Assembly: GCA_949290785.1 (NCBI GenBank)
Contig: CASETE010000011.1
Coordinates: 5,893 to 69,892, forward strand
From: an uncultured Pseudomonadota bacterium
GTDB taxonomy: Bacteria; Pseudomonadota; Alphaproteobacteria; Rs-D84
Reading direction: 5' to 3'
DNA: 64,000 nucleotides
Made by a program: the position numbers and the translations under genes. The notes beneath the pieces were generated by a model. That model was not told where the DNA came from. It did no database searches and saw only the letters and a list, made by a program, of their open reading frames with translations. Positions 1 to 64,000 of the stretch are shown here, one piece after another; the first letter of the stretch is position 1, and every line of letters begins with the position of its first letter.

Positions 1-1822
1 ACCTTGATTGCAAATCCAACGTATCGTTTTCTTCATTGAAAATATCGCCGTATTGTAAAGGATCAACCCACTTTTTAAGTGCCGAACGCATATTACCAGA
101 CGAAGAGAAACAACTTTCCCAAAGATTTTTCAACAACCTATCTTTGTTATCAAGATAATCAAAATTAACAGAAACCGCACGAGCAATTTCATCTGCTGAA
201 TTTGCATCAGTTTGACCTGAAATCATAGCCAACCAACGACGTAAGAAAGCGCGGTTTACTGCATTATCGGGCATTTTAAGCGGATTTAAATGCGTTTGAA
301 AATCTATGACAGACTTTTCTTTTTCTTTACCTTGCATGGTTATATATTTACCGCCAACGGATAAAGTAAATATTTCTGCCCCTTTGTTTCTATCAAAGAA
401 GAATGCCTTTAATTTTTTGTGACGTAAAGATTGTGCAATCAAGAACGAGAATAATGTAGTTTTACCGCCACCTGTTGGACCGATTGTTAACGTATGTCCC
501 ACAGCTGCGGGTTTATCAGAAACATGAAACTGGAATTGATACGGCGTTCCCTGTGCGGTTGGGAATATTACAAGCGGCCCTTGCCCCCAGTCACTGTTTG
601 TAACGCCGGTTGGTTGACTGGACATAGGTATACTGATTGCCGCGGTTCTGGATAACATTTTAAAACTGCGTGGAAAAACGTCAAAACCAGGCAATTGTGC
701 AAACCATGAAACTGTAGATGCGAACGTTTCTACAATCGGTGAAATACCGAATGAGGCAGAAATTTTCTTAAATTCATCAACATACTTTTGTAATTCTTCT
801 TGTGTTGCACCGAAGACTATAAACAATGGGTAATAATTAACAAGACTTTGATTACCAGAAATATTTTCATCCATTGCTGTTTGTGCCGCGGATATTTGTT
901 CTTCTGCTACATCATTATTTTTATCTGCCGTTGATATTCTTTGACGTATAGCCATTTCTACGTCCGCGCTGCCCATAATTTTAAAAGCATTCATACATAT
1001 CATTTCTGTTTGAATGGTAGAAACTGTATTGAAAAAATCTTCGTCCAGATAATCAGGCGACATTTTAAATGAAATCATCGATGCAAAAGATTGCTTTCCA
1101 CCGCTTATATACCTAACAACACCATCTTTTAAAAATTCTACATCATCAACAGTTGTTACGTTTGCAATATTTTGATCACACGCAATTGGTTCTGGTTTTG
1201 TAATTGGCGATAAAATGCGACCAAAAAACTTTGCCATATTATCATGTAAATTGTTACGTAAAAGTACCGGTCTGTATGCGGCCAATATAGATTCAATATA
1301 ATTACAATATTGATTTAGTTTATCTCTTGCATTATTACCAGACACAGATAAAACAACATAATAATTATTATTAAATATACGCAGACCTTGTTCTTGCCAT
1401 TTATCGTAAATTTTTTGTAAAACAGGTTGGTCAAATTCGTAATTTGTATTTTCATCTATTGCGTCACGCATCATATAAAAACGTAATATGACATTTTTAT
1501 CACGAATTTGGTTAAATAATTGAGCCCTCAAATCCAAAAATTTTTCTTTTGTTGCGTCGTCTTGCATACTTGTCTGAACGCCTGCAATTTTATAGACACG
1601 TAAAATACTGCCATCTGTCAAAGTCAAAGAATCATCGTTATAAACTGTACCAAAAGGCAAATATTGAGAATAATTCGCATAACCAAACTTAGGGAATATT
1701 CGGCGAGTTATGGCAGGTATATATAACATCAAAATGATAAATAAAAACACCACCGCCATAACTAATATTATGGTAGTGATAGGAAATCCAGCACCTGCAA
1801 AATAATTAAAAAAACTTGTCAT
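1..1822 (-). CDS. virB4: Type IV secretion system ATPase VirB4 (C-terminus beyond window edge; ~607 N-terminal codons present)
   Basis: Uninterrupted minus-strand reading frame from ATG at ~1822 to position 1 (not in ORF track because truncated). Walker A GPTGGGKTT at ~440-470. ATG overlaps the stop of the upstream VirB3-like ORF (classic virB3-virB4 coupling). Confidence 0.75.
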   Translation of the reverse strand, partial: MTSFFNYFAGAGFPITTIILVMAVVFLFIILMLYIPAITRRIFPKFGYANYSQYLPFGTVYNDDSLTLTDGSILRVYKIAGVQTSMQDDATKEKFLDLRAQLFNQIRDKNVILRFYMMRDAIDENTNYEFDQPVLQKIYDKWQEQGLRIFNNNYYVVLSVSGNNARDKLNQYCNYIESILAAYRPVLLRNNLHDNMAKFFGRILSPITKPEPIACDQNIANVTTVDDVEFLKDGVVRYISGGKQSFASMISFKMSPDYLDEDFFNTVSTIQTEMICMNAFKIMGSADVEMAIRQRISTADKNNDVAEEQISAAQTAMDENISGNQSLVNYYPLFIVFGATQEELQKYVDEFKKISASFGISPIVETFASTVSWFAQLPGFDVFPRSFKMLSRTAAISIPMSSQPTGVTNSDWGQGPLVIFPTAQGTPYQFQFHVSDKPAAVGHTLTIGPTGGGKTTLFSFLIAQSLRHKKLKAFFFDRNKGAEIFTLSVGGKYITMQGKEKEKSVIDFQTHLNPLKMPDNAVNRAFLRRWLAMISGQTDANSADEIARAVSVNFDYLDNKDRLLKNLWESCFSSSGNMRSALKKWVDPLQYGDIFNEENDTLDLQSR

Positions 1823-1823
1823 T

Positions 1824-2120
1824 TTATGCTGCTAATCTCCTTGGTATTCTTTTTTTTAATAAATACATTTTTGCAGAAATGATTTGTCCCAATTGCGGTT
1901 CTTTTTTTGAAAACCCCGCAAGAATTATATGAACAATACATACAGATATTAAAAAGAATAGCGGATTTATGTTAGAGCTTGCCCCATTTATGATTAAACC
2001 TATTACAAAAACAATTATGAATATAATGAATTGAACAGCAAAATTTAAAACGGCAACGGAATAAGGCACGTAAAAAATACGCGCTGGATTTGCTAATGCT
2101 TTTAATACTTGTTGCTTCAT
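1824..2120 (-). CDS. virB3: Type IV secretion system protein VirB3 (small inner-membrane protein)
   Basis: 98 aa, two hydrophobic segments. Immediately upstream of and overlapping virB4; size and topology typical of VirB3. Confidence 0.65.
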   Translation of the reverse strand: MKQQVLKALANPARIFYVPYSVAVLNFAVQFIIFIIVFVIGLIINGASSNINPLFFLISVCIVHIILAGFSKKEPQLGQIISAKMYLLKKRIPRRLAA

Positions 2121-2386
2121 TTTGAGATAAATCCTCTCTCGCTGTTCAAATTATAACAATTTCAACAGTTTTCAACAAGCATAAAAAACAAACATATTTT
2201 TTTGTTAAAAATGTTTAAAAAGTATATATTTTTTAACTGTTAATTATTTTTCTATTTTTTTAACACTTTTTTAAAAAATCCTAGAAAACCGGGAAAAAAT
2301 TGTTAAAAACTTGTTAATAAATAAATAAAAACCGTTTTCAACATATTTAACAGGCATAACAAAAACAACAAAAATATTAATAAATA

Positions 2387-2414
2387 TTTGATTTTTTAGA
2401 AAAAGCGTTTATAA
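2387..2414 (+). promoter_or_regulatory. sigma70-like promoter (TTGATT-16-TATAAT) upstream of the bL36 paralog
   Basis: Near-consensus -35/-10 hexamers about 25 nt upstream of the 2439 ATG. Confidence 0.35.
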
Positions 2415-2438
2415 TGACCAAGCAAAAAGGATTTAGAT

Positions 2439-2573
2439 ATGAAATTTTTAAGTTCATTAAAGGCTTGGAAAAAACGCGGTAATATAAAACAAATTCGTCG
2501 TGGTAAACAAGTTATTTTAATTGACCCAAGTAATCCTAAATTAAAGGCAAAACAGGGTTTTAAAAGAAAATAA
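2439..2573 (+). CDS. rpmJ: 50S ribosomal protein bL36, type 2 (C-minus, YkgO-like paralog), 44 aa
   Basis: Not in ORF track (<60 aa). Translation MKFLSSLKAWKKRGNIKQIRRGKQVILIDPSNPKLKAKQGFKRK aligns closely with E. coli YkgO/RpmJ2 ([46 protein letters not shown]). Confidence 0.7.
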   Translation: MKFLSSLKAWKKRGNIKQIRRGKQVILIDPSNPKLKAKQGFKRK

Positions 2574-2594
2574 ATATCATCTGGCTTTGTACAG

Positions 2595-2622
2595 GTTATT
2601 TTTAAGGTCCGATAAAATCGGA
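2595..2622. terminator. Intrinsic terminator hairpin (GTCCGAT-AAAA-ATCGGAC + T run); bidirectional between rpmJ and the SufD-like gene
   Basis: Perfect 7 bp stem followed by a T9 run directly after the rpmJ stop. Confidence 0.5.
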
Positions 2623-2629
2623 CTTTTTT

Positions 2630-3310
2630 TTAAAATAAAGAAAAATCGTTTAAAAAAGATTCTTTCATTACATTAATTGCTTCTTGTTGTGATAATCCTG
2701 ATTCACGCAAGTATTGTATTTGTATATTTGTCGGTTGAAAAATAGAAGCGCTATGGTCTGCTGTATCTGGAATAGCAGATATCTTTTGTGCCGGTGTAAA
2801 CTGCATTTTTGCTGTTTTGTCTGCTAATGCAGAAAACGTTATATTTGATTTTGTATTTATACAATTTTTATCAATAATTGCGGTTCCCGACATTTTTGAA
2901 ATAGAGTGTTCATTTGCTAATAATTTCGTATTTAAGAAAACTGTTGTGTCTGATTGCGTATGGTTTGCTGTACAGTTAAAATCCATATTGCTATTATTTT
3001 CTAGCATTATTTGGCCACGTAATTCAGAAAATTTGCCGGTGTTTTTGATAAAAATATTTAAAAAAGCCGGTTTTTTATTTTTTATTCTTAGACTCAGAAA
3101 CACCTTTTGATTTTCGGCAGATATGTTTATATCAAGGTCATTTTGATTTTCGATTTCGCCGACGTATATAATATGTATTGGTAATTTATATTTTTTTTCT
3201 ATATTTGTGCTTTTTATGGTTGATAATTCCGGACAAAAGCATCCATCTTGGAAAACAATAGTTTCCGCTGGAAAGGTTTTTATATTGAATTTTTCCCACA
3301 TGTATGACAT
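2630..3310 (-). CDS. SufD/SufB-family Fe-S cluster assembly protein, short orphan form
   Basis: C-terminal QIQYLRESGLSQQEAINVMKESF matches the conserved SufB/SufD C-terminal motif (EEQLFYLRSRGI..EA..MI..F). Only ~226 aa and no adjacent sufBC. Start chosen at MSYMWEKF to avoid overlapping divergent ychF. Confidence 0.4.
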   Translation of the reverse strand: MSYMWEKFNIKTFPAETIVFQDGCFCPELSTIKSTNIEKKYKLPIHIIYVGEIENQNDLDINISAENQKVFLSLRIKNKKPAFLNIFIKNTGKFSELRGQIMLENNSNMDFNCTANHTQSDTTVFLNTKLLANEHSISKMSGTAIIDKNCINTKSNITFSALADKTAKMQFTPAQKISAIPDTADHSASIFQPTNIQIQYLRESGLSQQEAINVMKESFLNDFSLF

Positions 3311-3338
3311 ATTGCTATATATTATAAAGGAAATATAA

Positions 3339-4418
3339 ATGGGATTCAATTGCGGAATTGTCGGATTACCAAACGTTGGTAAATCTACATTATTTAATGC
3401 GTTAACACAAAGTGCCGCGGCAGATGCGCAAAATTATCCTTTTTGTACTATTGAGCCGAATACAGGTCGCGTCGTTGTACCGGATATAACCTTGCATAAG
3501 TTAGCAGAAGTTGCAAATTCACAAAAAATTATACCGACGCAACTGGAAATTGTTGATATTGCGGGTTTGGTTAAAGGGGCATCAAGTGGCGAAGGGCTTG
3601 GTAATAAATTTTTAGGCAACATTTTATCTACGGATGCAATAATTCACGTTGTTAGATGTTTTGAAAACGATGATATTGTCCATGTAAACGGTCGCATAGA
3701 CCCACTTTCTGATATTGACACGATTGAAACTGAATTAATGTTGGCTGATTTAGAAAGCCTTGATAAGCAGATAAAGAACCTTGAAAAAAAAGCGCATGGT
3801 TTGGATAAAGTTGCTATCAAATTACTTGCGGATGCAAAGGTAATTCGCGATGGGCTTGCAACAGGTACTCCTGCCAGAATGCAAGAAGTAGATACTGCGC
3901 CGTTTAATTTATTAACGGCAAAACCGGTTATATATGTATGTAACGTAGAGGAATCGGCGGCGGCAAATGGTAATAAGTATTCAGATATGGTTCGCGACAA
4001 ATTTGGTAAAATTGCGCCTGTTCTTGTAATTTCATCAAAAATAGAAATGGAGATTTCACAAATAGTTGATCCCGCAGAAAGAAAAATGTTTCTTGATGAT
4101 TTAGGATTAACAGAATCCGGTTTGGATAAAGTTATAAGAACTGGATACGATACTTTGGGGTTACAAACTTTTTATACGGTTGGTCCAAAGGAAGCACATG
4201 CTTGGACGATAACGAAAGGCATGACAGCTCCGCAGGCGGCGGGTAAAATACATACCGATTTTGAAAAGGGTTTCATTCGTGCAGAGATAATATCTCCGTC
4301 AGATTTTATTGCGCTTGGTGGGGAAGTTGCGGTAAAAGAAGCCGGTAAAATGCGTCTTGTCGGCAAAGAATACATTATGCAAGAAGGTGATATTTGTCAT
4401 TTCTTATTTAATAATTAA
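3339..4418 (+). CDS. ychF: Ribosome-binding ATPase YchF (Obg-family GTPase)
   Basis: N-terminal GIVGLPNVGKSTLFNALT G1 motif; 359 aa; C-terminal TGS domain. Confidence 0.9.
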   Translation: MGFNCGIVGLPNVGKSTLFNALTQSAAADAQNYPFCTIEPNTGRVVVPDITLHKLAEVANSQKIIPTQLEIVDIAGLVKGASSGEGLGNKFLGNILSTDAIIHVVRCFENDDIVHVNGRIDPLSDIDTIETELMLADLESLDKQIKNLEKKAHGLDKVAIKLLADAKVIRDGLATGTPARMQEVDTAPFNLLTAKPVIYVCNVEESAAANGNKYSDMVRDKFGKIAPVLVISSKIEMEISQIVDPAERKMFLDDLGLTESGLDKVIRTGYDTLGLQTFYTVGPKEAHAWTITKGMTAPQAAGKIHTDFEKGFIRAEIISPSDFIALGGEVAVKEAGKMRLVGKEYIMQEGDICHFLFNN

Positions 4419-4429
4419 AGGGTATAAAA

Positions 4430-5314
4430 ATGATACATGTTCTATTTTCAGCGTCAAAAAATATAACCAGTTGGTTATCTGTTGCGATTATAAGTATGGC
4501 CGAAAATACGAACAGTAAAGTAACACTGCATATTATAGATAACGGCATAACGAATCTTGATAGAAAAATAATAGAAGATATATGTGTAAAATATAAGCAC
4601 CTTAGTAAACCTAAATGGTATTTTATTGATATAAACAAAGAGTTTTCTGGTTGTGCAAGTTGGACTGGTGGGCTTGATACATGGTCTCGGTATCTTGCCC
4701 CAAATTTGATAAAAAACATTGATAAAATAATTTATCTAGATAGTGACATTATTTTTACAGGCGACATACAAAGAATATGGGATATTGATTTAGAAGGTTT
4801 TCCGCTGGCGGTTGTTCCGGAAATATTTATGGGCGCGGATTATATGACTGATAAATTAAAATATTACAGAGATGTACTTCATTTCTCGCAAAAGAATTTA
4901 TCTTTTTCTGTCAGTACAATCATATTTGATTTAAAAAAATGGCGTTCGGAAAAATATACAGAAAAGTTAAAACAAATAGGTATTAAATATGGCGAAGAAA
5001 TTGCTGGGGCCCCAGATCAATATGCAATGAATATGTTATTTGCTGATAATTATAAAGCGATTGATACCGCATTGGTACCTACTACTTTTGATGTGGAATG
5101 GTTTGAATCTGTTCAAAAAGACAGGTTTTCAGAAATGCAAAATCAAATGGTGATAAGACAATTTAATATATTAAAGCCGTGGTCTGAATACTTAATAAAC
5201 AATCGTCCGATGTTACATTTTGAGTTATTTTGGTATTATGCGCAAAAAACGCCCTTTGCAGATTATTTCAAGGTTAAATTTATGATATCAATGTATGAAA
5301 AGTTAAAAAAATAA
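4430..5314 (+). CDS. Glycosyltransferase family 8 (RfaJ/WaaJ-like, retaining GT-A)
   Basis: DxD motif in YLDSDIIFTGDIQRIWDIDL; overall GT8 layout; 294 aa. Confidence 0.65.
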   Translation: MIHVLFSASKNITSWLSVAIISMAENTNSKVTLHIIDNGITNLDRKIIEDICVKYKHLSKPKWYFIDINKEFSGCASWTGGLDTWSRYLAPNLIKNIDKIIYLDSDIIFTGDIQRIWDIDLEGFPLAVVPEIFMGADYMTDKLKYYRDVLHFSQKNLSFSVSTIIFDLKKWRSEKYTEKLKQIGIKYGEEIAGAPDQYAMNMLFADNYKAIDTALVPTTFDVEWFESVQKDRFSEMQNQMVIRQFNILKPWSEYLINNRPMLHFELFWYYAQKTPFADYFKVKFMISMYEKLKK

Positions 5315-5364
5315 TGAATAAAAATACCGGCTTTTTTGATAAAAATGTTTAAAAAAGCCGGGTT

Positions 5365-6984
5365 TTATAACATTGTAATTGTGTCCAGTTTATCGGTATA
5401 TTTTTGAATTTCTGCATCAATATTTTTTATTTCATCGCCTGCTTTTTCATCGCCGGAAATAAATGCAGAAAATAACTCTTTCTTTTTTATATTCAGCGAT
5501 TCGAGATATTTTTGTATTTTTAATGAAACGATATATTTTTCGGCCGATTTTTCATCTAAATTCATATCTGATGCATCACCGTCAAAACCGACATTCAATG
5601 TTGCTAAAAATTCTGCATACCTTTCCGCCAGTTCTGGATATTTATTTATAATGAATATTAAAGTATTTTTAGTGATAGTGTCTATTTGTGGTAATTCTAT
5701 ATTTGTTTGTTTTGAATCTGATTTTTTCCATTTGTGCCAAGAATTGAATTTTCTGGAATTATATTCTTGTTCATATTCAGCGCGCAAAGAAACGTCGGTT
5801 ATTTTATCGGTTTTTTGCTTCAAGAATTTTTCTGCCTGTGCACGTCCGCCTGGCGTAGAGACTAAAAAAGATTCGTTAGTAAGTTTCCATAAAAAGTCAA
5901 CAAGTGGTGTTGCATTGTCTATTATTTTACGCATGGCATCGGCGCCAGATTTTTTTAGAATTTCATCTGGATCTTTACCGCCAGTAACAAAAGCAAATCG
6001 TACATCAGAATTATCGCGTAAAAACGGCATTACTATATCACATGCTCTACCCGCTGCTTTTTGTCCTGCATTATCACCGTCAAAGCAGAATATAATATTT
6101 CTATTTGATTTACATAAAATAGCAATGTGATCTTCTGTCAGTGCAGTACCAAGCGGGGCAACGGTTTCAGGAAAACCATTTGATTGCATTTGAATTGCAT
6201 CAATTTGCCCTTCTACAACGATACTTCTATTTGACCGATGAATTGCGTCGCGCGCAAAATTTAATCCAAAAATAGTTTTTCTTTTATGAAACATTTCGGT
6301 ATCTGATGTGTTTATATATTTTGGTTCAGAACCGTCCATACTACGCCCTGAAAACGCAACAACTTGTCCGTGTACGTTGAATATAGGAAACATTAATTTA
6401 TCACGGAAAAAGTCATATATGCCATAATCACCGCGCCTACATAAACCAGTAGATAATAATGTTTCTTGTTTTATGTTTACAAATTTATTGGCGATGAAAT
6501 TATTTTTAGGCGCATATCCTATACGATATTTTTTTATCATTTCATCAGAAAAACCGCGTCCGCGAATATATTCCAATGCACTTTGACCGTCACTTTCAAA
6601 TAATTTTTTTTGATAAATTTGTGTTGCTTGTTCTGTTATTTGAAAATAGTTTTCTTCCCTGGCAACTTGTTCTGCCGATTTCGGTTTATATTCAGGCATT
6701 TTTATACCTGCCTGATTTGCTAATTCTTTTAAAGCATCCACGAAGTCCATATTATTAGATTTCATGGTAAAAGAAATTATGTCACCGTGTTCACCGCATC
6801 CGAAACAATGATAAAATCCTTTTTCTTCGTTTACAGAAAAACTGGGTGTTTTTTCATTATGAAAAGGACAGCACCCCCAATAATTTTGACCTTTCTTAAC
6901 AAGCGGAACGCGGCGCCCTACTACATCAACGATAGATAAACGGGTTCTAAGTTCGTCTGTAAAATTACGGTCATATCCTGCCAT
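5365..6984 (-). CDS. dnaG: DNA primase DnaG
   Basis: Zinc-ribbon CCPFHNEKTPSFSV..CFGCGEHGD, TOPRIM region; 539 aa. Confidence 0.9.
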   Translation of the reverse strand: MAGYDRNFTDELRTRLSIVDVVGRRVPLVKKGQNYWGCCPFHNEKTPSFSVNEEKGFYHCFGCGEHGDIISFTMKSNNMDFVDALKELANQAGIKMPEYKPKSAEQVAREENYFQITEQATQIYQKKLFESDGQSALEYIRGRGFSDEMIKKYRIGYAPKNNFIANKFVNIKQETLLSTGLCRRGDYGIYDFFRDKLMFPIFNVHGQVVAFSGRSMDGSEPKYINTSDTEMFHKRKTIFGLNFARDAIHRSNRSIVVEGQIDAIQMQSNGFPETVAPLGTALTEDHIAILCKSNRNIIFCFDGDNAGQKAAGRACDIVMPFLRDNSDVRFAFVTGGKDPDEILKKSGADAMRKIIDNATPLVDFLWKLTNESFLVSTPGGRAQAEKFLKQKTDKITDVSLRAEYEQEYNSRKFNSWHKWKKSDSKQTNIELPQIDTITKNTLIFIINKYPELAERYAEFLATLNVGFDGDASDMNLDEKSAEKYIVSLKIQKYLESLNIKKKELFSAFISGDEKAGDEIKNIDAEIQKYTDKLDTITML

Positions 6985-9254
6985 TATTTTTTTACGGTCT
7001 TTTTAAATTTAGTTGACGGTTTTTTGTTATTTATCAGTTCGATTGCTGTTTCTAAATCTGGTTGTGATTTCACGGATACATTTACTTTATTAGAAGATAT
7101 ATATGCACCATATCGTCCTGTTGGGTAATAATAAATCATTTTATCTGTTTCAGGGTTTTTACCAATTTCAACAGGTTCAGACTTTTTTGATTCGTTTTTT
7201 AATAGTTCTTTCGCTATATCCAAAGTAATTGTTTCAGACGTATATTTTTTTGCGGCGACATTTTTTGTACCGTCTGTAACATAAGGTCCAAAACGCCCAA
7301 TACGGAAAGAAATACCATCACCTAATTCTATTGAATTAGATTTTTGTTTTTCGGTTTTCGTGTCATCTGATTTTACGTCTGCTTCTGCGTCTGTAATATC
7401 TAGTTTTTTCGTATAATTACATTTCGGATAATTTACGCATCCTATAAAAGGCCCGAACTTTGATAATTTAATTCCTAAATCCCCACCGCATTTTGGACAT
7501 TTATTGTTACCAATATATAGTAAATGTTCGTGCATCAGTTCATTTATCGCATCAATAATTTCCGCGGTTTTAACGTCTTTTGCACCGTTAATCATATTTT
7601 CTGTCGGAGACCAGAAATCCCGCAAAGCATCTAATTTGTTTTGTTTTCCGTTTGACACGTCGTCCAATGTGTCTTCTGTTTTTGCGGTAAAGTTTACATC
7701 AACCAGGTCTTTAAAATATTTAGACAGATAAGAAGCGATAACCCAACCACCTGATGTAGGATGAAATCTACGTTGTTTATCTTGCTGGACATATTTTCTG
7801 TCTACGATAGTTGACATAATAGTCGCATAAGTAGACGGGCGCCCTATTCCAAGTTCTTCCAGTTTTTTTACCAGTGATGCTTCTGTATATCTTGCCGGTG
7901 GTTGCGTAAAGTGTTGCTCGGGCTCCAGTCTTGTTATAAGGATATCGTCACCGACAGACAACGGCGGTAATTTAGATTCATTATTTTCTTCTGCATCATC
8001 TTTATCTTCGGTGTATACACGCATAAAGCCATCAAAAGTTCTGGTTGTACCAACAGCGTGAAAAACGGCACGTTTATTTTCCGTTTCCATATCTGCGGAT
8101 ACACTATCAAATTCAGCGTTCGTCATTTGACAGGCAATTGTTCTTTTCCAGATTAAGTCATATAATTTTGCTTCATCACCGGACAGTTTGTGTTCGTTTG
8201 TATCAAAGTGAGTTGGTCTAATTGCTTCGTGTGCTTCCTGTGCGTTTTTGGATTTAGTCACATATACGTTTGGTGACTTGGGAACAAATTTTTCGCCATA
8301 CGCATTTTGAATATAGTTACGAATATCGTTTACCGCTTCTGCCGACAAGTTAGTCGCATCAGTACGCATGTAAGTAATCATACCTTGTTCGTATAATTTT
8401 TGCGCTGTTGCCATCGTGCGTTTTGAAGAAAAATAAAGTTTTCTTGCGGCTTCTTGTTGCAGCGTACTTGTCGTGAATGGCGCCGCCGCCCGCCGAGAAG
8501 TCTTCTTTTTATCCAAAGAAATAACTTTTGCATTTATTATGGGGCTGCCTATTCCAGATAAAATATCGTCTACCTGCGCTTTATTTTCTATTGTCATCTT
8601 TTCAATTTTTTTTGAATCAAATTGAGAAAGATTGGCGGAAAAGACAAAATCGTTTTTATCGCATTCGGCAGATATAGACCAGTATTCAACAGGTTTGAAC
8701 GCTTCTATTTCGCGTTCTCTATCAACGACCAATTTAACAGCGACTGATTGTACGCGCCCGGCAGATTTACCAAGATTTCTGCGCCATAGCAACGGTGATA
8801 TGCTAAAACCAATCAAATAATCTAATGCGCGACGAACAAGATACGCATCAACTAAATCGTTATCTATTTCGCGCGGATGTGCAATTGCTTCTTGTACGGC
8901 TTTTTTCGTAATTTCATGGAAAGCAACACGGTAAACTTTTTTACCGTCTAAAACCTTTTTTGATTTTAAAATATCAAGAATGTGCCATGCAATGGCTTCT
9001 CCTTCTCTATCCGGGTCAGAAGCCAAATAAACAGCATCTGCCTTTTTTATTTCATCTGTAATAAGTTTTATTTGCTTTTCTTTCCCGGGCATTATCTGCC
9101 AGCGCATAGCAAAATCTTTATCTGGGTCAACGCTGCCGTTTTCCGGAACAAGATCGCGAACATGTCCAACAGAAGCAATAACACGCCAGCCACTGCCAAG
9201 GTATTTTTCAATTGTTTTTGCTTTTGAAGGTGATTCCACGATAAGTAAATTCAT
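6984..9254 (-). CDS. topA: DNA topoisomerase I
   Basis: TOPRIM N-terminus MNLLIVESPSKAKTIEKYLG; C-terminal Zn-ribbon repeats; 756 aa. Confidence 0.9.
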   Translation of the reverse strand: MNLLIVESPSKAKTIEKYLGSGWRVIASVGHVRDLVPENGSVDPDKDFAMRWQIMPGKEKQIKLITDEIKKADAVYLASDPDREGEAIAWHILDILKSKKVLDGKKVYRVAFHEITKKAVQEAIAHPREIDNDLVDAYLVRRALDYLIGFSISPLLWRRNLGKSAGRVQSVAVKLVVDREREIEAFKPVEYWSISAECDKNDFVFSANLSQFDSKKIEKMTIENKAQVDDILSGIGSPIINAKVISLDKKKTSRRAAAPFTTSTLQQEAARKLYFSSKRTMATAQKLYEQGMITYMRTDATNLSAEAVNDIRNYIQNAYGEKFVPKSPNVYVTKSKNAQEAHEAIRPTHFDTNEHKLSGDEAKLYDLIWKRTIACQMTNAEFDSVSADMETENKRAVFHAVGTTRTFDGFMRVYTEDKDDAEENNESKLPPLSVGDDILITRLEPEQHFTQPPARYTEASLVKKLEELGIGRPSTYATIMSTIVDRKYVQQDKQRRFHPTSGGWVIASYLSKYFKDLVDVNFTAKTEDTLDDVSNGKQNKLDALRDFWSPTENMINGAKDVKTAEIIDAINELMHEHLLYIGNNKCPKCGGDLGIKLSKFGPFIGCVNYPKCNYTKKLDITDAEADVKSDDTKTEKQKSNSIELGDGISFRIGRFGPYVTDGTKNVAAKKYTSETITLDIAKELLKNESKKSEPVEIGKNPETDKMIYYYPTGRYGAYISSNKVNVSVKSQPDLETAIELINNKKPSTKFKKTVKK

Positions 9255-9257
9255 TTT

Positions 9258-10403
9258 TTAACTTCCTTTTGCAGACAATTGTTGATCTTTATGAATGTGC
9301 GCATTTTGGCATAGCCCGAAACCAAACATCAGCGATAAAAGACTGCTGCCACCAAAAGACATCAAAGGCAGTGGCACACCAACAGTTGGCATCAAACCCA
9401 AAACCATAGAGATATTTATAAAATAATAAATGAAAAAGTTCAACATAAAACCAAAACATACCAGTTGACCGAACCTATTCCTGCACGTTTTTGCGCACCA
9501 AAACAGAACGATTATTATGATTGTATATAACATAAGTAACGAAAAGGCGCCTACGAAACCAAATTCTTCACCAAGCATGGTAAATATAAAATCGGTTTGT
9601 TTTTCGGGTAAGAAAGATTGTTGCGATTGCGTTCCTGACATATATCCCTTGCCCAACATACCGCCGCTGCCAAAAGCAATTTTTGCTTGGTTTATTTGAT
9701 ATCCTGCACCTTGTGCATCGTGGTCTGGGTTTACGAAAGTTATAATTCTGTCGCGTTGATAGTCGTGCAAACCGCCGTACCAAACCAAAGGTGTAGCCAT
9801 TAACCCAAGTATAATGGCGATGATGAACCATTTTTTTTGCGCGCCAACTATATAAAACATGCCGACAGTAATCATACCAAGTGATAAAGCAGTGCCTAAA
9901 TCCGGTTGTAAAACGATTAATAAAAACGGCACCAACAACATAGTTGCCGGTACGGTATAATTTTTAATTTGTGATAATTCTACGGAATTCATCCAAGCAA
10001 AGTAACGCGCCAAAGCTAAAACAAGAGCAATTTTAATTAATTCTGATGGTTGAATATGAAAGAAACCTAGATTAAGCCAACGTTGTGCGCCCATACCAGT
10101 ATGCCCTACGAACGTTACAAGTACAATCATTATAAAGGCGATTATATAAATCCAGTATGCGGATTTTATCCATGTCTTTATATTAATAAAGGCTGCAAAA
10201 AAGAATACGCCGAACCCAAGTAAAATTTTAATAAGTTGCGACATCGCAAAGGGATACCAAGATCCCCCACCGGCTGAATATAAAACAACGATAGAAATAG
10301 CCAGAACTAAACACATAGGAATAAATAAAGCCCATGAAAAACGGCTAAGTTTTTCTGGAAATGTCATCATATTAGCATTAGAAACGCGCGTTTGGCGTGC
10401 CAT
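9258..10403 (-). CDS. mrdB: Peptidoglycan glycosyltransferase RodA (SEDS family)
   Basis: Multi-TM FtsW/RodA-family protein immediately downstream of PBP2 in the mre-mrd operon. Confidence 0.8.
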   Translation of the reverse strand: MARQTRVSNANMMTFPEKLSRFSWALFIPMCLVLAISIVVLYSAGGGSWYPFAMSQLIKILLGFGVFFFAAFINIKTWIKSAYWIYIIAFIMIVLVTFVGHTGMGAQRWLNLGFFHIQPSELIKIALVLALARYFAWMNSVELSQIKNYTVPATMLLVPFLLIVLQPDLGTALSLGMITVGMFYIVGAQKKWFIIAIILGLMATPLVWYGGLHDYQRDRIITFVNPDHDAQGAGYQINQAKIAFGSGGMLGKGYMSGTQSQQSFLPEKQTDFIFTMLGEEFGFVGAFSLLMLYTIIIIVLFWCAKTCRNRFGQLVCFGFMLNFFIYYFINISMVLGLMPTVGVPLPLMSFGGSSLLSLMFGFGLCQNAHIHKDQQLSAKGS

Positions 10404-12178
10404 TATTTATCCTTTTTTAAAAGTGCGCGCATTGTTGCCGCAACTGTTCGTGCCGCTGGACCGCTGCCACCAGAATGTTCTGTTATTGCACAAACAGCGT
10501 ACTTTGGTTTGCTTGTTGGTGCGTATCCGACAAATAAACCGTGATTGCGCATATTCCACTTTAATTGCTCGTTAGTCAAAACGCCGCTAAGACGTTCTGC
10601 GCGGGAAATGCTACGAACTTGTGACGTTCCGGTTTTGCCGCCCATTTTTGCACCGCTTACATTGATAGCGCTTCCCGCGGCTGTTCCACCGGTCTTGGTT
10701 ACTTGTTCCAAACCGTTTAATACAGATTTGATATTTTTGTAATTCAAACCAAGATTCGCAAATTGTGGCTTTTCTTCTGTTAAAATAAGGCGGGGCATAA
10801 CGACTTTATTTGATACCGTTCGTGCCATCATAACGGCTAACTGTAAACAGTTCGTTAAAGTAAAACCCTGACCTATTCCAGATATAATCGTGTCGCCGTG
10901 AACCCACCTGTAACCGATTTGTTTTTCTTTCCAATATCTGTCTGGTATAACGCCCGGCATTTCACGCGATAATATACCATCCATATATTTTTGCGTAAAC
11001 CCAAGTTTAATGGCCATTTGTTTAATAGAGTCAATACCTATTCTTAACGCGACTTGATAAAAATATATATCGCAAGAATGTTTTAATGCACCAGCCAAAT
11101 CAACCCATCCATGACCTTCTTCTTCCCAGCAATGATATCTTCTGTCGCCATAATCCCAATATCCTGGGCAGAATATTTTTTCATTTGGTGTTATCGCGCC
11201 GGATTCTAGTGCCGCCAATGCAACGACTATTTTGAATGTAGAGCCAGGTGGATACAATCCTTCTATACTTTTATTCATAAAAGGTTTCATATAATCTTCG
11301 CGCAGTGATGCGATATATTCTTCGCCGTCATCAGAACCAAATTTATTTGGGTCAAAGCTTGGGGCGGATACCATTGCCAATATATCACCGGTTTCTATAT
11401 CCAAAGCAACGCCACATCCAGAACGATATGATATCAAAGAATCATACATTGCCTTTTGTGCGTCGTCGTTTATAGTCGTTTTTAAATCGCTGCCGATTAT
11501 TGGTTGTTTAAATTGTGTTTTATCTTCACCGGTTATTCTGCCTACTGCGTTTGTAATCATAACGGTTTGTCCGGGCGTACCCGCTAACATATCGTTATAT
11601 CTTTTTTCAAGGCCGGTGATACCCGTCGTTAAAAAGGGTGCATTTGCTACTGGTTTTTCTGGTGCACCTACGTAGCCAAATATTTGTGCGCCCGCAGGCC
11701 CCATTTCATAAAGCCTTGAAAAACCGCTTCGTACGTGAAGCCCAGGTAAATTTTGCGCCTGTAATTTTGCCAGTTTATTCCAATCTGTGTTTTCGCTAAC
11801 AAGTACAGGTTGAAATTTTAATTGCTTTTTTATTTTTTTATAAATGTTATTAACGCGCTTATTATTCAGGTTTAATTCTTTTGCAACAATACTGATTAAT
11901 TCATCAAGATTTTCCGTTTCTTCTGGTATTATATAAATTCTGTATATAGATGTATCCCTGGAAATAGGCGTACCAGAATTAGATAATATTTTACCGCGTT
12001 CGGGCATATTTATTTGAATTCTGAAAGAGTTGTTTTCGCTTTTTTTTGTATATTCACGATAGTTGAAAAGTTGCATCTGTAACATACGTAAAACAAGTGC
12101 AGATGTTAAAACCGCGCCTGCGGTTAAGAACAAAGCGCTTCTTCTATCAAAAAGACGTGCAACTTCTTTATCTATCAT
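10403..12178 (-). CDS. mrdA: Penicillin-binding protein 2 (transpeptidase)
   Basis: N-terminal TM and PBP dimerisation region plus transpeptidase motifs (STFK, SGN/KTG); 591 aa; between mreD and rodA. Confidence 0.85.
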   Translation of the reverse strand: MIDKEVARLFDRRSALFLTAGAVLTSALVLRMLQMQLFNYREYTKKSENNSFRIQINMPERGKILSNSGTPISRDTSIYRIYIIPEETENLDELISIVAKELNLNNKRVNNIYKKIKKQLKFQPVLVSENTDWNKLAKLQAQNLPGLHVRSGFSRLYEMGPAGAQIFGYVGAPEKPVANAPFLTTGITGLEKRYNDMLAGTPGQTVMITNAVGRITGEDKTQFKQPIIGSDLKTTINDDAQKAMYDSLISYRSGCGVALDIETGDILAMVSAPSFDPNKFGSDDGEEYIASLREDYMKPFMNKSIEGLYPPGSTFKIVVALAALESGAITPNEKIFCPGYWDYGDRRYHCWEEEGHGWVDLAGALKHSCDIYFYQVALRIGIDSIKQMAIKLGFTQKYMDGILSREMPGVIPDRYWKEKQIGYRWVHGDTIISGIGQGFTLTNCLQLAVMMARTVSNKVVMPRLILTEEKPQFANLGLNYKNIKSVLNGLEQVTKTGGTAAGSAINVSGAKMGGKTGTSQVRSISRAERLSGVLTNEQLKWNMRNHGLFVGYAPTSKPKYAVCAITEHSGGSGPAARTVAATMRALLKKDK

Positions 12179-12626
12179 TGCACACCCTTTTTATTAAAGC
12201 AGTTACAGGTATGTAAAGCGTTGATACCCATGCAAACGTCCATCCAGCGCGTATCAGGTTTGATACATTAAAGTTCATAAAAGATAATATGAGCAGTGAT
12301 ATACCAAAAAATACCATAAATATTTTTAGCGCGTTATTATCTTGTTTTGATAAATCAATGATACTTTGAAATCCGATTATTGCATAAAACAGGCAATACA
12401 TAACAGTCCAAAACACTAACGAATCAAATCTGTAATCTATTAAAAAACAAAAAATAGCGGCAAATGGTGCGAACCAAGGTATAGGGCGTACAAACGAACA
12501 ATAAAATATGGGTATTATTGCCAGGATGCCTGCGGGATTCCAGAACGCAGCAGATAATCGCCATAACACTATTACGGCGATAAAAGGAAACGCGTCGCGC
12601 AGAAAATTTATTATTTTATTTTTCAT
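12168..12626 (-). CDS. mreD: Rod shape-determining protein MreD
   Basis: 152 aa polytopic membrane protein between mreC and mrdA. Confidence 0.6.
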   Translation of the reverse strand: MKNKIINFLRDAFPFIAVIVLWRLSAAFWNPAGILAIIPIFYCSFVRPIPWFAPFAAIFCFLIDYRFDSLVFWTVMYCLFYAIIGFQSIIDLSKQDNNALKIFMVFFGISLLILSFMNFNVSNLIRAGWTFAWVSTLYIPVTALIKRVCNDR

Positions 12627-13525
12627 TTATATTCGTCTTGTGTATCAAATTTTAATACAACCACACGTGATAATTGTTTTGGTGGTAATACACTTACATC
12701 TGTTTCGTTTTGCATTTCACCGACGGGTATTCCGTTTGGCAAGACGCCGCTTATATTACTTGTAACCAATTTAATGCCGCCAGAAGGTTGGAATTCGGGG
12801 TCGCTAAAAAATCCCATTGTTGGTGTGCTGGAACCGTTGCCTTGCATAAAACCATAAACTTCCGAGCCAACAACGCGAACCGGAATATTTGTGTTTGAAT
12901 CTGTCAAAGCGCGTACGCGTGAAAAATGCGGCGCAACATCAGTTATAATACCGACCAACACGCCATCAGTAGATGTTACAACCATACCTTTTTCTAAACC
13001 TTGCTTAATACCTTTGTTAATAAGGAAAGTACTATGATGAAAGGCGGAATCATCGTATATAACATCTGCAATCAAAGAATCACGTGGGTTAGATTCAATA
13101 ATATCTAGCTCGCGCGCAAGTTTTTGATTTTCTAATACGGCGATTTCACATGCGGTTTTGTTTTTAAGCGCCTCGTCCAATCTTACGCGCAGTTCTTCGT
13201 TTTCCGTTCGCAAAGTTGATAATTCTCTGATGTTATCAACCGCGTTACCAACGGCGCGAACCGGCCAAGTTATTATGTTACCGGTCCAATGTGCCACGGG
13301 CAGAATTATATGTGCCAAACCATTCATTATTTTATAATCGGGTTTAGCAATCATTATATATATAAATAGTACGGGCAAAATTGCTGCTGCAACGGCAGAT
13401 TTAATGATAGTATATAATCTTGAAGATAATTTATTTTGGCTCATATTAATGGGTAGTGTAAACTCTAAAAGAGCAACATTCAATAAAAACTTGATTTTTC
13501 TTTTTATTATGCCAGAATAACGCAT
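12623..13525 (-). CDS. mreC: Rod shape-determining protein MreC (true start may be the internal MSQNKL.. about 27 codons in)
   Basis: N-terminal TM, coiled-coil (RTENEELRVRLDEALKN), C-terminal beta domain; operon position. Confidence 0.75.
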   Translation of the reverse strand: MRYSGIIKRKIKFLLNVALLEFTLPINMSQNKLSSRLYTIIKSAVAAAILPVLFIYIMIAKPDYKIMNGLAHIILPVAHWTGNIITWPVRAVGNAVDNIRELSTLRTENEELRVRLDEALKNKTACEIAVLENQKLARELDIIESNPRDSLIADVIYDDSAFHHSTFLINKGIKQGLEKGMVVTSTDGVLVGIITDVAPHFSRVRALTDSNTNIPVRVVGSEVYGFMQGNGSSTPTMGFFSDPEFQPSGGIKLVTSNISGVLPNGIPVGEMQNETDVSVLPPKQLSRVVVLKFDTQDEYK

Positions 13526-13586
13526 GTGTTAAACAAAGCCGAAATGGCAATGGCATTGCCATAAGGTATTAAGAAAGAGGTAAAAA

Positions 13587-13790
13587 ATGCCAAAATTAAA
13601 AACAAAGTCGTACTTAAAAAAGCGCGCATCTATGACAGCGACCGGTAAAATTCGCGTTGCCAGAAATGCCCACAAGAAACTGTTACGTCATAAATCCAAG
13701 CGTGCAAATAACGCTGGGTCAAAGCCACAGTATCTGAATGAAAACATGGTCGGTCAGGCAAAAATCTTGGCCCCATATGGATTGAAATAA
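13587..13790 (+). CDS. rpmI: 50S ribosomal protein bL35
   Basis: MPKLKTKSYLKKRASMTATGKIRVARNAHKKLL..; 67 aa. Confidence 0.9.
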   Translation: MPKLKTKSYLKKRASMTATGKIRVARNAHKKLLRHKSKRANNAGSKPQYLNENMVGQAKILAPYGLK

Positions 13791-13803
13791 AAGGGGGTAG
13801 ATT

Positions 13804-14172
13804 ATGGCAAGAGTTAAACGCGGAACAACCGTAAAACAAAAACATAACAAGATTTTGGCCCGTGCCAAAGGGTATCTGGGTCGTCACAGTACAACGTATC
13901 GTGCTGCGCGTGAAAAAACCGAAAAGGCGGGACAATATGCATATCGCGATCGTCGCGTTAAAAAACGTGAATTTCGTGGTTTGTGGATTGTTCGTATAAA
14001 CGCTGCCGTGCGTAGCAATGGTATGACATACAGTCAGTTCATGAATGGTTTAAAGAAAGCAGGCGTTACATTAGACCGCAAGGTCTTGGCAGAAATGGCG
14101 TATGCCGGTGACGCTAATTTCACAAAACTGATTGATACTGCAAAACGATTTATCTCTGCCGATGCTAAATAA
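13804..14172 (+). CDS. rplT: 50S ribosomal protein bL20
   Basis: [24 protein letters not shown]..; 122 aa. Confidence 0.9.
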
Positions 14173-14185
14173 GCCTTGGCGGCAG

Positions 14186-14232
14186 GTGTTTTATTTTGTA
14201 TGATAAAGCCGTCTATTGACGGCTTTTTATGT
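14186..14232 (+). promoter_or_regulatory. Candidate pheST attenuator: mini-ORF GTG-TTT-TAT-TTT-GTA-TGA (fMFYFV) whose stop abuts an intrinsic terminator (AAAGCCGTC-TATTG-ACGGCTTT + T5) 15 nt before the pheS ATG
   Basis: Hairpin plus T run lies between rplT and pheS, the position of the E. coli pheM leader/attenuator. The ORF-track start at 14176 would place this terminator inside coding sequence, so the pheS start is taken as 14248 (SD AAGGTGG). Confidence 0.35.
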
Positions 14233-14247
14233 TTTAAGGTGGAATCC

Positions 14248-15195
14248 ATGCAAGAACAAATAAAAAACATTAAAACTTTGGAAGATTTACAGGCATTGTA
14301 CGTTGCTACCTTCGGTAAAAACGGGACGATGACGGCGCGATTGAAAGAAATGAAAAATTTGGATAACGACGCGCGCGCGGAACTTAATAAAGAGAATTCA
14401 ACTTTGCGCGAATTATTCAAAGTTCGTCAATCTGAACTGGAACAGCAGGCATTGATGGCAGGCCTACAAAAACAAAAGTTAGACGTATCGTTGAACCCTG
14501 AACCCGAAAATGTAGGAACGTTGCATCCGATAACTCATGCTTTGGCTGACATATCTTCAATACTTGAATCGTTCGGTTACGAATTATGGACCGGGCCAGA
14601 GGTAGAAGATGATTGGCATAACTTTACGGCTTTGAATACTCCTATGCATCACCCTGCTCGCGACATGCAAGATACCTTCTTTTTACCGAATGGAAACGTT
14701 ATGCGCACGCAGACATCTGCAATTCAGATTCGCAGCATGGAAAAGAAAGGGGCGCCGATAAAGATGTTTGGTATAGGTGCAACATATCGTAAAGAAATGG
14801 ACGCAACGCATGGTCCTATGTTTCATCAGATAGAAGGCTTGTATATTGATAAAGATGTGACGATGACTGATTTAATCGGTGATGTACAAGAATTTTTGAA
14901 AAGATTTTTTGAAATGGACAATGTTGAATTACGTATTCGTCCGTCTTACTTTCCTTTTACCGAACCAAGCATAGAAGTAGATATGAAATGGCGTGGTGAT
15001 AAATGGTTAGAACTAATGGGGGCCGGTATGGTACATCCTGATGTTTTACGTAACTGCGGCATAAATCCAGAAGAATATCAAGGGTTTGCGTTTGGTTTTG
15101 GCTGGGACAGACTTGCAATGTTAAAGTATGGACTAAACGATTTAAGAAAACTTTACGACGGTGATATTCGTTGGTTAAAAAACGCCGGATTTTAA
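14248..15195 (+). CDS. pheS: Phenylalanine--tRNA ligase alpha subunit
   Basis: Class II aaRS motifs (FRIRPSYFPFTEPSIEVD, GAGMVHP); start at MQEQIKN after SD. Confidence 0.9.
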   Translation: MQEQIKNIKTLEDLQALYVATFGKNGTMTARLKEMKNLDNDARAELNKENSTLRELFKVRQSELEQQALMAGLQKQKLDVSLNPEPENVGTLHPITHALADISSILESFGYELWTGPEVEDDWHNFTALNTPMHHPARDMQDTFFLPNGNVMRTQTSAIQIRSMEKKGAPIKMFGIGATYRKEMDATHGPMFHQIEGLYIDKDVTMTDLIGDVQEFLKRFFEMDNVELRIRPSYFPFTEPSIEVDMKWRGDKWLELMGAGMVHPDVLRNCGINPEEYQGFAFGFGWDRLAMLKYGLNDLRKLYDGDIRWLKNAGF

Positions 15196-15214
15196 ATTAA
15201 GAACGAGGCATAAG

Positions 15215-17518
15215 ATGAAATGGACTTATGATTGGCTAAAAGATTACTTAAAAACAGATGCTGATGCGTCTTTGATTGCGGACACACTGACGCGTACCGG
15301 GTTGGAGGTTGAAGATTTAATAGAACCTATTTCACCAGTTGCGGCTAAAATAATTGAATGCGTACCGCATGAAAATAGTGACCATTTACACGTATTAAAA
15401 GTTGATGATGGCAGCGGAAAACTGCGTCAGGTTGTATGCGGTGCACCAAACGCGCGCGTTGGATTGATATCTGCGCTGGCGAAACCCGGCTGCGTAATAG
15501 AAGGTCATGAAATACAAAGCGGTAAATTACGTGGTGTTCTGTCCGACGGCATGATGTGCAGCGGTCGCGAGTTAGGTATAAACGACGACCACAGCGGTAT
15601 TATTGAGTTGCCTGAAAATACAGTAATAGGTTCACAAATATTTCCCTCAGAAACTGTTTTTGATGCGGGGATTACGCCAAACCGACCCGATTATTTGGCA
15701 GTACGCGGAATCGCACGCGATTTAGCGGCATGTGGAATCGGTGAATATATTATACCAAAAGACGACGTTTTGGCGCCTGTAACGGGTCAAAGAAAAATAA
15801 AAATAGAAACAGATAAGTGTCCTGTATATCAGTTCTGTGAAATACACGATATAAAAATCGGGCCAAGTTCCAGCAAGATAAAATCTCGTCTTGCAGCAAT
15901 TGGTATAAATCCTAAAAATGCCCCGATAGATGCAACGAATTATATTTGTTATGATATGGCACAGCCTATGCATTGTTTTGATGCTGATGAAATAGTTGGT
16001 GACATAACTGTTCGCAGCGCTAAGACAGGCGAAAAATTTACAGATTTATTCGGTAACGAGCATGATTTATCTGATACAGACGTGGTTATCGCGGATGATA
16101 AAGGAATTCTTGCGTTGGCGGGTGTTGTTGGCGGTGCGCGTGGCATGACGACAGATAATACGAAAAATATTATTTTAGAAAGCGCATATTTTAATCCTGT
16201 ATCTGTTCGCAAGACTTCTAAGCGTATCGGCATATCAACAGATTCTTCATACAGATATGAGCGCGGTATAGACCCAACTATTACGGGCATTGCGTTGGCA
16301 AAAGCAGCAAAAATAATAATGGAAGCCTGTGGTGGAAAAATAGTTGGTACGGGAATTGGTGGGGAAATACCAAAAGAAACGCGTGCTATACGATACAGTC
16401 CGGATTTGTTCAAGAAAAAAATAGGCGTTGATATGGAAAGTTCTCGTCAGCGCGAGATTCTTGAAGGGCTTGGGTTTAAAATAACAGAAACAAAAACCGC
16501 GTGGACAATTGTGCCTAGGTCGGCGCGCGTTGATATTGTTTTACCTGAAAATATTATATCCGAATTAATCAGAATATATGGTTATGACAATATATCAAAG
16601 GTTGCAAAACACAAAATAGCAAGCGCCGTGCCACATAAAGATTCTTATATGTGGTTAAAAAAGGAATTGGCTGCGCGTGGTTTGAACGAGGTTAAGTCAT
16701 ATAGCTTCGGTAATTCAAAAATAGAAGAATTATTGTCAGATAAAACCATCATAAACATTGCGAATCCTATTATAAATACTATGGATACAGCAAGAAACGG
16801 TTTATTGGGCACGTTATTAAGTTTTGTATCGGAAAATGAAAAGCGCGGATTCCCAGATTTAAATATGTTTGAATTGGGAACGGTTTTTGACGGTGATATG
16901 CCGGGTCAGCAACATACACAGATATGTATCGTTCGTACGGGCAACACATCGCCTAAACATTGGCAACATAGAAATCGGGTTCGTGACATATATGATGTAA
17001 AGGCGGATTTAATTGCATTGATGCACGGACAGAATTTCACGGTCAGCACTGACAATGCACCGCTGTGGGCACATCCATTCAGATACGGTGCAATTATGCA
17101 AGGTAAGAAAAAGATATCAGAATTTGGCGAATTACATCCATCTGTTGCACGTAACTTGAAAATAAAAACACCTGTTATGATAGCGATTGTGGAAGATGTA
17201 GAAAATTTACCAAAAGCAAAGAAATCGAAAGAACCTGTAATAAGTGAATTTCAGCCTATTACGCGTGATTTTGCATTTATTGTAGATTCTGAATTTCCTG
17301 CGGAAAAACTAACAAGTGTTGCGGTATCAAGTGATAACAGAATACAGAATGTGATAGTATTTGATGCATTTGATATGGGTGACGGCAAGAAGTCAATAGC
17401 ATTTACAATAACAATAATACCGACAGAAAATATGTCAGATGAAGATTTGCTAAAACTTCAAGATAAAGTCATAGAAAATGTCGAAAAGAAATGTAATGCA
17501 AAGATAAGAGATAAATAA
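15215..17518 (+). CDS. pheT: Phenylalanine--tRNA ligase beta subunit
   Basis: 767 aa; tRNA-binding (EMAP-like) N-terminal domain, B3/B4 and FDX-ACB regions. Confidence 0.9.
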   Translation: MKWTYDWLKDYLKTDADASLIADTLTRTGLEVEDLIEPISPVAAKIIECVPHENSDHLHVLKVDDGSGKLRQVVCGAPNARVGLISALAKPGCVIEGHEIQSGKLRGVLSDGMMCSGRELGINDDHSGIIELPENTVIGSQIFPSETVFDAGITPNRPDYLAVRGIARDLAACGIGEYIIPKDDVLAPVTGQRKIKIETDKCPVYQFCEIHDIKIGPSSSKIKSRLAAIGINPKNAPIDATNYICYDMAQPMHCFDADEIVGDITVRSAKTGEKFTDLFGNEHDLSDTDVVIADDKGILALAGVVGGARGMTTDNTKNIILESAYFNPVSVRKTSKRIGISTDSSYRYERGIDPTITGIALAKAAKIIMEACGGKIVGTGIGGEIPKETRAIRYSPDLFKKKIGVDMESSRQREILEGLGFKITETKTAWTIVPRSARVDIVLPENIISELIRIYGYDNISKVAKHKIASAVPHKDSYMWLKKELAARGLNEVKSYSFGNSKIEELLSDKTIINIANPIINTMDTARNGLLGTLLSFVSENEKRGFPDLNMFELGTVFDGDMPGQQHTQICIVRTGNTSPKHWQHRNRVRDIYDVKADLIALMHGQNFTVSTDNAPLWAHPFRYGAIMQGKKKISEFGELHPSVARNLKIKTPVMIAIVEDVENLPKAKKSKEPVISEFQPITRDFAFIVDSEFPAEKLTSVAVSSDNRIQNVIVFDAFDMGDGKKSIAFTITIIPTENMSDEDLLKLQDKVIENVEKKCNAKIRDK

Positions 17519-17520
17519 AG

Positions 17521-17548
17521 AAAAAAGCCGGTAAATACCGGCTTTTTT
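17521..17548. terminator. Bidirectional intrinsic terminator (A6-GCCGGTA-AAT-ACCGGC-T6) between convergent pheT and the OMP gene
   Basis: Perfect hairpin flanked by an A run and a T run. Member of a recurring terminator family in this window. Confidence 0.6.
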
Positions 17549-17561
17549 ATTGTTTTATTTT

Positions 17562-18293
17562 TTAGAATTTATAACGAGCCCCGATCATAACTTCATGTGA
17601 AGATACGTCAATATCACCGTTTATATACAATAATTTACCCAAGTTTAGAATGTTTTCTGCTGCACTATCTGTTACGCTGCCATAATTTGTATACCGATAT
17701 GCGATATCAAATGCGAGATTTTCGTTTAAATTATAAGATACACCAGCACCAACATTCCAAGCCAAATTATCAGCTTTTGAGTCTATTTCTATGTCTAAAA
17801 CGCCACCAGGTATATTACCTGTTGCCAAAGAAGAAATTTCAACGTGTGCGTAACCAATACCAGCGTTAACAAACGGAACAAATTTTGTGCCGGTGTTAAT
17901 ATCATAATAGAAATTCAACATAGCATCATAAATAGAGGTTGTTGTTTCATAATTATGAGTATATAAATTGTCTATTTCGAAAGGAAAATCATTGTCGTCT
18001 GTAAAATCAGAGTTCCAACCAAATTCTGCTTCTGCACGTAATGTTCCGTATGGAATTGGTGTTTCTGCGCCAACAGCGGCACGACCGCCAAAATGAATAT
18101 CAGAGTGAGTTGTATCAGAGATGGTATTATTATGGTGTGTTTTTCCGCCAAAAGAATAATCAGACAAAACGTTTGTTTCATTGTTTGAATATATGCCGGC
18201 GATTCTTAATCCTGCATATGGTGTCAGTTCAAAAGCGTTTGCATTTGCACCCAATAAACAAATTGCGCTGGTTAAAAAGATAGTTTTTTTCAT
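17562..18293 (-). CDS. Outer-membrane beta-barrel protein (OmpA-like/porin-family, Opa-like surface antigen)
   Basis: Signal peptide MKKTIFLTSAICLLGANANA, alternating amphipathic beta strands, C-terminal aromatic ...GARYKF. Start taken at MKKT. Confidence 0.55.
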   Translation of the reverse strand: MKKTIFLTSAICLLGANANAFELTPYAGLRIAGIYSNNETNVLSDYSFGGKTHHNNTISDTTHSDIHFGGRAAVGAETPIPYGTLRAEAEFGWNSDFTDDNDFPFEIDNLYTHNYETTTSIYDAMLNFYYDINTGTKFVPFVNAGIGYAHVEISSLATGNIPGGVLDIEIDSKADNLAWNVGAGVSYNLNENLAFDIAYRYTNYGSVTDSAAENILNLGKLLYINGDIDVSSHEVMIGARYKF

Positions 18294-18440
18294 TTGAAAT
18301 CCTTTCTTTCTGTTTTTATACCAACGGTGGAATATTTTTGTGAATTTAAACAAAAAATTTCCTTTGTTGGATTACTATGAATATATACCAAAAAAAGCAA
18401 AAAATCAAGAATGCATAAAATAGAGAAAAATAATGTTTTG

Positions 18441-19097
18441 TTAAATGATTTTATCGTTAGCGTTACACCAACGTGCCACAGGGCATTCGCCACATTTTGG
18501 TTTTAAGGCTTTACAAGTATACCGGCCATGCAAAACCATTACGTGGTTAACCATAGAATGAAATTTTTTCGGAATTTTTTTTATAAGCTTTTCTTCTACT
18601 TTTTCTGGCGTGTTATCAGAATCGTCTGCCCAACCAAATCTGTGGGATAATCTGAATACATGTGTATCAACCCCAATATTTGGTGCGTTCCACAAGACAT
18701 TCATTATAACATTTGCGGTTTTTTGTCCGATACCCGGCAATTTCATTAAAGCATCCCTATTATGAAATATTTTTGGGAATTTATAATTTTCATCGGCATT
18801 ATTGTCTTCATCCATTAATCTGGTAGATAATCCGATAATGCTTTTTGCTTTATTATTAAAGAAAGAAATTACGCGAATATATTTTTTTATACCGTCTTCG
18901 CCAAGCGCTATCATTTTTGCGGGGCTGGGGGCAATACGAAAAAGTTCTGGTGTTACTTCGTTTACTTTTTTATCTGTAGCCTGCGCCGACAGAATGACAG
19001 CAACCGCAAAAGTAAATTCGTTCGTGCTATATAATTCGGAACGAATGTTCATATCTATGGTTTTAGGTACTTCGCGAAAATAAATGTCAGGTTTCAT
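18441..19097 (-). CDS. nth: Endonuclease III (DNA glycosylase/AP lyase)
   Basis: HhH-GPD motif LPGIGQKTANV and C-terminal 4Fe-4S ligands C-x6-C-x2-C-x5-C (CKALKPKCGECPVARWC). Confidence 0.85.
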   Translation of the reverse strand: MKPDIYFREVPKTIDMNIRSELYSTNEFTFAVAVILSAQATDKKVNEVTPELFRIAPSPAKMIALGEDGIKKYIRVISFFNNKAKSIIGLSTRLMDEDNNADENYKFPKIFHNRDALMKLPGIGQKTANVIMNVLWNAPNIGVDTHVFRLSHRFGWADDSDNTPEKVEEKLIKKIPKKFHSMVNHVMVLHGRYTCKALKPKCGECPVARWCNANDKII

Positions 19098-19110
19098 TTT
19101 ATAAAGAATA

Positions 19111-19377
19111 TCATGATAAAAGTTCTGTACACGCTTGTTGACACTCGTCAGAGTATTCTTTCAGGTACTTTTCCATTTCTTTTGTTGTTTTATACTTTCC
19201 TGTTATCGTAAGTGCAGTAAAGGGGTTGAACCGACTTTTTGAATCACAGCATACACATTCGCGGGTATGCAGTATGGTTAAATCGCCTTTTGTATTTTTG
19301 TTACCGATATAAAATCCGGCACCAAACAAAGCAAGAACAAGTAATGCACCAGCAATCCAATATAGCATTTTATGCAT
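19111..19377 (-). CDS. Small single-TM protein with ECVCCDS cysteine motif; tandem paralog A; unknown function
   Basis: 88 aa; N-terminal TM helix; about 75% identical to the adjacent ORF, with a near-identical ~60 nt DNA stretch. Confidence 0.45.
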   Translation of the reverse strand: MHKMLYWIAGALLVLALFGAGFYIGNKNTKGDLTILHTRECVCCDSKSRFNPFTALTITGKYKTTKEMEKYLKEYSDECQQACTELLS

Positions 19378-19396
19378 GTTGTATCCTTATTATATT

Positions 19397-19672
19397 TTAT
19401 AAAGAATATCCAGCAAACTCATCCTTGCACAGTTGTTGACACAGTTCAGGGAATGGGTATTCTTTTAGGTACTTTTCCATTTCTTTTGTTGTTTTATACT
19501 TTCCCGTTATCGTTCGTGTAAAGACATTACCATTTGAATCACAGCATACACATTCACGGGCATGCAGTATGGTTAAATCGTTTTTTGTGTTTTTGTTGCC
19601 GATATAAAATCCGGTACCAAACAAAGCAATTATAAAGGCGGCACCTATTATCCAATAAAATGTTTTACGCAT
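19397..19672 (-). CDS. Small single-TM protein with ECVCCDS cysteine motif; tandem paralog B; unknown function
   Basis: 91 aa; same architecture as 19111-19377; divergent C-terminus. Confidence 0.45.
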   Translation of the reverse strand: MRKTFYWIIGAAFIIALFGTGFYIGNKNTKNDLTILHARECVCCDSNGNVFTRTITGKYKTTKEMEKYLKEYPFPELCQQLCKDEFAGYSL

Positions 19673-19675
19673 AGT

Positions 19676-22600
19676 TTATCCTTTATGCTTTTTTATAGAA
19701 ATAGATAGGTTATAACCTTCTATTTCTGTGTTATATTTTCCGTCACCACGTGACATATTTGTTATTAATGCCTCGTCCATAATGTGTTGGCGGTGTTGTT
19801 CAATAGCATTTGCCAATGCTGGATCTGCATTATATTCTAATATTATCCTGTCTGACACATCCATACCAGCATTTTTTCTGGTATCTTGTATGAAACGCAA
19901 TGCGTCATTTGCCAGACCTTCGGCAACCAGTTCTGAATTTATTTCGGTATCCAACACAATAACAGCGGTATTGTCTGGCAAGGCGCAACCCGTTACACCC
20001 TGTTTTACGGTTAAACGTTTTTCAAATTCATCAGAATTTAAAGTATATTGCCCGACTTTCAACTTAGCGTCAGACATTTCGTATTCGCCACGTTTTACAG
20101 CAGGTATGATTTCTTTTAATGCGCCACCCAATCTTGCACCGATTTTCGGTGTAATTAGGTATACAAAAGAATCTGCCACGCCCGAGATATCGTCAGTAAA
20201 TTGAATTTCTTTTATATTTAATTCGTCTTTTATTATATCCGCGTATTCTGTTAAATCAGTTCCTGCAACCGTCATCTTAGACAGTGGAAGACGATTGCGC
20301 AGTTTATATTGTTCACGCAGTTGTTTGCCAACAGAAACGATTGATTGCACGCGACGCATATCTTCTACGATTTTATGGTCGTATTCTTGTGCAACAGGGA
20401 AAGATTGCAGATGCACACTTTCTGTTCCCGTTAAGTTTTTGTAAATATAGTCGCTGATAAATGGAGCAAACGGTGCCAACGTGCGACATAGATTTATTAA
20501 AACGTAATACAAGGTATCAAATGCGTCTTGTTCTTCATCCCAGAAACGTGCGCGACCACGACGAATATACCAGTTATTTAATACGTCCAAGAACCTTACG
20601 AATTCTTTAATTGCAACGTCTGGTTTATATTCGTTAAGTGCTGTGGATACAACAGAAACTAACTCGTTTAATTCTGCCAAGATATATTTATCCAACACGT
20701 TTTCTGAATCTGTTTTTTCTTGCGCTGTTATATTTCCAGCGTTTGCGTATAAAGTAAAGAAGTGATACGCATTCCACAGCGGCGTCAGAATTGTCTTTGT
20801 TGATTCTGTAAAGACCTTGCCTTCTATGTCAATTCCAACTGGTTCCGCCTTTAAGAAGTTTGAACCTAATATGAATAAACGTACCGCGTCTGCACCATAT
20901 TTTTCAATCTGTTCTTCTGGGTTAACAAAGTTCCCCAAAGATTTAGACATTTTCTTTTTGTTATCATCAACGACCATACCATTTACAGAAACGGTCTTGA
21001 ACGCAGGCTTATCAAATAACGCGGTTGCCAAAACCATCAAAGAATAAAACCAACCGCGTGTTTGATCTTGACCTTCTATTATATAGTCAGCAGGGAAAGT
21101 CGCTTCAAATTTATCTGCGTTTTCAAATGGGTAATGCAGCGATGCAAAAGGCATAGAACCAGATTCAACCCAGCAATCTAAAACGTCTGTAATACGTTTC
21201 CACCCGTCTTTTGTAAGTGCGTCTAATGTCGGGCGATGCAGGTCATGAATTTCCACACCGAAAAATTCTTCCATTTCTGAAATAGAGCCAAAGATTTTAT
21301 ACTGCCCGTCTTTTTCCCATATCGGCAGTGGTGTTCCCCAGAAACGATTTCTTGATACAGACCATGGACGTGCACCTTCTATCCAGGACAAAAAGCGGTC
21401 GCCGGCAGAAGTCCATTTTGTATAGTTTTTTGTATTCTCAATTAATTTTTCACGGATTTTTGGTACGTCAATATACCAAGAATCTGTTGCACGATAAATC
21501 AGCTTTTCTTTACTACGTGGACCATATGGATAACTATGTTTATATTGTTCTTTTTTAACTAGGTGACCGTTATCACGCAGGTGCTGTATAATTTTTGGGT
21601 TTGCGACGAATATATTTTCCCCTGCCCAATCTTTGACTTCATTCGTAAAATTACCATAGTCATCAACGTTTAATAGAACCGGGAACCTTGGGTCAATGTT
21701 TTTTGCTGCCCAGAAGTCATCTTCACCATAAGCTGGTGCGATATGAACGATACCAGTACCGTCAGAATCAGATACGTATTCAGCAGGTATGATTTGATAT
21801 AACAAACCTGTTTCGTCATTTGAATAGTAATCAAACAAAGGACGATATTTTTTACCGACCAGTTCACTGCCTTTTAATTCGCCAATCTTTTTTGTGGCTG
21901 CAAATTGCTTTTCATATGCAGAAAGTCTGGTTTCAGCGATTACATAAACGCTGCCGTCTTCGTCTTGCATGCGAAGATAGTTCATGTTTGGGTTTACTGC
22001 CAAAGCGGAATTTGCCGGCAAAGTCCATGGTGTTGTTGTCCATGCCAATACTCTGTCCCCGTTTTCTAGTTCAAACCAAACAGTGATTGCGTCATCAACG
22101 ACGTCTTGATATTCACTAGATGCTTCAGAATTAGATAAAACGGTACCTAACTTCCAATCAAACGGGTTAACACGATAATCTTTATATAACAAGCCCTTAT
22201 TATGCAATTCTTTCATTGCCCATATAACAGATTCCATATAATTTTTGTCCATTGTGCGATAGCCTTTTTCATCACCGCCATCAACCCAACGACCGATACG
22301 TTCAATAAATTTTAGCCACTCATTAGAATATGTTAAAACATCATTTCTGCACATATCACAGAATGCTGCAATACCGTCTGTTGCGACAATATCTTTTGCT
22401 TGTCTGCCTTGCTTTTTTTCAGCGGATGCTTCTGCGGGCAGTCCATGGCAATCCCAACCAAGTTCGCGAACAACATGTTTTCCAAGCATGGTCTGATAAC
22501 GACCAACCATATCTTTTACGGCAGAAACGCCCAAGTGTCCCCAATGTGGCAAATTATTTGCAAAAGGAGGTCCGTCATAGAACGAGAAAGGATGGCCTAA

Positions 22601-22711
22601 TTTAGTTTGATTTAAAGACTTGTGAAAGGTGTCATCACTTCTCCAGAAAGTCAGCATTTCTTGTTCCAGTTTTGGGAAATCGGCTTTTGGTTCTGTTTTT
22701 GGGTATGCCAT
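19676..22711 (-). CDS. ileS: Isoleucine--tRNA ligase (long ~1011 aa form)
   Basis: Class I aaRS with HxGH-type (PHWGH) and KMSKS motifs; editing and anticodon-binding regions. Confidence 0.9.
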   Translation of the reverse strand: MAYPKTEPKADFPKLEQEMLTFWRSDDTFHKSLNQTKLGHPFSFYDGPPFANNLPHWGHLGVSAVKDMVGRYQTMLGKHVVRELGWDCHGLPAEASAEKKQGRQAKDIVATDGIAAFCDMCRNDVLTYSNEWLKFIERIGRWVDGGDEKGYRTMDKNYMESVIWAMKELHNKGLLYKDYRVNPFDWKLGTVLSNSEASSEYQDVVDDAITVWFELENGDRVLAWTTTPWTLPANSALAVNPNMNYLRMQDEDGSVYVIAETRLSAYEKQFAATKKIGELKGSELVGKKYRPLFDYYSNDETGLLYQIIPAEYVSDSDGTGIVHIAPAYGEDDFWAAKNIDPRFPVLLNVDDYGNFTNEVKDWAGENIFVANPKIIQHLRDNGHLVKKEQYKHSYPYGPRSKEKLIYRATDSWYIDVPKIREKLIENTKNYTKWTSAGDRFLSWIEGARPWSVSRNRFWGTPLPIWEKDGQYKIFGSISEMEEFFGVEIHDLHRPTLDALTKDGWKRITDVLDCWVESGSMPFASLHYPFENADKFEATFPADYIIEGQDQTRGWFYSLMVLATALFDKPAFKTVSVNGMVVDDNKKKMSKSLGNFVNPEEQIEKYGADAVRLFILGSNFLKAEPVGIDIEGKVFTESTKTILTPLWNAYHFFTLYANAGNITAQEKTDSENVLDKYILAELNELVSVVSTALNEYKPDVAIKEFVRFLDVLNNWYIRRGRARFWDEEQDAFDTLYYVLINLCRTLAPFAPFISDYIYKNLTGTESVHLQSFPVAQEYDHKIVEDMRRVQSIVSVGKQLREQYKLRNRLPLSKMTVAGTDLTEYADIIKDELNIKEIQFTDDISGVADSFVYLITPKIGARLGGALKEIIPAVKRGEYEMSDAKLKVGQYTLNSDEFEKRLTVKQGVTGCALPDNTAVIVLDTEINSELVAEGLANDALRFIQDTRKNAGMDVSDRIILEYNADPALANAIEQHRQHIMDEALITNMSRGDGKYNTEIEGYNLSISIKKHKG

Positions 22712-22735
22712 AATAAAAACTCCGTTTGGTTTTAT

Positions 22736-22822
22736 TTATAAAAAACGGGCGCCTATGCGCCCCAGCCACGTGCAGAAGCGCGGTGCCGAGTTATTTTATA
22801 ATAATTATGCTTGTTAATTTCA
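22736..22822 (-). promoter_or_regulatory. Candidate ileS leader-peptide attenuator: 10-codon ORF MKLTSIIIIK (22790-22822) followed by terminator GGGCGC-ATAG-GCGCCC + GTTTTTTA (22736-22761), 24 nt before the ileS ATG
   Basis: Read on the minus strand: ATG AAA TTA ACA AGC ATA ATT ATT ATA AAA TAA, then GC-rich hairpin and T run in the ileS orientation. Four consecutive Ile codons directly upstream of the Ile-tRNA synthetase gene. Confidence 0.45.
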
Positions 22823-22936
22823 TTGCTAGTGCAATTTTAGTATAGAAAAATATAAAATGCTAGTTTTTTTTATAAAAAAGTTGAAATTTGTTTATTTTTA
22901 TGGTGTAATATTCCCCGCTAAAAAAGGATTTAGAAG

Positions 22937-23305
22937 ATGAGCAGTAAAAAAATAGATAGTAAATTATTAATGATAAAGACCGTAAACATAGCGCAACGCA
23001 GTTGCGTATTGACTGTATTACCAATGGTTTTATTTGGTGCGGTGTTTGCTTGTCCTGCAATGGGTTTGTGTGATTCAATAAACGCGGTAAGAAACACCAA
23101 GGATAAAAGCAAGCGCGCAAAGGTTGGTATAGATACTGCGGCAGATACAATTTGTAAAGTTGCCAAAGTACCGTTTGAGTTTGTTGTTGAAACATACAAA
23201 TATGGAACAGAAAAGTTAGAAAAATACAAATCTCAGAATCAGAAGTTTGAGTTAGCTAAAAAAAACATCGTTCAAACAAAACAGCGAAGCGCGCGGCAAA
23301 GATAA
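22937..23305 (+). CDS. Hypothetical protein (122 aa), one hydrophobic segment
   Basis: ORF followed by hairpin terminator AAAGCCAC-TTTT-GTGGCTTTTTT at ~23306-23330; no recognisable domain. Confidence 0.3.
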   Translation: MSSKKIDSKLLMIKTVNIAQRSCVLTVLPMVLFGAVFACPAMGLCDSINAVRNTKDKSKRAKVGIDTAADTICKVAKVPFEFVVETYKYGTEKLEKYKSQNQKFELAKKNIVQTKQRSARQR

Positions 23306-23336
23306 AAAGCCACTTTTGTGGCTTTTTTAATTTATC

Positions 23337-23412
23337 TGGTGCCGGTTATAGGACTTGAACCTACGACCCCCTCATTACGAATGAGATGCTCTACCAGCTG
23401 AGCTAAACCGGC
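23337..23412 (-). tRNA. tRNA-Thr (anticodon CGU)
   Basis: Cloverleaf GCCGGTTTAGCTCAGCTGGTAGAGCATCTCATTCGTAATGAG..GTTCAAGTCC..AACCGGCACCA with encoded CCA. Confidence 0.85.
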
Positions 23413-23530
23413 ATGTAGCCAATATCATAATATATGTTTTTACGAATTTCCAGTATATTTTTTTATTGTTAAATACGAATAAATTCATTAATATATTAAT
23501 GTATATTTAACTATAAAAAGGAAGAATTAA

Positions 23531-24100
23531 ATGAAAAAAATATTTTTAACAACAATTTTAGCAATATTACCAATATCTGCGTTTGCAGAAATAGAATATA
23601 AAATTATAAAACCAAAATTTTTTGTAGAATATGGTGCCACTATATTATCAAGTAATGGCATAAAAACCAAAGCTAATGATACAGTTGTTTCAGATGTTGA
23701 TACGTTAACTTTTAATGCAGGAAATGCATTATTTGTTGGTGGAGATTTTAATGGTGTTCAATTAGGTTTTTCACCATCGTATACAGACCAAGAAGGAACA
23801 TCAGAATTTGATTTGTTATTAAAGTTAGATATACCTTTTATGGAAGGTAATTTTCAACCGTATTTTTCTTTATCTGCTGGGTTGGGTATAATGAGTATGG
23901 ATGATTTAAATATAGATAACGAGCTTGGTTTTGCATATGGTATAGGTGGTGGAGTAAAATATAGTTTCAGTGAAAATATTTATATGAAATTTGGCTTAGA
24001 ATATGCAGGAACAAGTTTTTCTACATCAGTTGAAAATGTAGACATTAATTTAACATCTTCTGGATTTGGTCTAACAGCTAATTTTGGATATGTATTTTAA
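23531..24100 (+). CDS. Outer-membrane beta-barrel protein (OMP_b-brl family), signal peptide
   Basis: MKKIFLTTILAILPISAFA signal; amphipathic strands; C-terminal ...NFGYVF. Confidence 0.55.
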   Translation: MKKIFLTTILAILPISAFAEIEYKIIKPKFFVEYGATILSSNGIKTKANDTVVSDVDTLTFNAGNALFVGGDFNGVQLGFSPSYTDQEGTSEFDLLLKLDIPFMEGNFQPYFSLSAGLGIMSMDDLNIDNELGFAYGIGGGVKYSFSENIYMKFGLEYAGTSFSTSVENVDINLTSSGFGLTANFGYVF

Positions 24101-24104
24101 TAAA

Positions 24105-24132
24105 AAAGGCGCTAAATGCGCCTTTTTTATTT
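24105..24132. terminator. Bidirectional intrinsic terminator (A7-GGCGC-TAAAT-GCGCC-T6) between the OMP gene and mnmG
   Basis: Hairpin flanked by an A run and a T run between convergent genes. Confidence 0.5.
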
Positions 24133-25783
24133 AGTTGTTTCCACATTTAATTTTACGCAAAACTACCATTATTCCTGCAGGCGTCATCCCTGGTATTCTG
24201 GATAAGTCCGCTATGTTTTCAGGACGTGTTGCAGTTAGTTTTTCTATTAACTCGTTTGTTAGACCCGGTAGATTTTTATAATCAAAATTTACTGGTATTT
24301 TCATCGCTGCGTCGCGTCTGTACGAAGCGATTTCGCGTTCATTGCGCTGGATATAGCCCGCGTAAAACTTATCATTTTCTTTTATTTTTTCTGCGCGCAG
24401 TGCGTATTTTCTATCAAATTCTTCTTCTGTGATAAGACCCTGTTTTATAGCAAGTTTTCCCAGGCGCGTAATTGCGTTATCACTACGCAGTGATAATCTG
24501 TATTCTGCACGTGAAGTAAACATACGATAAGGTTCATCAACCCCAAGTGTTGTTATATCGTCTATCAACACACCAATCATAGCATTTGTTCTGTCTAGAT
24601 TTAATGTTTCTAAATTCAAGGCAAACGCTGCCGCATTTGCACCAGCAACGATTCCTTGGGCGGCGGCTTCTTCATAACCAGACGTACCATTAATTTGCCC
24701 CGCAAAGAATAGACCAGCAATATCTTTTGATTCCAAGCGTTCGTTCAGCATACGTGCATCTATCGCATCATATTCAATTGCATAACCATAGCGTGCAATT
24801 TTTGCGTTTTCTAAACCCGGAATTGTACGTATCCATTTGTCTTGAATATCCGCGCCAAAACTGGTTGATATGCCGTTGGAATATATTAAATCGCTGTCCA
24901 GACCTTCTGGCTCTAAGAATACATGGTGCGTTGTATGTTCTGGAAATCGCATAACTTTATCTTCCAGCGACGGACAATATCTTGGTCCTGTACCACGAAT
25001 ATCACCGTTATACATAGGTGCGTTTGATATATTATCACGGATAATTTTATGCGTTGTCTCGTTTGTATGTGTTATATAACAAACCGCATCATAATTATTT
25101 TCTGGATTAGGTTCAGAAAACCAATCGTGTGGGGTATCACCTGGTTGCAGTTCACATACAGAAAAATCAATAGAAGATTTTTCAATACGCGCCGGCGTCC
25201 CTGTTTTAAGACGCATTAAAGAAAATCCTGCATCTTTTAATATACCTGATATATTTGTATCTGGTTCTTGATATGTGCCGTCATCTTGTAATCTGCCAGA
25301 CGGTATTTTTTCTGCCCCACGTGTGACAAGCCCTTGCAAGAAAGTCCCTGTCGTCAGTACGATTGCACGTGCGTGATATTTTCTGTTGACAGTTTTTTCT
25401 TTTAAGTTCAGACTTTCAACTTTTTCAAAAACTATATCTAAGTTTTTATATTCTGACAGAATTTTAACGATTGCATTATGATAAAGTTTTCTATCAATCT
25501 GTGCGCGCAGTGCTTGCGTTGCCGCCCCATGCGAAGCGTTCAGCGTACGAAAGTGAATACCTGCGGCGTCTGCTGCGCGCCCCATAATACCACCCAGCGC
25601 ATCTATTTCTGCAACCATTTGAGATTTACCGGGTCCCCCGATACTAGGGTTACAAGACATTGCCCCCAGGTCTGTTTCACTTTGTGTTAATAACAAAGTC
25701 TTTGCGCCACGACGCGCAGCAGCAGCAGCGGCTTCTACGCCGGCATGTCCACCACCGATAACAATTACGTCAAATTCTGTCAT
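24131..25783 (-). CDS. mnmG: tRNA uridine 5-carboxymethylaminomethyl modification enzyme MnmG (GidA)
   Basis: FAD motif DVIVIGGGHAG, SCNPSIGG, C-terminal ..SRIPGMTPAGIMVVL aligns with MnmG to the end. Shorter (550 aa) than E. coli MnmG but not TrmFO. Confidence 0.85.
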   Translation of the reverse strand: MTEFDVIVIGGGHAGVEAAAAAARRGAKTLLLTQSETDLGAMSCNPSIGGPGKSQMVAEIDALGGIMGRAADAAGIHFRTLNASHGAATQALRAQIDRKLYHNAIVKILSEYKNLDIVFEKVESLNLKEKTVNRKYHARAIVLTTGTFLQGLVTRGAEKIPSGRLQDDGTYQEPDTNISGILKDAGFSLMRLKTGTPARIEKSSIDFSVCELQPGDTPHDWFSEPNPENNYDAVCYITHTNETTHKIIRDNISNAPMYNGDIRGTGPRYCPSLEDKVMRFPEHTTHHVFLEPEGLDSDLIYSNGISTSFGADIQDKWIRTIPGLENAKIARYGYAIEYDAIDARMLNERLESKDIAGLFFAGQINGTSGYEEAAAQGIVAGANAAAFALNLETLNLDRTNAMIGVLIDDITTLGVDEPYRMFTSRAEYRLSLRSDNAITRLGKLAIKQGLITEEEFDRKYALRAEKIKENDKFYAGYIQRNEREIASYRRDAAMKIPVNFDYKNLPGLTNELIEKLTATRPENIADLSRIPGMTPAGIMVVLRKIKCGNN

Positions 25784-25788
25784 GATAA

Positions 25789-26517
25789 TTAAAATCTGCC
25801 CATTGCGCCGTTTACATGCAAGGTTTGCCCGTTGATATAAGACGCTTCATCAGATGCCAAGAATACGCAGGCATTTGCGATGTCTTCTGGTTCACCAAAG
25901 CGACCTGCAGGTATTTGTGCCAGATAAGATTGCTTTAGTTCATCAGACAGAACGTCTGTCATAGGTGTTTTAATAAAGCCCGGTGCGATACAGTTAGCAG
26001 TAATCCCGCGCGATGCAACTTCTGCAGCAATAGACTTTGTCATTGCAATCATACCGCCTTTTGATGCGGCATAATTTGCCTGCCCTGGTCCGCCAATTGT
26101 GCCGATAATTGATGCCATATTTATAATGCGACCAAAGCGTTGCTTCATCATAGGCATAATAACCGCGCGACACATTTTAAAACAAGAACGTAAGTTCGTA
26201 TTAATAACGTCGTCAAATTGTTCGTCTGTCATACGCATCAAAAGAGTATCTTTTGTAATACCTGCGTTATTAATCAGAACGTCTATTTTACCGGCTTTTT
26301 CAATTGTGTTCATAATTAATTCAACGCCTGCCCCTTCGGCTGCAAGGTCCGCAGGGATTTTAATATAAGAATCGTCAAATTCTGTTTCTAATTTTGCTAA
26401 ATTTCTACCAGACACAACTACTGTTGCACCGGCTTCTTTCATTTTTTTAGCAATTGCGCCACCGATACCACCGGTTGCACCTGTAATTAATGCGACTTTG
26501 CCTGTTAAATCAAACAT
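25789..26517 (-). CDS. fabG: 3-oxoacyl-[ACP] reductase
   Basis: SDR: TGATGGIG Rossmann motif, catalytic YAASK; 242 aa; adjacent to fabD. Confidence 0.85.
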   Translation of the reverse strand: MFDLTGKVALITGATGGIGGAIAKKMKEAGATVVVSGRNLAKLETEFDDSYIKIPADLAAEGAGVELIMNTIEKAGKIDVLINNAGITKDTLLMRMTDEQFDDVINTNLRSCFKMCRAVIMPMMKQRFGRIINMASIIGTIGGPGQANYAASKGGMIAMTKSIAAEVASRGITANCIAPGFIKTPMTDVLSDELKQSYLAQIPAGRFGEPEDIANACVFLASDEASYINGQTLHVNGAMGRF

Positions 26518-26518
26518 A

Positions 26519-27394
26519 TTATATCTCCAATTTTTTAGATGTCATGTCAGTACATATGCGTCCGGTAAGCCCTGTTAAAACAGCGCCTGGTCCGACTTCA
26601 ATTGTTTCAGTTATACCAAGTTCATGCATTTTTAAAACAGATTCACGCCAACGAACGCCATGCGTAATTTGATATACCAACGCCTCTTTTATTTCTGCAG
26701 CGTCGCTCATTGGCGCTGCTGTTTTATTAGCAATCAGAACGGCTTTTGGTGCTTTTATTTCAATGTTTTCCAATGCTGCGCGCATTTCTTCTGCGGCCGG
26801 TGCTTGGATTCTACAATGAACAGGTACAGACAAGGCAAGCGGCATAGCACGCTTTGCGCCTGCTTCTTTTGCCAGTGCCATAGTTGATTCTACAACATCT
26901 TTTGCGCCAGATATAACGACCTGACCTGGACTGTTGTCATTTGCAACGTCGCAATCTGTTTGTGTGCAAATTTCACGAATTTTTTCAATATCTAAACCAA
27001 GAACAACCGCAGTCAGTCCTTCGCCAACTGGCACCGCGCGTTGCATTGCGTCCCCGCGCAAACGAAGTAGTCTGGCTGTATCTGCCAAGGATAATGCGCC
27101 CGCTGCACATAAAGCGGTATATTCACCCAAAGAGTGCCCCGCAACATATTCAGTAAGAGGCACACCACTTGCCCGCAACATAGCAATAGACATAGCCATA
27201 ATCGCCGGTTGAACATTCGTCGTCAGTGTTAAATCTTCCATTGGACCGTTAAAGATAATATCAGATAATTTTTGATTTAACGCATCATCAACTTCATCAA
27301 ACACAGCGCGTGCCGCAGGGTTATTTTCGTATAAATCTTTTCCCATACCAACGGCTTGCGAGCCTTGCCCAGGGAAAACCAAAATAGATGACAT
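26519..27394 (-). CDS. fabD: Malonyl CoA-ACP transacylase
   Basis: VFPGQGSQ and GHSLGEYTA active-site motifs; 291 aa. Confidence 0.9.
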   Translation of the reverse strand: MSSILVFPGQGSQAVGMGKDLYENNPAARAVFDEVDDALNQKLSDIIFNGPMEDLTLTTNVQPAIMAMSIAMLRASGVPLTEYVAGHSLGEYTALCAAGALSLADTARLLRLRGDAMQRAVPVGEGLTAVVLGLDIEKIREICTQTDCDVANDNSPGQVVISGAKDVVESTMALAKEAGAKRAMPLALSVPVHCRIQAPAAEEMRAALENIEIKAPKAVLIANKTAAPMSDAAEIKEALVYQITHGVRWRESVLKMHELGITETIEVGPGAVLTGLTGRICTDMTSKKLEI

Positions 27395-27424
27395 ATTTAC
27401 ACCTTTGTTCAGTTCATATCCGAA

Positions 27425-27955
27425 TTATACTTTGCGCACAGAGAATTCGCAACCGCAATAATTCTGACGATAAAAATTAGAATTTCTGCCAATTTCTTGA
27501 CGTAATTTTTCATCCCACTTGATTGGTATATAGGAAATATCTCCTAAAGAGCACTGTGCAGCACGGTCAACTTGTGATTGGTCTTTGTGTCGTGATACAC
27601 CAAATACAGATGCGACCGCGTCATATCCATTTTCTTTTGCCCAACGTCGTGCAAATTCAAATCTGAATTCAAAGCAACGACTGCAACGTGCACCTCGCTC
27701 TGGTTCGGCTTCTAAACCACGTACTGCACCGCGCCAGTCTTCGTGATTGTAATTTCCAACAGCGTATTTAACGCCCAAAGATTCGCAATATTTTATTTGC
27801 TCGTTCAGGCGTTTTGTATATTCTGCAGCGGGAAAAATGTTCGGGTTAAAGAACAACACAACAAAGTCATCAACGTCAGGTATTTCGCCGTCCGCTAATT
27901 GCTTTATTGCACCCGCACTGCAAGGTGCACAACAAGACATCAGAACCAGTTTCAT
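27425..27955 (-). CDS. queH: Epoxyqueuosine reductase QueH (DUF208)
   Basis: Conserved CCAPCS and C-terminal NYCGCEFS motifs. ATG overlaps the metG stop (ATGA), suggesting translational coupling. Confidence 0.75.
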   Translation of the reverse strand: MKLVLMSCCAPCSAGAIKQLADGEIPDVDDFVVLFFNPNIFPAAEYTKRLNEQIKYCESLGVKYAVGNYNHEDWRGAVRGLEAEPERGARCSRCFEFRFEFARRWAKENGYDAVASVFGVSRHKDQSQVDRAAQCSLGDISYIPIKWDEKLRQEIGRNSNFYRQNYCGCEFSVRKV

Positions 27956-29955
27956 TTTATTTCCCAAATACTGCCTATTTTTGCATCACTATCCAGTTCT
28001 ATTATTTCATCTGCGTTATTGCCCTGTCCCAGTTCTGCGGCACTGCACATCATACCGAAAGACTCAGTTCCTGCAATTGTGCGCTGGGATATAGGCTTTT
28101 TCATTGTCGGCAGCACGCAACCAACAGGTGCCAATATGCCAATTAACCCAACACGAACATTTGGCGCGCCACATACAATTTGTAAATTATGATTTGTACC
28201 GTCATCAACTGTTAAAAGATGCAAGTCATCACGTGATGGATGATTTTTTACTTCGATTATTTTAGCAACAACAGGTTTAACATTGTTGTCTTCTTTTTTA
28301 GCATATTTTTCAGTCAACTCTGCAACGCGCGCATCATCAATTCTGGAAAATAAGTTTTCTGGAACTGTGAAAGCTTCGCCATTTTGAATTCTGCGTTCAA
28401 ATTCTTTTGGCCAAGACAGGTCGTGCGTGTTGTTAAATACACGCTGTATTTTTTCTGCAGCATCTGGAATAAACGGTGCGGAAACGCGCGCATACAAGTC
28501 TATCAGTTGAAAGCATTCGTTTAGTACTGCACCCGCTTGCCCGGCGTTTCCATTTTTCACAAGCGCCCACGGTTCTTTAACAGTCATATATTCGTTACCA
28601 ATTGCATACAACGAACGCAACGCAACAACAGCCACACGGAATTCGCATGCGTCCAGCGCAGCAGTAAGTTCTGCAATTTTTTCGTTTACTTGCGCAGTTA
28701 AAGAAGCATCTAATTCGCCTGCATTTGGAACGGTTAGTCCAAAATTTTTATCAGTCAGTTTGCAAACGCGCGAAACAAAGTTACCCAACATACCGTTTAG
28801 GTCTTTATTGACGATGTCCGCAAAGCGCGCAAAAGTAAAGTCTGTATCGTCTGTTTCTGGTGCGGATGCAATCAGCGCATAACGCCAAGCGTCAGCAGGT
28901 GCAATGCTGACTGCTTCGTCCAAGAACACACCGCGCTTTTCAGATTTAGAAAACTTACCGCCTTCAAAATTCAGGAAGTTCATCGCTTTTAACTGGTCAA
29001 CAGTTTTCCAGTTGTCGTTCATCGCCAGTTGCTGTTCAGGGAATAAAACCGCATGGAACTTAACATTATCCTTGCCCATAAATTGTGCATAATGACAATC
29101 AGGATTTTTCCACCATGTTTCCCAGTCTTTATTTGCAGCCTGCGATATAGAAACATAACCCCAAGGTGCATCAAACCAAACATAGAAAACTTTATTTTCG
29201 TACCCTTCTTTATTTACAGGAATACCCCATGACAAATCACGTGTAATAGAATAGTCCAACAGACCGATTTTCTGCCAACCGTATGCGATACTTTTTGCAG
29301 TTTTTGACCAACCACTTGAATGAGTAGTCAACCAATCGTCCCAAAGCTTTTGCGCCTTTGATGCTAAAAAGAACAGATTTTTTGTTGGGCGTAGTTCAAT
29401 ATTACTGCTGCCAGATATTGTGCTGCGTGGGTTTAAAAGTTCTGTTGCTTCATATGTCGCACTGCACTTATCACATTGGTCGCCACGTGCCTTATCATAA
29501 CCGCACTTTGGGCAGGTTCCAACTAACTGACGGTCTGCCAAGAACATGTTATCATCAACAGAGAAAGGTTGCAGTGTTTCACGTTCTTCAATCAATCCCA
29601 GCTCATCAAGACGAGAAAATAAATCTTGGACTAATTTTTCCTGCAATTCTGTATGTGTACGTCCATAAATATCAAAAGATAAGTTAAAATTACGAACCGC
29701 ACGTAAATGTTTTTCGTAATATTTATTAGAATAATCAAAAGGCGACATATTTTCTTTCATAGCACCGACAACAACAGGTGTACCATGTTCGTCTGCCCCG
29801 CAAACATATAATACATCACGTCCGCATGCGCGACAAAAGCGGGCATATATATCCGAAGGCAACCAGCACCCGATAAGGTGCCCCAAGTGCAATTCGCCAT
29901 TAACATATGGCAATGCAGAAGTAATAAGATATTTTTGTTTATTGTCAGTTGTCAT
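27952..29955 (-). CDS. metG: Methionine--tRNA ligase with C-terminal EMAP/Trbp111-like tRNA-binding domain
   Basis: PYVNGELHLGHL (HIGH) and KFSKS (KMSKS) motifs; Zn knuckle CPKCG..CDKC. Start at MTTDNKQ (29955); the ORF-track TTG extension would run through the terminator hairpin. Confidence 0.9.
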   Translation of the reverse strand: MTTDNKQKYLITSALPYVNGELHLGHLIGCWLPSDIYARFCRACGRDVLYVCGADEHGTPVVVGAMKENMSPFDYSNKYYEKHLRAVRNFNLSFDIYGRTHTELQEKLVQDLFSRLDELGLIEERETLQPFSVDDNMFLADRQLVGTCPKCGYDKARGDQCDKCSATYEATELLNPRSTISGSSNIELRPTKNLFFLASKAQKLWDDWLTTHSSGWSKTAKSIAYGWQKIGLLDYSITRDLSWGIPVNKEGYENKVFYVWFDAPWGYVSISQAANKDWETWWKNPDCHYAQFMGKDNVKFHAVLFPEQQLAMNDNWKTVDQLKAMNFLNFEGGKFSKSEKRGVFLDEAVSIAPADAWRYALIASAPETDDTDFTFARFADIVNKDLNGMLGNFVSRVCKLTDKNFGLTVPNAGELDASLTAQVNEKIAELTAALDACEFRVAVVALRSLYAIGNEYMTVKEPWALVKNGNAGQAGAVLNECFQLIDLYARVSAPFIPDAAEKIQRVFNNTHDLSWPKEFERRIQNGEAFTVPENLFSRIDDARVAELTEKYAKKEDNNVKPVVAKIIEVKNHPSRDDLHLLTVDDGTNHNLQIVCGAPNVRVGLIGILAPVGCVLPTMKKPISQRTIAGTESFGMMCSAAELGQGNNADEIIELDSDAKIGSIWEIK

Positions 29956-29977
29956 ATTTACGCCTTTGTTATTTAAT

Positions 29978-30050
29978 AAAAAGGTGCCCAACGGGGCACC
30001 CAGGAATCCCGTCAGAAATTTTAGTAAGATTAATTGTACATTCGCATCAT
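29978..30050 (-). promoter_or_regulatory. Candidate metG leader-peptide attenuator: ORF MMRMYN (30030-30050) then terminator GGTGCCC-CGTT-GGGCACC + T5 (29978-30000), ~27 nt before the metG ATG. An alternative ACGGG:CCCGT pairing could act as an antiterminator
   Basis: Minus strand reads ATG ATG CGA ATG TAC AAT TAA (3 Met codons of 6), 29 nt spacer, perfect 7 bp GC hairpin, T run, metG. Lies between tRNA-Val(GAC) and metG. Confidence 0.45.
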
Positions 30051-30071
30051 TTCTTTTCTTGTTTTTTATAA

Positions 30072-30148
30072 TGGTGGGTGGTATTGGACTCGAACCAACG
30101 ACCTTTACGATGTCAACGTAACGCTCTAACCAACTGAGCTAACCACCC
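30072..30148 (-). tRNA. tRNA-Val (anticodon GAC)
   Basis: GGGTGGTTAGCTCAGTTGGTTAGAGCGTTACGTTGACATCGTAAAGGTCGTTGGTTCGAGTCCAATACCACCCACCA; perfect 7 bp acceptor stem; encoded CCA. Confidence 0.85.
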
Positions 30149-30162
30149 GATATTTTTCGGTG

Positions 30163-30237
30163 CTATGTCCAGAAAGCCAACGACCTTTACGATGTCAACG
30201 TACGCGGCTGACCAACTGAGCTAACCACCCGATAGAC
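30163..30237 (-). pseudogene. Truncated/degenerate duplicate of tRNA-Val(GAC): 5' acceptor strand, mutated D arm, anticodon arm, variable loop; no T arm or 3' acceptor
   Basis: About 52 nt nearly identical to positions 1-52 of the adjacent tRNA (..CCAACGACCTTTACGATGTCAACGTA..CCAACTGAGCTAACCACCCGA) with the D stem disrupted (CGCGGCTGACC for ACGCTCTAACC). Confidence 0.6.
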
Positions 30238-30308
30238 TTTAAACTTTCAGGATTATACCAAAGAAAAATACGATTGCAATATCAAAAAGCAGCATTTATA
30301 ATATATAC

Positions 30309-30483
30309 CGCAACAGGTGTTCTGTTGTTGGGCTTACAAACCCATTCAATCAGCGTCAGCGATGGCGAAAAATATCTCCAACTAATTGGTTGGAGTGGTC
30401 TGAATATATTGAATAAGACCGCAATTTCTGATTGAATTGTTTGTAAACTCCAACCACCTGAATTTTCCGGTGGTTTTTTGTTT
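30309..30483 (+). ncRNA. Structured sRNA, copy 1 (~175 nt), with own promoter TTGCAA-17-TATAAT (30274-30302) and terminator AACCACC-N10-GGTGGTT-T6
   Basis: Predicted helices: CAACAG/CUGUUG 5' hairpin; long-range UUACAAAC/GUUUGUAA; AUUCAAUCAG/CUGAUUGAAU; CUCCAAC-UAAUU-GGUUGGAG hairpin; GGUCU-(GAAUAUAUUGAAUAA)-AGACC hairpin; terminator. Confidence 0.5.
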
Positions 30484-30552
30484 AACGCAAGGGAGTAAAA
30501 AGCGCCAGAAAAAATAATTTGATATGTGATTTATGGGTGGTTATAATACATA

Positions 30553-30722
30553 CCGCAACAGGTGTTCTGTTGTTGGGCTTACAAACCTAGTGAACGCGCT
30601 TGGTTATCAGGCGAAAATCCAACCAATTGGTTGGAGTGTGCCGAATATATTGAATAAGGCACGCAATTCGTTCAATTGTTTGTAAACTCCAACCACCTGA
30701 ATTTTCCGGTGGTTTTTTGTTT
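30553..30722 (+). ncRNA. Structured sRNA, copy 2, promoter TTGATA-17-TATAAT (30519-30547), same terminator
   Basis: Same architecture as copy 1. The loop-closing stem changes GGUCU/AGACC to GUGCC/GGCAC (compensatory) with the identical loop GAAUAUAUUGAAUAA. Confidence 0.5.
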
Positions 30723-30791
30723 AACGTAAAGGAGTAAAAAGCACCAGAAAAAATAATTTGATATATGGTTTATGGGTGGATATAATATGTA

Positions 30792-30966
30792 CTGCAACAG
30801 GTGTTCTGTTGCTGGGATTCACAACCTATTGTCAAGCGTCCGCAGGGACGAAAAAAACTCCAACCCCTGGTTGGAGGGACTTTAAATATATTGAATAAAA
30901 GTCGCAATTCTTGACAATTGTTGTGAACCTCCAACCACCTGAAATTTCTGGTGGTTTTATTTTTGA
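30792..30966 (+). ncRNA. Structured sRNA, copy 3, promoter TTGATA-17-TATAAT (30758-30786), terminator CCACC-UGAAAUUUC-UGGUGG-U4AU5
   Basis: Long-range helix changes UUACAAAC/GUUUGUAA to UUCACAAC/GUUGUGAA (three compensatory pairs). Inner helix changes to UAUUGUCAAG/CUUGACAAU. Loop stem becomes GACUU/AAGUC. Confidence 0.5.
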
Positions 30967-30980
30967 ATATCGGGGGTAAA

Positions 30981-31169
30981 ATGACACTGGGTAATGAAAT
31001 AGAACAAATCCGACAAAAATGTAATATGCCGTTATTTATTGCATATTCTATATTTGATACCGATGAAAAAGGTTATCATCAAATTGTGATTGGTCGACAA
31101 AAACCCACAGTTTTTCAATTAATAATGTTTATTGATTCCACCCACCACCCAATGAAGTGTATAGAATAA
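30981..31169 (+). CDS. Small XRE/Cro-like helix-turn-helix protein (62 aa), tentative
   Basis: ATG 9 nt after RBS GGGGGTAAA, directly after the copy-3 terminator. LGNEIEQIRQKCNM...YHQIVIGRQKPTVFQLIMFIDS loosely fits the HTH_3 pattern (LG.rIr.lR...G...IS.IE.G.r.P....L.kIa.aL). Confidence 0.35.
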   Translation: MTLGNEIEQIRQKCNMPLFIAYSIFDTDEKGYHQIVIGRQKPTVFQLIMFIDSTHHPMKCIE

Positions 31170-31212
31170 AAACAGTTGTTATACACATACTATATTTTAT
31201 AATATTTAATAC

Positions 31213-31533
31213 ATGAAAGAATACAACTTTTGGGTATATATATTATTTAATGATCGTGCCAAGGCAACATATATCGGGGTTACAAATAATTTAGAACGCA
31301 GAATAATTGAACATAAAATGGGACTGGTACCTGGGTACACCAAACAGCACAATATTGACAAACTGGCTTACTTTGAACATTATCAATATATACACGATGC
31401 AATTGCACGCGAAAAGGCATTAAAAAAATGGAATCGTGCGTGGAAGTATAGATTAATAGAAACAATGAATCCTGAATGGAATGATTTGGCTGTTGGTTTG
31501 ACAGAATATATAAAAAATATGGTAAAAATTTAA
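31213..31533 (+). CDS. GIY-YIG nuclease superfamily protein (YhbQ/UPF0213-like stand-alone domain)
   Basis: YNFWVYILFNDRAKATYIGVTNNLERRIIEHK ... REKALKKWNRAWKYRLIETMNPEWNDL matches the GIY-YIG core and the C-terminal KKW.R.WK..LI...NP.W.DL signature; 106 aa. Confidence 0.7.
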   Translation: MKEYNFWVYILFNDRAKATYIGVTNNLERRIIEHKMGLVPGYTKQHNIDKLAYFEHYQYIHDAIAREKALKKWNRAWKYRLIETMNPEWNDLAVGLTEYIKNMVKI

Positions 31534-31623
31534 ACATTGTTTTTCTAATATATTATCTTATTTGTCATTCCCGCGTCCGTGGGTCAAAAAACTAATGTTT
31601 TTATTGGGTGATAATGCGTGTTT

Positions 31624-31758
31624 TGTCATTCCCGCGCAGGCGGGAATATGGTCTATTAAATTTATATCGCAGATTTCAGATTAATGAAAAAAACATAGAT
31701 ATATATAATTAATTAAATAATTATTTTAGTCCCTATTCCCGCCTGCGCGGGAATGACA
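31624..31758. mobile_element. MITE-like element, 135 bp, with perfect 24 bp terminal inverted repeats TGTCATTCCCGCGCAGGCGGGAAT (each containing ATTCCC-N8-GGGAAT) flanking an 87 bp AT-rich core; a third degenerate half-site at 31562-31586
   Basis: Left repeat 31624-31647 is the exact reverse complement of right repeat 31735-31758. GC-rich palindromic ends in an AT-rich intergenic region between the GIY-YIG gene and mreB. Confidence 0.5.
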
Positions 31759-31814
31759 GATAGAGGGGAATTTTCAAAATATAATATATCTGTTTGCGGT
31801 AATAACAAATAATA

Positions 31815-31843
31815 CAAAAAAACACCGGCATTTGCCGGCATTT
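31815..31843. terminator. Intrinsic terminator for mreB (A7-CACCGGCA-TT-TGCCGG-CATTTTT), same family as other terminators in the window
   Basis: Hairpin plus T run in the minus orientation directly after the mreB stop. Confidence 0.5.
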
Positions 31844-32941
<1,098 letters not shown>

Positions 32942-33017
32942 TTAAAAAATCAAGACATCGTGTATTTAATTTATGTTTTTTATTTGATTATCTTTATATT
33001 TTGTTATTATAAGCAGA

Positions 33018-33368
33018 ATGAGAAACACTATAAAAAGACATGACGATTTTTTAATGACGGACCAAGACCTGAATGCGCGGTGCGTTTGGTTTTATGTTCG
33101 CGCTAAACCTGTGAAAATATCCGGTGACCCCAGATTTGGCTTGACTGTGACTAAAAAGACGTTCAAGCATGCTGTTGACCGCAATCGGGCAAAGCGTTTA
33201 TTACGTGACTGGTTGCGCTTTAATGAAAAATACTTATGCGACGATTTTGATTATATTTTTACCGCGCGCAAGCCTATATTAGATGCTACGCGCGACGAAG
33301 GGCGCGACGCCATGCGCAAGGCCTTACATTATATAAAAAAGTTACGTAATGAAAAATCAGCAGAATAA
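33018..33368 (+). CDS. rnpA: Ribonuclease P protein component
   Basis: Basic 116 aa protein with RNR-like KRLLRDWLR motif; overlaps yidD as in the canonical rnpA-yidD arrangement (no rpmH upstream here). Confidence 0.8.
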
Positions 33369-33600
33369 TTTTTTGGTTAGATGGGCGCGTAAATGTGCAA
33401 ATATGCTTATACGGGGGTATCAGGTTTGTATATCGCCGTTTATCGGCGGGCGCGCAGCGTGCAGGTTTACCCCGTCTTGCAGCGAATATACCAGACTGGC
33501 AATTGAAAAGTACGGCGTGCGGCGCGGGGTCTGGTTGGGAATAAAAAGAATATGCAGGTGCAGGCCTGGTGGGGGCTATGGTTACGACCCTGTCCCTTGA
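33349..33600 (+). CDS. yidD: Membrane protein insertion efficiency factor YidD
   Basis: [22 protein letters not shown] signature; 83 aa. Confidence 0.8.
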
Positions 33601-33662
33601 CAAGTAACTTGATTGTGGTAAAATCTCACTTACTGATATAAAAAATATAAAAAGGATGTAAA

Positions 33663-34109
33663 ATGTCTTTTCGTGCAACCGTTGAATCCATGTCTAAAAT
33701 AATGGATGAAATGGGCATTACAGAACTGGAACTGGAACGTCAATTTTTATTCGGCGTTTATCGCAAACATATTCATTTATCAAAGCAACAGGCGACCGCG
33801 GTGGCAATGCCTAACTTCCCAGTTGCAACAGAATCAAAAAATACAAACAGCGAACCTTCTGAAAAGGTATTAAATGGTTACGCATTGAAATCGCCGATGG
33901 TGGGCGTTGCATATTTGGCGCCGGAACCCGGGGCAAAGCCGTTCACAACAGTCGGCGCGCAAATCAAGGCTGGTGATACCGTTGCGTTGATTGAAGCGAT
34001 GAAAACATTTAACCCAATAAAGTCTGACAAAGACGGCGTTGTAAAAGAAATATTGGTTTCCGATGGTCAGGCCGTTGAATTTGACCAACCAATCATAGTA
34101 ATTGAATAA
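33663..34109 (+). CDS. accB: Acetyl-CoA carboxylase biotin carboxyl carrier protein
   Basis: Biotinyl-lysine motif IEAMKTFN in a C-terminal lipoyl-like domain. Confidence 0.85.
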   Translation: MSFRATVESMSKIMDEMGITELELERQFLFGVYRKHIHLSKQQATAVAMPNFPVATESKNTNSEPSEKVLNGYALKSPMVGVAYLAPEPGAKPFTTVGAQIKAGDTVALIEAMKTFNPIKSDKDGVVKEILVSDGQAVEFDQPIIVIE

Positions 34110-34117
34110 GTTAAAAA

Positions 34118-35545
34118 ATGTCTCAGATAAAAAAAGTTTTAATTGCAAATCGTGGTGAAATCGCACTACGCATAATTCGTGCGTGTCGTGACATGGGTAT
34201 ACGAACTGTTGCGGTATATTCTACGGTTGATAAAAATGCAATGCATGTGCAGTTGGCCGACGAATCTGTTTGTATTGGTCCTGGGCCTTCAAAGGATTCT
34301 TATCTTAACGAGTCTGCGATTTTAACGGCGGCGTTATTAACGAACGCCGACGCGATTCACCCTGGGTATGGGTTCTTGTCTGAACGTGCGGATTTTGCCC
34401 AAAAGGTTGAGCAACACGGTTTAATATGGATTGGGCCGTCTGCTGCGATGATTGAAAAAATGGGCGACAAGGTTAACGCAAAAAAGACTGCTATTGAATG
34501 TGGTCTACCTGTTGTACCGGGGTCTGACGGTGCGGTAACGTCTTTGGAAGACGCATTATCGTGGGCAGAAAAAATCGGATATCCGGTTATGTTAAAGGCG
34601 TCTGCCGGCGGTGGCGGCCGCGGTATAAGGCCTGTTATGTCTGCCGAAGAAATGCCGGCTGCGTATCAAATTACAAAGCAGGAAGCAAAATCCGGCTTTG
34701 GTGACGACACGTTATATATGGAAAAGTTACTGTTACATCCAAGACATATTGAATTTCAGGTCTTGGGCGATAAGCATGGCAACGTTGTTATATTTGGGGA
34801 ACGCGATTGTTCCTTGCAGCGTAAGAATCAAAAGGTTATGGAAGAATGCCCTGCGGCAATTCTGACTCAGAAGCAACGCGACGATATGATAAAGATATGT
34901 AAAGAAGCCGCGAAAAAAATGGGCTATACAAACGCCGGTACTTTTGAGTTTATGTTTGAGGGCGGTAAGTTTTATTTCTTGGAAATGAACACGCGCCTGC
35001 AGGTAGAACATCCAGTGACGGAAATGGTGTATGGTGTTGACCTTGTACGTGAACAGATAAGGGTTGCGGCTGGCGAAAAGTTGGGTTATACACAGTCTAA
35101 CGTTGTACCGCATGGTCATGCGATTGAATTTCGTATAAATGCCGAAGACCCAGAAAACTTTGTTCCAAATCCGGGAAAAATTGCTTTATATGCGCCGTCT
35201 GGTGGCATGGGCGTTCGTGTGGATAGCGCGGTTTATACTGGATATACGATACCGCCGACTTATGATTCAATGATTGCAAAGTTAATAGTTCATGCGCCGA
35301 ACAGGCCAGCGTGCATAATGCGTGCGACGCGTGCGCTGGATGAATTTGTAATTGAAGGCGTAAAGACGACGATACCTTTGCAACAGAGGTTATTAAAGAA
35401 CAAAGATGTAAAAACTTTAAATTTTGATAACCATTGGCTGGAAAGTTTTTTACAGGGTGAAAAAGCGCAATCTGCTTCAAAGGAAGATGAAGATGCGACG
35501 ACGGACGAAACTGTAAAAAATAAAACAGTTAAAAAGAAGAAATAA
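34118..35545 (+). CDS. accC: Acetyl-CoA carboxylase biotin carboxylase
   Basis: ATP-grasp fold, KVLIANRGEIALRIIRAC N-terminus, 475 aa; followed by terminator A6-GCCGGCAAACGCCGG-T7 at ~35547-35575. Confidence 0.9.
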   Translation: MSQIKKVLIANRGEIALRIIRACRDMGIRTVAVYSTVDKNAMHVQLADESVCIGPGPSKDSYLNESAILTAALLTNADAIHPGYGFLSERADFAQKVEQHGLIWIGPSAAMIEKMGDKVNAKKTAIECGLPVVPGSDGAVTSLEDALSWAEKIGYPVMLKASAGGGGRGIRPVMSAEEMPAAYQITKQEAKSGFGDDTLYMEKLLLHPRHIEFQVLGDKHGNVVIFGERDCSLQRKNQKVMEECPAAILTQKQRDDMIKICKEAAKKMGYTNAGTFEFMFEGGKFYFLEMNTRLQVEHPVTEMVYGVDLVREQIRVAAGEKLGYTQSNVVPHGHAIEFRINAEDPENFVPNPGKIALYAPSGGMGVRVDSAVYTGYTIPPTYDSMIAKLIVHAPNRPACIMRATRALDEFVIEGVKTTIPLQQRLLKNKDVKTLNFDNHWLESFLQGEKAQSASKEDEDATTDETVKNKTVKKKK

Positions 35546-35569
35546 AAAAGCCGGCAAACGCCGGTTTTT

Positions 35570-36034
35570 TTATTTGTTTCTATTTTTCCTAAATTCGTCC
35601 AAGGATACGACGCGGCCTGTATCTGGAACAGAACCCGGTTTTTCTTCCAACGGTAATTCCATGTCGTTATCTGCCGCCACGTTGCCTTTTGGATGAAAGG
35701 ATAATATAAAGTCAACAGACGGGTCTTTAAATTCCACCAGCGCAGAAAACGGTACACGAATGAAAAACGGGCGACCGTCAAACGTTAATTGAACGCCAAA
35801 CTCTTTATCTGATACATGTAAATTATTATATGAATATTGCAAAACGATTGTCATTATGTCGGGGTATCTGATGCGCAGAAAGTCAGGCAGTACAACGCCG
35901 GGCGCGCGCGTCTTGAACGTTATAAAAAAGTGAGAACCATCACCCAAGCCGTTTATTTGTGCATGAATTAATGCCTCTTTAACAACGGATTTCAGGGCGA
36001 TGTCTAGTAAATTTTGATAATCAATTTTGCTCAT
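35570..36034 (-). CDS. ClpXP adaptor SspB-like protein (alphaproteobacterial type)
   Basis: ..HFFITFKTRAPGVVLPDFLRIRYPDIMTIVLQYSYNNL.. resembles the alpha-type SspB core; acidic/basic C-terminal tail; 154 aa. Confidence 0.45.
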   Translation of the reverse strand: MSKIDYQNLLDIALKSVVKEALIHAQINGLGDGSHFFITFKTRAPGVVLPDFLRIRYPDIMTIVLQYSYNNLHVSDKEFGVQLTFDGRPFFIRVPFSALVEFKDPSVDFILSFHPKGNVAADNDMELPLEEKPGSVPDTGRVVSLDEFRKNRNK

Positions 36035-37118
36035 TTATATTCTCCGCCACAAGTATATTATTTATTGTGCCTCCCTTGCAAGTAACAAATAATGCGCCGG
36101 GTACATTTTTAAAAACGCTTGAATCTAAACCGGTTGCCCACACTTGTGCGTTTGCATCGTCTAGGTCCTTGAATAACCTTGCGCGCGCGTCGGAATCAAG
36201 GTGTGCAGCCGCCTCGTCCAGTAATATTATCGTATCACGACCTGTTTTGGTATGTATAAGTTTTGCATGCGATAAAATTAAATCTAACAATACCGTCTTT
36301 TGTTGTCCCGTGCTGGTAAGATTGGCCGGTAGATTTAAAGATTTATTAAATATGCCAAAGTCGGATTTATGCGGACCGTCTAATATCATTTTATCGCCGA
36401 TAAGTTCACGGTTAGATTGTAAATATGCAAGATATTTTCTTTCTGTTTCTGCGGCATTGTTTCCTTCTAGTAACATTGATTCAACAATTCCAGATACAGT
36501 TATGGCAGAGCCCTTTAAAAAGTAGTTTAATTCCCCTGCATATTGAATGCGCGCAAAAGCAATCGCAACAGATGTGCCACTGATTTGTGAATCTAGCGCG
36601 TTTATCCAGTTTATATCTTTTCCGTTTTTTAGAGCAAATGCCCTTTCTGTAATAAGTTTTGAAAGTCTTGCGACGCGTCCAGCATGTGTTGGGTCAAAGC
36701 CAGAAACCAGTCTATCAAAGAACGCCCGTCTATCAGATGCGGCATCTACAAATAATCTATCTTCTTTCGGGGTTAGCCATATGATTCGTAGGTATTTTGC
36801 TAAATCAGATAACGCAGTATTATCGCCGTCAACTTTTGCCCTACGATTAGAATCCCCAGAATTAAAATACACTGATATTTCCGTATCGTCGGCAAGGTTT
36901 GCGCAAACGGCAAAATTACCGTTACCGTCAAAACGCGTTATGTCTGTCATACAGGCGCCGCGCAGACCTCGGTCGCCGCCTAACATAGATATTGCTTCTA
37001 AGATGGCGGTTTTACCTGCTCCGTTTGGTCCGGTTATTATTATATTACGACAGCTATGCGTTTTTATTCGGCATGTAGTATGGTTTCTGAAATTAGATAA
37101 GGTTATTTCGTTTATCAT
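36021..37118 (-). CDS. recF: DNA replication and repair protein RecF
   Basis: MINEITLSNFRNH.., Walker A GPNGAGKT, ABC signature/Walker B LLDEAAAHLD. The ORF-track N-terminal extension reads through tRNA-Cys and is rejected. Confidence 0.85.
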   Translation of the reverse strand: MINEITLSNFRNHTTCRIKTHSCRNIIITGPNGAGKTAILEAISMLGGDRGLRGACMTDITRFDGNGNFAVCANLADDTEISVYFNSGDSNRRAKVDGDNTALSDLAKYLRIIWLTPKEDRLFVDAASDRRAFFDRLVSGFDPTHAGRVARLSKLITERAFALKNGKDINWINALDSQISGTSVAIAFARIQYAGELNYFLKGSAITVSGIVESMLLEGNNAAETERKYLAYLQSNRELIGDKMILDGPHKSDFGIFNKSLNLPANLTSTGQQKTVLLDLILSHAKLIHTKTGRDTIILLDEAAAHLDSDARARLFKDLDDANAQVWATGLDSSVFKNVPGALFVTCKGGTINNILVAENINEQN

Positions 37119-37128
37119 TATAAAAATA

Positions 37129-37202
37129 TGGAGGCCTGGGTCGGAATCGAACCGGCATACAAGGATTTGCAGTCCTCTGCATAACCACTCTGCCACCAGG
37201 CC
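37129..37202 (-). tRNA. tRNA-Cys (anticodon GCA)
   Basis: GGCCTGGTGGCAGAGTGGTTATGCAGAGGACTGCAAATCCTTGTATGCCGGTTCGATTCCGACCCAGGCCTCCA; ends 10 nt before the recF ATG. Confidence 0.85.
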
Positions 37203-37309
37203 ATAAATAGTGTGCAACTATACTACGAAAAAAAAAATTGTAATTCAACATAAAAATTAATATTATTTATGATATAATATTTTCAGTATTATAGAGAGTG
37301 TGTATACAA

Positions 37310-38635
37310 ATGAAAAAGTTGTTTTTCTTGTTATTCTTTACGCCATTACCGGTATTCGCATCGGCAGATTGTTTGTCTACGAATACAGTCCCCCAAGGCA
37401 AACTTACTCTACAACAAGTAATAGAATTGGGGTTATGTAGAAATCCTGAAACAACTTCTGCGTATTTGTCTTTGGAATCTGCAAGGTTTAACAAAAACGC
37501 CGGATACGCACAATATTTACCAAGCGTCAGCGCATCTGGTTCTGCGACTTTGCCGTATAGAAACGAAGAATGGGCCGATTGGTCATATGGCGCGTCTATT
37601 TCTGCGTCGTATTTGATTTTTGATTTCGGAAAAAGATTGTCGGATGTGAACCAACTTATTGCGACATGGCGGGCAACTGGTTTTGATTACAGCGAATCCG
37701 TTCAAAATTACGTATACGGTATAATAGGTGCGTATTATGCTTTGTTGAATGCGGACGCTGACGTAATGACAGCGCAATCTTTAAAGGTTGTTGCGCAAAC
37801 CGCAAAAGATACCGCCGATAAGAAATACAAGGCTGGTGCCGTCGCCAAGGCAGATGTGTTGAAAGCAGATACGACGCTGGCCAGTCGCGAATTAGATTTA
37901 GAAAGGGCAAAGAACAACCGCGAAATCGCCAAGGGGACTTTGCTGTCTAAATTGTCTTTTTCTGCGAACCAGAATATAGAAATTGCAGATATGCCGGCAG
38001 AATTCGGCACTGAATCAGAGAATAAAAACATAGATGAATTAATTGCGTTGGCTGAACAAAAGCGCCCTGACCTGTTGCGTGCGTCTGCAAATAAAGACGC
38101 CGCATGGCACAGAAGAAATAGTGCTTTTTTAAGTAATTTGCCAAGTATTTCTGCTTCTGGCAGTTTGTCTTGGAATAACTCGCCGTCAGATGTGTTTAAC
38201 GCGGGTCAAGATAATGTAAGCGGCAGTATCGGGATTCGGGCATCTATGCCGATATTTGCCGGTTTTGCAAATGTATATAATGTACGGTCTGCCCAGGCAA
38301 ACTATGAACGCGCCAAAGAACAAGAACGGGCAACGAAAGATGCAGCGGTACTAGACGTATTTACTGCGTATCAGAATTATAAAACGGCGCAAACTGTATT
38401 GAAACAAACGGAAACTTTATTGGCTTCTGCAAAAGAAACAGAAAAGGTTACTGCCGGTATGTATAAGGTCGGCAAGGCCACGATGTTGGACTGGCAAACC
38501 GCCTTGGCGGATTTGGCCGATGCGCATAAACAAAATAATGCGGCAAAATATGACTTGTTCACAAAACGTGCGGCCTTGGCGTTGGCAATAGGCGATATAA
38601 AAGACGGATTAATGGAGGATGAGGTAGATGAATAA
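37310..38635 (+). CDS. TolC-family outer-membrane efflux channel (OMF)
   Basis: Signal peptide MKKLFFLLFFTPLPVFA, two repeated OEP coiled-coil/beta halves, 441 aa; -10 TATAAT at ~37274; first gene of an efflux operon. Confidence 0.7.
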   Translation: MKKLFFLLFFTPLPVFASADCLSTNTVPQGKLTLQQVIELGLCRNPETTSAYLSLESARFNKNAGYAQYLPSVSASGSATLPYRNEEWADWSYGASISASYLIFDFGKRLSDVNQLIATWRATGFDYSESVQNYVYGIIGAYYALLNADADVMTAQSLKVVAQTAKDTADKKYKAGAVAKADVLKADTTLASRELDLERAKNNREIAKGTLLSKLSFSANQNIEIADMPAEFGTESENKNIDELIALAEQKRPDLLRASANKDAAWHRRNSAFLSNLPSISASGSLSWNNSPSDVFNAGQDNVSGSIGIRASMPIFAGFANVYNVRSAQANYERAKEQERATKDAAVLDVFTAYQNYKTAQTVLKQTETLLASAKETEKVTAGMYKVGKATMLDWQTALADLADAHKQNNAAKYDLFTKRAALALAIGDIKDGLMEDEVDE

Positions 38636-39809
38636 AGAGTCTAAATTAAAGAAAATATGGTCATGGATTAAAAGACGTAAATGGTGGTTGATATCATTTT
38701 TGGTTGTTGCTGGTGCGGTTGTTTATTTTATGTTATCCGGCGGCAGTAAAGAAAATACGGGTTTTGCTACTGCTTCCATTACGCGCGGTAATTTGCGTCA
38801 GGTTGTAACGGCGACCGGTGAAATACAACCTTTGAATACGATTAATGTAGGATCACAGGTAAGCGGTACAATTGAAGAAATATTCGTTGATTATAATTCA
38901 CGGGTAAGTAAAGGTGATGTGCTATTAAAAATCGAGCCGTCAGTATTGCAAGCGTCTGTTGATGAAGCCAAGGCGTCTTTGGTAAGTGCAGAATCACAAC
39001 GTGATTACGCTAAAAGCGAATACGAACGTAATAAAATTTTATATGAAGATGGATTTATAGCACGTGCAGAATTGGAACAATCTCAGACAACATATGAACA
39101 AGCGGAACAATCGGTTAATCGTATGAAGTCTCAGTATGACAGAGCAGTTACGAATTTAAGTTATGCAACGATTACATCGCCTGTTGACGGTACGGTAATT
39201 TCTCGTCAGGTTGACGTTGGGCAAACCGTTGCGGCTTCTTTCCAAACGCCTGACTTGTTCGCAATCGCAGAAGATTTATCAAAAATGCAGATTGAAACCG
39301 CTGTGTCAGAGGCTGATATTGGCATGATAACCGAAGGTCAAAAAGTAACTTTTACTGTAGACGCATATCCAACACAAACCTTTGAAGGCGAAGTGCGTCA
39401 AATTCGTCTGTCTCCTACAATCACTTCAAACGTTGTAGTTTATACGGTTGTAATTGACGTTGATAACAGCGATTTGCGGTTAAAGCCTGGAATGACGGCG
39501 TTCGTTACAATATTAATTTCAGAAAAAGACGATGTGTGGAAAGTGCAGAATTCATCACTTATTTTGCGTAGTTTTGACGGTATCGTTGAAGACGCGGGTG
39601 ATGCAACAACAAAAACTCATTTGGCGATACAACGTAATATTAACGGTAACCCAACCGTTGTATTGGTGCCGTATGAAAAGGGATTGGTTACCGCTACAGA
39701 AACGGAAATCATCTCGGATGATATTCAAGAAGGAGATAGAGTAATCATAGGTCGCTATGGGCAAAGTTCTTCATCGTCATCTGGTATTCGTATGGGGCCT
39801 CCAAGATAA
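38628..39809 (+). CDS. HlyD/MacA-family periplasmic adaptor (membrane fusion protein)
   Basis: N-terminal TM anchor, coiled-coil hairpin, lipoyl/beta-barrel domains; overlaps the TolC-like gene. Confidence 0.75.
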   Translation: MNKESKLKKIWSWIKRRKWWLISFLVVAGAVVYFMLSGGSKENTGFATASITRGNLRQVVTATGEIQPLNTINVGSQVSGTIEEIFVDYNSRVSKGDVLLKIEPSVLQASVDEAKASLVSAESQRDYAKSEYERNKILYEDGFIARAELEQSQTTYEQAEQSVNRMKSQYDRAVTNLSYATITSPVDGTVISRQVDVGQTVAASFQTPDLFAIAEDLSKMQIETAVSEADIGMITEGQKVTFTVDAYPTQTFEGEVRQIRLSPTITSNVVVYTVVIDVDNSDLRLKPGMTAFVTILISEKDDVWKVQNSSLILRSFDGIVEDAGDATTKTHLAIQRNINGNPTVVLVPYEKGLVTATETEIISDDIQEGDRVIIGRYGQSSSSSSGIRMGPPR

Positions 39810-39911
39810 AATAGGAATAGTTTGTAACCGGCAAAACGCCGGTTTTTTTAAAATAGTTTTATGAAAAAATGGTAACGGATGGTATAATGTTCTCAGAAAG
39901 AGAGTGTAGTA

Positions 39912-40658
39912 ATGAATAAATCGCAAAACAAAGTTAATATAATTTCAATGGATAAAATCTGTAAAAGTTTTCCCGTTGAAATGGGCGGGCAACAACAGGT
40001 TTTGTTTGATATAACATTTGATGTTAACCAGGGCGAGTTCGTTTCTATTATGGGGCCGTCCGGCAGTGGCAAATCTACATGCATGAATATAATAGGTGCC
40101 TTGGATACGCCAACAAGTGGCACATATAAATTATACGGCAAAGATGTTACACATTTATCGGCGGACGAATTAGCAATTGTCAGAAACGAATATATCGGAT
40201 TCGTCTTTCAACAGTTTAATTTACTTTCTAAAAGAAGCGTTTTAGACAACGTTATGTTGCCGTTGATGTATCGTGGTTTGCCAATGGAGGAACGCATACG
40301 CAGGGCGCGTGAAATGTTAAAACGAGTAGGACTAGAAAAATTTGAATCTTATTTGCCGACGCAATTATCTGGTGGTATGAAACAGCGCGTGGCTATTGCA
40401 CGTGCGCTGGCAGGTGACCCAAAGTTAATTCTTGCAGACGAACCGACGGGTGCTTTGGACAGTAAAATGGGTAATGAAATATTAAAGTTTTTTAAAACAT
40501 TAAACGAAGAAATGGGGATAACAATCGTTATGATTACCCATGAATTTGAAATTGCGCGATATTCAGATCGTCTTATACACATTTATGACGGAAGAATAAC
40601 TTATGATGGAAAAATACCGAAAGACGAAAAAACGTTATTAAAACACACAGGGAAATAG
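39912..40658 (+). CDS. MacB/LolD-type ABC transporter ATP-binding protein
   Basis: Walker A GPSGSGKST, Q-loop, signature LSGGMKQRVAIARAL, Walker B ILADEPTGALD. Confidence 0.8.
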   Translation: MNKSQNKVNIISMDKICKSFPVEMGGQQQVLFDITFDVNQGEFVSIMGPSGSGKSTCMNIIGALDTPTSGTYKLYGKDVTHLSADELAIVRNEYIGFVFQQFNLLSKRSVLDNVMLPLMYRGLPMEERIRRAREMLKRVGLEKFESYLPTQLSGGMKQRVAIARALAGDPKLILADEPTGALDSKMGNEILKFFKTLNEEMGITIVMITHEFEIARYSDRLIHIYDGRITYDGKIPKDEKTLLKHTGK

Positions 40659-40666
40659 GTAGAAAA

Positions 40667-41884
40667 ATGACTTTTAATGATATTTTTAAAGAATCTTGGT
40701 TGTCTATCAGTGGAAATAAGATACGTTCGTTTTTGACGGTTCTTGGTATAGTTATCGGCGTTATGGCTGTGGTTATAATGGTCGCTGTCGGTGAAACGGT
40801 GTCCAAGGAAATAAACGACCAATTTTCTTCGTTGGGGACCAACACCATAACGATTCGTGCCGGTGCCGCGCAAAGCGCCGGTGTAAGAACCGGTAATAGA
40901 CAGACGTTAACAATCCAAGATTCAGAGTTTATCGCACAATTACCAGACGTCGCTGCGGCCAGCCCAGTACAAAATGCAGCCGCACAGGTAATTTATGGTA
41001 ACCAAAACTGGTCTTCTTCCATGGTCGGTGCATACCCCGATTATGCAACTGTTCAGAATTTAGAAATGAAGTACGGTACCTTTTTTGATCAATCTGCTGT
41101 AAGGAACGCTTCTACATATGCGGTAATCGGGCCGCAAACCGCCGAAGAATTACAAATGACTGAAAACCCAGTTGGGGAAGTAATACGTATTCAAAATATG
41201 CCTTTTGTAATAATAGGCGTTACGAAAGAACGCGGGGATTCCGCAATGGGTAGTCAAGATGATATGGTAATAATACCTATTACTACCTTGAAAAAACGTT
41301 TACAAGGCAGCCGTTTCCCAAATTCCGTAAACATGATTACATTAAAATTGTATTCAGATGCTGATAATAGCCTGGCCATAGAGCAAATTACCGCCCTACT
41401 TCGCGATAGACATAAGTTAGATGAAGAAGACGCCGATGATTTTCAAATTATGGACATGAAACAAGTTATGGATGCAATGAACACAGTAACCGGTTATATG
41501 ACGATGTTATTGATAGCAATTGCAGCAGTGTCTTTGCTGGTCGGCTCTATTGGTATTATGAATATGATGTTGGTATCTGTTGCCGAAAGAACGCATGAAA
41601 TAGGCATTCGTAAAGCCATCGGTGCCAGGGAAAAACATATAATAATTCAATTTTTGTCTGAATCTATTTTAATATCTTTTATAGGTTCCCTTTTTGGTAT
41701 GTTTTTGGGCGTCGGTTTATCTCAAGGTGTCGGCAGATTTGTTTTAGGATATTCTGTACCTTTCAGTGTATGGCCGGTTGTTGTTTCTGTCGGGGTTGCT
41801 GTTATCGTCGGTCTGGCGTCGGGTGTGGTACCGGCCAGAAAAGCCGCAAAATTAAACCCCATAGACAGCCTGCGATACGAATAA
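40667..41884 (+). CDS. MacB/FtsX-family ABC transporter permease (separate gene from the ATPase)
   Basis: N-terminal TM, large periplasmic MacB_PCD domain, C-terminal FtsX 3-TM bundle; followed by terminator A7-CCGGCAAATGCCGG-T6 at ~41883-41912. Confidence 0.8.
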   Translation: MTFNDIFKESWLSISGNKIRSFLTVLGIVIGVMAVVIMVAVGETVSKEINDQFSSLGTNTITIRAGAAQSAGVRTGNRQTLTIQDSEFIAQLPDVAAASPVQNAAAQVIYGNQNWSSSMVGAYPDYATVQNLEMKYGTFFDQSAVRNASTYAVIGPQTAEELQMTENPVGEVIRIQNMPFVIIGVTKERGDSAMGSQDDMVIIPITTLKKRLQGSRFPNSVNMITLKLYSDADNSLAIEQITALLRDRHKLDEEDADDFQIMDMKQVMDAMNTVTGYMTMLLIAIAAVSLLVGSIGIMNMMLVSVAERTHEIGIRKAIGAREKHIIIQFLSESILISFIGSLFGMFLGVGLSQGVGRFVLGYSVPFSVWPVVVSVGVAVIVGLASGVVPARKAAKLNPIDSLRYE

Positions 41885-41907
41885 AAAAACCGGCAAATGC
41901 CGGTTTT

Positions 41908-42771
41908 TTATACATTTAATTTCTTTTGCATTGCTTTTAAAATTGGCACCTCGGTTTTTAATTGCCCTGCTCTGTTAATTAAACCGTTTAGTGCGAATAT
42001 ACCCTCTACGGTACCTTCGGGTTTATCGCCCTTTGCAATTGCCATGCCGCCCGCAAAATTACGGCTGGTTGCAGAGGTAGCAGATAGAAATAAATCCCCT
42101 ATTCCGCATAAGTCTAAAAATGTACGCATTTTTGCCCCGCTGGCCAGTCCTATATTCATGACCTCGTTCCATGCGCGCGTGAATATCATCGCGCGTTCAT
42201 TTTCACCGTTGCAAGCAATAAAATTATAACCGCAAATCAAGGCAACCGCATTTTTACCGACACCACATATTTCTGTGCCTATTATATCGTCACTGTCGTT
42301 TATGTATAATAAATGTAATATATCCCTGCCGATTTTTATTGTTGTTGGTGTACCTGCAAGCGTGGAACCTGTCGGAACACCGCGTGCGACTTCTGCGGCG
42401 AATTGTGGACCAGACAGAACGCCAAAATCTGAAACTTCTTGTAATTCCGATTGTAAAATTTCGGACATAAAACAGCCGGTTGAGTATTCAGCACCTTTGG
42501 TACAAATAATTATAGGCTGTTTGTTGTAAAAAGGAACGAATTTTCGCAAGGTTTCACGAAAAAAAGCCCCAGGTGTAACCATAAGCCATGCGTCACAACC
42601 ATGAAGATCTTTCATGTCTTTTGTTATGCACAAATTTTTTGGGACATCTATACCATCAAATTCTTTTTTTTCGCCGTCATAAGACCACAGTGTTACATCC
42701 GCTCCGCCGCGTGCAGAAATAATAGCCAAGGCCGTTCCCCACGCGCCGGCACCAATAATACCGACTTTCAT
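41908..42771 (-). CDS. gpsA: Glycerol-3-phosphate dehydrogenase [NAD(P)+]
   Basis: Rossmann motif MKVGIIGAGAWGTALA; ..GPQFAAEVA..; 287 aa. Confidence 0.85.
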   Translation of the reverse strand: MKVGIIGAGAWGTALAIISARGGADVTLWSYDGEKKEFDGIDVPKNLCITKDMKDLHGCDAWLMVTPGAFFRETLRKFVPFYNKQPIIICTKGAEYSTGCFMSEILQSELQEVSDFGVLSGPQFAAEVARGVPTGSTLAGTPTTIKIGRDILHLLYINDSDDIIGTEICGVGKNAVALICGYNFIACNGENERAMIFTRAWNEVMNIGLASGAKMRTFLDLCGIGDLFLSATSATSRNFAGGMAIAKGDKPEGTVEGIFALNGLINRAGQLKTEVPILKAMQKKLNV

Positions 42772-44384
42772 TTAATTTTCCTTAGTTTTTTTTGTATTTC
42801 TGGAATGACTACCAGTCCATCATCGGATAATTCTATTGCGCGCAAATACGCATCTTTTGCTAATTTTTTATCGCCAGATTCTATGTACAAATCCCCCAGT
42901 TGCTCAAATAAAGAGGAACATGTCATAGATAATTCACCGACGCGCACCAGTACATCTAAAGCCGGTTGTAACCCTTCACGTCTATATACAACCCGCCCTA
43001 ACGTGTCCCATGCGTTTATGTCCGTTGGATTTTTTGTAACCAGTAACATGGCATAATCATAGGCGTTTTCTATTTCTCGATTTTGTGCCGCCCATATCTT
43101 TGCTTGTAAAGATAATACATCTGTATCCAAAGGAATTCCTTTTGCGGCGTCGTGCAAATCTGATTGTGCTTTATCAAAATCGCCGAATGTATAATAAATT
43201 AAAGCACGGTTCTTTAGCAAAAAAGCACGCCCTGCATCATTTAGTCTTTCGTTGTCCAGTGCTGTGTTAACAACGCGTAATGCGGCGCGCTTTGATCCGT
43301 TCTTTGTATGATGAGCAACCAGTTTGTTTATTGCAGGAACAAATAGTGGGTTTTCTTCGAACGCTTCTTCTAGTTTTTCTATATCCCCATTTTTATCGGC
43401 CAACCGTATGGTTGCAAAGAGATAAAAAGGACTTTCTGTTTGAATCTTGTTAAAGTTTTGTTCGTAATTGCCGTCGTTATTATAAAAATATTGCCCCAGA
43501 TAATAATTTATTGCGTCATTACTTTCAGAGAATCCCGGGCCAATTATTTGAGCAAAACGTAATAATAAAATAGATAAGTCCGAATACATCATTATTTGAG
43601 TATGCGATACATTTTGCACTAAACTGAAAGCTAAAGCATTTTTATATCCAGAAAAATGTGACCAATCAGGCACGTTTTTATGGTCAAGCATAAACATCCC
43701 ACCCGGTCTGGCGGTAAAATCTGAGTATAATTTATTGCCGGTATCTGTCATGTTATGATGCTTATAAAAAGAACTTATATACAGATAGTCGTTTATATTC
43801 ATGAAATCTGGGCTTACTTTTGCGAAATACTCTGCGGCCTTTTCAGGCTGGTTTAATTCCGCATAAATCTGCCCACGAACAAAGTCTTTCCATGAGTTGT
43901 TAGTAGGTAAACCATCAATGAATTTTAGCGCCTCTTTTTCACGGTTTGTCGCCACAGATGCCCATATTTTCAAAGGCGATGCCAAAGCAGATTCGTCTTT
44001 TTTATGGCGACTGTATAGTTCTTTCCAGTTGTCTTGCGTTAAAAGATACGCGTCGTAAATCAATCTGGAAGCAGACGCTTTTTCGTCTTTAAGAGATTCT
44101 ACGTTTTTAGGTAGGTTGCCACTAAGAAACTCGGCCAACATTTTTGTAGATTGTACAGTTGGGTAATCTACGTCTTCTAATGTTCGTGCAAATTCGGCCG
44201 CTTTTTCAAAATCATTAACATATACTGCGTGCTGTGCCGCTAAAAACGCGCCGTATTTTGTTGTAGGATAGTTAAAATTATCAGCGCGATTTGTTTTATC
44301 TTTATGATACCAAAACGCACCGCCCGTTATAACGATAACGGCGATTAAAATAATTCCGGTTAAGAAAGTTTCTGTTTTCCTCAT
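42768..44384 (-). CDS. Membrane-anchored tetratricopeptide-repeat (TPR) protein
   Basis: N-terminal TM helix LTGIILIAVIVITGGAFWY followed by multiple degenerate TPR-like helical repeats; 538 aa. Confidence 0.5.
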   Translation of the reverse strand: MRKTETFLTGIILIAVIVITGGAFWYHKDKTNRADNFNYPTTKYGAFLAAQHAVYVNDFEKAAEFARTLEDVDYPTVQSTKMLAEFLSGNLPKNVESLKDEKASASRLIYDAYLLTQDNWKELYSRHKKDESALASPLKIWASVATNREKEALKFIDGLPTNNSWKDFVRGQIYAELNQPEKAAEYFAKVSPDFMNINDYLYISSFYKHHNMTDTGNKLYSDFTARPGGMFMLDHKNVPDWSHFSGYKNALAFSLVQNVSHTQIMMYSDLSILLLRFAQIIGPGFSESNDAINYYLGQYFYNNDGNYEQNFNKIQTESPFYLFATIRLADKNGDIEKLEEAFEENPLFVPAINKLVAHHTKNGSKRAALRVVNTALDNERLNDAGRAFLLKNRALIYYTFGDFDKAQSDLHDAAKGIPLDTDVLSLQAKIWAAQNREIENAYDYAMLLVTKNPTDINAWDTLGRVVYRREGLQPALDVLVRVGELSMTCSSLFEQLGDLYIESGDKKLAKDAYLRAIELSDDGLVVIPEIQKKLRKIK

Positions 44385-44410
44385 GTAAAACTTATGCTAC
44401 AATAATATTC

Positions 44411-44971
44411 ATGAATAATAAAGCAAAATTTAATCTTTATGAAAAATTATTGCGCGAATGGTCTAATAAAATGAACCTTATTGCGCCCAGCACGATTGAA
44501 AACATACAGGAAAGACATTTTGCCGATTCTGCACAGTTGGCTGATATCATGCCTCGCGATGTAAACGTAATAGATTTGGGCAGCGGTGCCGGTTTTCCTG
44601 GCGTTGTTCTTGCGATATTGGGGTGGAACGTTGTTTGTATAGAGTCTATTGGTAAAAAAGCCTCTTTCTTGGAAGAAGTAAAAAAACAGTTAAATTTGGA
44701 TAATTTGACGATTTATAATGGTCGGGTAGAGGTTTTTATACCTACCCTGCCCCGTGATAAGAAAAATATTATTTTTACTGCGCGCGCATTTGCACCTTTG
44801 ATTAAAATATTAGATTATGTTGCAAAAACAAAATGCCGGCTTTTTCTATTAAAAGGCCGGGAAGTTTTGAACGAAATTTCTGTGGCAAAACAAAAATATA
44901 AATTTGATTACGATTTAATACCGTCAAAAACCGGTGATGGTTATATATTAATTATTCAAAACAGCCGGTAA
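44411..44971 (+). CDS. rsmG: 16S rRNA (guanine527-N7)-methyltransferase RsmG (GidB)
   Basis: SAM motif IDLGSGAGFPGVVLAI; 186 aa; upstream of parAB. Confidence 0.85.
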   Translation: MNNKAKFNLYEKLLREWSNKMNLIAPSTIENIQERHFADSAQLADIMPRDVNVIDLGSGAGFPGVVLAILGWNVVCIESIGKKASFLEEVKKQLNLDNLTIYNGRVEVFIPTLPRDKKNIIFTARAFAPLIKILDYVAKTKCRLFLLKGREVLNEISVAKQKYKFDYDLIPSKTGDGYILIIQNSR

Positions 44972-44981
44972 TTTCATATGA

Positions 44982-45077
44982 AACTATGTTTATCTGATTG
45001 AAAATAGTATTTTTTTACATATTAATTTGTTTTTTGCTTGGTTGTAACGGGGTATATGTGTGTTGTTTCACATGAAA
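44982..45077. promoter_or_regulatory. Two parS-like palindromes upstream of parA: AATTTCATATGAAACT (~44982-44997) and TGTTTCACATGAAATT (~45062-45077)
   Basis: 11/16 and 13/16 matches to the canonical parS TGTTNCACGTGAAACA; located in the rsmG-parA intergenic region. Confidence 0.35.
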
Positions 45078-45190
45078 TTAGTTATAACGGTTTGATTTTT
45101 CTTGTTTTTTACAATTAAAATATAATTGTCTTGACTGAATCGTGGCGTTTTTATATTCTGAATAAGAAATAAAAAACGGAAAGGAAATAG

Positions 45191-45967
45191 ATGACAAAAA
45201 TAATTGCTTTTGCAAATCAAAAAGGTGGTGTCGGTAAAACTACCACGGCAATAAATATAGGTGCGTCTTTGGCTGCGATAAAAAAACGCGTTTTGTTGGT
45301 GGATTTAGATTCGCAGGGAAATGCCGGTACTGGGCTGGGGTTTATTCGTGCTTCTCATCGTCAAAGTGTTTATGGTGTGATTATGGGGACAGCGAATGCG
45401 GCTGATAATATTTTGTCTACGGCCGTTCAAGGAATGCATATAATGCCTTCTACGATGGCTTTGGCCGGGGCCGAGGTTGATTTGTTAGACGTTGATAATC
45501 GTGAATATCGGTTGCGTGATGCTTTGGCGCCCATTATGGAACATTATGATTATATTTTGCTAGATTGTCCGCCTGCCCTTGGCTTTTTGACTTTGAATGC
45601 GTTAACTACGGCCGATTATGTAATTATACCTTTGCAGTGCGAGTTTTATGCTTTGGAAGGAATCAGTCATTTAATTAATTCTGTAAACGAAATAAAAAAT
45701 AAATGGAATCCGAATTTAGAGGTCTTGGGTGTATTATTAACTATGTACGATAAACGTTATGGTTTAACGCGCGCCGTGGAAGACGATGTAAGAAAAACTT
45801 TTGGTGATAAGGTTTTTAAAACTGTTATACCGCGCAACGTTCGTGTGTCAGAAGCGCCAAGTCACGGAAAACCGGCGTTGTTTTATGATTTTAATTCTGC
45901 CGGCGCACAGGCTTATTTGCGTGTTGCCACCGAATTAATACAAAAAATAGAGAAAGAGGTAGCGTAA
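45191..45967 (+). CDS. parA: Chromosome partitioning ATPase ParA (Soj)
   Basis: Deviant Walker A KGGVGKTT; 258 aa. Confidence 0.9.
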   Translation: MTKIIAFANQKGGVGKTTTAINIGASLAAIKKRVLLVDLDSQGNAGTGLGFIRASHRQSVYGVIMGTANAADNILSTAVQGMHIMPSTMALAGAEVDLLDVDNREYRLRDALAPIMEHYDYILLDCPPALGFLTLNALTTADYVIIPLQCEFYALEGISHLINSVNEIKNKWNPNLEVLGVLLTMYDKRYGLTRAVEDDVRKTFGDKVFKTVIPRNVRVSEAPSHGKPALFYDFNSAGAQAYLRVATELIQKIEKEVA

Positions 45968-46842
45968 TGTCAAAGTTTGGTTTAGGACGTGGTTTGGCTG
46001 ATTTAAAAGAAGAGATGGGGGGGATTCCTGACATTTCTATTTTAACTGGTGGTGAACGTGTTGTTGTTAAACAAATACCTTTGGTACAGATTGGTGCTAA
46101 TCCGGACCAGCCAAGGAAAACTTTTTCTGACGCTGAATTACAGGAGTTAGCGGCATCAATCAAAGAGAAGGGGGTTTTGCAACCTATTTTATTGCGTGCT
46201 GTAACTGGGCGTCCTTATATGTATGAAATTGTTGCCGGTGAAAGGCGTTTTCGGGCTAGTAAAATAGCGGGCTTAAATGAAATTCCTGCCTTAGTAAAGA
46301 AGATAACAGATGAAAATGCAATGGAAATTGCGTTAATAGAAAACGTTCAACGTGAAAATTTGAATCCGATAGAAGAAGCGGCCGCATATAAGAACCTTAT
46401 GGATAAGTGTGAATATGCTATGTCGGATGTATCTAGGTTAATAGGAAAATCAGAAAGTTATATAAAAAATACGATAAGATTATTGTCCTTGCCGACGGCT
46501 GTTACAGACATGGTAGAGCAGGGAAGTTTATCTCCGTCGCATGCCCGTGCATTGGCTGTGGCAGAAAATCCTGTTCAACTTGCTAACGAGATAGTGGAAA
46601 AAAAGATGTCTGTTGCGGAAACGGAAAAGATGGTGAAAATGTCGGGGCGTTCTGCAAAAAGTCGCGCGTACGTATCCAAGACCATAGATGCAGACACTGT
46701 TCGTGATATTGAAATGCGCATAAAAAATGCCCTGGGCGTCCCGGTTAAATTAAACGAAAAAAGGGGCGGGGCGGGCTGTGTGATTTTGTCTTTTACAACA
46801 AGAACACAGCTGCAAGATTTAGTAGATAAATTGACCAGATAA
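45967..46842 (+). CDS. parB: Chromosome partitioning protein ParB (Spo0J)
   Basis: ParB box GERRFRAS, HTH, C-terminal dimerisation; followed by terminator A7-GCCGGTATTTACCGG-T7. Confidence 0.9.
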   Translation: MSKFGLGRGLADLKEEMGGIPDISILTGGERVVVKQIPLVQIGANPDQPRKTFSDAELQELAASIKEKGVLQPILLRAVTGRPYMYEIVAGERRFRASKIAGLNEIPALVKKITDENAMEIALIENVQRENLNPIEEAAAYKNLMDKCEYAMSDVSRLIGKSESYIKNTIRLLSLPTAVTDMVEQGSLSPSHARALAVAENPVQLANEIVEKKMSVAETEKMVKMSGRSAKSRAYVSKTIDADTVRDIEMRIKNALGVPVKLNEKRGGAGCVILSFTTRTQLQDLVDKLTR

Positions 46843-47029
46843 AAAAAGCCGGTATTTACCGGTTTTTTTATTGAATGATTATATTGATTCGTTTTTTATA
46901 CTTGCACGGCAAAATAAAATACTTTTGTGCGATTGAATTATTTTTATAAAAAGACCGGCAAAAGCCGGAAAATAGAGTGATAAGATTATATGTTTTTTGT
47001 GGAAATTTTGAATATATGAAAAACAAAAA

Positions 47030-47058
47030 AATACCGGCATTTGCCGGCATTTTTTTAT
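47030..47058. terminator. Intrinsic terminator for pal (A8-TACCGGCA-TT-TGCCGGCA-T7); a second minus-strand hairpin (CCGGC-TTTT-GCCGG) at ~46950-46972
   Basis: Hairpins of the shared GCCGG..CCGGC family; ORF-track ORFs 46868-47068 and 46879-47181 lie within this terminator-rich spacer and are considered spurious. Confidence 0.5.
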
Positions 47059-47068
47059 ACACATACAA

Positions 47069-47485
47069 TTATTTAACTGTTGTGGTTGCGTTACGATTCC
47101 ATTTCCAAACTTCTTCGCCTGTCCCTTGAACCAATGGACGTTCTTTACCGTAAGAAATTGTAGAAATACGTTTAGAATCAATACCGTCTTTTACCATTAC
47201 ATCTTTGGCAGCGTTTGCACGGCGTGCGCCTAATGCCAAGTTGTATTCTGTTGAACCGCGTTCGTCGCAGTTACCGGCGATTTGGATATTTGTTTCTGGG
47301 TGATTCTTCATATACAAAGATTGACCCAACAAATTATCGCGTGCTTCATCAGAAATTTCAGATGAGTTAAATGCGAAGAATACGCGTTGATCGTTTAAAT
47401 CAGCTGGTTCAACGATGTTAGAGCCACCGCAAGCGGCCAACATACCCGCAACACCGGCCAATATAGCAAAGTTTTTTATTTTCAT
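47069..47485 (-). CDS. pal: Peptidoglycan-associated lipoprotein Pal (OmpA-family)
   Basis: Lipobox GMLAAC, OmpA-like C-terminal domain (NLALGARRANAAKD...); 138 aa; no tolB adjacent. Confidence 0.8.
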   Translation of the reverse strand: MKIKNFAILAGVAGMLAACGGSNIVEPADLNDQRVFFAFNSSEISDEARDNLLGQSLYMKNHPETNIQIAGNCDERGSTEYNLALGARRANAAKDVMVKDGIDSKRISTISYGKERPLVQGTGEEVWKWNRNATTTVK

Positions 47486-47564
47486 GAAAATACTCCCTTG
47501 AGTTTTTGTTGCTCGTGTTTTAGTCTATAATAAAATGTTTATAAAATCAAGGGAAATCAAAACG

Positions 47565-48335
47565 ATGTATGGTAATGATTTGCGCGATTTGTCTTTATAT
47601 GGCGTGAAGTGGGAATTAAATAATATTCCGATGGTGTTAAGGGCCACAAAGCAACCTTCTGCTGCCAATGAAATGTCTGGCGTTAGTACGTCAGATGGGC
47701 GAACAAAAACTACCGTTGTGCCGCCGATTGAACCGGTGGTCGGCATGTCGGTTGATACGGTGCGTTCTATGGCTGGTCGTCCTTGTGACATGCTTAGTTT
47801 AAACAGAATGATTAGCGAGTTTAATCATCCGCTGCGTGCGGGTGCAACGAATGTTGTTTTGCCCAGCGTGGCAAGCGCGCCAAACGGATTGGTGATTATT
47901 ACCGATATTCCAAGTGGCGAAGACGATATAAGCGGTAAGATTTTATCTGGGGGGGCAGGGGATTTGTTAGATAAGATGTTATCTGCGATTAATATGACGC
48001 GTGAAAATGTGTCTATCGTTCCGCTGGTGTTTTGGCGCACCCCTGGTGGCAGGACGCCATCGCAAAGTGAACTAGATTTAACAAGGCCTTTCGTAGACAA
48101 GGCGTTGGATTTATTAAAACCGCGGGTGATTTTGACGCTTGGGACTTTGGCGGCGAATCAGGTTGCCGGCGTCAATTTGCCAAAGGCACACGGAAGTGTT
48201 AATAAGTTAGAATCTGGTGCCGTTTGCGTGCCTATATTTCATCCGAACTATTTAATGTTAAAGCCAGCCGCAAAGCGCGACGCGTGGACCGCGTTGCAAC
48301 TTGTACAAAATTTGTTGAAAAGTGCTGATGAATAG
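47565..48335 (+). CDS. Uracil-DNA glycosylase superfamily protein, family-4-like with ~100 aa N-terminal extension and no Fe-S cysteines
   Basis: ..PSGEDDISGKILSGGAGDLLDKMLSAI.. ~ GEGPG..ED..G.PFvG.AG.LLd.ML.AI; ..PLVFWRTPGGRTP..E ~ N.v..RPP.NR.P; ..PIFHPNYLMLKP ~ HPS.llR. Start at MYGNDL after AAGGGA. Confidence 0.55.
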   Translation: MYGNDLRDLSLYGVKWELNNIPMVLRATKQPSAANEMSGVSTSDGRTKTTVVPPIEPVVGMSVDTVRSMAGRPCDMLSLNRMISEFNHPLRAGATNVVLPSVASAPNGLVIITDIPSGEDDISGKILSGGAGDLLDKMLSAINMTRENVSIVPLVFWRTPGGRTPSQSELDLTRPFVDKALDLLKPRVILTLGTLAANQVAGVNLPKAHGSVNKLESGAVCVPIFHPNYLMLKPAAKRDAWTALQLVQNLLKSADE

Positions 48336-48372
48336 GTAATAATTTCCGCATAAATATATAAAGGAGCCTACA

Positions 48373-48921
48373 ATTAAACAAACATTTAACCGTGATAATC
48401 GTCGGGACATGGGACCGCGTATAAACAACAAGATATTTGCAAAAACGGTGCAAGTAATAAGTTCTAATGGGCAAAATATGGGCATAATGCCGACTTCGCA
48501 GGCTTTGCAGGCTGCTGCTGACGAAGGACTGGATTTGGTTGAAATAAATGCAAACGGTGCGACGCCCATCGTGAAAATAATGGATTATGGTAAGTTTAAG
48601 TACGAACAGAAAAAGCGTGCCAGCGAAGCCAGAAAAAATCAAAAAACAATAGAAGTAAAAGAAGTTTGGGTAAAACCTTTCATTGAAGAAAACGACTTAA
48701 ACATAAAAATGAAAAAGGTTTTTGAGTTTCTGGGGGAAGGTAATAAAGTAAAAATTTCTGTAATGACTCGTGGGTCTAAAAAAGTGTTGGCGCGTGGTAA
48801 AGATGCTATTCCTGAATTGTTTGCAAAAATATTGGAATTGGTGGGCGATAAAGGTACTTTGGAAACAAAGTCAAAGCCTGATGAACGAACCAAGTCCATT
48901 CTTATTGCGCCGGCAAAGTAA
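48373..48921 (+). CDS. infC: Translation initiation factor IF-3, ATT (AUU) start codon
   Basis: SD AAGGAG (48361-48366) 6 nt before in-frame ATT. The frame then reads IKQTFNRDNRRDMGPRINNKIFAKTVQVIS..; AUU initiation is the conserved autoregulatory feature of infC. Confidence 0.8.
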   Translation: MKQTFNRDNRRDMGPRINNKIFAKTVQVISSNGQNMGIMPTSQALQAAADEGLDLVEINANGATPIVKIMDYGKFKYEQKKRASEARKNQKTIEVKEVWVKPFIEENDLNIKMKKVFEFLGEGNKVKISVMTRGSKKVLARGKDAIPELFAKILELVGDKGTLETKSKPDERTKSILIAPAK

Positions 48922-48924
48922 TAT

Positions 48925-48960
48925 TCCCCGTTTTATACGGGGATTTTTGTGCTTTTTTAT
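48925..48960 (+). terminator. Intrinsic terminator after infC (CCCCGT-TTTA-TACGGGG-ATTTTTGTGCTTTTTT)
   Basis: Hairpin plus T-rich tail immediately after the stop. Confidence 0.5.
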
Positions 48961-49028
48961 TAATATTTAAGTTATTTTATTTGCGTTTCTAGATTTAATT
49001 TTGTATCTTTTCCGTGTATAAATAAGGG

Positions 49029-49235
49029 TTGGTTATGGACGAAAACAAACTATCTTTTGAAGAAGCGTACAAGCAATTAACAGAACTTGTTAAAAAGATG
49101 GAGGCAGGTGAACTGTCTTTATCTGATTCTGTTGTTGCCTATGAACAGGGAATAAAATTAAAGGCTTATTGTGAACAATTGTTAAAAGAGGCAGAATTAA
49201 AAATAGAAACCTTAAAGGTTGGAACGCAAGCATAA
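49029..49235 (+). CDS. xseB: Exodeoxyribonuclease VII small subunit
   Basis: ..LSFEEAYKQLTELVKKMEAGELSLSDSVVAYEQGIKLKAYCEQLL.. canonical XseB helical hairpin; 68 aa. Confidence 0.8.
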   Translation: MVMDENKLSFEEAYKQLTELVKKMEAGELSLSDSVVAYEQGIKLKAYCEQLLKEAELKIETLKVGTQA

Positions 49236-49247
49236 ATGGATTAAGTC

Positions 49248-51779
49248 GTGGCGGATAAAAGTAAATTGACCCCGGTTATGCAACAGTATGTTGATATGAA
49301 GTCTGAAAATCCAGACGCTTTATTGATGTTTAGACTTGGGGATTTTTATGAGGCGTTTTTTCAAGACGCTAAGACAATCAGTGAGAATCTGGGCTTGGTA
49401 TTAACGCAACGCGGTACAGACGGTGACGGTGAAAACATACCAATGTGTGGGATACCTTGGCATGCGGCGGATAATTATTTCGGTCGTTTAGTCAGGGCGG
49501 GTTTTCGGGTTGCGCTGGTAGAGCAGATGGAAACGCCGGCCGAAGCGAAAGCGCGCGGGCACAAATTTATTGAAAGAAAGGTTATTCGTGTTTTGACGCC
49601 TGGTACGCTGACGGACGAAAATTTGTTAACGCCGAAAAACTCTAACTTTTTATTGGCTGTAACAGTACTGGACGGCGGCAAGTTTGATATTGCCGGCTGC
49701 GATATTTCAACGGGTGAATTTTTTATCGGGCAAACGGCGGATGTTTTGGATGACTTGGTCAGAATTAATCCTGCCGAGGTTATTTATCCGGAATCTTTGG
49801 CGGAAAACGAAACGATTTTACATTTACGAGACGTATTTAAAACAACGCCTGTGTATGAAAAGTTGTATCAACGCGCTGATATAGGGCAGATTGTATCAAA
49901 GGTTTTTGGTGGTGCGGTTCGTACGGATAACGAAAATACAAACTGTGAAAATGCGATAAGTTTACTTGCGGGATATTTATTTAATACGCAACGCGGGGCA
50001 TCAATTTCATTTAGGGCGCCTTATGTATACAAGTCTGGCCGTCAGTTGTTAATAGATTCTGCCACGTGGAAAAGTTTAGAGATTGATGCGCCGATTAATG
50101 AAGGTGGAACCTGCTTGATAGATGTCTTGGACAACACGAAAACGGCGGCGGGCGCCAGGAAATTACGTTCTTATTTGCGTACTTTGTCTGGTGACATTGT
50201 TGAAATAAGGTGCAGACAAGAACATATAGGACATTTTTTAATAAATCCAGATGTTATGGCTGCTGTATCTGCTGTGTTATCAAGCGTTCCTGATGTGGGG
50301 CGCAGTTTATCAAGACTGCTTGCTGGGCGCGGCACGCCGCGTGACATGCGTCATATTGCAGATTTTATGATAGAATTACCAAATTCTAAGATGTTGGCGA
50401 CGCGGTTAGACACAAATTTTGCGGGCAGATTCGCCGAAATCAGAACGCATGACGAGTTAGCGTTAGAGTTGAATTCTGCGCTGGCCGATGAATTACCAAC
50501 TTTTTTTCGTGACGGCAATGTCATAAGAACTGGTTTTGATATTTCGTTGGATAACATGCGTGGTCTGGCGCACGGTGCCAAAGAAACGATTGCTGGTATG
50601 CAAGCGGAATATGCCGCGGCAACCGGGGTTCATACGTTGAAAATAAAATATAATAATATATTGGGGTATTTTATAGAGGTGCCCAGTGCCCGTGCAGATG
50701 CTTTGATGAAGCCGGAATCTGGTTTTATACATCGTCAAACAATGTCCGGTAATATGCGCTTTACAACGGCTAAATTGATAGATTTAGATAACGATGTGCG
50801 AAGTGCAGCCGAAAAATCTGCAGCCATAGAAAACGATATAGTTGCTAGGTTGATTCAAAAGATTCGTGATATTTCAGACGATTTACTATCAACGGCGGAA
50901 TTATTAGCGGATTTGGACGTCTGGTATTCTTTGGCTGTTGCGGCAGATAAGTATTCTTGGGTTCGTCCTAATATGACCGAAGATAACGCGTTTGAGGTTA
51001 TCGGCGGACGTCATCCAGTGATAGAGGCTGTATTGCGTGCGCGCGGGGATAATTTTGTAAAGAACGACTGCAACTTAAACGCAAAATCAATTGCTTTGTT
51101 GACGGGTCCAAACATGGCGGGAAAATCAACGTATTTGCGTCAAAACGCGTTGTTGGTAGTGTTGGCGCATATGGGCTCGTTTGTGCCGGCGACGCGTGCC
51201 ACGATTGGTATTTGTGACCAGTTGTTCAGTCGTGTGGGGGCTTCGGATAACTTGGCCGCGGGGCAATCTACTTTTATGGTGGAAATGAGCGAAACCGCAA
51301 ACATTCTTCGTCGTGCAACGAAAGAGTCTTTTATAATTTTTGATGAAATAGGGCGTGGTACCGCGACGTATGATGGTATGGCGATTGCGCAGGCCGTTTT
51401 GGAATATTTGGATGACCTGCAACCTAGGACGCTTTTTGCAACGCATTATCATGAACTGACCGCGCTGGTTGGGTGTGCGAATGGACAATTGCAGAATGTG
51501 TCTTGTTTGACCATAGATGTGCGCGAGCATAATAATGAAATAATATTCATGCATAAAATAGTTGCAGGCGTGGCAAACAGGTCGTATGGTATACATGTGG
51601 CAAAGATGGCGGGAATGCCGGAATCTGTCGTTGCGCGTGCCGAAAGCGTGTTGGCGGATTTAGAAGACCGTAATTCGTCTGTTTGTAAAAACGCTGCAAC
51701 AGAAGAAAAAACGCAAAAACAAAATGTGAACAAAGTTTCACAAACGAACGCGATTACACAACTTAATTTATTTGGCTAA
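49248..51779 (+). CDS. mutS: DNA mismatch repair protein MutS (GTG start)
   Basis: Mismatch-binding GDFYE motif, Walker A GPNMAGKSTYLRQ, HTH C-terminus; 843 aa. Confidence 0.9.
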   Translation: MADKSKLTPVMQQYVDMKSENPDALLMFRLGDFYEAFFQDAKTISENLGLVLTQRGTDGDGENIPMCGIPWHAADNYFGRLVRAGFRVALVEQMETPAEAKARGHKFIERKVIRVLTPGTLTDENLLTPKNSNFLLAVTVLDGGKFDIAGCDISTGEFFIGQTADVLDDLVRINPAEVIYPESLAENETILHLRDVFKTTPVYEKLYQRADIGQIVSKVFGGAVRTDNENTNCENAISLLAGYLFNTQRGASISFRAPYVYKSGRQLLIDSATWKSLEIDAPINEGGTCLIDVLDNTKTAAGARKLRSYLRTLSGDIVEIRCRQEHIGHFLINPDVMAAVSAVLSSVPDVGRSLSRLLAGRGTPRDMRHIADFMIELPNSKMLATRLDTNFAGRFAEIRTHDELALELNSALADELPTFFRDGNVIRTGFDISLDNMRGLAHGAKETIAGMQAEYAAATGVHTLKIKYNNILGYFIEVPSARADALMKPESGFIHRQTMSGNMRFTTAKLIDLDNDVRSAAEKSAAIENDIVARLIQKIRDISDDLLSTAELLADLDVWYSLAVAADKYSWVRPNMTEDNAFEVIGGRHPVIEAVLRARGDNFVKNDCNLNAKSIALLTGPNMAGKSTYLRQNALLVVLAHMGSFVPATRATIGICDQLFSRVGASDNLAAGQSTFMVEMSETANILRRATKESFIIFDEIGRGTATYDGMAIAQAVLEYLDDLQPRTLFATHYHELTALVGCANGQLQNVSCLTIDVREHNNEIIFMHKIVAGVANRSYGIHVAKMAGMPESVVARAESVLADLEDRNSSVCKNAATEEKTQKQNVNKVSQTNAITQLNLFG

Positions 51780-52275
51780 GGTGGGTATGATGAAAGTTGA
51801 AACTGTATATGTGTTTAAAACAGATTTTTATGCACCAAAATATAAAGAATTTGATAACAAACATAAATTAAAAAACTTTTTAGAAGATTTTGATTTTATG
51901 GAATCGCATAAGCCCAGCAATTTTCCAACGGGCTTGCCAGAGTTTACTTTGGGCGTTTGTGTAAAATTAAAAATAAAGGGTGTTTTATATAAATCTGACG
52001 TTAAATGGGGACCTAAATTTCTTGTAGGTCGTTTTGTGCGTCAGGACGATAAAGGAAAACTTTTTGCCAAGGTTCCTATGGATAAGCCAGGGCGCAATTT
52101 ACCTATGATAGAACGCGAATATAAAGAAGTACCTTTTAAAAAGCATAGTGCGGATGCTGTTATAGATTTAGATAGAATGCTGCAGGTATGGCCTGTACGT
52201 AACAAATCTAGAACGGAACTGGCGAAATTTTTTAATCGGGCCGCAAAAGAAAAAAACAAAATAAAAATAAGATAA
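51772..52275 (+). CDS. Hypothetical protein, tandem paralog 1 (167 aa); start more likely at ATG ~51786
   Basis: Shares a conserved skeleton with the next ORF (V..V.VFKTDF...LKNFLEDFDF...YKSDVKW vs V..L.VFHTKL...LRNFIKSFDF...IKSDVTF); no known domain. Confidence 0.4.
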   Translation: MAKVGMMKVETVYVFKTDFYAPKYKEFDNKHKLKNFLEDFDFMESHKPSNFPTGLPEFTLGVCVKLKIKGVLYKSDVKWGPKFLVGRFVRQDDKGKLFAKVPMDKPGRNLPMIEREYKEVPFKKHSADAVIDLDRMLQVWPVRNKSRTELAKFFNRAAKEKNKIKIR

Positions 52276-52293
52276 TAAATAGGAATTGATAAT

Positions 52294-52800
52294 ATGTATG
52301 TGCAACCTTTGATTGTTTTTCATACGAAACTTGGCGACGAAATCCAGCGGGAGTTTTTACGCGGATACGAATTAAGAAATTTTATAAAGTCATTTGATTT
52401 TTCTAAAAATTATGATGCAAGAGGTAGGGCATATACTTACAATAAGTCTTTTGCTTTGTATCCGCCGATTTTCTATCTGGGGCGTTGCTTTTCATTTGCA
52501 GAAAACGGCTATAGAATTAAATCAGATGTTACGTTTCTGCAAAAAATGTGGGCGGGTCGCGGGGTAGAGGCTATGCCCGTGAAAAATACGGACTTTATAG
52601 ATTATGTCATAGAAATACCGTTTGCCAGAAAGAACCATTATGAAAAGTACACGGTAAGACAGCATAAAAACGATGATTTTACCGTTATAAACCCGAAAAC
52701 CTTGCAGCAGGTCTATCCGCCGGTTGCAAAAAAAGACTCTAAGTTAGAGTTGTTTTTATCAAACGTATTGTCAGAAAGGTTGATAGATTTCAGCAGGTAA
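52294..52800 (+). CDS. Hypothetical protein, tandem paralog 2 (168 aa)
   Basis: Distant paralog of 51772-52275; SD AGGAATTGATAAT-ATG. Confidence 0.4.
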   Translation: MYVQPLIVFHTKLGDEIQREFLRGYELRNFIKSFDFSKNYDARGRAYTYNKSFALYPPIFYLGRCFSFAENGYRIKSDVTFLQKMWAGRGVEAMPVKNTDFIDYVIEIPFARKNHYEKYTVRQHKNDDFTVINPKTLQQVYPPVAKKDSKLELFLSNVLSERLIDFSR

Positions 52801-52815
52801 TACAAATAATGGGTT

Positions 52816-53421
52816 TTATAAAATTTTTAATACATTATTTGTAAACTTTTTAATTTGTCCATGATAATCGTGGGATGTATCTATAAAAGGCATTTTATGC
52901 TTTTTAGCATCGTGTTCCAAACGACGACTGCTGTCTATCATAGAATTTACAAATACGCGTAAATCTTCATCGTTTCTGCGATTAGCGGGTGTTTTACCGT
53001 CAAACTTTCTGATGTCTGCAATTTTTTTATCAACATCTGCATTAGGATATCCAATCGCGATAATTTTAAATTTTTTTCTATCAAACATTTTTGCTGCCAT
53101 GGTCGGTGTCAGGTAAGCGTCTTCATAAACGACCGTAGATACGTCTGATTGTTCAGATAAAAAACGGGTGGCAACATTGTGTAAATCGCGTATCAGTCCG
53201 GCCTTGTATGCGCGTGACATGGCAGGAAATACGTGTTTTAATGGTCTGTATATTGCAGTATAAAAGAAATTCTTTTTACGAATCTGTGTCAAACCGCCAA
53301 CCAAAGCATCTGCAGAAATTACAGATACTGGATGTCCGGCCGACTCTATCTTTTGAGCCACAGACTTTGCCAAAGTTGTTTTTCCTGCACGTGGAATGCC
53401 GATAATTACAAGGTTTTTCAA
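52816..53421 (-). CDS. P-loop NTPase / small kinase-like ATP-binding protein (AAA_33/zeta-toxin-like fold), function unknown
   Basis: Walker A GIPRAGKTTLA at the N-terminus; 201 aa; no second recognisable domain. Confidence 0.5.
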   Translation of the reverse strand: MKNLVIIGIPRAGKTTLAKSVAQKIESAGHPVSVISADALVGGLTQIRKKNFFYTAIYRPLKHVFPAMSRAYKAGLIRDLHNVATRFLSEQSDVSTVVYEDAYLTPTMAAKMFDRKKFKIIAIGYPNADVDKKIADIRKFDGKTPANRRNDEDLRVFVNSMIDSSRRLEHDAKKHKMPFIDTSHDYHGQIKKFTNNVLKIL

Positions 53422-53534
53422 TGTTTGTTCCTATGTTTTTGTCTTTTTTTGATACAAAGTAAGTATCGTTTATATGAATTATATACGAATTTTTTCCTGT
53501 ACAAAAGAAAAAAAACCTTTTTAATATCTATATT

Positions 53535-54413
53535 ATGTGCAATGCATCCGGGTTCGTTTTATTAGATAAGCCATCTGGCATCAGCAGTCGTGGTGCCGGT
53601 GCGCGCGTGGCGCGAATGTTTGGGGCAAAAACTTTTGGACATATTGGTACGCTTGACCCGATGGCTTCTGGCGTTTTGCCGATTGCGCTGGACGCGGCCA
53701 CAAAAATGATTCCTTTTATGGAAGATTCTTCTGATGGGAAGAAGCAATATTTATTTTCATTACGTTTTGGGTTTGAAACAGACACTTTGGATACAAGTGG
53801 CACAGAAATCGCAAATACGGGTTTTGTGCCGGATGAAAAACAAGTTTTGTCTGTTTTACCGTCTTTTATTGGGAAAACAGCCCAGGTTCCCCCGATATAT
53901 AGTGCCGTGCACGTTGATGGACGCAGGGCGTATGAGTTGGCTCGTGCCGGTAAAAAAATAGATATTCCTAAACGTATGGTTACAATATATTCGTTGGATT
54001 ATGTTGGAAGAATAGACGATTCTTGGCAGTTTAGGGTGGTGTGTAGCCGCGGAACTTATGTTCGTGCGCTGGCGCGGGATATTGCAGAAAAATGCGGAAC
54101 GTTGGCGACGGTTGATATGATACGCAGAATGCAAACGAATGGTTTTGATATAAAAGATTGTATAAAACTTGATTTTTTGGAAAATCTGTTTAATAATGGT
54201 GCAGATTTCAAGGGATACTTGAAACAAATTGATTTTGGGCTGGGGGACATTCCGGTTCAAAATCTGGATGATAAACAGGCCGATTTTTATAAGCACGGTG
54301 GTTTTATCAAAACAGACGCTGCTGATGGAATGTGGCGCGTATACAACAATAAACATTTTGTTGGTATAGGTGTCGTATCTGATGGGGTCTTGCGTCCAAA
54401 GCGAACAATATAA
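53535..54413 (+). CDS. truB: tRNA pseudouridine(55) synthase
   Basis: LLDKPSGISS and catalytic-Asp motif GHIGTLDPMASG; canonical truB-rpsO-pnp order. Confidence 0.85.
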   Translation: MCNASGFVLLDKPSGISSRGAGARVARMFGAKTFGHIGTLDPMASGVLPIALDAATKMIPFMEDSSDGKKQYLFSLRFGFETDTLDTSGTEIANTGFVPDEKQVLSVLPSFIGKTAQVPPIYSAVHVDGRRAYELARAGKKIDIPKRMVTIYSLDYVGRIDDSWQFRVVCSRGTYVRALARDIAEKCGTLATVDMIRRMQTNGFDIKDCIKLDFLENLFNNGADFKGYLKQIDFGLGDIPVQNLDDKQADFYKHGGFIKTDAADGMWRVYNNKHFVGIGVVSDGVLRPKRTI

Positions 54414-54430
54414 CTAAAAAAGGAAAAGTA

Positions 54431-54703
54431 ATGTCCATAACAAAAGAAAAAAAGACGGAATTAATCCAGGCTTTTAAAACTACAGAAAAAGATAACGGTG
54501 GTTCCGCCGCATCACAAGTTGCTGTTTTAACAGAACGCATTCGTAACTTAACAAAGCACATGAAAGACAATCATAACGACGAACATTCTAAACGTGGTTT
54601 GTTGTTAATGGTTAATCGTCGTAAAAAACTGTTGGCTTACATCAAAAAACGTAACCTGGCAGAATACGAAGCTTTGATTAAGAAATTAGGTTTGCGTAAA
54701 TAA
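54431..54703 (+). CDS. rpsO: 30S ribosomal protein uS15
   Basis: MSITKEKKTELIQAFKT...HSKRGLLLMVNRRKKLLAYIKK..; 90 aa; followed by hairpin CCGGC-CGGTGT-GCCGG-T5. Confidence 0.9.
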   Translation: MSITKEKKTELIQAFKTTEKDNGGSAASQVAVLTERIRNLTKHMKDNHNDEHSKRGLLLMVNRRKKLLAYIKKRNLAEYEALIKKLGLRK

Positions 54704-54764
54704 AATTGTCCGGCCGGTGTGCCGGATTTTTATTTGCAAACAGATAAATATATTTTATAATCTG

Positions 54765-54838
54765 AAATGCGAAGGAGAAATTGTTCTTTCTTGCATTTAT
54801 AAACAGAATGCAAAAACGAATGATTTTTCTTCGCATTT
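54765..54838 (+). promoter_or_regulatory. Structured pnp 5' leader: nested inverted repeats AAATGCGAAG...CTTCGCATTT with inner TGCATT/AATGCA
   Basis: About 74 nt imperfect long hairpin in the rpsO-pnp intergenic region, the position of the RNase III-processed pnp autoregulatory stem in E. coli. Confidence 0.35.
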
Positions 54839-54864
54839 ATTAAGTTAAAAAAATGGAGAAATAA

Positions 54865-57033
54865 ATGTTATTTGGTTTGTTTAATAAAGATGAAAAAAAT
54901 CGCTTAAATAATCCCGTTGGCGTTGAAATAAAATACGGTGATGAAACGTTGCGCTTGGAAACTGGTCGCATGGCAAAACAGGCAAATGGTTCAGTGCTGG
55001 CCACGATGGGCGGGACAATGGTATTGGCAACTGTTTGTGCAGAAAAAACGGCAGTTGAAGGACAAGATTTCTTTCCGCTGACGGTTGATTATCAAGAAAA
55101 ATTTGCGTCTGCGGGACGTATTCCTGGTTCTCGGGATAGACGTGAAGGCAAGGCGTCTACGTCAGAAACGTTGATTGCACGTTTGATAGATAGACCTATT
55201 CGTCCATTGTTCCCAGAAACGTTTAAAAACAAAGTTCAAATCATCGCACAGGTTTTTTCGTATGATAAAAAGAATCAACCGGATATCTTGGCTATGATTG
55301 CATCAAGTGCTGCGTTGGCGTTGTCTGGTGTTCCTTTCGCGGGTCCTATTGGTGCGGCACGCGTTGGATATATGGACGGTAAATATATTTTGAATCCTTC
55401 AAAGAAAGAAACGGAAGAGTCCGAGATGGATTTGGTAGTTGCTGCAACCAAAGACGGTGTTTTGATGGTTGAATCTGAAATTGGTGAATTAGACGAAGCA
55501 ACTACATTGGGTGCTGTAAAATTTGGTTTTGATGCGCAGCAGGCAGTAATCAAGGCGATTAACGAATTAACAGAAAAAGCCGGTAAAGAACGTTGGGAAA
55601 CGCCTGAACATTCAGATGAATATGTTGCGATGCAAAAAGATTTTGAATCTTTTGCCAGCGATATAGAGTCAGCTTTGCAGATAAAAGAGAAATTGGTTCG
55701 TTTAGAAACGTTGGGCAATATACATGTTGCGGCTAAGGCTCGTATTCCAGAATTATTCCCAGAAACCGCCACCGCTACATCTACTTTGGAATCGTGGGCG
55801 GACGAGATTATAGAAGGTCTGACTGCACGTATTATGCGCGGCAACATATTGGCTGGCAAGCCTCGTATTGACGGCCGCGATAATAAAACAGTACGTCCGA
55901 TTGAAATAGAGTTGGGGGTATTACCGCGTGCACATGGTTCTGCGCTGTTTACGCGCGGTGAAACGCAGGCTTTGGTATCATTGACTTTGGGCGGTGGCAA
56001 AGATGCTTTACCAATTGAGTCCTTAGATGGTGCCGAAGAAAGAGATTTCATATTAAACTATAATTTCCCTGGATATTCTGTTGGCGAAGCCAAGGGGTTA
56101 AAATCACCTGGGCGCCGTGAAATAGGTCATGGAAACTTGGCTTGGCGTGCAGTGCATCCAATGGTGCCAAGTCGTAGTGAATTTGATTATGTTATCCGTG
56201 TGGTGTCTGATATTTTGGAATCAAACGGTTCTTCGTCAATGGCAACGACTTGTGGTGCTACATTGGCAATGATGGACGGTGGCGTACCATTAAAGCGTCC
56301 CGTTGCAGGTATCGCAATGGGTTTAATCAAAGAAGGCGATGATTATGCCATCTTAACGGATATCTTAGGCGATGAAGACCATCTTGGTGATATGGACTTT
56401 AAGGTAACCGGAACGAAAGAGGGCATCACTGCCTTGCAAATGGACATAAAAATAACGTCTATTACGTTTGAAATTATGGAAAAGGCGTTGGCGCAGGCGA
56501 AAGACGGTCGCATGCATATATTAGGCAAGATTGAAAAAGCAATCAAAGCCCCACGCAAGCATGTGTCTGAATTTGCCCCACAGGCCTATTCTATGAAAAT
56601 CAATCCGGATAAAGTTCGTGACGTTATCGGCAAAGGCGGTGCCGTGATACAGGCACTGACCCGTGAAACAAATACCCAGATTGATTTAGAAGATGATGGC
56701 TCTATCAAAATCATGGCAACGGCCAAAGAAGATGCAGACGAAGCAATCAGACGTATAAAAGAGATTGTTGCAGAGCCAGAAGTTGGCATGATTTATGAAG
56801 GTACTGTATCTGGGGTAAAAGATTTTGGATTGTTTGTAAAAATCTTGAACGGTTTTGAGTCAATGGTTCATATCTCTGAAATCACGGGTGAAAGACTGGC
56901 CAAGATTACAGACGCTAAAATAAAAGAAGGCGACAAAGTATTTGTAAAATACCTTGGCGCGGATAAACGTGGAAAAACGCGTATGTCTATGGTCGGTATT
57001 GATCAAAAGACAGGCAAAGAAATAGAAAAATAA
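54865..57033 (+). CDS. pnp: Polyribonucleotide nucleotidyltransferase (PNPase)
   Basis: Two RNase PH domains, KH (VIGKGGAVI) and S1 domains; 722 aa; terminator GTCACCCCGTG-TTTATA-TGGGGTGAC-T5 at ~57036-57070. Confidence 0.9.
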   Translation: MLFGLFNKDEKNRLNNPVGVEIKYGDETLRLETGRMAKQANGSVLATMGGTMVLATVCAEKTAVEGQDFFPLTVDYQEKFASAGRIPGSRDRREGKASTSETLIARLIDRPIRPLFPETFKNKVQIIAQVFSYDKKNQPDILAMIASSAALALSGVPFAGPIGAARVGYMDGKYILNPSKKETEESEMDLVVAATKDGVLMVESEIGELDEATTLGAVKFGFDAQQAVIKAINELTEKAGKERWETPEHSDEYVAMQKDFESFASDIESALQIKEKLVRLETLGNIHVAAKARIPELFPETATATSTLESWADEIIEGLTARIMRGNILAGKPRIDGRDNKTVRPIEIELGVLPRAHGSALFTRGETQALVSLTLGGGKDALPIESLDGAEERDFILNYNFPGYSVGEAKGLKSPGRREIGHGNLAWRAVHPMVPSRSEFDYVIRVVSDILESNGSSSMATTCGATLAMMDGGVPLKRPVAGIAMGLIKEGDDYAILTDILGDEDHLGDMDFKVTGTKEGITALQMDIKITSITFEIMEKALAQAKDGRMHILGKIEKAIKAPRKHVSEFAPQAYSMKINPDKVRDVIGKGGAVIQALTRETNTQIDLEDDGSIKIMATAKEDADEAIRRIKEIVAEPEVGMIYEGTVSGVKDFGLFVKILNGFESMVHISEITGERLAKITDAKIKEGDKVFVKYLGADKRGKTRMSMVGIDQKTGKEIEK

Positions 57034-57088
57034 TAAGTTGTCACCCCGTGTTTATATGGGGTGACCGACTTTTTATTAAGGAGAGAAA

Positions 57089-57389
57089 TATGGATATGGA
57101 AGCTTTATTGGCCCAAGCAAATGCTCTGCAGAGCAAAGTTAACGATGCACAAGAAAAGTTAGATAAAATGCACGTAAAAGGAATTTCCGGAAAAGGTGCC
57201 TGCATTATTGACATGACTGGTAAGTATGATTTAGTTGATGTAAAAATCAGCGAAGATGCTTTGGCTTATGGTGCAGACAAAGTTGCAGAGCTGGTATCGT
57301 TGGCTTATCGTGATGCCAAGGCAAAGGCAGACGAGTTAATAGACAAGGTTATGGGGGAAGCGACAGCGGGCGTTCCAATGCCAGAATAA
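57089..57389 (+). CDS. ybaB: Nucleoid-associated protein YbaB/EbfC
   Basis: MDMEALLAQANALQSKVNDAQEKL..V.GISGKGACIIDMTGKYDLVDVKISEDAL..D.E.L.DLV; SD AGGAGAG; ~100 aa. Confidence 0.8.
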
Positions 57390-57426
57390 AAAACTGGACA
57401 AGTGGGAAAAAATGGTTTATTATAAT

Positions 57427-57503
57427 CGCGCTGTTTCGGATGTTTAGCTCAGTTGATTAGAGCATCTCGTTTACACCGAGAGGGTCGGGGGTTTGAGTCC
57501 CTC
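57427..57503 (+). tRNA. tRNA-Val (anticodon UAC)
   Basis: GGATGTTTAGCTCAGTTGATTAGAGCATCTCGTTTACACCGAGAGGGTCGGGGGTTTGAGTCCCTCAACATCCACCA; encoded CCA. Confidence 0.85.
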
Positions 57504-57748
57504 AACATCCACCAAAAAATACAATCGCCGAATGGCGATTTTATTTTTTGCATGGGGATGTGGGACGAAAACCCCCGAAGTAAGGGGTTTGAACCGCAGA
57601 CGAGAGGCAGACGGCAGTATGCCGGTTCATGCGCAGCATGAACGAGTCAAGGTCGGCGAAGCCAATCCCTCAACATCCACCAAAAAATACAATCGCCGAA
57701 TGGCGATTTTATTTTTTGCATGGGGATGTGGGACGAAAACCCCCGAAT
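57487..57748 (+). repeat. Direct repeat (two ~95 bp copies 168 bp apart) comprising the last 17 nt of tRNA-Val(UAC) (TCCCTCAACATCCACCA), an intrinsic terminator (AATCGCC-GAAT-GGCGATT-T6) and a second hairpin (AAACCCCC-GAAGTAA-GGGGGTTT); separated by a 72 bp GC-rich segment
   Basis: Copies at 57487-57582 and 57655-57748 differ by a single indel. The second copy is preceded by GGTCGG, echoing the tRNA variable/T-stem region. Confidence 0.7.
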
Positions 57749-57892
57749 AAGGGGTTTGACAATGACTAGGCGAGATAAGCGTCAAGCATAATCGAGCCGT
57801 CAGGAATGCCCCGCAGCCGGCGTGACAACGCCGTGCGAGGGAACCGCACCGCATAAATACGCCCAAACGGGCGATTTTTATAAATATGATTT

Positions 57893-59545
57893 TTAACGGT
57901 TACGCGGTTTTCCTCTGTGTAAAAATTTAATAAGGTTTATTTTTTCAGTAATTTCAAATAGTTTTTTATAATAATTTTTCCGGTCTAACCCATTAATTAT
58001 GTTTTGTGAATTTTCCTGCGCATTCTGCTGTTTTGCATTTACTGCGGTATTCATCATAGTTTTTTTTGATATTTTGGTATTATTTTCTAAAAAGTTTTCA
58101 CCATAACTTTGTAAATTTGGCGCATAAAATTTATATAAAATTTTATTCTTGTACATAAAATTATTTTTTATATTTTGTAAACGCGGCGCATACAAAACAT
58201 CAAGGCTTTCGTTATAAAACAAAGCGTCGTTACCGAATGATTCAATTTTGTCTACGCGTAAATATTTAAGGCATTTGTTACAATACAAGAACGCATCGTC
58301 TGCAGATTGCAATTCGTTTAATTCCAATTGTTTTACCTTTTTATTACTTGCCATAAAGTTATATCCGACTTTTTGCAGTTTATCCGCTTTAAATTCGTAA
58401 ATATTTTTATTATGAGATACAAAATTGTTACCGACATGTTTTAAGTTGGCTAGGTGTAATTTTGTTAACCCGAGATTTTTATATAAAAAGTTATCGTCTA
58501 CGGATTCCAGGTTGTCCGCGTTGAAAGAAGACAAGTTAATATTATTTTGTAAAAATAGCGGACCAATTTCTTTTGTATTCGGCAGATTTAAAGCGATAAC
58601 GATTCCTTTTTGTGTTGTTATAACGGGCACGTCGTTCGCAAATAAAGTGACGGTATCGTCAGATTCATTGCGTTGCATACGTAGGGCTTTATCTTTTATT
58701 TCTTTGTTTATGACATTGATAAAACTGTCTTTGAAAACAAGATTATATGGTATATTAAATTTTTTGCATGCAATATTCTCAATATCTGAAAACTGTTTAG
58801 TTGTTATATCAAAAAGGAAATAATCTGCAATAAATTGTGTTTCTTTGTTTATGTCTTGTATTTGATTGTTGTAGACCCAAAAGTCAGGTCCTGAAAGTAT
58901 GCCGTAAAGATTATAATTAAATTTGACGATTTGACCGTTTACTGTTTTAAATCGCTCTGATGGTAATAAATTAGCATTATTACGCATCGGTATATTAAAA
59001 TATTTATGCAGGGAAGCCAACAGCCCCGGAATGATATTATCTGCAAACTTAATGGTATTACCATAACGATTATTAATATAAATATAGTTATTTGACTTGT
59101 CTATTTGTATAGATAATACAGATAGTCCATATTTGTCATATGGTTGCGGGGTTATAAAGTCTGCACGATTTAGTCTTTCTGCTTTGTCGTTTACTGCGTT
59201 AATAATATGATAGTCTTTATATTTATCGTTTTTTTTGAAAATGCCAAGTTCTTCTGATTTTGTAAAGTATTTTTGTATATAATTTTGTGTTTCTGGAGAA
59301 TCGGCATAAACTGCTTTGTATCCTGCTGATTGTAATAATTCAAAAGGCGACTTTTTTGCCAATTGTTCATCTATGCAAGATTTTTTTATGCTTTCTAAAT
59401 ATAGTAATATTGGTTTTGCGTCGTGTCCGGCATATTTTACTATTTTATCTAAATTTGGGATATTAAAAATACCGTTATCATAATCTTGAATGGAATCGAC
59501 AAACTCTTTGCCGTTTTGTTTTTTTATTATACTAAACATAGACAT
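57893..59545 (-). CDS. BspA-type leucine-rich-repeat protein (7 x ~22 aa repeats L..IG.NFL..N..L.......) with ~330 aa N-terminal domain of unknown function; no signal peptide; basic C-terminal tail
   Basis: Repeats ANLKHVGNNFVSHNKNIYEFKA / DKLQKVGYNFMASNKKVKQLEL / DKIESFGNDALFYNESLDVLYA / PRLQNIKNNFMYKNKILYKFYA etc. C-terminus ..KFLHRGKPRNR. Confidence 0.55.
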   Translation of the reverse strand: MSMFSIIKKQNGKEFVDSIQDYDNGIFNIPNLDKIVKYAGHDAKPILLYLESIKKSCIDEQLAKKSPFELLQSAGYKAVYADSPETQNYIQKYFTKSEELGIFKKNDKYKDYHIINAVNDKAERLNRADFITPQPYDKYGLSVLSIQIDKSNNYIYINNRYGNTIKFADNIIPGLLASLHKYFNIPMRNNANLLPSERFKTVNGQIVKFNYNLYGILSGPDFWVYNNQIQDINKETQFIADYFLFDITTKQFSDIENIACKKFNIPYNLVFKDSFINVINKEIKDKALRMQRNESDDTVTLFANDVPVITTQKGIVIALNLPNTKEIGPLFLQNNINLSSFNADNLESVDDNFLYKNLGLTKLHLANLKHVGNNFVSHNKNIYEFKADKLQKVGYNFMASNKKVKQLELNELQSADDAFLYCNKCLKYLRVDKIESFGNDALFYNESLDVLYAPRLQNIKNNFMYKNKILYKFYAPNLQSYGENFLENNTKISKKTMMNTAVNAKQQNAQENSQNIINGLDRKNYYKKLFEITEKINLIKFLHRGKPRNR

Positions 59546-59765
59546 TTTTTACCTCGCTATAAAAATAAACGAAAATTAAAAAATGTCAATTCATTATAGG
59601 AATTTTTGCATTTTAATAATTCAGAAATTTTTTATGTATATTCCGGGGTACAGTTAAATAGTTTTTTATATAGTATTGCAACAACCGCATGTTTATAATA
59701 AATCTGGAAAAAGAGGGCAGAATAAAGGCACAGAATAAAGCAAAACCCGCAAATGCGGGTTTTTA

Positions 59766-60020
59766 TTATTTTTGCTTTTGTTGCCAGCATATGGCGGCAT
59801 TTATATATTGTTTTGCACGATTTATATCAAATGTTTTTGTCCCTGGTGTTTTTAATTTCCCTTCTGCATCTATCCATATATCTGTGCGATTACCCGCAAC
59901 TTTTGCAATTTTATCAAGGTTTTGTATCACGTTTTCTGATGATATGCGTAATAAATCTATTGCTTTATTTACAGGTATATCTTCCCTGATGTCTGAACAG
60001 GTTATATAGCGTAATTGCAT
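59766..60020 (-). CDS. Hypothetical small protein (84 aa) downstream of rlmN, likely co-transcribed
   Basis: ATG 3 nt after the rlmN stop; followed by bidirectional terminator AAACCCGCAAATGCGGGTTT at ~59741-59765; no recognised domain. Confidence 0.3.
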   Translation of the reverse strand: MQLRYITCSDIREDIPVNKAIDLLRISSENVIQNLDKIAKVAGNRTDIWIDAEGKLKTPGTKTFDINRAKQYINAAICWQQKQK

Positions 60021-60022
60021 GT

Positions 60023-61123
60023 TTATTTCTTTTTGTTGTTCAGACGCAATTGCCCACAAGCACTCCCTATATCCTGCCCGCGTTCGCGTCTTATTCTGGT
60101 GTGTATTCCGTTTTTGATAAGAATGTCTTGAAATCTATGAACTGCATTTCCAGAAGGTGCGGCGAAATCACGTTCATCAACCGCATTCCATGGTATTAAG
60201 TTTACCATACAGTTTTTGCCTTTTAGTAAGGCGGATAATTTTTCTGCATATTCTGGTGTGCAGTTAAATAACTCTGTTTCGCCTTTATCGTTCTTTTTGC
60301 CAAGTAATATGTATTCTATCATCAGTTGACGGTTGTGCAGGTCTGAAAATTCAAAAGCGGCGTCCAAAACTTCAGACAATTTGTATTTGTTATTAATTGG
60401 CATAATCTGACTGCGTAATTCGTCTGTTGGCGCATGCAGGGATATTGCAAGGTTTATCGGTCTGCCCCAAGCAGTTAAATCTTTAATTCCTGGTACAATT
60501 CCGCAAGTAGAAACTGTAATTTTTCGCCAACTGATACCCATATCTTTATTTGCGCGTTCTATAAATCCGATAACGTTTTCTGTATTTTGTAATGGCTCAC
60601 CAGTTCCCATAACAACTATATGAGAAACATCATCGTTATTAGCGTCGCCGTTCGGATGTATATGTTTGTCAGAAAATTTGTCTGAGCGCAGTTCCCATTG
60701 CGCGACCAGAATCTGAGAGAAAATTTCGTTTACGGTCAAATTTCTTTTCAAACCTAACAAGGTACTTGCGCAGAACCTGCAGCCCATTGCGCATCCCGCC
60801 TGAGAACTGACGCAGACACTGTTGCCGTAACTTGTTCGCATCAGGACGCATTCTATTTGCTCACAGTCACTCAGTTCCAGCAAGAATTTAGTTGTTTGAT
60901 TATCAGAAGACTCCAATTTTTTTACGATTTTTACCGGCAGCGTCTGAGCTGATTCGTCTAAATCATGACGCAATTTTTCGGGCAAGTTTTTCATAGACCC
61001 AAAGTCTGGTGCGCCGCGTAATAGCCATTCACGAATTTGCTTCGCGCGAAACTTGGGCTGACCTAACTTTTGAATGAAATCCGTTAATTCCGCATCTGAA
61101 AAATTAAATAATATCGGCTTCAT
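60023..61123 (-). CDS. rlmN: Dual-specificity RNA methyltransferase RlmN (radical SAM)
   Basis: Radical SAM CxxxCxxC in VSSQAGCAMGCRFCAS plus downstream conserved Cys; 366 aa. Confidence 0.9.
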   Translation of the reverse strand: MKPILFNFSDAELTDFIQKLGQPKFRAKQIREWLLRGAPDFGSMKNLPEKLRHDLDESAQTLPVKIVKKLESSDNQTTKFLLELSDCEQIECVLMRTSYGNSVCVSSQAGCAMGCRFCASTLLGLKRNLTVNEIFSQILVAQWELRSDKFSDKHIHPNGDANNDDVSHIVVMGTGEPLQNTENVIGFIERANKDMGISWRKITVSTCGIVPGIKDLTAWGRPINLAISLHAPTDELRSQIMPINNKYKLSEVLDAAFEFSDLHNRQLMIEYILLGKKNDKGETELFNCTPEYAEKLSALLKGKNCMVNLIPWNAVDERDFAAPSGNAVHRFQDILIKNGIHTRIRRERGQDIGSACGQLRLNNKKK

Positions 61124-61941
61124 AATTTATACCTGTCGTCATTTATCACGATAACAGCCTTGCGTCGCAGTTGCTTTAATTGTTGGTCAGCCACAAACAT
61201 CGCCTGTTTGTACATCGCGTTTTGTTTGATTATATCGTCCAGTTTTCCGTATTCTGCAGTTTTCTTTGAACTACATACCAACAAAACCGATTTATCTACA
61301 ACCGGCGACCACGTTAATTTAGGCAGATTAATAACGCGTTCACGAATGTCTGCCGATAACTCATATTGCAGGGCAGTAAACTTTTGTGGGACCCCGCCTA
61401 AATCTTCGGCAATTTTTATTGCGTCGTCGCAGTTTTTAGGTTTGGTTAGTTTTGTTGCTACTTCTGCTGGAACGTCAACAAGTCTGACAATAGTCATTTC
61501 TATGGGCAGACCGTGTTCTTTTGCCAATTCGGCCTTTTCCGATGCAATTTCTTCTTTTGATACTTCTATTGTTGGCAAAACGGTTCTTGCAACTATTATT
61601 TGCCATGCAATTTCTGCTTTTAAGGCGGAACGCGCCATTGCTTTTTCAGACGCTGATAATTCGCCTAAATTCATTTTCTTTAATTCTTTTTCAACGTCTT
61701 TGTCATCAGGTACTGCGCCAAAATTAGATGCGTAGGCAAGTTTTACATTGTCATCTATTATGTTTTGCAGTGCTTGTCTACGATTGTCCGTAGAGGTTTG
61801 TCCTTGGCGCGCCATAAGCGTTGTACGTGCGGTGATGTCGGTGTCTGTTATAGGCTTGCCATTAACGCTGGCTACGACGCTGGCACCAAAAGCAGGTAAT
61901 ACAAACAAACAAGACGTCATTATAAAAAATATTTTTTTCAT
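61120..61941 (-). CDS. SurA N-terminal-domain periplasmic chaperone-like protein (no obvious parvulin domain)
   Basis: Signal peptide, helical SurA_N-like region, located immediately downstream of lptD as surA is in the lptD-surA operon; 273 aa. Confidence 0.5.
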   Translation of the reverse strand: MKKIFFIMTSCLFVLPAFGASVVASVNGKPITDTDITARTTLMARQGQTSTDNRRQALQNIIDDNVKLAYASNFGAVPDDKDVEKELKKMNLGELSASEKAMARSALKAEIAWQIIVARTVLPTIEVSKEEIASEKAELAKEHGLPIEMTIVRLVDVPAEVATKLTKPKNCDDAIKIAEDLGGVPQKFTALQYELSADIRERVINLPKLTWSPVVDKSVLLVCSSKKTAEYGKLDDIIKQNAMYKQAMFVADQQLKQLRRKAVIVINDDRYKL

Positions 61942-61952
61942 CTCTCTTTCCT

Positions 61953-63968
61953 TTAATATCTTTGACCATCAATGCTCATACCAAATCGGAATTGAAACGT
62001 TGTTGTACCGACATAGTCTTCTTTTATTGCGTTATCACGGCGATACTCCAAAGACAAATAGTAACAAGGGTGTGTATAAAATATCCCGCCGGCATGTCTT
62101 TGAAATTGATCATATGTGACGTTATATATAGAATTAAAGCGCAATGACCAACGGTTTGTCAATTGGATACCAAACCCGCCGGCAATTTCGTTGATGTTGT
62201 CCCCAATTGTATATGCGTCAATGAATTGTTGAGACCATATATGACCAATGTTTATGAAGTTTTTGGATGTACCGATAACAGCGCTTGTTTCGATATGATT
62301 TAAAGACAAGTCAGATTGAGATAATCTGAATCTGCTGGATAGGTCAATCCACTTCATATTATCATATTCAATGCGACCGACGTAATCAGAAGCCCCGTTA
62401 TGAAATCCGCTGTTAGGGTCTGTTGCTGCGCGGTCTTTGAAATCGTATGTTTGCCCCAAAAATACTTCAAAGGTTTGCCCGTCTTCGTTATTAAACGCTG
62501 CCCAACGCATACCATAGTCTGCATAGGTGCCGTTTTCCCACAGGTCTAACCCTGCAAATCTGTTATTTGAAAACAGTGTTGTATCAGATAACAAAGCGCC
62601 CGCCGAATCGCTGTTAAGGCCGAATTGGTCTTCGTCAGTTTGACGCATAACGGTCAGTCTTGCACGTGGCTCTATTATCTGTGTCCATTTGCTTGTTGGT
62701 TTGAATAGCGGCAGTCCCCATTCAACATATCCACTGGGCAAGAATCTGTCTTTTAGACCCGAAAAACTTTCATAATCAATCATCTCTGTGTTATTAAAGT
62801 TATATATATCATATCTAGCTGATAAACTGGCCGTAATTCGGTTCCCTCCCCACAAAGTCCAAGGTGATGTTATTCTTGCGTCTCCAATCAATCGTTGAGA
62901 CGCGGTTCCGTCACCAGATATACCCAGAATGTCTGTGCTGAATGTTGCATAAGTTTCTTTGAATATAGGGGCTGTTTGATAAACGCCGCGAATGTTTGGT
63001 AAAATATTACCGGACGGTGTAGAATAATTTCCCCTTGTACTACGCAGTTCTTGGAAGATATGTGTATCTGCAACAATATAACTGGATTGACCGAACAGTT
63101 CCAAGGTTGCCCCAGAATCCAAGTAGGGTTGGTCGTCATAAAAACCGTACTTTTGTAAATACGTCTTGTCTGATGCCCTTTCTATAAATACAGTTGCACG
63201 TGCGTATTCGCCCAGTTCTATAACATCATTGTTAAATATGTGCCAACGGTTTTCACCTTCACGATTATGGGTAAATGAACCGTGCGTTCTGTATTCAGAA
63301 TGTGACATATTTAACCTGTGTTCTAATTTGAATAATGGGTTTTCTTTGGTTAAATAAGACGTTGTAAATGTTATATCGTGCGTATCTGATATCGCGATAT
63401 ACAAAGGTATGTTGATTTGTGTGCCCATGTTATTGGTGGATTCAAAGTCGGGCGTTAAAAATCCGGTTTTATGCTTTATACCAGGGTCGGGCATCTCAAA
63501 AAAAGGCAGCCAAAATACAGGGATGTCATAAGTCCACAATACAGGACTGTAAAAACGTAACATTCTGTCGTCCATATCGTGCACGATTTTTTTTGTAGAA
63601 ATCTTCCATGCGTCTCCATATGCGTCACAGTCATCACAGGCTGTAAAGGTGGCTTGGTATGCGATTGTATCTGGGCCTTCGCGGGTTATTTTGTCTGATT
63701 CAATATATACATGGTTACCTAGCCACAGTTTTATATCATCACCCGATAAACTTTCGCCGTTTTCAGATAAATAAGAATCAGTTAATGTCATTCTCTGACC
63801 AGATTGATTAACTATTTCCGTTTCGCCAGATGTTTTGATTGTTTTGTTCTGTACGTCATATTCTATTTTATCTGCGTTTATTGTTTTAGGCGTGTTGACA
63901 TCAATTGACGCACTGTAAGCCGGCGCGGTAAACAAGCATAAAATTAAAAATAGGTTTATTTTCTTCAT
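61953..63968 (-). CDS. lptD: LPS-assembly outer-membrane protein LptD (OstA)
   Basis: Signal peptide, OstA-like N-terminal jellyroll (..ADKIEYDVQNKTIKTSGETEIV..), long beta-barrel region, paired Cys (CDDCD); 671 aa. Confidence 0.75.
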   Translation of the reverse strand: MKKINLFLILCLFTAPAYSASIDVNTPKTINADKIEYDVQNKTIKTSGETEIVNQSGQRMTLTDSYLSENGESLSGDDIKLWLGNHVYIESDKITREGPDTIAYQATFTACDDCDAYGDAWKISTKKIVHDMDDRMLRFYSPVLWTYDIPVFWLPFFEMPDPGIKHKTGFLTPDFESTNNMGTQINIPLYIAISDTHDITFTTSYLTKENPLFKLEHRLNMSHSEYRTHGSFTHNREGENRWHIFNNDVIELGEYARATVFIERASDKTYLQKYGFYDDQPYLDSGATLELFGQSSYIVADTHIFQELRSTRGNYSTPSGNILPNIRGVYQTAPIFKETYATFSTDILGISGDGTASQRLIGDARITSPWTLWGGNRITASLSARYDIYNFNNTEMIDYESFSGLKDRFLPSGYVEWGLPLFKPTSKWTQIIEPRARLTVMRQTDEDQFGLNSDSAGALLSDTTLFSNNRFAGLDLWENGTYADYGMRWAAFNNEDGQTFEVFLGQTYDFKDRAATDPNSGFHNGASDYVGRIEYDNMKWIDLSSRFRLSQSDLSLNHIETSAVIGTSKNFINIGHIWSQQFIDAYTIGDNINEIAGGFGIQLTNRWSLRFNSIYNVTYDQFQRHAGGIFYTHPCYYLSLEYRRDNAIKEDYVGTTTFQFRFGMSIDGQRY

Positions 63969-64000
63969 TTTTTACATAATACAAATAATATACCGACCAA

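Follow-up and report, generated by a model that had tools for sequence, protein, structure and literature searches.

A probable isoleucine-sensing leader-peptide attenuator upstream of ileS in gut Alphaproteobacteria

Introduction

In the 64 kb stretch of DNA analysed here (hereafter the window), whose source is a gut alphaproteobacterium close to 'Candidatus Enterousia', the gene for isoleucyl-tRNA synthetase, ileS, is preceded by a very short ORF with four consecutive isoleucine codons and, between this ORF and the gene, by an intrinsic terminator. This arrangement raises the question of whether transcription of ileS is controlled by ribosomes translating an isoleucine-rich leader peptide, as an earlier reading of the sequence alone had proposed, or whether ORF and hairpin serve some other purpose. 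To our knowledge, the matching of synthetase expression to tRNA charging is known in Proteobacteria for few genes only, such as pheST and thrS, and T-boxes, the general Gram-positive solution, are absent from this group.

Results

The ileS gene (19676..22711, minus strand, ATG at 22711) encodes a synthetase of 1011 aa, the presumed regulated product, and its homologues carry the IleRS domains PF00133, PF08264 and PF19302. Direct reading of the minus strand upstream of it reveals the leader ORF MKLTSIIIIK* (22823..22791), which consists of ten codons plus TAA. Its ATG (22823-22821) is followed by AAA TTA ACA AGC, by the four proposed sensing codons ATA ATT ATT ATA (22808..22797), by a lysine codon (AAA) and by the stop codon (22793-22791). 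No Shine-Dalgarno sequence was found before the leader ORF of the window by direct reading; that of ileS itself (GGAG) lies at 22723..22720, minus strand. A GC-rich segment of 28 nt leads from the leader stop codon to the terminator stem-loop GGGCGC-AUAG-GCGCCC (22762..22747, minus strand; hereafter T), recovered both by a terminator scan and by folding, and after a G at 22746 this is followed by a tract of six U (22745..22740; reading and terminator scan). The Ile-codon ORF and the terminator described by the sequence-only reading are thus real and lie within a base or two of where it had placed them. Its span fell short at the upstream end, the ORF beginning one base further upstream (22823), and the gap of 24 nt that it gave between terminator and ileS ATG measures 28 nt from the end of the U run. 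Runs of at least four Ile codons occur five times in the six frames of the window, and MKLTSIIIIK* alone among them sits in an ORF of at most 25 codons, which marks it as more than a chance feature. At the Rfam gathering threshold the window produced no match to the T-box (RF00230) or to the Thr, Leu, His, Trp or Phe leader families; at E<=10, positions 22650..22950 yielded just three chance-level matches to unrelated families (E about 1-7), the T-box not among them.

The occurrence of the leader was analysed in relatives recovered by a scan of one genome per species, which provided 80 loci (IleRS 74-97% identical), nearly all of them from metagenome-assembled genomes of gut or rumen origin that carry the label Alphaproteobacteria or 'Candidatus Enterousia'. 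The informative set consists of the 79 loci with enough upstream sequence; one more locus, L112, came to light later. The sequence-only reading had suggested a search of related genomes for a conserved short Ile-rich ORF with a hairpin, and this combination, together with a U run, is present in 79/79 informative loci and also in L112. The shared pattern is M-x4-IIII-(K/R/E/Q/G)-stop, starting with ATG or, rarely, GTG. Codons 2-5 are free to vary, each position showing 11-17 different codons, stops never among them, and codons 6-9 specify isoleucine in 279/280 instances, the lone exception being GTA (Val). The codon after the Ile run is usually AAA or AGA, the stop codon is TAA in 69/70, and leader lengths of 9, 10 or 11 codons differ by whole codons. 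A motif search for further copies in the related loci found the leader motif solely in front of ileS. This is the variation pattern of an ORF whose isoleucines are the sole constrained residues, and from it we infer that the ORF is translated. The Ile codons alternate among ATA, ATT and ATC, yet their synonymous sites are nearly invariant (ATA ATT ATT ATW), and this near-fixation points to a constraint at the RNA level on top of coding.

Each leader was folded separately, and three helices recur throughout. In the window these are P1 (22788..22763, minus strand; CGGC..CG.GC-UUCU-GC.CG..GCUG), a predicted anti-antiterminator or possible pause hairpin that begins 2 nt past the leader stop codon; AT, a putative antiterminator hairpin formed by GCGCUUCUGC and GGCUGGGGCGC (22781..22757, minus strand; -13.5 kcal/mol); and the terminator T. 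Across the relatives, AT pairs (U)GCGCUUUGGC with GCUGGGGCGC(A), and T pairs GGGGCGC with GCGCCCC, then U5-9. AT and T are rivals for GGGGCGC (GGGCGC, the 5' arm of T, in the window), P1 and AT are rivals for the 5' arm of AT, and P1 and T are compatible with each other. Mean predicted energies are -10.6 kcal/mol for P1, -14.9 for AT and -10.7 for T, AT being more stable than T alone. All three helices are predicted in essentially all sequences, so that the mutually exclusive terminator and antiterminator foldings that the sequence-only reading had recommended looking for are found well beyond the window, with an anti-antiterminator in addition.

The three helices are supported by the comparison in different ways. 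For T, 96.4% of cells are paired in a MAFFT alignment, two pairs are changed on both sides (CG to UA in five sequences), and the observed values were reached in only 0-1/500 shuffles. For AT, the paired share is 93% of cells across 75 sequences, versus at most 57% when the partner is slid; most of this helix does not vary, so that covariation falls short of significance, the sole triple compensation being that of L053, in which all three strands have changed together (GCAC/GUGC/GCAC). P1 occurs in two registers that do not permit column-wise counting, and strand-swap (chimera) tests were used; in these, cognate strands paired better than non-cognate ones in 2000/2000 permutations for each of P1, AT, T and a further helix, P0, described below. 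RNAalifold on the MAFFT alignment recovered AT alone, with indels misaligning P1 and the 3' arm of T. T and P1 are backed by compensatory changes, and AT by conservation and one triple compensation. Near-invariance should be expected of a strand with two alternative partners, and it is weaker evidence than covariation.

Taken by itself, the window sequence gives modest shuffle z-scores (-2.2 for the full leader), and the case for an attenuator, as read from sequence, is one that rests on comparison across relatives and not on the thermodynamics of one sequence. In progressive masking, AT was the equilibrium MFE structure in at most 35/76 sequences, and in the window the equilibrium fold retains T even with P1 masked, which implies that AT must win kinetically. 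The order of synthesis would favour this, as the 3' arm of AT is made before that of T, giving AT a kinetic head start.

The spacing of these parts is tightly kept. P1 starts 0-3 nt past the stop codon in 69/76 sequences, the distance from stop codon to 5' arm of T is 26-29 nt in 73/76, and the U run measures 5-9 nt in all relatives. Across the relatives the ileS ATG follows the last base of the U run after 17-38 nt, and a gap this short leaves no room for a promoter, indicating that ileS is transcribed through the terminator. The locus presents, at the level of its sequence, what is looked for in an attenuator: a cognate-codon ORF, a downstream terminator without promoter room and a predicted exclusive antiterminator.

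To relate this spacing to the position of a ribosome, the RNA after the stop codon was masked stepwise and the best structure with T was compared with the best structure without it, a constrained energy difference that proved more informative than the equilibrium MFE. With nothing masked, the T state is ahead by 5.9 kcal/mol. With the first 7-8 nt masked the two states are about equal, AT being slightly ahead (+0.25 to +0.66 kcal/mol), and with 11 nt or more masked the T state is again favoured, by 5-8 kcal/mol. In the folding model, a classical attenuator would be expected to show just such a three-state profile. By toeprinting and footprinting, a ribosome covers about 12-15 nt past the first A-site base. 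A ribosome stalled with the Ile4 or the Lys codon in its A site would accordingly fall in the AT window, one at the stop codon would fall in the T zone, and an absent ribosome would lead to T; the exact positions are deduced from this footprint and the masking scan. The sensing codons lie upstream of P1 and not inside it; in trp or his leaders they lie inside region 1. Geometrically, if the leading edge of the ribosome lies 12 nt beyond the A site, P1 should be within reach of a stall at the Ile4 or Lys codon alone. A stall at Ile1-2 would not disturb P1, which is a weak point of the model.

The further helix, P0, joins the sensing codons to the terminator. In the window its 5' strand UUAUUAUAAAAUAAC (22801..22790, minus strand) runs from the last part of the Ile codons through the Lys and stop codons to one base beyond, and its 3' strand GUUUUUUAUAA (22746..22736, minus strand) comprises the U tract and the next 4 nt; in the whole-leader MFE structure P0 closes a three-way junction P0-P1-T. 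The longest contiguous P0 helix averages 8.3 bp in 75 distinct leaders versus 6.3 bp for shuffled 3' windows, reaching at least 10 bp in 24/75, and about a quarter of the leaders have little pairing. Compensatory changes occur in L043 and L068 (GAA/UUC), in L069 (AUC/GAU) and at Ile4, where AUA or AUU goes with UAU or AAU after the U run. P0 is the sole structure covered by a ribosome stalled anywhere in the Ile run, and pairing of this kind would explain why these codons hardly vary at synonymous positions. The distal pairs of P0 involve bases past the point where transcripts usually terminate and hence can form only in read-through RNA. Three roles can be envisaged: P0 may extend the terminator as an A-tract/U-tract pairing that a stalled ribosome blocks, it may shield AU-rich single strands or stabilise the released leader RNA, or it may influence the ribosome-binding region of ileS.

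The existence of P0 brings up the possibility that the locus is a switch made of RNA only, in which the Ile codons are an untranslated A/U-rich strand of P0 and some protein, tRNA or small molecule decides among P1, AT and T. The nearly invariant synonymous sites, the complementarity of the Ile stretch to the U-tract region with its compensatory changes, and the window ORF devoid of a Shine-Dalgarno sequence would all suit such a switch. It does not account for the way in which the Ile run is framed in nearly all 79 loci, with an ATG or GTG exactly five codons ahead and a stop one codon behind, nor for length changes by whole codons, the lack of stops in codons 2-5 and a sole substitution that is Val (GTA). 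The locus also matches no Rfam family, T-box included, and the leaders described below carry Met codons at metG and, in a second lineage, Ile codons in a differently built leader. We regard a switch of this type as unlikely.

P0 also bears on the idea that the element acts on translation or mRNA stability, leader translation or the P0-P1-T junction modulating access of ribosomes to ileS or cleavage by RNase, with termination secondary. That the distal P0 pairs are confined to read-through RNA, and that about 12 nt separate the junction from the ileS Shine-Dalgarno, could be taken in its favour. However, the Shine-Dalgarno and start codon of ileS are part of no conserved helix, every sequence carries a canonical terminator whose U run measures 5-9 nt, and in about a quarter of the sequences P0 is weak or missing, all of which makes control at this level quite unlikely as the main function.

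A candidate promoter for the leader transcript was identified by consensus scan and reading in an AT-rich stretch at 22876..22834 (minus strand). It can be read either as CTAGCA (22863..22858), an 18-nt spacer and TAAAAT (22839..22834), or, from the consensus scan, as TTTATA-16-TATATT (22876..22849). In about 35 relatives a TGTAtAAT-like -10 box ends 7-9 nt before the leader ATG, a spacing that suggests a leaderless or nearly leaderless mRNA. In 28/80 relatives (including L004, L007 and L009) the upstream neighbour of the leader ORF is a tRNA-Thr gene on the same strand, 9-16 nt from the leader ATG in most of them and 46-51 nt in six, and given this closeness the leader is probably co-transcribed with it. 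A divergent plus-strand ORF of 122 codons (22937..23305) with its own bidirectional terminator (23304..23327) takes this place in the window, a minus-strand tRNA-Thr lying beyond it. No Pfam match was obtained for this ORF. It also occurs in L001, the closest relative, which matches the window exactly over the upstream 200 nt, and it is absent from this position in the 28 relatives with tRNA-Thr 9-51 nt before the leader.

These neighbourhoods bear on a simpler explanation, namely that the hairpin is a constitutive terminator or insulator that ends the upstream tRNA-Thr or a promoter-proximal transcript, the ORF being incidental and ileS owing its expression to basal read-through or to a promoter that escaped recognition. 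Where tRNA-Thr lies upstream on the same strand, T could indeed serve as its terminator. Yet the leader is kept where no such tRNA is adjacent, as in the window, whose divergent neighbour has its own terminator, so that the hairpin there ends no adjacent minus-strand gene; there are only 17-38 nt between U run and ATG; and the conserved ORF, P1 and AT have no role in a plain terminator. Such a function appears highly improbable, and the scenario that the sequence-only reading had itself raised against attenuation, an upstream gene's terminator followed by a promoter for ileS, fails on the same short gap and divergent neighbour.

The sequence-only reading had also stated that the pattern recurs at metG and pheS in the window, and this holds for metG. 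Upstream of metG (27952..29955, minus strand) lies a leader ORF MMRMYN* (30050..30030, minus strand), followed by a terminator GGUGCCC-CGUU-GGGCACC (30000..29983) with a U5 tract (29982..29978), also on the minus strand. This leader is conserved in relatives, the ORF being kept as M(K)RMxx* in 34/65 related metG loci. The leader can form an ACGGG/CCCGU antiterminator, with compensatory changes to AUGGG/CCCAU in L108 and to ACAGG/CCUGU in L112. The Met codon is always preceded by CGA, the rarest Arg codon in the genes of the window. An intact tRNA-Val(gac) gene lies upstream of the metG leader (30072..30148), and just upstream of it there is a degenerate partial tRNA-Val copy (~30160..30229, minus strand) that ARAGORN does not call. 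In many genomes, synthetase leaders are apparently co-transcribed with non-cognate tRNAs in this way, tRNA-Thr with ileS and tRNA-Val with metG.

At pheS the claim proved wrong: a terminator is present, a conserved Phe ORF is not. The rplT-pheS spacer (14173..14247, plus strand) contains a conserved terminator, AAAGCCGUC-UAUU-GACGGCUUUUU (14205..14228, plus strand), and, directly after the rplT stop codon, a conserved CCUUGGCGG box that could pair with the 5' arm of the terminator. The only Phe-containing mini-ORF in this spacer, the leader candidate (V)FYFV* (14186..14203; GTG TTT TAT TTT GTA TGA), is specific to the window genome and was rejected, its start codon being lost in three relatives. 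Termination upstream of pheS might instead be set by ribosomes finishing rplT. Intrinsic terminators are found 10-28 nt upstream of all three synthetase genes of the window and of just one other real gene. In that case a terminator-like hairpin with a U7 tract (39817..39849, plus strand) lies between an HlyD-family gene (38628..39809) and a gene at 39912.

In order to place the leader outside this lineage, more distant ileS loci were sought. With the window IleRS as query, a homologue search gave no relative below 81% identity, and outgroups were obtained through 50%-cluster representatives and a second search, the nearest other IleRS clusters being 45-49% identical to the window protein. No Ile-rich leader ORF was found in four of the eight outgroup ileS loci (L164, L166, L168 and L171). 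L165 has a 22-codon ORF with five Ile codons, MKKFTNNFAHQPINSNIISAII* (~1045..1113), upstream of its distant ileS, with no obvious terminator. The remaining three loci are closely related and share a second design: MKRFFRPYIPFIIIP* in L167 (~1081..1128), MCSFIQNINIIIIP* in L169 (~1067..1111) and MKLNFQISNIFNIIP* in L170 (~1048..1095), with ileS at 1201 in each. These leaders end in ...FIIIP*, ...NIIIIP* and ...FNIIP*, respectively, and their Ile codons abut the terminator, an AUC-CCC-UAA-GGGGAU hairpin whose loop contains the stop codon and after which a U tract comes. The lineage, known from metagenomes, has an IleRS about 46% identical to that of the window. As this second lineage builds its Ile leader in another way, Ile-codon leaders have arisen more than once before ileS, and this repeated origin supports a sensing function.

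Discussion

The best explanation of these observations, and one that we consider probable, is that the ileS element is a leader-peptide transcription attenuator through which ribosomes respond to the supply of charged tRNA-Ile. The ORF conserved in every informative locus and the alternative foldings predicted in essentially all of them support the ribosome-mediated attenuation proposed by the sequence-only reading. Ile codons before ileS, Met codons before metG and a second Ile leader in another lineage are together hard to explain without decoding.

According to this model, transcription would start just upstream of the leader ORF or, in many relatives, read through from tRNA-Thr. With no ribosome on the leader, P1 and then T would fold and polymerase would halt in the U tract, some 28 nt short of ileS. 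Were a ribosome to stall as it nears the end of the four Ile codons, it would cover the 5' strand of P1, and the sequence so freed would pair with GGGGCGC, forming AT while the 3' arm of T has yet to be synthesised and allowing polymerase to enter ileS. A ribosome that reaches the stop codon would also cover the base of AT, and T would form again. The outcome would be that more IleRS is made when charged tRNA-Ile is short. We infer the direction, from stalling to read-through, on functional grounds: the reversed logic, in which a stall leads to termination, was rejected as a positive feedback that would shut off a limiting essential enzyme.

Isoleucine is among the sensing codons of the enterobacterial leader-peptide attenuators ilvL, ivbL and thrL, which differ from the present element in their longer leaders, mixed Ile/Val/Leu or Thr/Ile codons and location before biosynthetic operons. 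For a synthetase, an experimentally proven example is the gammaproteobacterial pheM leader, which follows rplT and has 14 codons, five of them Phe. The ileS leader resembles E. coli pheM/pheST in that a short ORF of cognate codons and then an intrinsic terminator precede a synthetase operon, and it contrasts with pheM in having ten codons with four Ile, in a genome whose own rplT-pheS spacer lacks a conserved Phe ORF. The pheST operon of E. coli is the model case of synthetase leader-peptide attenuation (PMC1262725). In Streptomyces, leuS and trpS have been predicted by comparative genomics to carry classical attenuators (PMC1262725), which share with the ileS element a cognate-codon ORF, an antiterminator and a terminator and differ in the amino acids sensed and the phylum. 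The ileS gene of Actinobacteria carries a T-box (PMC1262725). T-box leaders of ileS in Firmicutes and Actinobacteria have the same goal of tying ileS expression to the charging of tRNA-Ile (PMC1262725), but they are about 200 nt long and bind uncharged tRNA directly, with no ribosome needed.

Among Alphaproteobacteria, the trpL leader of Sinorhizobium meliloti (rnTrpL / peTrpL) is an attenuator ORF located, leaderless, at the 5' end of its transcript (PMC10117765). It is likewise an alphaproteobacterial leader-peptide attenuator, and a leaderless start is suggested for the ileS leader by the spacing of the -10 box; it differs in having 14 codons, in sensing Trp before a biosynthetic gene, and in that the released RNA and peptide act in trans. 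Closer to the present gene, ribosome profiling of Caulobacter crescentus has named an 'ileS leader CDS' (CCNA_03934) and a trpS leader CDS (PMC4117421). The passages of that paper that deal with CCNA_03934 just name it and use it as a negative control, giving no sequence, terminator, alternative structures or regulation (PMC4117421). What it shares with our element is a small ORF, translated in Caulobacter, before an alphaproteobacterial ileS. Our literature search found no paper on an ileS attenuator of this kind, this passing mention being the closest. The sequence-only reading, which was aware of no such description for ileS in this lineage, therefore stands as regards a described attenuator and needs correction in that an ileS leader CDS had, by the passages cited, already been named.

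The mechanism itself is classical, here applied to ileS, and the element is an unusually clean one. A broader proposal, which we put forward tentatively and consider less likely than not, is that in these reduced-genome gut alphaproteobacteria the synthetase genes are governed as a set by miniature leader peptides (IIII for ileS, M(K)RM for metG), leaderless or co-transcribed with tRNAs, that fill the role of the T-box. The ileS leader would, under the same proposal, be a variant in which the sensing codons pair through P0 with the U tract, so that a stalled ribosome disables the terminator directly, beyond the 1:2 / 2:3 competition.

The P0 pairing between codons and U tract could prove to be such a mechanistic variant, and it bears on the question of how the position of a ribosome is read out. 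In an element of only about 85 nt, all parts of an attenuator appear to be present. Together with its metG sister and the Ile leader of the second lineage, it suggests that leader-peptide attenuation of synthetase genes is commoner than curated RNA families show, and it hints at a wider synthetase regulon in this little-known gut lineage.

Follow-up and report, generated by a model that had tools for sequence, protein, structure and literature searches.

A conserved mini-ORF and terminator upstream of metG as a candidate leader-peptide attenuator in uncultured gut Alphaproteobacteria

Organisation of the metG locus

We analysed 64,000 nucleotides of DNA from an uncultured Pseudomonadota bacterium (GCA_949290785.1 CASETE010000011.1:5893-69892), in the following called the window, having a GC content of about 39%. 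On its minus strand a promoter is followed by a degenerate tRNA-Val-like copy, the tRNA-Val(GAC) gene, an A-rich stretch, a mini-ORF, an A/U-rich spacer, a segment which we call region 2, a hairpin with a U-run, a Shine-Dalgarno sequence and metG, after which come queH, fabD, fabG and mnmG (Table 1). The metG product, methionyl-tRNA synthetase (MetRS), also provides the supply of fMet-tRNAfMet, and an identical MetRS is present on gut-metagenome contigs.

Table 1. Features of the metG leader region, in positions counted from the first letter of the window
Feature	Position	Strand	Evidence or remark
Sigma-70-type promoter TTGCAA-16-TATAAT, TG extension upstream of -10	30252..30279	-	scan, 10/12 matches
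Degenerate tRNA-Val-like copy	30230-30158	-	
tRNA-Val(GAC) gene, CCA encoded	30072..30148	-	ARAGORN; Rfam tRNA, 71.4 bits
A-rich stretch, 21 nt, between tRNA-Val(GAC) and mini-ORF		-	
Mini-ORF ATG ATG CGA ATG TAC AAT TAA (MMRMYN, then stop)	30030..30050	-	conserved core AUG-CGA-AUG-NNN-NNN-UAA from 30047
Invariant CGA and AUG (proposed sensor codon)	30039..30044	-	69/69 modules
Candidate region 1, UAAUCUU (stop codon in strong UAA-U context and UCUU)	30026..30032	-	
Region 2, CUGACGGGAUUC (predicted antiterminator 5' strand CUGACGGG, 30015-30008, and conserved AUUC)	30004..30015	-	
Region 3, CCCGUUGG (terminator apex and predicted antiterminator 3' strand)	29988..29995	-	invariant in 68/69 modules
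Intrinsic terminator, stem GGGUGCCC/GGGCACCU, loop CGUU, then five U	29978..30001	-	
metG Shine-Dalgarno AAAGG	29963..29967	-	AAGG, AGGG or GGGG at equal distance in relatives
metG, methionyl-tRNA synthetase, 667 aa, C-terminal tRNA-binding domain	27952..29955	-	Pfam tRNA-synt_1g, Anticodon_3, tRNA_bind

According to the promoter scan, no good promoter other than the TTGCAA-16-TATAAT element precedes tRNA-Val and metG on the minus strand, and the same promoter sequence, ATTGCAAT…TTTCTTTGnTATAAT, lies upstream of tRNA-Val in relatives. The tRNA-Val(GAC) gene and the leader share one transcript in the window's lineage, and the gene order from tRNA-Val(GAC) to metG is retained in most relatives. 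An earlier annotation made from the DNA of the window alone (the sequence-only reading) had described a six-codon ORF and a GC hairpin with a T-run located 27 nt before metG, all of which we find in place. At the DNA level the hairpin reads GGGTGCCC-CGTT-GGGCACCT (30001-29982), comprising seven Watson-Crick pairs and one G-T pair, and is followed by the T-run TTTTT (29982-29978); it ranks first among the terminator-like sites scanned over 2.5 kb (8 pairs, 6 GC), and the 27 nt separate its stem end from the metG ATG. Region 3 spans the loop of this terminator together with the upper part of both arms. A metG promoter mapped downstream of the hairpin had been named as an observation that would speak against a regulatory role. 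None was found between hairpin and metG, neither by the promoter scan nor by eye, the 27 nt containing no acceptable -10/-35 pair, and three lineages carry a dedicated promoter upstream of the whole module.

The motif ACGGG-N(5-20)-CCCGTTGG, covering the strands of the predicted antiterminator, occurs once in the 64 kb window and gave 0 matches in 100 shuffles. Shuffled sequence folds as well as the whole leader (z = -0.24), therefore the single sequence proves little, and the case for the element as a real entity is a comparative one. A search with Rfam cmscan, performed at E <= 10 over positions 27000-33000 and at gathering score over 12 relatives, returned only tRNA, apart from a PreQ1 match (E = 2.9) overlapping the tRNA 3' end, which we rejected as chance.

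Distribution of the module and constraints on the mini-ORF

The comparative set comprised 80 loci from species-representative genomes of Candidatus Enterousia and related uncultured gut Alphaproteobacteria showing 72-97% MetRS identity. The module is present upstream of metG in 52 of the 80 species, and in these 52 the mini-ORF and the ACGGG…CCCGU motif occur together, either one alone being found in 0 species; two regex matches lacking the ORF were dismissed as chance matches in unrelated hairpins. It is retained where MetRS is only 57-68% identical to that of the window (L091, L094, L115, L116, L117). Conservation of the mini-ORF in related genomes, which the sequence-only reading had proposed as a check, thus extends over 52/80 species-level relatives and down to about 57% MetG identity, and shows constraints of the coding type. 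An independent pattern scan of metagenome contigs yielded 28 matches, 27 of them immediately upstream of metG, while the 28th, lying in featureless GC-rich sequence, was discarded as chance. The recurrence of the same module in 52/80 species and in 27/28 metagenome matches is therefore not due to chance. We obtained no evidence for the module upstream of other genes or for a regulon (one occurrence in the 64 kb window; 27/27 real metagenome matches at metG), and as judged from these sequences the association with metG is exclusive.

The species devoid of the module show what else can precede metG. In about 16 of the 80 species metG is driven directly by a conserved TTGATT-16-TATAAT promoter, and in 10 further species tRNA-Val lies upstream of metG; nine of these 10 have only a plain hairpin and U-run in a tRNA-Val-to-metG spacer of 55-61 nt, in which the apex sequence CCCGUUGG is not conserved. 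These nine species are an argument for reading the hairpin as a plain terminator of tRNA-Val, by which metG would depend on constitutive leakage or an undetected promoter and the mini-ORF would be incidental, since leaky read-through from the tRNA promoter is evidently enough for them, and the unremarkable fold of the single sequence is in line with it. It does not explain, however, why mini-ORF, antiterminator strand and terminator apex strictly occur together in 52 species and why the linkage to metG is exclusive, and no promoter-like site follows the hairpin. It is also contradicted by three lineages, L054, L099 and L102, in which no tRNA gene adjoins the module and a sigma-70 promoter, TTGATT-16-TATAAT, is followed by exactly 7 variable nt and then ATGCGAATG. 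With this spacing, transcription is predicted to start at the A of the AUG, so that the mini-ORF would be leaderless. The dedicated promoter precedes the entire module and serves metG alone, with the terminator lying in between; an own promoter and no adjacent tRNA gene exclude a plain tRNA terminator there. The terminator of L054 was missed by the terminator scan, but RNAfold gives a 10-bp hairpin followed by U7. The suggestion that the hairpin merely terminates tRNA-Val, left open by the sequence-only reading, is therefore largely refuted by the comparative data, and we regard it as highly improbable for the window as well.

The sequences of the module carry the signature of a short coding region. 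In all 69 distinct module sequences, to which the following counts refer, the frame consists of an AUG, 0 or 1 further codon (AUG, AAA or AUA) and CGA-AUG-NNN-NNN-UAA, so that the N-terminal variants M, MM, MK and MI are all in frame and length changes comprise whole codons only. Codons 4 and 5 vary freely, encoding Tyr, His, Gln or Lys and then Asn, Lys or Ile, and in distant relatives they are wholly different (MKRMKI, then stop) with frame and length being retained. Where codon 4 has T as first base, its third base is C or T (31/31), whereas with C or A as first base it is mostly A or G (31/38); TAA and TAG are thereby avoided and codon 4 is never a stop. The stop codon is UAA followed by U in every module, the sequence after UAA being TCTT in 56 and TTTT in 10 of the 69. 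UAA-U is the most efficient termination context, as established in E. coli. The internal AUG after CGA is invariant (69/69), and a second AUG occurs in 18 of the 69 modules, leaving one universally conserved elongator Met codon and two in some clades. The three AUG codons emphasised in the sequence-only reading are accordingly a property of the window's clade; elsewhere, conservation is confined to the start AUG and the AUG following CGA.

Start signals are found in a large part of the set. An SD-like, GG-containing motif precedes the mini-ORF in 27/50 species, mostly 10-11 nt before the AUG, compared to 3/50 for the A/U-rich spacer used as control. The window's own clade has no GG-type SD before the mini-ORF and shows only a purine-rich stretch, and in a close strain (L001) the sequence upstream differs strongly and lacks even this stretch. 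From the coding-type constraints we infer that the mini-ORF is probably translated. The codon preceding the invariant AUG is peculiar: CGA accounts for 4.1% of the Arg codons in 33 ORFs of the window, and none of the 15 Arg-Met pairs in these ORFs uses CGA-ATG, yet it is never replaced in the modules. Its invariance could reflect a deliberately slow codon placed before the sensor AUG or, equally, a constraint at the RNA level.

Such a constraint would be expected if the leader were an untranslated RNA motif in which a trans-acting factor (MetRS, a tRNA or a metabolite) selects between antiterminator and terminator in a RAT/BglG-, T-box- or riboswitch-like manner. Along with the lack of any synonymous replacement of CGA, the ability of AUGCGAAUG to form a small 3-bp hairpin, UGC-GAAU-GYA, is compatible with this reading, as is the sequence invariance of ACGGGAUUC and CCCGUUGG, which is often seen for binding sites; furthermore, an antiterminator weaker than the terminator might require stabilisation. 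We nevertheless judge it very unlikely, for it does not account for indels being in frame only, for the avoidance of stop codons, for the invariant UAA at fixed distance, for the freedom of codons 4-5 or for SD-like motifs and a promoter spaced for a leaderless AUG. Known classes are disfavoured as well. The leader contains neither a CAU triplet that could act as an anticodon mimic nor a conserved UGGN in the antiterminator loop, the latter also being expected as a bulge in T-box-like designs, and no Rfam T-box match turned up (at E <= 10 for the window region, at gathering score for 12 relatives), so that a T-box riboswitch and a T-box-like element were both rejected. A SAM or other metabolite riboswitch was rejected in the same way, with no Rfam match and no multi-helix conserved aptamer, the conserved helices being too few for one. 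A further point against an untranslated motif is a long Met-containing ORF in a sister clade.

This sister clade (L112-L114; MetRS 58-61% identical) has another leader after tRNA-Val, with a 17-codon ORF ending in (R/F)-M-M-R-x-x-A and a stop codon, whose AUG-AUG-CGC is the 5' side of a GC hairpin. Two architectures thus place Met codons in a leader ORF ahead of metG. Comparable arrangements are found elsewhere in the window: ileS is preceded by MKLTSIIIIK, a stop codon and a terminator, and pheS, located downstream of rpmI-rplT, is preceded by GTG TTT TAT TTT GTA TGA (fM-F-Y-F-V, then stop), with the terminator beginning one nucleotide later. The claim that the metG and ileS elements have the same architecture holds for the general plan and does not extend to sequence or structure, in which they have nothing in common, no shared sequence motif being found between the two leaders. 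Taken together, the ileS, pheS and metG mini-leaders make miniature cognate-codon leaders look like a general mode of synthetase control in this lineage.

Alternative structures and a proposed model for metG attenuation

The terminator is supported by covariation: 98.2% of cells are paired, changes on both sides are seen in 5/7 pairs, and 0/500 shuffles are as good. The alternative pairing ACGGG:CCCGU, pointed out in the sequence-only reading as a possible antiterminator, is present as well and extends to eight pairs, CUGACGGG:CCCGUUGG; its core, RACGGG:CCCGUU, is predicted by RNAalifold once the terminator 3' arm is removed from the alignment. In the consensus form YYRACGGG:CCCGUUGG, 98.6% of cells are paired compared to 33-65% in slid controls. 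We found no double-sided, compensatory change in this helix among the 69 modules because both strands are almost invariant, and the support for a putative antiterminator comes from conservation and not from compensatory change. Variation of its 5' strand is almost restricted to Y-Y-R, the set pairing with the invariant U-G-G, the exceptions being A at the first position in 6/69 modules and A at the second in one. The predicted folds would make antiterminator and terminator mutually exclusive. The antiterminator takes up only the terminator apex, and the lower left arm stays free as a toehold. Truncated naked RNA folds into the antiterminator; for full-length leaders the terminator-containing fold is better by 6.2 kcal/mol on average, the difference being within 1 kcal/mol in 8/69.

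An element that keeps region 2 from the antiterminator is less clearly defined. The candidate region 1:2 pairing AAUCUU(G):(C)GGGAUU has 86% of cells paired vs 29-57% in slid controls, and it is AU- and GU-rich, weak, devoid of covariation and broken in some species. One clade has an extra 7-bp helix, UGCAGAA:UUCUGUG, between codons 3-5 and the sequence after GGGA. A conserved stable 1:2 helix acting as anti-antiterminator was not found among the relatives' leaders, and the consensus fold contains only the terminator or the antiterminator besides the 3-bp hairpin. As other 1:2 candidates, GAAU:AUUC, a local AAUUY…GGGAUU hairpin and an SD-region pairing GGAAU:AUUCC were rejected, showing no covariation and, in several cases, breaking in GGGAAUC variants. 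An A-tract/U-tract extension of the terminator, an H-type pseudoknot of antiterminator and lower stem, and a ribosome-polymerase collision geometry, all considered by hand, proved unsupported or sterically implausible.

We consider it probable that the metG 5' leader is a cis-acting, ribosome-dependent (leader-peptide) transcription attenuator sensing Met-tRNA, and the comparative genomics supports the attenuator interpretation put forward in the sequence-only reading. According to this model, transcription would start at the tRNA-Val promoter, or in some lineages at a dedicated promoter giving a leaderless mini-ORF, and pass through the ORF of 5-6 codons, [M](M/K/I)-R-M-x-x-stop. As the apex leaves RNA polymerase, YYRACGGG could pair with CCCGUUGG to an 8-bp helix, and with this helix formed the terminator hairpin would be unable to nucleate and polymerase would read into metG. 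If Met-tRNA(Met) is scarce, the ribosome would pause once the rare, slowly decoded CGA occupies its P site and the invariant AUG its A site. Its footprint would then extend over the mini-ORF's 3' end to the stop-codon region (UAAUCUU, region 1) and keep region 1 from pairing with region 2. Region 2 would be left free, YYRACGGG would form the antiterminator, and more metG mRNA would result. If Met-tRNA is plentiful, the tiny ORF would be completed and the ribosome would leave at the strong UAA-U stop, after which region 1 may pair with (C)GGGAUU, the more stable terminator would win and most transcripts would end after the leader. This direction of response, and Met-tRNA as the signal, would by analogy agree with the physiology of pheST, T-boxes and other systems controlling synthetases. 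Against the model speak the lack of a robust 1:2 helix, sensor codons fewer than in the runs of classical attenuators, an antiterminator that is the weaker fold and leaves a toehold for the terminator, and the 12-16 nt between stop codon and region 2, which put region 2 out of reach of a terminating ribosome, unlike in the trp leader.

The mini-ORF might also be translated and control the terminator in response to another signal or in another direction, i.e. to the supply of fMet-tRNAfMet for initiation, to general translation status, or by a ribosome at the stop codon unmasking YYRACGGG. The geometry of the leader lends itself to this: a ribosome at the stop would cover UAAUCUU exactly, one at the internal AUG would only reach it, and the distance from stop codon to antiterminator strand is strictly kept (12-16 nt in every species). 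Leaderless versions, with their AUG at the predicted transcript 5' end, would make initiation directly dependent on initiator tRNA, and the antiterminator is the default fold of the truncated naked RNA. We consider these possibilities unlikely. Translation giving read-through would impose a positive feedback on MetRS, which we expect to be physiologically unstable, and neither the invariant internal AUG after CGA nor the tandem AUG late in the 17-codon ORF of the sister clade would find an explanation. A more far-reaching version of the Met-tRNA model, which we hold to be doubtful, sees in the element the smallest known amino-acid-sensing leader, with five codons and one sensor codon, that would read MetRS output twice, through fMet-tRNAfMet at the start AUG, which is predicted to be leaderless in some lineages, and through the internal AUG, with a deliberately kept rare CGA in the P site slowing A-site decoding to sharpen Met-tRNA sensitivity and with an antiterminator capturing the apical loop and not a whole arm.

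Significance and relation to known attenuation systems

The principle of leader-peptide attenuation is a textbook mechanism. What would be new here are the unusually small ORF, the one conserved sensor codon behind a rare codon, the apex-capturing antiterminator and methionine as presumed signal. Codons are an awkward means of sensing methionine, as AUG also serves for initiation, and we found no metG or methionine-codon leader-peptide attenuator in the searchable literature; with Rfam holding none either, the metG element would fill a missing case. It would show how small such a sensor can be (5 codons, one conserved sensor codon) and would constitute a natural test of whether a rare P-site codon, CGA, serves to tune sensing in the A site. 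The mini-leaders of metG, ileS and pheS within one 64 kb stretch suggest that gut Alphaproteobacteria with reduced genomes may rely on miniature ribosome-dependent attenuators, in place of T-boxes or protein repressors, for the control of several synthetase genes. With about 70 distinct sequences aligned, a new cis-regulatory RNA family can be defined, and at about 75 nt the module is short enough to be turned into a synthetic switch responding to Met.

Among known systems, the E. coli pheST attenuator (pheM, located between rplT and pheS) comes closest; in it a synthetase operon is under the control of a short cognate-codon leader ORF and an intrinsic terminator just before the synthetase gene. 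The metG leader has the same layout, with its Met codon as candidate sensor. The pheM ORF has 14 codons including a run of Phe codons, and clear 1:2, 2:3 and 3:4 helices are formed. In contrast, the metG leader has 5-6 codons with one conserved sensor codon (two in some clades), an apex-only antiterminator and no conserved stable 1:2 helix, and methionine is the presumed sensed amino acid. The pheS mini-leader of the window is reminiscent of pheM in its own right. With trpL, hisL, leuL, thrL and ilvL the metG leader has the general plan in common, i.e. a leader ORF, exclusive antiterminator and terminator, and, as proposed here, a stalled ribosome deciding between them; it differs from them in that the regulated gene encodes a synthetase and does not belong to a biosynthetic operon, in having no match to an Rfam leader family and, compared to trp, in the spacing between stop codon and region 2.

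The pheST system has been cited as the gamma-proteobacterial precedent (PMC1262725), and in other bacteria S-box (SAM) riboswitches control methionine genes (PMC1262725). T-box control extends to most synthetase genes of Firmicutes (PMC1262725). T-boxes have in common with the metG leader a sequence-invariant antiterminator segment and the role proposed for it here, terminator read-through before a synthetase gene in response to uncharged cognate tRNA, whereas the metG leader lacks Stem I, a specifier loop and the T-box sequence, is far too short with its ~75 nt, and would use the ribosome as sensor and not direct binding of tRNA. Streptomyces trpS and leuS (PMC1262725) and hisS paralogues of Bacilli (PMC2965389) are predicted to have leader-peptide attenuators. 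These are likewise cognate-codon leaders with terminators identified by comparative genomics, concern other amino acids, have longer ORFs containing runs of codons, are unrelated in sequence to the module described here, and none of them belongs to metG; the kind of element thus recurs in unrelated phyla. In mycobacteria, leaderless polycysteine short ORFs are described as Cys-responsive attenuators of operonic gene expression (bioRxiv 10.1101/834739). They differ from the metG module in phylum, amino acid and their runs of Cys codons, and they share with it very short cognate-codon ORFs which can begin at the 5' end of the transcript, as we predict for L054, L099 and L102.

Elements surrounding tRNA-Val(GAC)

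Upstream of metG, a degenerate tRNA-Val-like copy, for which neither ARAGORN nor Rfam returned a call, carries altered segments: its D arm contains AGCCGCG, and TTTCTGGACATAGCACC replaces the T arm and the acceptor 3' strand. At least 12 further species have both segments in front of tRNA-Val, and at metG locus L005 they are present twice; the near-identical strain L001 is devoid of the copy. The copy gives the impression of a conserved element of tRNA origin, not of a random pseudogene.

In some species, including L015, L016, L021, L026, L037, L055, L057 and L082 among others, GC-rich inserts of 40-110 nt separate tRNA-Val from the mini-ORF module, exemplified by CCCTTCGCGAAACGCTTCGGGTGGCAAGCCACC… and CAAATTTTCACCGCAGCGTC…GCCGGACAA. 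These have the appearance of small repeated structured elements.

Two terminator-like hairpins sharing the stem CTCCAACC/GGTTGGAG are located between the tRNA-Val promoter and mreB (31844-32926). At 31608-31770, approximately 100 nt of AT-rich DNA are bounded by two inverted GTCATTCCCGCGCAGGCGGGAAT-type repeats, probably representing a REP- or MITE-like palindromic element; Rfam matches of this repeat pair to Wolbachia WsnRNA46 and Francisella FtrB were below threshold.

Positions of features (in the window, or in the locus for L112-L114)
Feature	Position	Strand	Remarks
Degenerate tRNA-Val-like copy	30158-30230	-	between promoter and real tRNA-Val
Terminator-like hairpins	30376-30395; 30858-30876	-	common stem
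17-codon leader ORF	L112 1379-1432; L113 1381-1434; L114 1370-1423		after tRNA-Val, before metG
ileS leader	22740-22823	-	ORF, hairpin, T-run; ileS ATG at 22711
ileS leader ORF	22823-22791	-	ATG AAA TTA ACA AGC ATA ATT ATT ATA AAA TAA (MKLTSIIIIK*)
ileS leader hairpin	22762-22747	-	GGGCGC-ATAG-GCGCCC, then G and six T
pheS mini-ORF and terminator	14186-14226	+	between rplT stop (14172) and pheS ATG (14248)
pheS leader terminator	14205-14226	+	AAAGCCGTC-TATT-GACGGCTTT and T-run; starts one nt past mini-ORF

The metG leader of the sister clade

The metG leader of the sister clade L112-L114, whose MetRS is 58-61% identical to that of the window, is of a different architecture, with tandem Met codons. 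Its 17-codon ORF encodes MTCDYGFFAVFMMRAGA*, MSYSIYSFSTRMMRSCA* or MTYKLFIFSGRMMRGRA*, with AUG-AUG-CGC constituting the 5' arm of a hairpin AUGCGC-N4-GCGCAU, followed by a pyrimidine-rich stretch that could pair with the metG Shine-Dalgarno sequence.

Leaders of ileS and pheST

The ileS leader looks like a classical attenuator based on Ile codons, sharing no common sequence motif with the metG leader. The pheS mini-ORF reads GTG TTT TAT TTT GTA TGA (fM-F-Y-F-V*), making pheST the third predicted case in the window of a mini-ORF with cognate codons plus terminator preceding a synthetase operon. This pheS mini-ORF and its terminator recall pheM of E. coli.

Follow-up and report, generated by a model that had tools for sequence, protein, structure and literature searches.

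The 64-kb window, i.e. the whole stretch of DNA that was analysed, contains three units of about 240 bp arranged head-to-tail at positions 30274-30963 (Table 1). Each unit consists of a near-consensus promoter, an RNA of about 170 nt, and an intrinsic terminator. Tandem Repeats Finder reports a repeat at 30296-30958 with a period of 239, 2.7 copies, and 80% matches, in agreement with the three tandem units of about 240 bp described in an earlier note on this DNA, and a consensus scan finds all three promoters with a 17-nt spacer and TATAAT which that note had assigned to the individual units. In related genomes, too, the unit that comes first or stands alone has a promoter of the TTGCAA type upstream of it. 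The AACCACC/GGUGGUU terminator stems are seen in the RNA folds; the run of six U residues that had been ascribed to every copy occurs in units 1 and 2 only, and unit 3 carries UUUUAUUUUU. As expected for intrinsic (Rho-independent) terminators, a GC-rich stem-loop is followed at once by a U-tract, and a simple terminator scan gave no match at these three sites solely because the loop is 10 nt long. An invariant 18-mer, GCAACAGGTGTTCTGTTG, occurs three times, against 0.04 occurrences expected by chance. The motif AAGGGAGTAAAAAG, located in the spacer between units 1 and 2, aligns with GGGGGTAAAATG, the RBS and start of the ORF that follows unit 3 (columns 226-245 of the three-unit alignment). 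Judged from its sequence, this spacer may be what is left of an RNA-plus-gene module that was duplicated. A tRNA-Val gene and a partial duplicate of it (58 nt) adjoin the array, and a GIY-YIG gene comes after it.

Table 1. Features of the three-unit array and of the ORF behind it, in window positions.
Feature	Position	Strand	Description
Promoter unit 1	30274..30302	+	TTGCAA, 17-nt spacer, TATAAT; 10/12 consensus matches
RNA unit 1	30309..30480	+	~172 nt; P1, P2/P3, H1-H3, terminator; -63.1 kcal/mol, z -6.15; R1 190 bits; 5′ end inferred from the -10 box
Hairpin H2 unit 1	30376..30395	+	CUCCAACU, loop AAUU, GGUUGGAG
Helix b unit 1	30421-30426 / 30435-30440	+	GCAAUU / AAUUGU; P3 3′ strand enclosed
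Pre-terminator repeat CUCCAACC, units 1, 2, 3	30448..30455; 30687-30694; 30929-30936	+	repeats H2 5′ arm
Terminator unit 1	30452..30480	+	AACCACC, 10-nt loop, GGUGGUU, U6; RNA fold
Spacer units 1/2	30481..30518	+	contains AAGGGAGTAAAAAG
Promoter unit 2	30519..30547	+	TTGATA, 17-nt spacer, TATAAT; 11/12 consensus matches
RNA unit 2	30554..30720	+	~167 nt; architecture as unit 1; -64.7 kcal/mol, z -6.29; R1 168 bits
Hairpin H2 units 2, 3	~30618-30636; ~30858-30876	+	equivalents of unit 1 H2
Terminator unit 2	30691-30719	+	7-bp stem AACCACC/GGUGGUU, U6; RNA fold
Spacer units 2/3	30721-30757	+	second inter-unit spacer
Promoter unit 3	30758..30786	+	TTGATA, 17-nt spacer, TATAAT; 11/12 consensus matches
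RNA unit 3	about 30793..30964	+	~171 nt; architecture as unit 1; -68.4 kcal/mol, z -7.84; R1 175 bits
Helix b arms unit 3	30904-30909 and 30916-30921	+	
Terminator unit 3	30933-30964	+	interrupted U-tract UUUUAUUUUU (U4AU5), directly before ORF; RNA fold
RBS of 62-aa ORF	30972..30976	+	GGGGG; sequence
62-aa ORF	30981..31169	+	starts 16 nt after third terminator

Folded one by one, all three units adopt the same minimum-free-energy architecture, which comprises a 5′ hairpin (P1), the long-range helices P2 and P3, the inner hairpins H1-H3, and the terminator. None of the 200 shuffled versions of any unit folded as well as the native RNA (z -6.2 to -7.8). The helices differ in sequence between the units and keep their pairing: UUACAAAC/GUUUGUAA is replaced by UUCACAAC/GUUGUGAA, AUUCAAUCAG/CUGAUUGAAU by UUGUCAAG/CUUGACAA, and the stem GGUCU/AGACC by GUGCC/GGCAC and GACUU/AAGUC. 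Every compensatory change listed in the earlier note was found in the sequence. The pre-terminator element CUCCAACC, the complement of the H2 3′ arm, shares AACC with the 5′ arm of the terminator.

The RNA is a member of a large family without an Rfam record in reduced-genome gut Alphaproteobacteria. More than 100 homologues were found in Candidatus Enterousia, the order Rs-D84, and related gut and rumen Alphaproteobacteria. Rfam 15 at the gathering threshold returned only tRNAs for the window and 12 related loci, and a permissive Rfam scan of 30150-31250 gave only noise (the best hit, SgrS, scored 17 bits versus a gathering score of 37); the units, for which the earlier note had kept a derivation from rRNA or tRNA in view, match no Rfam, tRNA, or rRNA family. 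The helices proposed from the three copies are supported by both larger sets of homologues. In the metagenome set, double changes occur at 45 of the 52 pairs, and 89.3% of cells pair versus 35-46% in slid controls, a value reached by none of 500 shuffles. The genome set shows double changes at 40 of the 52 pairs, with 93.7% of cells pairing. The many G-U pairs fix the strand as +. The window architecture is also the minimum-free-energy fold in about 30 of 36 diverse homologues folded singly, and the terminator stem is conserved and covarying in the metagenome and genome sets alike. The claim that the array encodes a functional structured RNA and not a plain repeat is thus upheld by more than 100 homologues, which preserve the helices through compensatory changes. 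H2 is the sole helix with hardly any drift across the family; together with the H3 loop core and the junction residues, it stays conserved in sequence while the other helices drift. In the first homologue set the P1 loop looks invariant, but this is an artefact of the search pattern; in an independent set it differs between members, whereas the H3 core GAAUA..GAAUAA is still conserved.

The signals for transcription are a further common feature of the family. A promoter of the form TTGnnn, 16-18 nt, TAnnnT lies upstream of P1 in 85 of 109 homologues, at a gap of 3-12 nt (typically 5-8), and the 3′ end is formed by a GC-rich stem and a U-tract. These sigma-70-like promoters and the terminator of each unit lend prediction-level support to the independent transcription that had been proposed. 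The RNA is multicopy per genome and also occurs in tandem arrays. An array comprises 1 to 5 units (up to 5, with no gene behind them, at locus L016), and strains differ in copy number and in the order of unit types; tandem repeats in metagenome assemblies can be chimeric, and the P2 strands are mismatched in some units. Single-copy versions are located at unrelated loci upstream of different genes. One candidate from a Methanosalsum locus (L026) was a chance pattern match that the covariance model did not recover, and it was rejected.

The RNA is linked with the genes downstream of it. Where the sequence extends far enough beyond the terminator, an ORF on the same strand usually starts within about 10-60 nt, and in one assembly several copies are each followed by a different gene. 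Most of these downstream genes encode small XRE-type regulators or secreted and surface proteins, the latter in most members of the family. Among 81 downstream ORFs scanned, Flg_new surface repeats were detected in 10, HTH_31 in 9, and HTH_3 in 3 (overlap among these unchecked), and signal peptides in many more. In the window, a search of the + strand revealed no promoter inside the units other than the three listed, and the gap between the third terminator and the ORF is too short for one. The coupling of RNA and ORF that the earlier note had suggested agrees with this anatomy, i.e. the missing room for a promoter and the order of RNA and then gene that recurs across species. The same note had described the units as independently transcribed sRNA genes; their own promoter and terminator fit that description, but since many different genes follow, the family is better described as promoter-proximal leaders or attenuators.

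The 62-aa ORF behind unit 3 recurs in the same position elsewhere. A tblastn search with its protein found 22 other loci with 41-100% identity, always just behind the last unit, and in other species the identity is 41-46%, again directly behind the last RNA unit. Only seven close relatives were found among 5.8 billion proteins, none of them carrying a name. The window protein has no Pfam or NCBIfam match. Marginal matches were obtained for its relatives, one to HTH_31 (E 0.032) and two to an MqsA-type HTH model (E 0.045), and a profile-profile comparison placed the protein in a helix-turn-helix register with an E-value of 5.9e-4 but a probability of 29%. The best PDB match covered residues 10-58 of 5v5t_A (E 0.086), and the AlphaFold model, built on an 8-sequence alignment, was unusable (pLDDT 52.7). 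These comparisons weakly support the view that the protein is probably a minimal, divergent helix-turn-helix protein of the XRE type. The label 'XRE-like' given to the ORF earlier is thus weakly supported, by marginal matches of the relatives and of the profile and not by any Pfam match of the window protein itself.

The order of a structured RNA and a small regulator gene had been compared with the Brt RNAs of Bartonella, in which Brt1-9 and downstream trp (XRE) genes have been described (Tu et al., 2016, PMC5387305; reviewed in PMC8070961). The Brt RNAs were regarded as genus-specific (PMC5387305), and deletion of the 3′ stem-loop of Brt1 de-repressed trp1 (PMC8070961; PMC5387305). Like the window RNA, they are multicopy, highly structured, 165-205 nt long, and equipped with their own promoter. 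Their 3′ stem-loop is followed after 10-18 nt by a small promoterless XRE-type gene. Unit 3 (171 nt, z -7.8) has the same layout, with the 62-aa ORF 16 nt behind its stem-loop, whereas units 1 and 2 and most family members have no XRE gene behind them. The likeness extends to the secondary structure. Both groups have a 5′ hairpin, then GGG-A, P2 (7 bp), (G)CC, and P3 (about 8 bp) closing a multi-hairpin junction; this is the minimum-free-energy fold in 4 of 5 plasmid-borne Brt copies, where P2 and P3 show compensatory changes, and it is equally found in the window units and their homologues. Brt RNAs also contain an internal hairpin, CUYC....GGAG, with a second copy of its 5′ arm (AACUCC...) immediately ahead of the 3′ hairpin, and therefore the 3′ arm of the internal hairpin can pair with either copy. 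A short Brt helix, GCUGA/UCAGU, is placed around the P3 3′ strand in the position of RCAAUU/AAUUGU of the window family. Moreover, the protein encoded downstream of one family member (L030) shares 48% identity over 67 residues with a Trp-like regulator from a Bartonella plasmid.

The two groups are nevertheless distinct in several respects. No sequence or covariance-model similarity is detectable between them: the covariance model R1, the only one used in this comparison, was applied with its filters switched off to three Bartonella plasmid loci that carry Brt and gave at most 10.3 bits (E 0.04-10), at wrong places or on the wrong strand. Rfam holds no Brt model. The Brt 3′ hairpin lacks a U-tract, while the window family has canonical intrinsic terminators, and the H3 hairpin with its GAAUA..GAAUAA loop is present in the window family only. 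The window family is mostly found upstream of genes for secreted and surface proteins, in contrast to the XRE genes behind Brt, and unlike Brt it includes tandem RNA-only copies. Its host belongs to the uncultured order Rs-D84 and not to Bartonella. The parallel drawn in the earlier note thus stands for layout and secondary-structure architecture, and fails for sequence and, in the R1 test, for covariance-model similarity. Two apparent likenesses were discarded. The resemblance of a Brt1 'antisense probe' to the H3 loop (GAAUAA) is spurious, as the analysis of the plasmid-locus strands indicated that the published table gives the probes in the opposite sense. Rhizobium plasmids share 19 nt of the Brt 3′ hairpin, and the one inspected has it in a gap after a BON-domain gene, with no XRE neighbour and the look of an ordinary terminator.

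Two additional conserved pairings suggest that the RNA is a switch. The 3′ arm of H2 can pair with the pre-terminator element in 98.9% of cells. In the three lineages in which H2 has changed (L033/L035, the second copy of L042, and L095), the pre-terminator element has changed too, at least 7 bp are kept, and the alternative pairing is at least as strong as H2. The covariation of this antiterminator is confined to these three lineages, and all three strands are invariant elsewhere, for which sequence-specific recognition by a protein could be an alternative cause. In the second pairing, helix b, 90.2% of cells pair versus 20-48% in slid controls, and one of its pairs switches between AU (53) and UA (21). 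The helix b hairpin arises unprompted when the antiterminator is forced in the fold; alternatively, it could belong to a single fold, as a pseudoknot. A competition between P1 and the terminator (CAGGUG/CACCUG), seen in truncated folds, was dropped, as inspection by eye indicated that this pairing is not kept across homologues.

The interpretation towards which these results tip the balance, if only slightly, is that the units are Brt-like promoter-proximal leaders, in which the terminator attenuates the gene immediately downstream and an abundant short RNA is released as well. From the folding we infer how termination and read-through might alternate. In the default state, the nascent RNA would form P1 and the junction, with the long-range helices P2 and P3 closing the latter. 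H2, the proposed anti-antiterminator hairpin, would keep GGUUGGAG paired, which would allow the terminator to form and the RNA of about 170 nt to be released. In the switched state, GGUUGGAG would pair with CUCCAACC instead, overlapping the 5′ arm of the terminator, and the freed 3′ strands of P3 and P2 would form hairpin b. The terminator would thereby be blocked, and RNA polymerase would read on. In stability, the antiterminated fold falls short of the terminated one by 17-21 kcal/mol (13-15 before the terminator 3′ arm is made), and therefore a driver would be needed. This might be a ligand, a protein, or another RNA, or it might lie in the kinetics of folding. Within the window, only unit 3 would gate a gene, that of the probable 62-aa mini-XRE regulator. 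Units 1 and 2 would be orphan copies that yield the short RNA only, and they presumably supply more of an RNA that acts in trans or titrates a factor, a role already proposed for Brt1. A purely cis role leaves these two units and the gene-less arrays (up to 5 units, L016) unexplained.

Classical attenuators and riboswitch platforms rely on pairing of the trp-leader type (1:2, 2:3, 3:4). The window RNA would likewise have three successive segments with mutually exclusive pairings: the H2 5′ arm would act as the anti-antiterminator, the H2 3′ arm would be the antiterminator strand, and CUCCAACC-ACC would provide the 5′ arm of the terminator. As in attenuators and riboswitches, a large structured domain, conserved and covarying, precedes these segments at the 5′ end of the transcription unit. 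The window RNA differs from the classical systems in several ways: it lacks a leader peptide, a T-box or known aptamer signature, and any match in Rfam, its antiterminated state is at a strong energetic disadvantage, and the downstream genes of the family do not form a metabolic pathway. A precedent for the orphan copies is offered by SreA and SreB of Listeria, which have been cited as a parallel to Brt (PMC5387305). There the leader, once terminated, builds up as a small RNA in its own right, possibly with a function in trans, and a similar trans role would explain the orphan tandem copies.

Such a role raises the question of whether the units are simply sibling sRNA genes whose RNAs act in trans by base-pairing with mRNAs, with constitutive terminators, a seed such as the C/U-rich CUCCAACC or the conserved H3 loop, and downstream expression arising from incidental leakage alone. 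We consider this unlikely, although it has several observations on its side. Every unit has a strong promoter and a terminator of its own, and the gene-less orphan units and the copy number of 1 to 5 fit a dosage effect. The element CUCCAACC resembles the anti-Shine-Dalgarno seeds of alphaproteobacterial sRNAs. AbcR1 and AbcR2 of Alphaproteobacteria are, as in this array, tandem sibling sRNAs with C/U-rich motifs and with a promoter and terminator each; unlike the window units, they are about 100 nt long, consist of simple hairpins with exposed seeds, and are represented in Rfam. Nor are they systematically trailed by a promoterless gene, as the window family is. The fixed orientation and the gap of 10-60 nt to the next gene in most loci are unexpected for independent sRNA genes, and the ORF behind unit 3 lacks a separate promoter. 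Furthermore, CUCCAACC is largely paired in the predicted fold, to the 5′ GGG and within the terminator, and the search for a trans target in the 64-kb window was given up, the sole other GGTTGGAG being inside a long coding region and not at an RBS. On the other hand, Brt1 is also suspected of acting in trans (PMC5387305, PMC8070961).

A protein-binding scaffold or decoy, which would titrate a regulator such as the small helix-turn-helix protein encoded next to it or an RNA-binding protein of global action, appears improbable. Here H2, the GAAUA..GAAUAA of H3, and the A-rich junction would be sites of protein recognition instead of switch strands. The sequence conservation of H2, the H3 loop core, and the junction residues against the drift of all other helices would suit such sites, as would the many copies per genome and the tandem arrays. 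However, no gene for an RNA-binding protein consistently recurs in the vicinity, the genes that follow are of diverse kinds, and the changes in H2 are matched in the pre-terminator element with pairing kept, which argues for RNA-RNA pairing rather than a fixed protein site. A non-functional tandem DNA repeat or mobile-element remnant, for which the adjoining tRNA-Val with its 58-nt partial duplicate, the GIY-YIG gene, and the variation among strains in copy number and unit order might speak, has next to no probability and is effectively refuted by massive compensatory covariation in more than 100 homologues from many species and by the conservation of promoter and terminator, along with single copies that precede different genes at unrelated loci and the lack of any match to Rfam, tRNA, or rRNA families.

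Summarizing, read-through into genes for regulators and surface proteins is probably controlled by this RNA family. The uncultured gut bacteria of Candidatus Enterousia and the order Rs-D84 have genomes of 0.75-1.0 Mb, with a coding density of about 90% (PMC12306168). So small a genome keeps arrays of strongly promoted RNAs of about 170 nt and copies before many surface-protein and regulator genes, which points to a central regulatory device for surface presentation to the host or partner. With more than 100 diverse sequences and excellent covariation, the family offers enough material for an entry in Rfam, for probing of the structure, and for the search for an effector. The Brt/Trp design, once thought unique to Bartonella, is probably ancient and widespread in Alphaproteobacteria, and the three-way complementarity, together with helix b, provides a concrete switch model that is transferable to Brt1 and to the regulation of the Bartonella adhesin gene badA. 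More speculatively, and with considerable doubt, the window family may be the founding, sequence-diverse branch of a 'Brt superfamily', i.e. a new class of effector-responsive (riboswitch-like) attenuators that would serve as a common switch for the surface-protein or adhesin and mini-regulator genes of reduced-genome, partner-dependent gut Alphaproteobacteria, its RNA-only tandem copies being trans decoys or regulators. If so, the effectors of Brt and of the window family would be the same kind of signal.

The three tandem head-to-tail units described in the earlier note were recovered in 30270-31169 (Tandem Repeats Finder: period 239, 2.7 copies, 80% matches). Every unit starts at a near-consensus sigma-70-type promoter and ends with the terminator stem AACCACC/GGUGGUU followed by a U-tract. 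The three predicted transcripts, folded separately, showed the same architecture, which comprises a 5' hairpin (P1), UGGG, the long-range helices P2 and P3, the inner hairpins H1, H2 and H3, and the terminator. The H3 loop is invariant in the three units (14 nt, AAUAUAUUGAAUAA). The fold energies ranged from -63 to -68 kcal/mol (z -6.2, -6.3 and -7.8), and 0 of 200 shuffles were as stable. All of the compensatory helix changes listed in the earlier note were found in the window sequence. The covariance model built from the RNA family (R1) detected no further unit copies elsewhere in the 64-kb window.

Features of the array and its surroundings
Feature	Position	Strand	Remarks
queH	27425-27967		beside metG
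metG		minus	upstream of array
tRNA-Val(GAC)	30072-30148	minus	upstream of array
Partial tRNA-Val copy	30177-30234	minus	58 nt, 90% identical
tRNA-Val and copy, whole area	30072-30234	minus
Unit 1 promoter	30274-30302	+	TTGCAA, 17-nt spacer, TATAAT
Unit 1	~30309-30480	+
H2 terminator-like site	30376-30395	minus
Spacer after unit 1	30481-30518
Unit 2 promoter	30519-30547	+	TTGATA, 17-nt spacer, TATAAT
Unit 2	~30554-30720	+
Spacer after unit 2	30721-30757
Unit 3 promoter	30758-30786	+	TTGATA, 17-nt spacer, TATAAT
Unit 3	~30793-30964	+
H2 terminator-like site	30858-30876	minus
62-aa ORF	30981-31169		GGGGG ribosome-binding site; starts 16 nt past third U-tract
GIY-YIG gene			downstream of array
Palindromic element, three copies	31552-31758	both	between GIY-YIG gene and mreB

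Rfam 15 contained no family for the units, at gathering thresholds and in a permissive scan alike. The covariance-model search of related loci suggested in the earlier note recovered homologues in two sets. The first scan, with one genome per species and a pattern of two conserved loops, gave 26 loci. They belong to about 22 metagenome-assembled genomes of chicken, ruminant, roe-deer and human gut origin, which carry the labels Candidatus Enterousia or uncultured Alphaproteobacteria, Rickettsiales or Rhodospirillales; R1 recovered every expected match. The second, independent scan used metagenomes and a pattern of H2 plus its pre-terminator repeat, and R1 gave at least 77 full-length matches there (31-151 bits among the matches listed). 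Genomes of Rs-D84, the uncultured order including Enterousia, measure about 0.75-1.0 Mb (PMC12306168). Exact-protein look-ups also gave 12 syntenic same-species metagenome loci, all 12 with a GIY-YIG protein 100% identical to that of the window. In these loci, 1 to 4 units lie between metG and the GIY-YIG gene, and the longest arrays, in the homologous loci L016 and L019, have 4-5; such copy numbers, like some chimeric units, derive from metagenome-assembled tandem repeats, in which assembly errors are possible.

The full architecture was the minimum-free-energy fold in about 30 of 36 diverse homologues. The exceptions were mostly units in which the two P2 strands belong to different types, through either recombination or chimeric assembly. 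Compensatory changes occurred in 20 of 30 RNAalifold pairs in a plain MAFFT alignment. In model-fitted alignments, which are biased towards the model and from which the slid controls were also taken, 89.3% of cells were paired in the metagenome set (slid controls 35-46%; double changes in 45 of 52 pairs; shuffles 0/500) and 93.7% in the genome set (33-47%; 40 of 52 pairs; 0/500). The wider alignments thereby bore out the covariation, and with it the proposal of a functional RNA structure; a non-functional repeat is excluded because of this covariation. Since G-U pairs are frequent in the homologue helices, the RNA strand is the + strand. The core of the H3 loop, GAAUA..GAAUAA, is conserved in the independent set and tolerates a hairpin insertion between the two GAAUA motifs. 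The invariance of the P1 loop in the first set was an artefact of the search pattern; the loop varies in the independent set.

H2 is the sole helix with hardly any drift, as expected if three strands have to stay mutually compatible. The sequence of its 3' arm, GGUUGGAG, is complementary to CUCCAACC. The latter repeats the H2 5' arm, lies directly before the terminator and overlaps the terminator 5' arm; 98.9% of cells pair in this pre-terminator duplex. Where H2 changed, in three lineages, the pre-terminator changed as well, and the alternative duplex is at least as strong as H2 itself. The H2 5' arm, H2 3' arm and pre-terminator read CUCCUUC, GAGGGAG and CUCCCUC in the homologous loci L033/L035, CUCCUGA, GUCAGGAG and CUCCUGAC in the second copy of L042, and CUCUAAC, GGUUGGGG and CCCAACC in L095. 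A further helix, b (RCAAUU/AAUUGU), lies on both sides of the P3 3' strand and pairs in 90.2% of cells versus 20-48% in slid controls, one of its pairs being AU in 53 sequences and UA in 21. Forcing the H2 3' arm onto the pre-terminator in the window units gave folds 17-21 kcal/mol less stable than the minimum-free-energy ones, and hairpin b then formed spontaneously beside H3. In these folding models, the forced pairing and hairpin b would describe a coherent alternative conformer that precludes terminator formation. Helix b could also be a pseudoknot inside one single fold.

In 85 of the 109 homologues, a TTGnnn/16-18 nt/TAnnnT promoter ends 3-12 nt (typically 5-8 nt) ahead of P1, and the next same-strand ORF usually starts about 10-60 nt past the terminator at loci with enough downstream sequence. 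Among 81 downstream ORFs, Pfam gave 9 HTH_31 and 3 HTH_3 matches (possibly in overlapping proteins), Listeria-Bacteroides (Flg_new) surface repeats in 10 and an outer-membrane beta-barrel in 1, and many others have signal peptides. The short secreted proteins downstream at six homologous loci (L020, L022, L056, L072, L078 and L097) share motifs such as (T/S)xYVD...ANQTMAGTY or IASTAYVKGAYND, which call to mind the head repeats of fibres or adhesins and are not recognized by Pfam. Different genes follow several unit copies of one assembly, and such copies before different genes form the pattern of a putative shared cis-regulatory leader. In the window, since the gap from the third terminator to the ATG of the 62-aa ORF is too short for a promoter, and no other + strand promoter-like sites were found inside the units, we infer that this ORF would have to be expressed by terminator read-through.

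The earlier note called this gene XRE-like. It is conserved in other species (41-46% identity) and always lies directly behind the last unit, and on these grounds its product is real; the identity of this product as a helix-turn-helix protein is uncertain. Pfam gave no match for the 62-aa protein, the best PDB match had E 0.086, single relatives matched HTH_31 (E 0.032) and an MqsA-type HTH model (E 0.045), and the predicted structure model was too poor for use. A profile-profile comparison with Pfam-positive XRE neighbours aligned in the helix-turn-helix register (E 5.9e-4), with a probability of just 29%.

The spacers after units 1 and 2 carry AAGGGAGTAAAAAG. It aligns with GGGGGTAAAATG, where the 62-aa ORF has its ribosome-binding site and start, and looks like a vestige of both. 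This alignment suggests that an RNA-plus-gene module was duplicated and the gene then lost. In the comparison of L001-L012, metagenome loci, with 30268-30969 of the window, strains of the same species differ in unit number (1-4) and in first, middle and last unit type. TTGCAA is invariably retained in the promoter of the first unit, as are the UUUUAUUUUU terminator and the ORF with the last unit. In some units the two P2 strands are of different types, and the variation reflects either rapid recombination among array units or chimeras in the metagenome assemblies. QueH has 180 aa in the window, 171-176 aa in L006-L008, and 357-362 aa with an extra DUF559/MTES_1575 domain in L001, L003-L005 and L009. 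The partial tRNA-Val copy, between the tRNA and the first unit, lies 82 nt further along than the tRNA. It comprises the 5' two-thirds of the tRNA and 4 nt of flank, and may have been left behind by a duplication or integration. The H2 palindrome followed by the complement of the A-rich junction (CTCCAACC..GGTTGGAG then TTTTTTT), read on the minus strand, resembles an intrinsic terminator, which could stop antisense transcription arriving from the GIY-YIG/mreB side. The palindromic element beyond the GIY-YIG gene (TGTCATTCCCGCG...GCGGGAAT; one 42-nt inverted pair 86% complementary) resembles a small repeat of the dispersed intergenic kind.

The earlier note had drawn a parallel to the Bartonella regulatory transcripts (Brt). 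In B. henselae these are nine structured RNAs of 194-203 nt, each of which precedes a promoterless XRE gene (trp) by 10-18 nt, and they were described as genus-specific (PMC5387305). Deletion of the Brt1 3' stem-loop de-repressed trp1 experimentally, and it has been suggested that Brt1 responds to heme and acts in trans (PMC8070961). Brt copies were located on five Bartonella plasmids via a primer sequence from the supplement of the Brt paper and read in the orientation of the neighbouring HTH gene; the probe sequences of its Table S6 are apparently written opposite in sense to their stated use. By sequence the parallel failed: R1 detected none of the plasmid Brt copies, the window RNA is not a Brt member by this measure, and Rfam holds no Brt model. 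The layout with a downstream gene and the architecture are shared, the latter being the minimum-free-energy fold of 4 of the 5 plasmid copies. As in the window family, there is a 5' hairpin, followed by GGG-A, P2, (G)CC and P3, which close a junction of several hairpins. Compensatory changes are clear in P2 (UUAAAAG/CUUUUAA, AAUAAAG/CUUUAUU, AGUAAAG/CUUUACU) and P3 (AAUUAUAG/CUAUAAUU, AAUUCUAG/CUAGAAUU, AGUUCGAG/CUCGAACU). The 5' arm of an H2-like hairpin (UUCCCGG/CCGGGAG) is repeated as AACUCCCGGAA right before the 3' hairpin, and a helix GCUGA/UCAGU lies on both sides of the P3 3' strand. At the homologous locus L030, the next protein is 48% identical to a Bartonella plasmid Trp-like regulator. 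By analogy, we conclude that the window family would work like Brt, of which it is probably a distant relative. The plasmid modules of Brt-like RNA and trp-like XRE gene (L159-L163) adjoin parA on mobilizable or conjugative plasmids, and horizontal movement is therefore possible.

Summarizing, the RNA may, with lower probability, be a purely trans-acting sRNA or act as a protein decoy. The evidence best supports a Brt-like transcription attenuator from which an abundant short RNA is also released. In such an attenuator, units 1 and 2 would be RNA-only copies, unit 3 would gate the mini-regulator encoded by the 62-aa ORF, and the antiterminated conformer would be favoured by some effector.

Follow-up and report, generated by a model that had tools for sequence, protein, structure and literature searches.

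Three tandem ~240-bp units at 30290-30965 of the window (the whole 64,000-nt stretch of DNA analysed here), each made up of a promoter, a structured RNA of ~170 nt and an intrinsic terminator, were found to belong to a large, well-supported cis-regulatory RNA family that is apparently undescribed. While the initial annotation had described the units as sRNA copies, they proved to be copies of a 5' leader, with a terminator 30-60 nt before a gene and a covarying antiterminator alternative. On balance, we favour the reading of the three 'sRNAs' as tandem duplicates of a transcription-attenuating, riboswitch-like leader, in which the loop of hairpin P5 forms part of the sensor.

The units are arranged head-to-tail with a period of 239 bp (2.7 units, 80% identity), and each contains a separate promoter that agrees with the consensus at 10-11 of 12 positions (Table 1), the -10 box being conserved family-wide in alignment A2. 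Within a unit, a 5' hairpin, P1, is followed by a closing helix, P2a/P2, and an inner helix, X:X', placed around P3, P4 (CUCCAACY/GGUUGGAG) and P5. X' is flanked by a 4-bp helix, P6, and the unit ends in an intrinsic terminator of the form ACCACC...GGUGGU with a U-run. Minimum free energies of the units ranged from -63 to -68 kcal/mol. A Shine-Dalgarno sequence with an ORF was present only after copy 3. After copies 1 and 2, a Shine-Dalgarno sequence and ORF start are present in decayed form, indicating that the duplicated block ran from the promoter through the leader into the start of the ORF. The array is flanked by tRNA-Val(GAC), MetRS and QueH upstream, and by GIY-YIG and MreB downstream.

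Table 1. Positions of the array features in the window.
Feature	Position	Strand	Details
Promoter, copy 1	30274..30302	+	TTGCAA-17-TATAAT; 10/12 consensus positions
Leader RNA, copy 1	30310..30479	+	Fold; model R1, 166 bits; covariation
5' parts, copy 1	P1 30310-30328; P2a/P2 5' strand 30330-30340; X 30344-30353; P3 30354-30367	+	
Middle parts, copy 1	P4 30376-30395; P5 30397-30420; P6/X' 30422-30439; P2 3' strand 30440-30446	+	
3' parts, copy 1	Pre-terminator repeat 30448-30455; terminator 30453-30479	+	
P4 hairpin, copy 1	30376..30395	+	CUCCAACU/GGUUGGAG; 3' arm alternatively pairs with 30448-30455
P5 hairpin, copy 1	30397..30420	+	Loop GAAUAUAUUGAAUAA at 30402-30416
Pre-terminator repeat and overlapping terminator, copy 1	30448..30479	+	CUCCAACC at 30448-30455; ACCACC..GGUGGU and U-run at 30453-30479
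Decayed Shine-Dalgarno and ORF start after copy 1	30483..30518	+	AGGGAGTAAAAAGC...; likewise after copy 2 at ~30722-30757
Promoter, copy 2	30519..30547	+	TTGATA-17-TATAAT; 11/12 consensus positions
Leader RNA, copy 2	30555..30718	+	Model R1, 153 bits
Parts, copy 2	P4 30618-30635; P5 30636-30664 (loop 30643-30657); pre-terminator repeat 30687-30694; terminator 30692-30718	+	
Promoter, copy 3	30758..30786	+	TTGATA-17-TATAAT; 11/12 consensus positions
Leader RNA, copy 3	30794..30964	+	Model R1, 171 bits
Parts, copy 3	P4 30858-30876; P5 30878-30903 (loop 30884-30898); pre-terminator repeat 30929-30936; terminator 30933-30964	+	Loop AAAUAUAUUGAAUAA
Shine-Dalgarno and 62-aa ORF	30972..31169	+	GGGGG 30972-30976; ATG 30981, to 31169 with stop; weakly XRE/HTH-like; gene fronted by the array

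The surroundings of the array hold further elements. Adjoining the tRNA-Val(GAC) gene (30072-30148) is a partial tRNA-Val duplicate of ~64 nt on the minus strand (30170-30233), which extends from the 5' end through the anticodon arm (GAC again), breaks within the T arm and received no ARAGORN call; it is kept in place in the relatives L001, L003 and L011, whose proteins are ~70% identical. The -35 region of the copy 1 promoter, the first and native one, overlaps a palindrome, ATTGCAAT (30273-30280), and in other MAGs (L014, L032, L036, L056, L103 and L112) TTGCAAAT-N3-ATTTG inverted repeats are found at the same place, at leaders before XRE-like genes. These palindromes and inverted repeats may be a candidate operator for autoregulation by the XRE-like protein, which would add control at the DNA level to that exerted by the leader. 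The sequence UUGAAUAU, situated past the last terminator and before the Shine-Dalgarno sequence of the XRE-like ORF, recurs in the window (30965-30980) and in L003 (~5983-5999); it has the same sense as the UUGAAUA of the loop and is conserved in two species. At ~31608-31770, between the GIY-YIG gene and mreB, inverted GTCATTCCCGCGCAGGCGGGAAT repeats surround an AT-rich core of ~100 nt, with weak, sub-threshold Rfam matches to Wolbachia WsnRNA46 (37 bits) and Francisella FtrB (35 bits). This element looks like a small palindromic or MITE-like repeat.

P5 of copy 1 reads GGTCT-GAATATATTGAATA-AGACC, and the same loop, (G/A)AAUAUAUUGAAUAA, is placed on top of a different stem in each of the three copies (GGUCU/AGACC in copy 1, GUGUGCC/GGCACGC in copy 2 and GACUUU/AAAGUC in copy 3). 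All three stems pair, and the loop is unpaired in the minimum-free-energy fold of every copy. The 15-mer GAATATATTGAATAA of copy 1 is repeated exactly in copy 2 and with a single change in copy 3, its first G being replaced by A, which leaves AAUAUAUUGAAUA(A) as the strictly invariant block. When up to two mismatches were allowed, GAATATATTGAATAA had four matches in the window against 0.81 expected, and none of 100 shuffles reached four. The earlier observation of one loop on compensatorily different stems was thus confirmed, and its description as invariant holds in full between copies 1 and 2, with position 1 altered in copy 3.

Homologues of the 62-aa protein encoded after copy 3 formed only seven clusters, which came exclusively from ENA metagenomes. 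The contigs concerned show synteny and bear one or two RNA copies, in which the loop is intact and P1/P2 are compensatorily changed. A scan of GTDB genomes with a pattern from which the loop had been deliberately omitted (TCCAACN{3,8}GGTTGGAGN{40,68}CTCCAACCACC) returned at least 120 loci. Among the matches listed, all but one were in ~75 gut MAGs labelled as Ca. Enterousia, Alphaproteobacteria or 'Rickettsiales', with up to five leader loci per MAG; the lone exception was a 2-kb contig that is probably mis-binned. A covariance model, R1, when applied to the first 99 sources, matched 143 times at E<=0.01, with ~25 of the matches devoid of the scan pattern, and in the 64-kb window it recovered the three copies and no others. 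The host lineage is the order Rs-D84/Ca. Enterousia group, which is uncultured and has genomes of <1 Mb. The window shares ~91% identity with two metagenome contigs and ~85% with the nearest GTDB MAG, and the number of leader copies differs between strains (1, 2, 3 or 5).

Searches against Rfam 15 with its T-box, riboswitch and alphaproteobacterial sRNA families (cmscan at E<=1 for 5 kb and at E<=10 for window 30285-30990) returned only chance matches far below the gathering score, such as SgrS with 17 bits against a gathering score of 37, and a literature search with literal sequences gave no description of the leader family. A phage or mobile origin was rejected, as blastn against a phage collection gave no family match and a scan of viral contigs with the family pattern gave 0 matches. 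Arrays of three to five leaders were also seen elsewhere (L094 3935-5083; L120 7016-7932; L097 6816-7629; L087 2267-4184; L105 1023-1709), and in L097, L087 and L105 adjacent copies use different P4/antiterminator arms, so that each copy carries an internally matched 'code'. In one metagenome copy, L009 1420-1597, the P2 5' half of one variant is joined to the 3' half of another, making P2 unpairable, and the loop carries a T to C change (GAATATATCGAATAA); this points to a recombinant or to a copy in decay, unless the assembly is chimeric. In L040 (~1745-1800), a truncated extra copy lies right after the terminator of a member and restarts at the P4 3' arm and P5 (GGTTGGAAGG-TGTCG-GAATATAACTGAATA-CGGCGC).

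The structure was assessed by covariation in the model alignment A3, which comprises 120 members and 45 modelled pairs. A standard pair was formed in 94.0% of cells, as compared with 75.5% in shuffled and 36-43% in slid alignments, and the covariation score was 0.485 against 0.142 (shuffled) and 0.035-0.081 (slid). Changes on both sides, that is compensatory ones, were present in 37 of the 45 pairs. All five pairs of the P5 stem showed them, in 4 to 48 sequences per pair among the 120 relatives and in 43-48 at the best two. X:X' is hypervariable yet complementary, with a mean run of 6.9 nt against 3.9 nt when shuffled, and P6 alternates between CAAU/AUUG and CUAU/AUAG (AU in 65 sequences, UA in 44). 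P6 and X:X' are either a pseudoknot or parts of alternative folds. A structured domain backed by covariation, as looked for in riboswitches, is present in these 5' leaders.

The loop itself is exactly GAAUAUAUUGAAUA in 52 of 120 members. In the 120 relatives, positions 1-5 (GAAUA) and 10-15 (GAAUAA or AAAUAA) are ~80-99% conserved, such invariant columns lying outside covariation testing, while positions 6-9 vary, so that only the two halves GAAUA...(G/A)AAUAA are conserved across the family. The central 4 nt may be UACA, CAUU, UGUU, UAUC or others; in ~9 members a whole hairpin is inserted between GAAUAA and AAAUAA, and shortened loops such as GAAUAUUGAAUA occur, with a minimal form, GAAUAAAUA, in one member. 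The proposal that the loop is a sequence-specific functional surface is supported by its constancy in more than 100 homologues whose stems drift compensatorily. Loss of the loop in other genomes had been named as one of two observations that would speak against this proposal; the comparison was made, and the two halves were kept in more than 100 homologues elsewhere.

The further claim of a contiguous 14-15-nt seed did not hold, as the centre between the two conserved halves is variable, replaceable by a hairpin and can shrink to GAAUAAAUA. Nor was the complement of the loop, suggested as its obvious target, found outside the family with one mismatch or fewer in the window and ~0.93 Mb of related loci, a 1-mismatch site at L064:757 being left aside, and complementary 9-12-mers in the window were at chance level, with no enrichment. 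The variable centre and the lack of complementary sites in these sequences argue against a linear seed, and the loop is probably not an antisense seed. Regarding a kissing loop, the third of the proposed roles beside seed and protein-binding loop, mutual information between the variable loop positions and all other columns was <=0.22 bit and revealed no credible partner inside the RNA. Weak pairing of AAUAU would be possible with the P1 loop GUGUU, which is not conserved. The evidence is more in favour of a structured surface at which a ligand, a protein or a tertiary dock would be recognised.

The P4 3' arm, GGUUGGAG, is complementary to the P4 5' arm and also to an identical segment, CUCCAACC, which overlaps the base of the terminator, so that the second partner of the arm abuts or overlaps the terminator stem. 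The three segments (P4 5' arm, P4 3' arm and pre-terminator segment) covary between copies; the invariance of P4 and the pre-terminator segment in most members is partly imposed by the scan pattern, and the three-way covariation rests on ~24 divergent members. Support for the antiterminator was therefore taken per sequence, the alignment-wide count being uninformative with most members sharing the arm that the pattern demands. Among members found without the scan pattern, 21 of 24 showed dual complementarity of the P4 3' arm over at least 7 nt, against 3.4 expected by shuffling, and the mutually exclusive terminator and antiterminator pairings known from riboswitches are thus found here as well. 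At least seven different P4 arm sequences occur, for example GUCAGGAG, GGGCAGGGG, UGGGACUGG and UGGAUUGG, and co-changing triplets in members without the scan pattern include CUCCUGAC/GUCAGGAG/CUCCUGAC, CCCCUGUC/GGCAGGGG/CCCCUGUCC and CCAGUUCC/GGGACUGG/CCAGUCCC. This copy-specific covariation of three segments rules out a shared trans partner and implies an intramolecular alternative.

When nested structures only were considered, the terminator fold was predicted to be ~15 kcal/mol more stable than the antiterminator fold, from which we infer that termination would be the default and read-through would be induced by a signal. This direction of the switch is drawn from nested-fold energies only, and a pseudoknotted antiterminator that keeps P2 could be nearly isoenergetic. 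Other known modes of attenuation were considered and rejected. T-box-like tRNA sensing, which had been prompted by the UGGU and ACCACC motifs, was discarded as these positions covary away and no T-box match was obtained, and a CsrA-type GGA motif in the P4 3' arm was discarded as it is absent from several variants. Attenuation by a leader peptide was likewise set aside: ORFs of 50-53 aa do overlap the RNAs, but they run across covarying stems and lack a visible Shine-Dalgarno sequence.

In most copies the terminator is located 30-60 nt before a gene on the same strand. An ORF in this orientation that has a Shine-Dalgarno sequence followed 127 of 145 units, its start mostly 31-60 nt past the pre-terminator segment, and the units devoid of such an ORF were mostly internal array copies. 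Among the products are ~20 distinct small XRE-like proteins (60-66 aa), bona fide XRE HTH proteins of ~114 aa (7 of 80 according to Pfam), seven Listeria-Bacteroides repeat proteins, an adhesin with a YadA anchor, OMP and Opacity porins, two DNA methylases, a glycine-rich protein, DUF262 proteins and many Cys-rich proteins with a signal peptide (secreted) and no Pfam match. The gene set is coherent as a surface/regulator regulon and not as a metabolic pathway, and no single metabolite is indicated. The 62-aa ORF of the window gave no match in Pfam; it aligned collinearly but weakly with the bona fide XRE proteins of the family by hhalign (E 4.4e-4, probability 34%), and its best PDB profile match (E 0.008) covered the N-terminal part of the chain. 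Its AlphaFold2 model was unusable (pLDDT 52), and this ORF is described here as weakly XRE-like from sequence comparison.

In the mechanism that we propose, P4 and the terminator would form in one state and yield the short RNA of ~170 nt, while in the other the P4 3' arm would pair with the pre-terminator segment as an antiterminator, allowing read-through into the gene. The P5 loop, which is located only 1-2 nt from the switching P4 3' arm, would offer its two halves, 5'-GAAUA / (G/A)AAUAA-3', as a bipartite motif whose centre is dispensable, and these halves probably zip up through non-canonical pairs (G.A, A-U, A.A, U-A and A.G) so as to extend P5. The loop may thus serve as the contact site for an effector, either a small ligand or a protein, or as a tertiary dock, and would bias the choice between P4 and the antiterminator. 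Upstream array copies without an ORF would give rise to the short terminated RNA only, and may add to dosage or titrate the effector. Against the leader reading, the downstream genes have no common metabolite, which is atypical for classical riboswitches, and a trans-acting or sponge RNA would also be consistent with the separate promoters and with array copies devoid of an ORF. In its most specific form, the leader could represent a new riboswitch class, in which a pseudoknotted sensor with a GAAUA/AAUAA pocket binds a gut-, host- or partner-derived small molecule or second messenger and switches on the surface/adhesin proteome together with mini XRE regulators, genome-wide, via the 'duplicated-arm' antiterminator; we put this forward as a tentative possibility.

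The effector could also be a protein, which is a sub-case of the leader reading. A trans RNA-binding protein, such as an antiterminator or termination factor, would read GAAUA/AAUAA, perhaps as a dimer given the pseudo-symmetry of the motif, with the ORF-less copies as sponges. The heterogeneous regulon would point to a global regulator more readily than to one metabolite, several MAGs have arrays in which 3-5 units are driven by strong promoters, and the loop halves are GAAUA direct repeats with a flexible spacer, as is common for protein sites. However, none of the loci is linked to a candidate protein, the RNA, in which more than 40 pairs covary and a pseudoknot is probable, exceeds in complexity what most protein-binding leaders require, and the host genomes are reduced (<1 Mb). 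We therefore regard a protein effector as conceivable but doubtful. Sibling trans-acting sRNAs, whose loop would act as a seed or kissing loop on UUAUUCAAUAUAUUC-like mRNA sites, would account for the promoter and Rho-independent terminator of each copy, for the missing ORF after copies 1 and 2, and for a conserved, single-stranded loop; a trans role has, moreover, been proposed for Brt1 of Bartonella besides its role in cis (PMC5387305). Such RNAs would be expected to have a contiguous conserved seed and complementary targets enriched near start codons, and neither was found: the centre of the presumed seed is variable, deletable and replaceable by a hairpin, and ~1 Mb searched (the window and ~0.93 Mb of related loci) held no complement with one mismatch or fewer outside the family, L064:757 aside, with window k-mers at chance. 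Most members are also 5' leaders of genes, and the three-way covariation indicates an intramolecular switch, which makes sibling sRNAs an unlikely explanation.

Another reading is a cassette without any sensing, that is a spreading promoter with a stabilising 5' structure and a leaky terminator that sets a fixed low expression, the loop being a processing or RNase site or a cap. While this would agree with the very diverse and often accessory-type genes that are fronted (methylases, DUF262 proteins and adhesins) and with copy numbers of 1, 2, 3 or 5 between strains, a fixed attenuator needs no second covarying partner for the P4 3' arm, and the junctions and the loop have been kept in ~75 MAGs while the stems drifted; we think it improbable. 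Finally, the loop contains a self-complementary palindrome, AATATATT, and XRE-like genes often follow the leaders, so that a DNA-level operator for the downstream XRE-like protein could be envisaged. However, only about half of the members have the palindrome intact, insertions split it, it is always presented on a covarying RNA stem, and the genes after most members are not XRE-like, leaving very little room for this explanation. An attenuating, riboswitch-like leader remains our preferred reading.

Transcriptional riboswitches with a terminator/antiterminator platform, such as the pbuE adenine ON switch and other pseudoknotted aptamers, share with the leader family a conserved, covarying, multi-helix and probably pseudoknotted 5' domain, exclusive pairings that overlap an intrinsic terminator, and junctions and loops that are conserved while stems vary. 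The family differs from them in that its gene context is not metabolic, no Rfam family matches, the units occur in tandem arrays with a promoter each, and switching falls to the arm of an internal hairpin, the partner of which is duplicated, and not to a strand of the aptamer closing helix. Protein-controlled attenuators and decoys are known from ANTAR/EutV with EutX, from CsrB/RsmZ-type sponges and from the titration of CsrA/RsmA by multi-copy sRNAs. The short loop motif present twice, the many leaders per genome and ORF-less copies able to titrate a factor are reminiscent of these systems; the motif, however, is unlike ANTAR hexaloops and GGA motifs, and the RNA is by far the more elaborate one. 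Tandem sibling sRNAs that act in trans, such as Qrr, PrrF, OmrA/B and LhrC, likewise come as near-identical copies with their own promoter and terminator and an invariant single-stranded stretch. In contrast, this stretch is bipartite and insertion-tolerant in the present family, targets were not found in ~1 Mb (L064:757 left aside), and the unit is mostly the leader of a gene.

The closest analogue is the Brt/Trp system of Bartonella, in which multi-copy (Brt1-9/Trp1-9), highly expressed, structured RNAs of ~190-200 nt with a 5' hairpin each carry a terminator immediately upstream of a poorly transcribed small XRE-type HTH gene (Tu et al. 2016/2017, MicrobiologyOpen, PMC5387305). Brt has been proposed to be a riboswitch-like attenuator, possibly also acting in trans, and has been linked to the YadA-type adhesin BadA; it was described as genus-specific, present only upstream of trp genes and clustered within ~15% of the B. 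henselae genome (PMC5387305). The leaders described here are also alphaproteobacterial and multi-copy, start with a 5' hairpin and, at ~170 nt, end in a terminator before an XRE-type gene, and they directly front XRE-like and adhesin/surface genes, including that of a YadA_anchor protein. The Brt architecture of a multi-copy ~200-nt RNA with a terminator directly upstream of an XRE-type HTH gene is thus found again, as a likeness of working only, and the present family differs in fronting many gene types.

Homology to Brt was not found on the partial, plasmid-borne copies that were compared, and Brt was kept as an analogue only. The Brt 5' region from Bartonella plasmids (GGUUGCGAGCGCCCUCGCAUUGGUAUUCCGGGAG...) is devoid of the GGUUGGAG/CUCCAACC and GAAUA..AAUAA signatures, and model R1 gave no match at E<=1 in the Brt-like plasmid loci L133 and L134, which hold partial Brt copies. 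Conversely, a Brt probe from the supplement of that paper (conserved 5' region UGCGAGCGCCCUCGCAUUGGUAUUCCGGG) was absent from the window family, and Brt gave no match in viral contigs. On the plasmids pTLV-1 and pBGR3 (L133 901-1030 and L134 901-1030), the conserved 5' part of Brt lies divergent from an HTH regulator and beside parA. By analogy, the window family would work like Brt and like transcriptional riboswitches, as a member of no described family.

If this reading is right, the window has led to a large and apparently undescribed family of structured regulatory RNAs in a gut lineage that is uncultured and genome-reduced; more than 140 examples are included, and 37 pairs covary. The family fronts the genes likeliest to be involved in contact with host or partner cells (adhesin-like and secreted Cys-rich proteins) together with small XRE-like regulators, and its presence in several copies in genomes of <1 Mb makes it a candidate for the master switch of a regulon. 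It offers a candidate orphan riboswitch or attenuator in which two copies of a helix arm compete for the same partner, and a parallel, unrelated in sequence, to the still unexplained Brt/Trp of Bartonella. The bipartite P5 loop is a precise target in the search for a ligand or protein. Should the riboswitch reading be true, a reduced genome would have a single RNA-based master switch of lifestyle.
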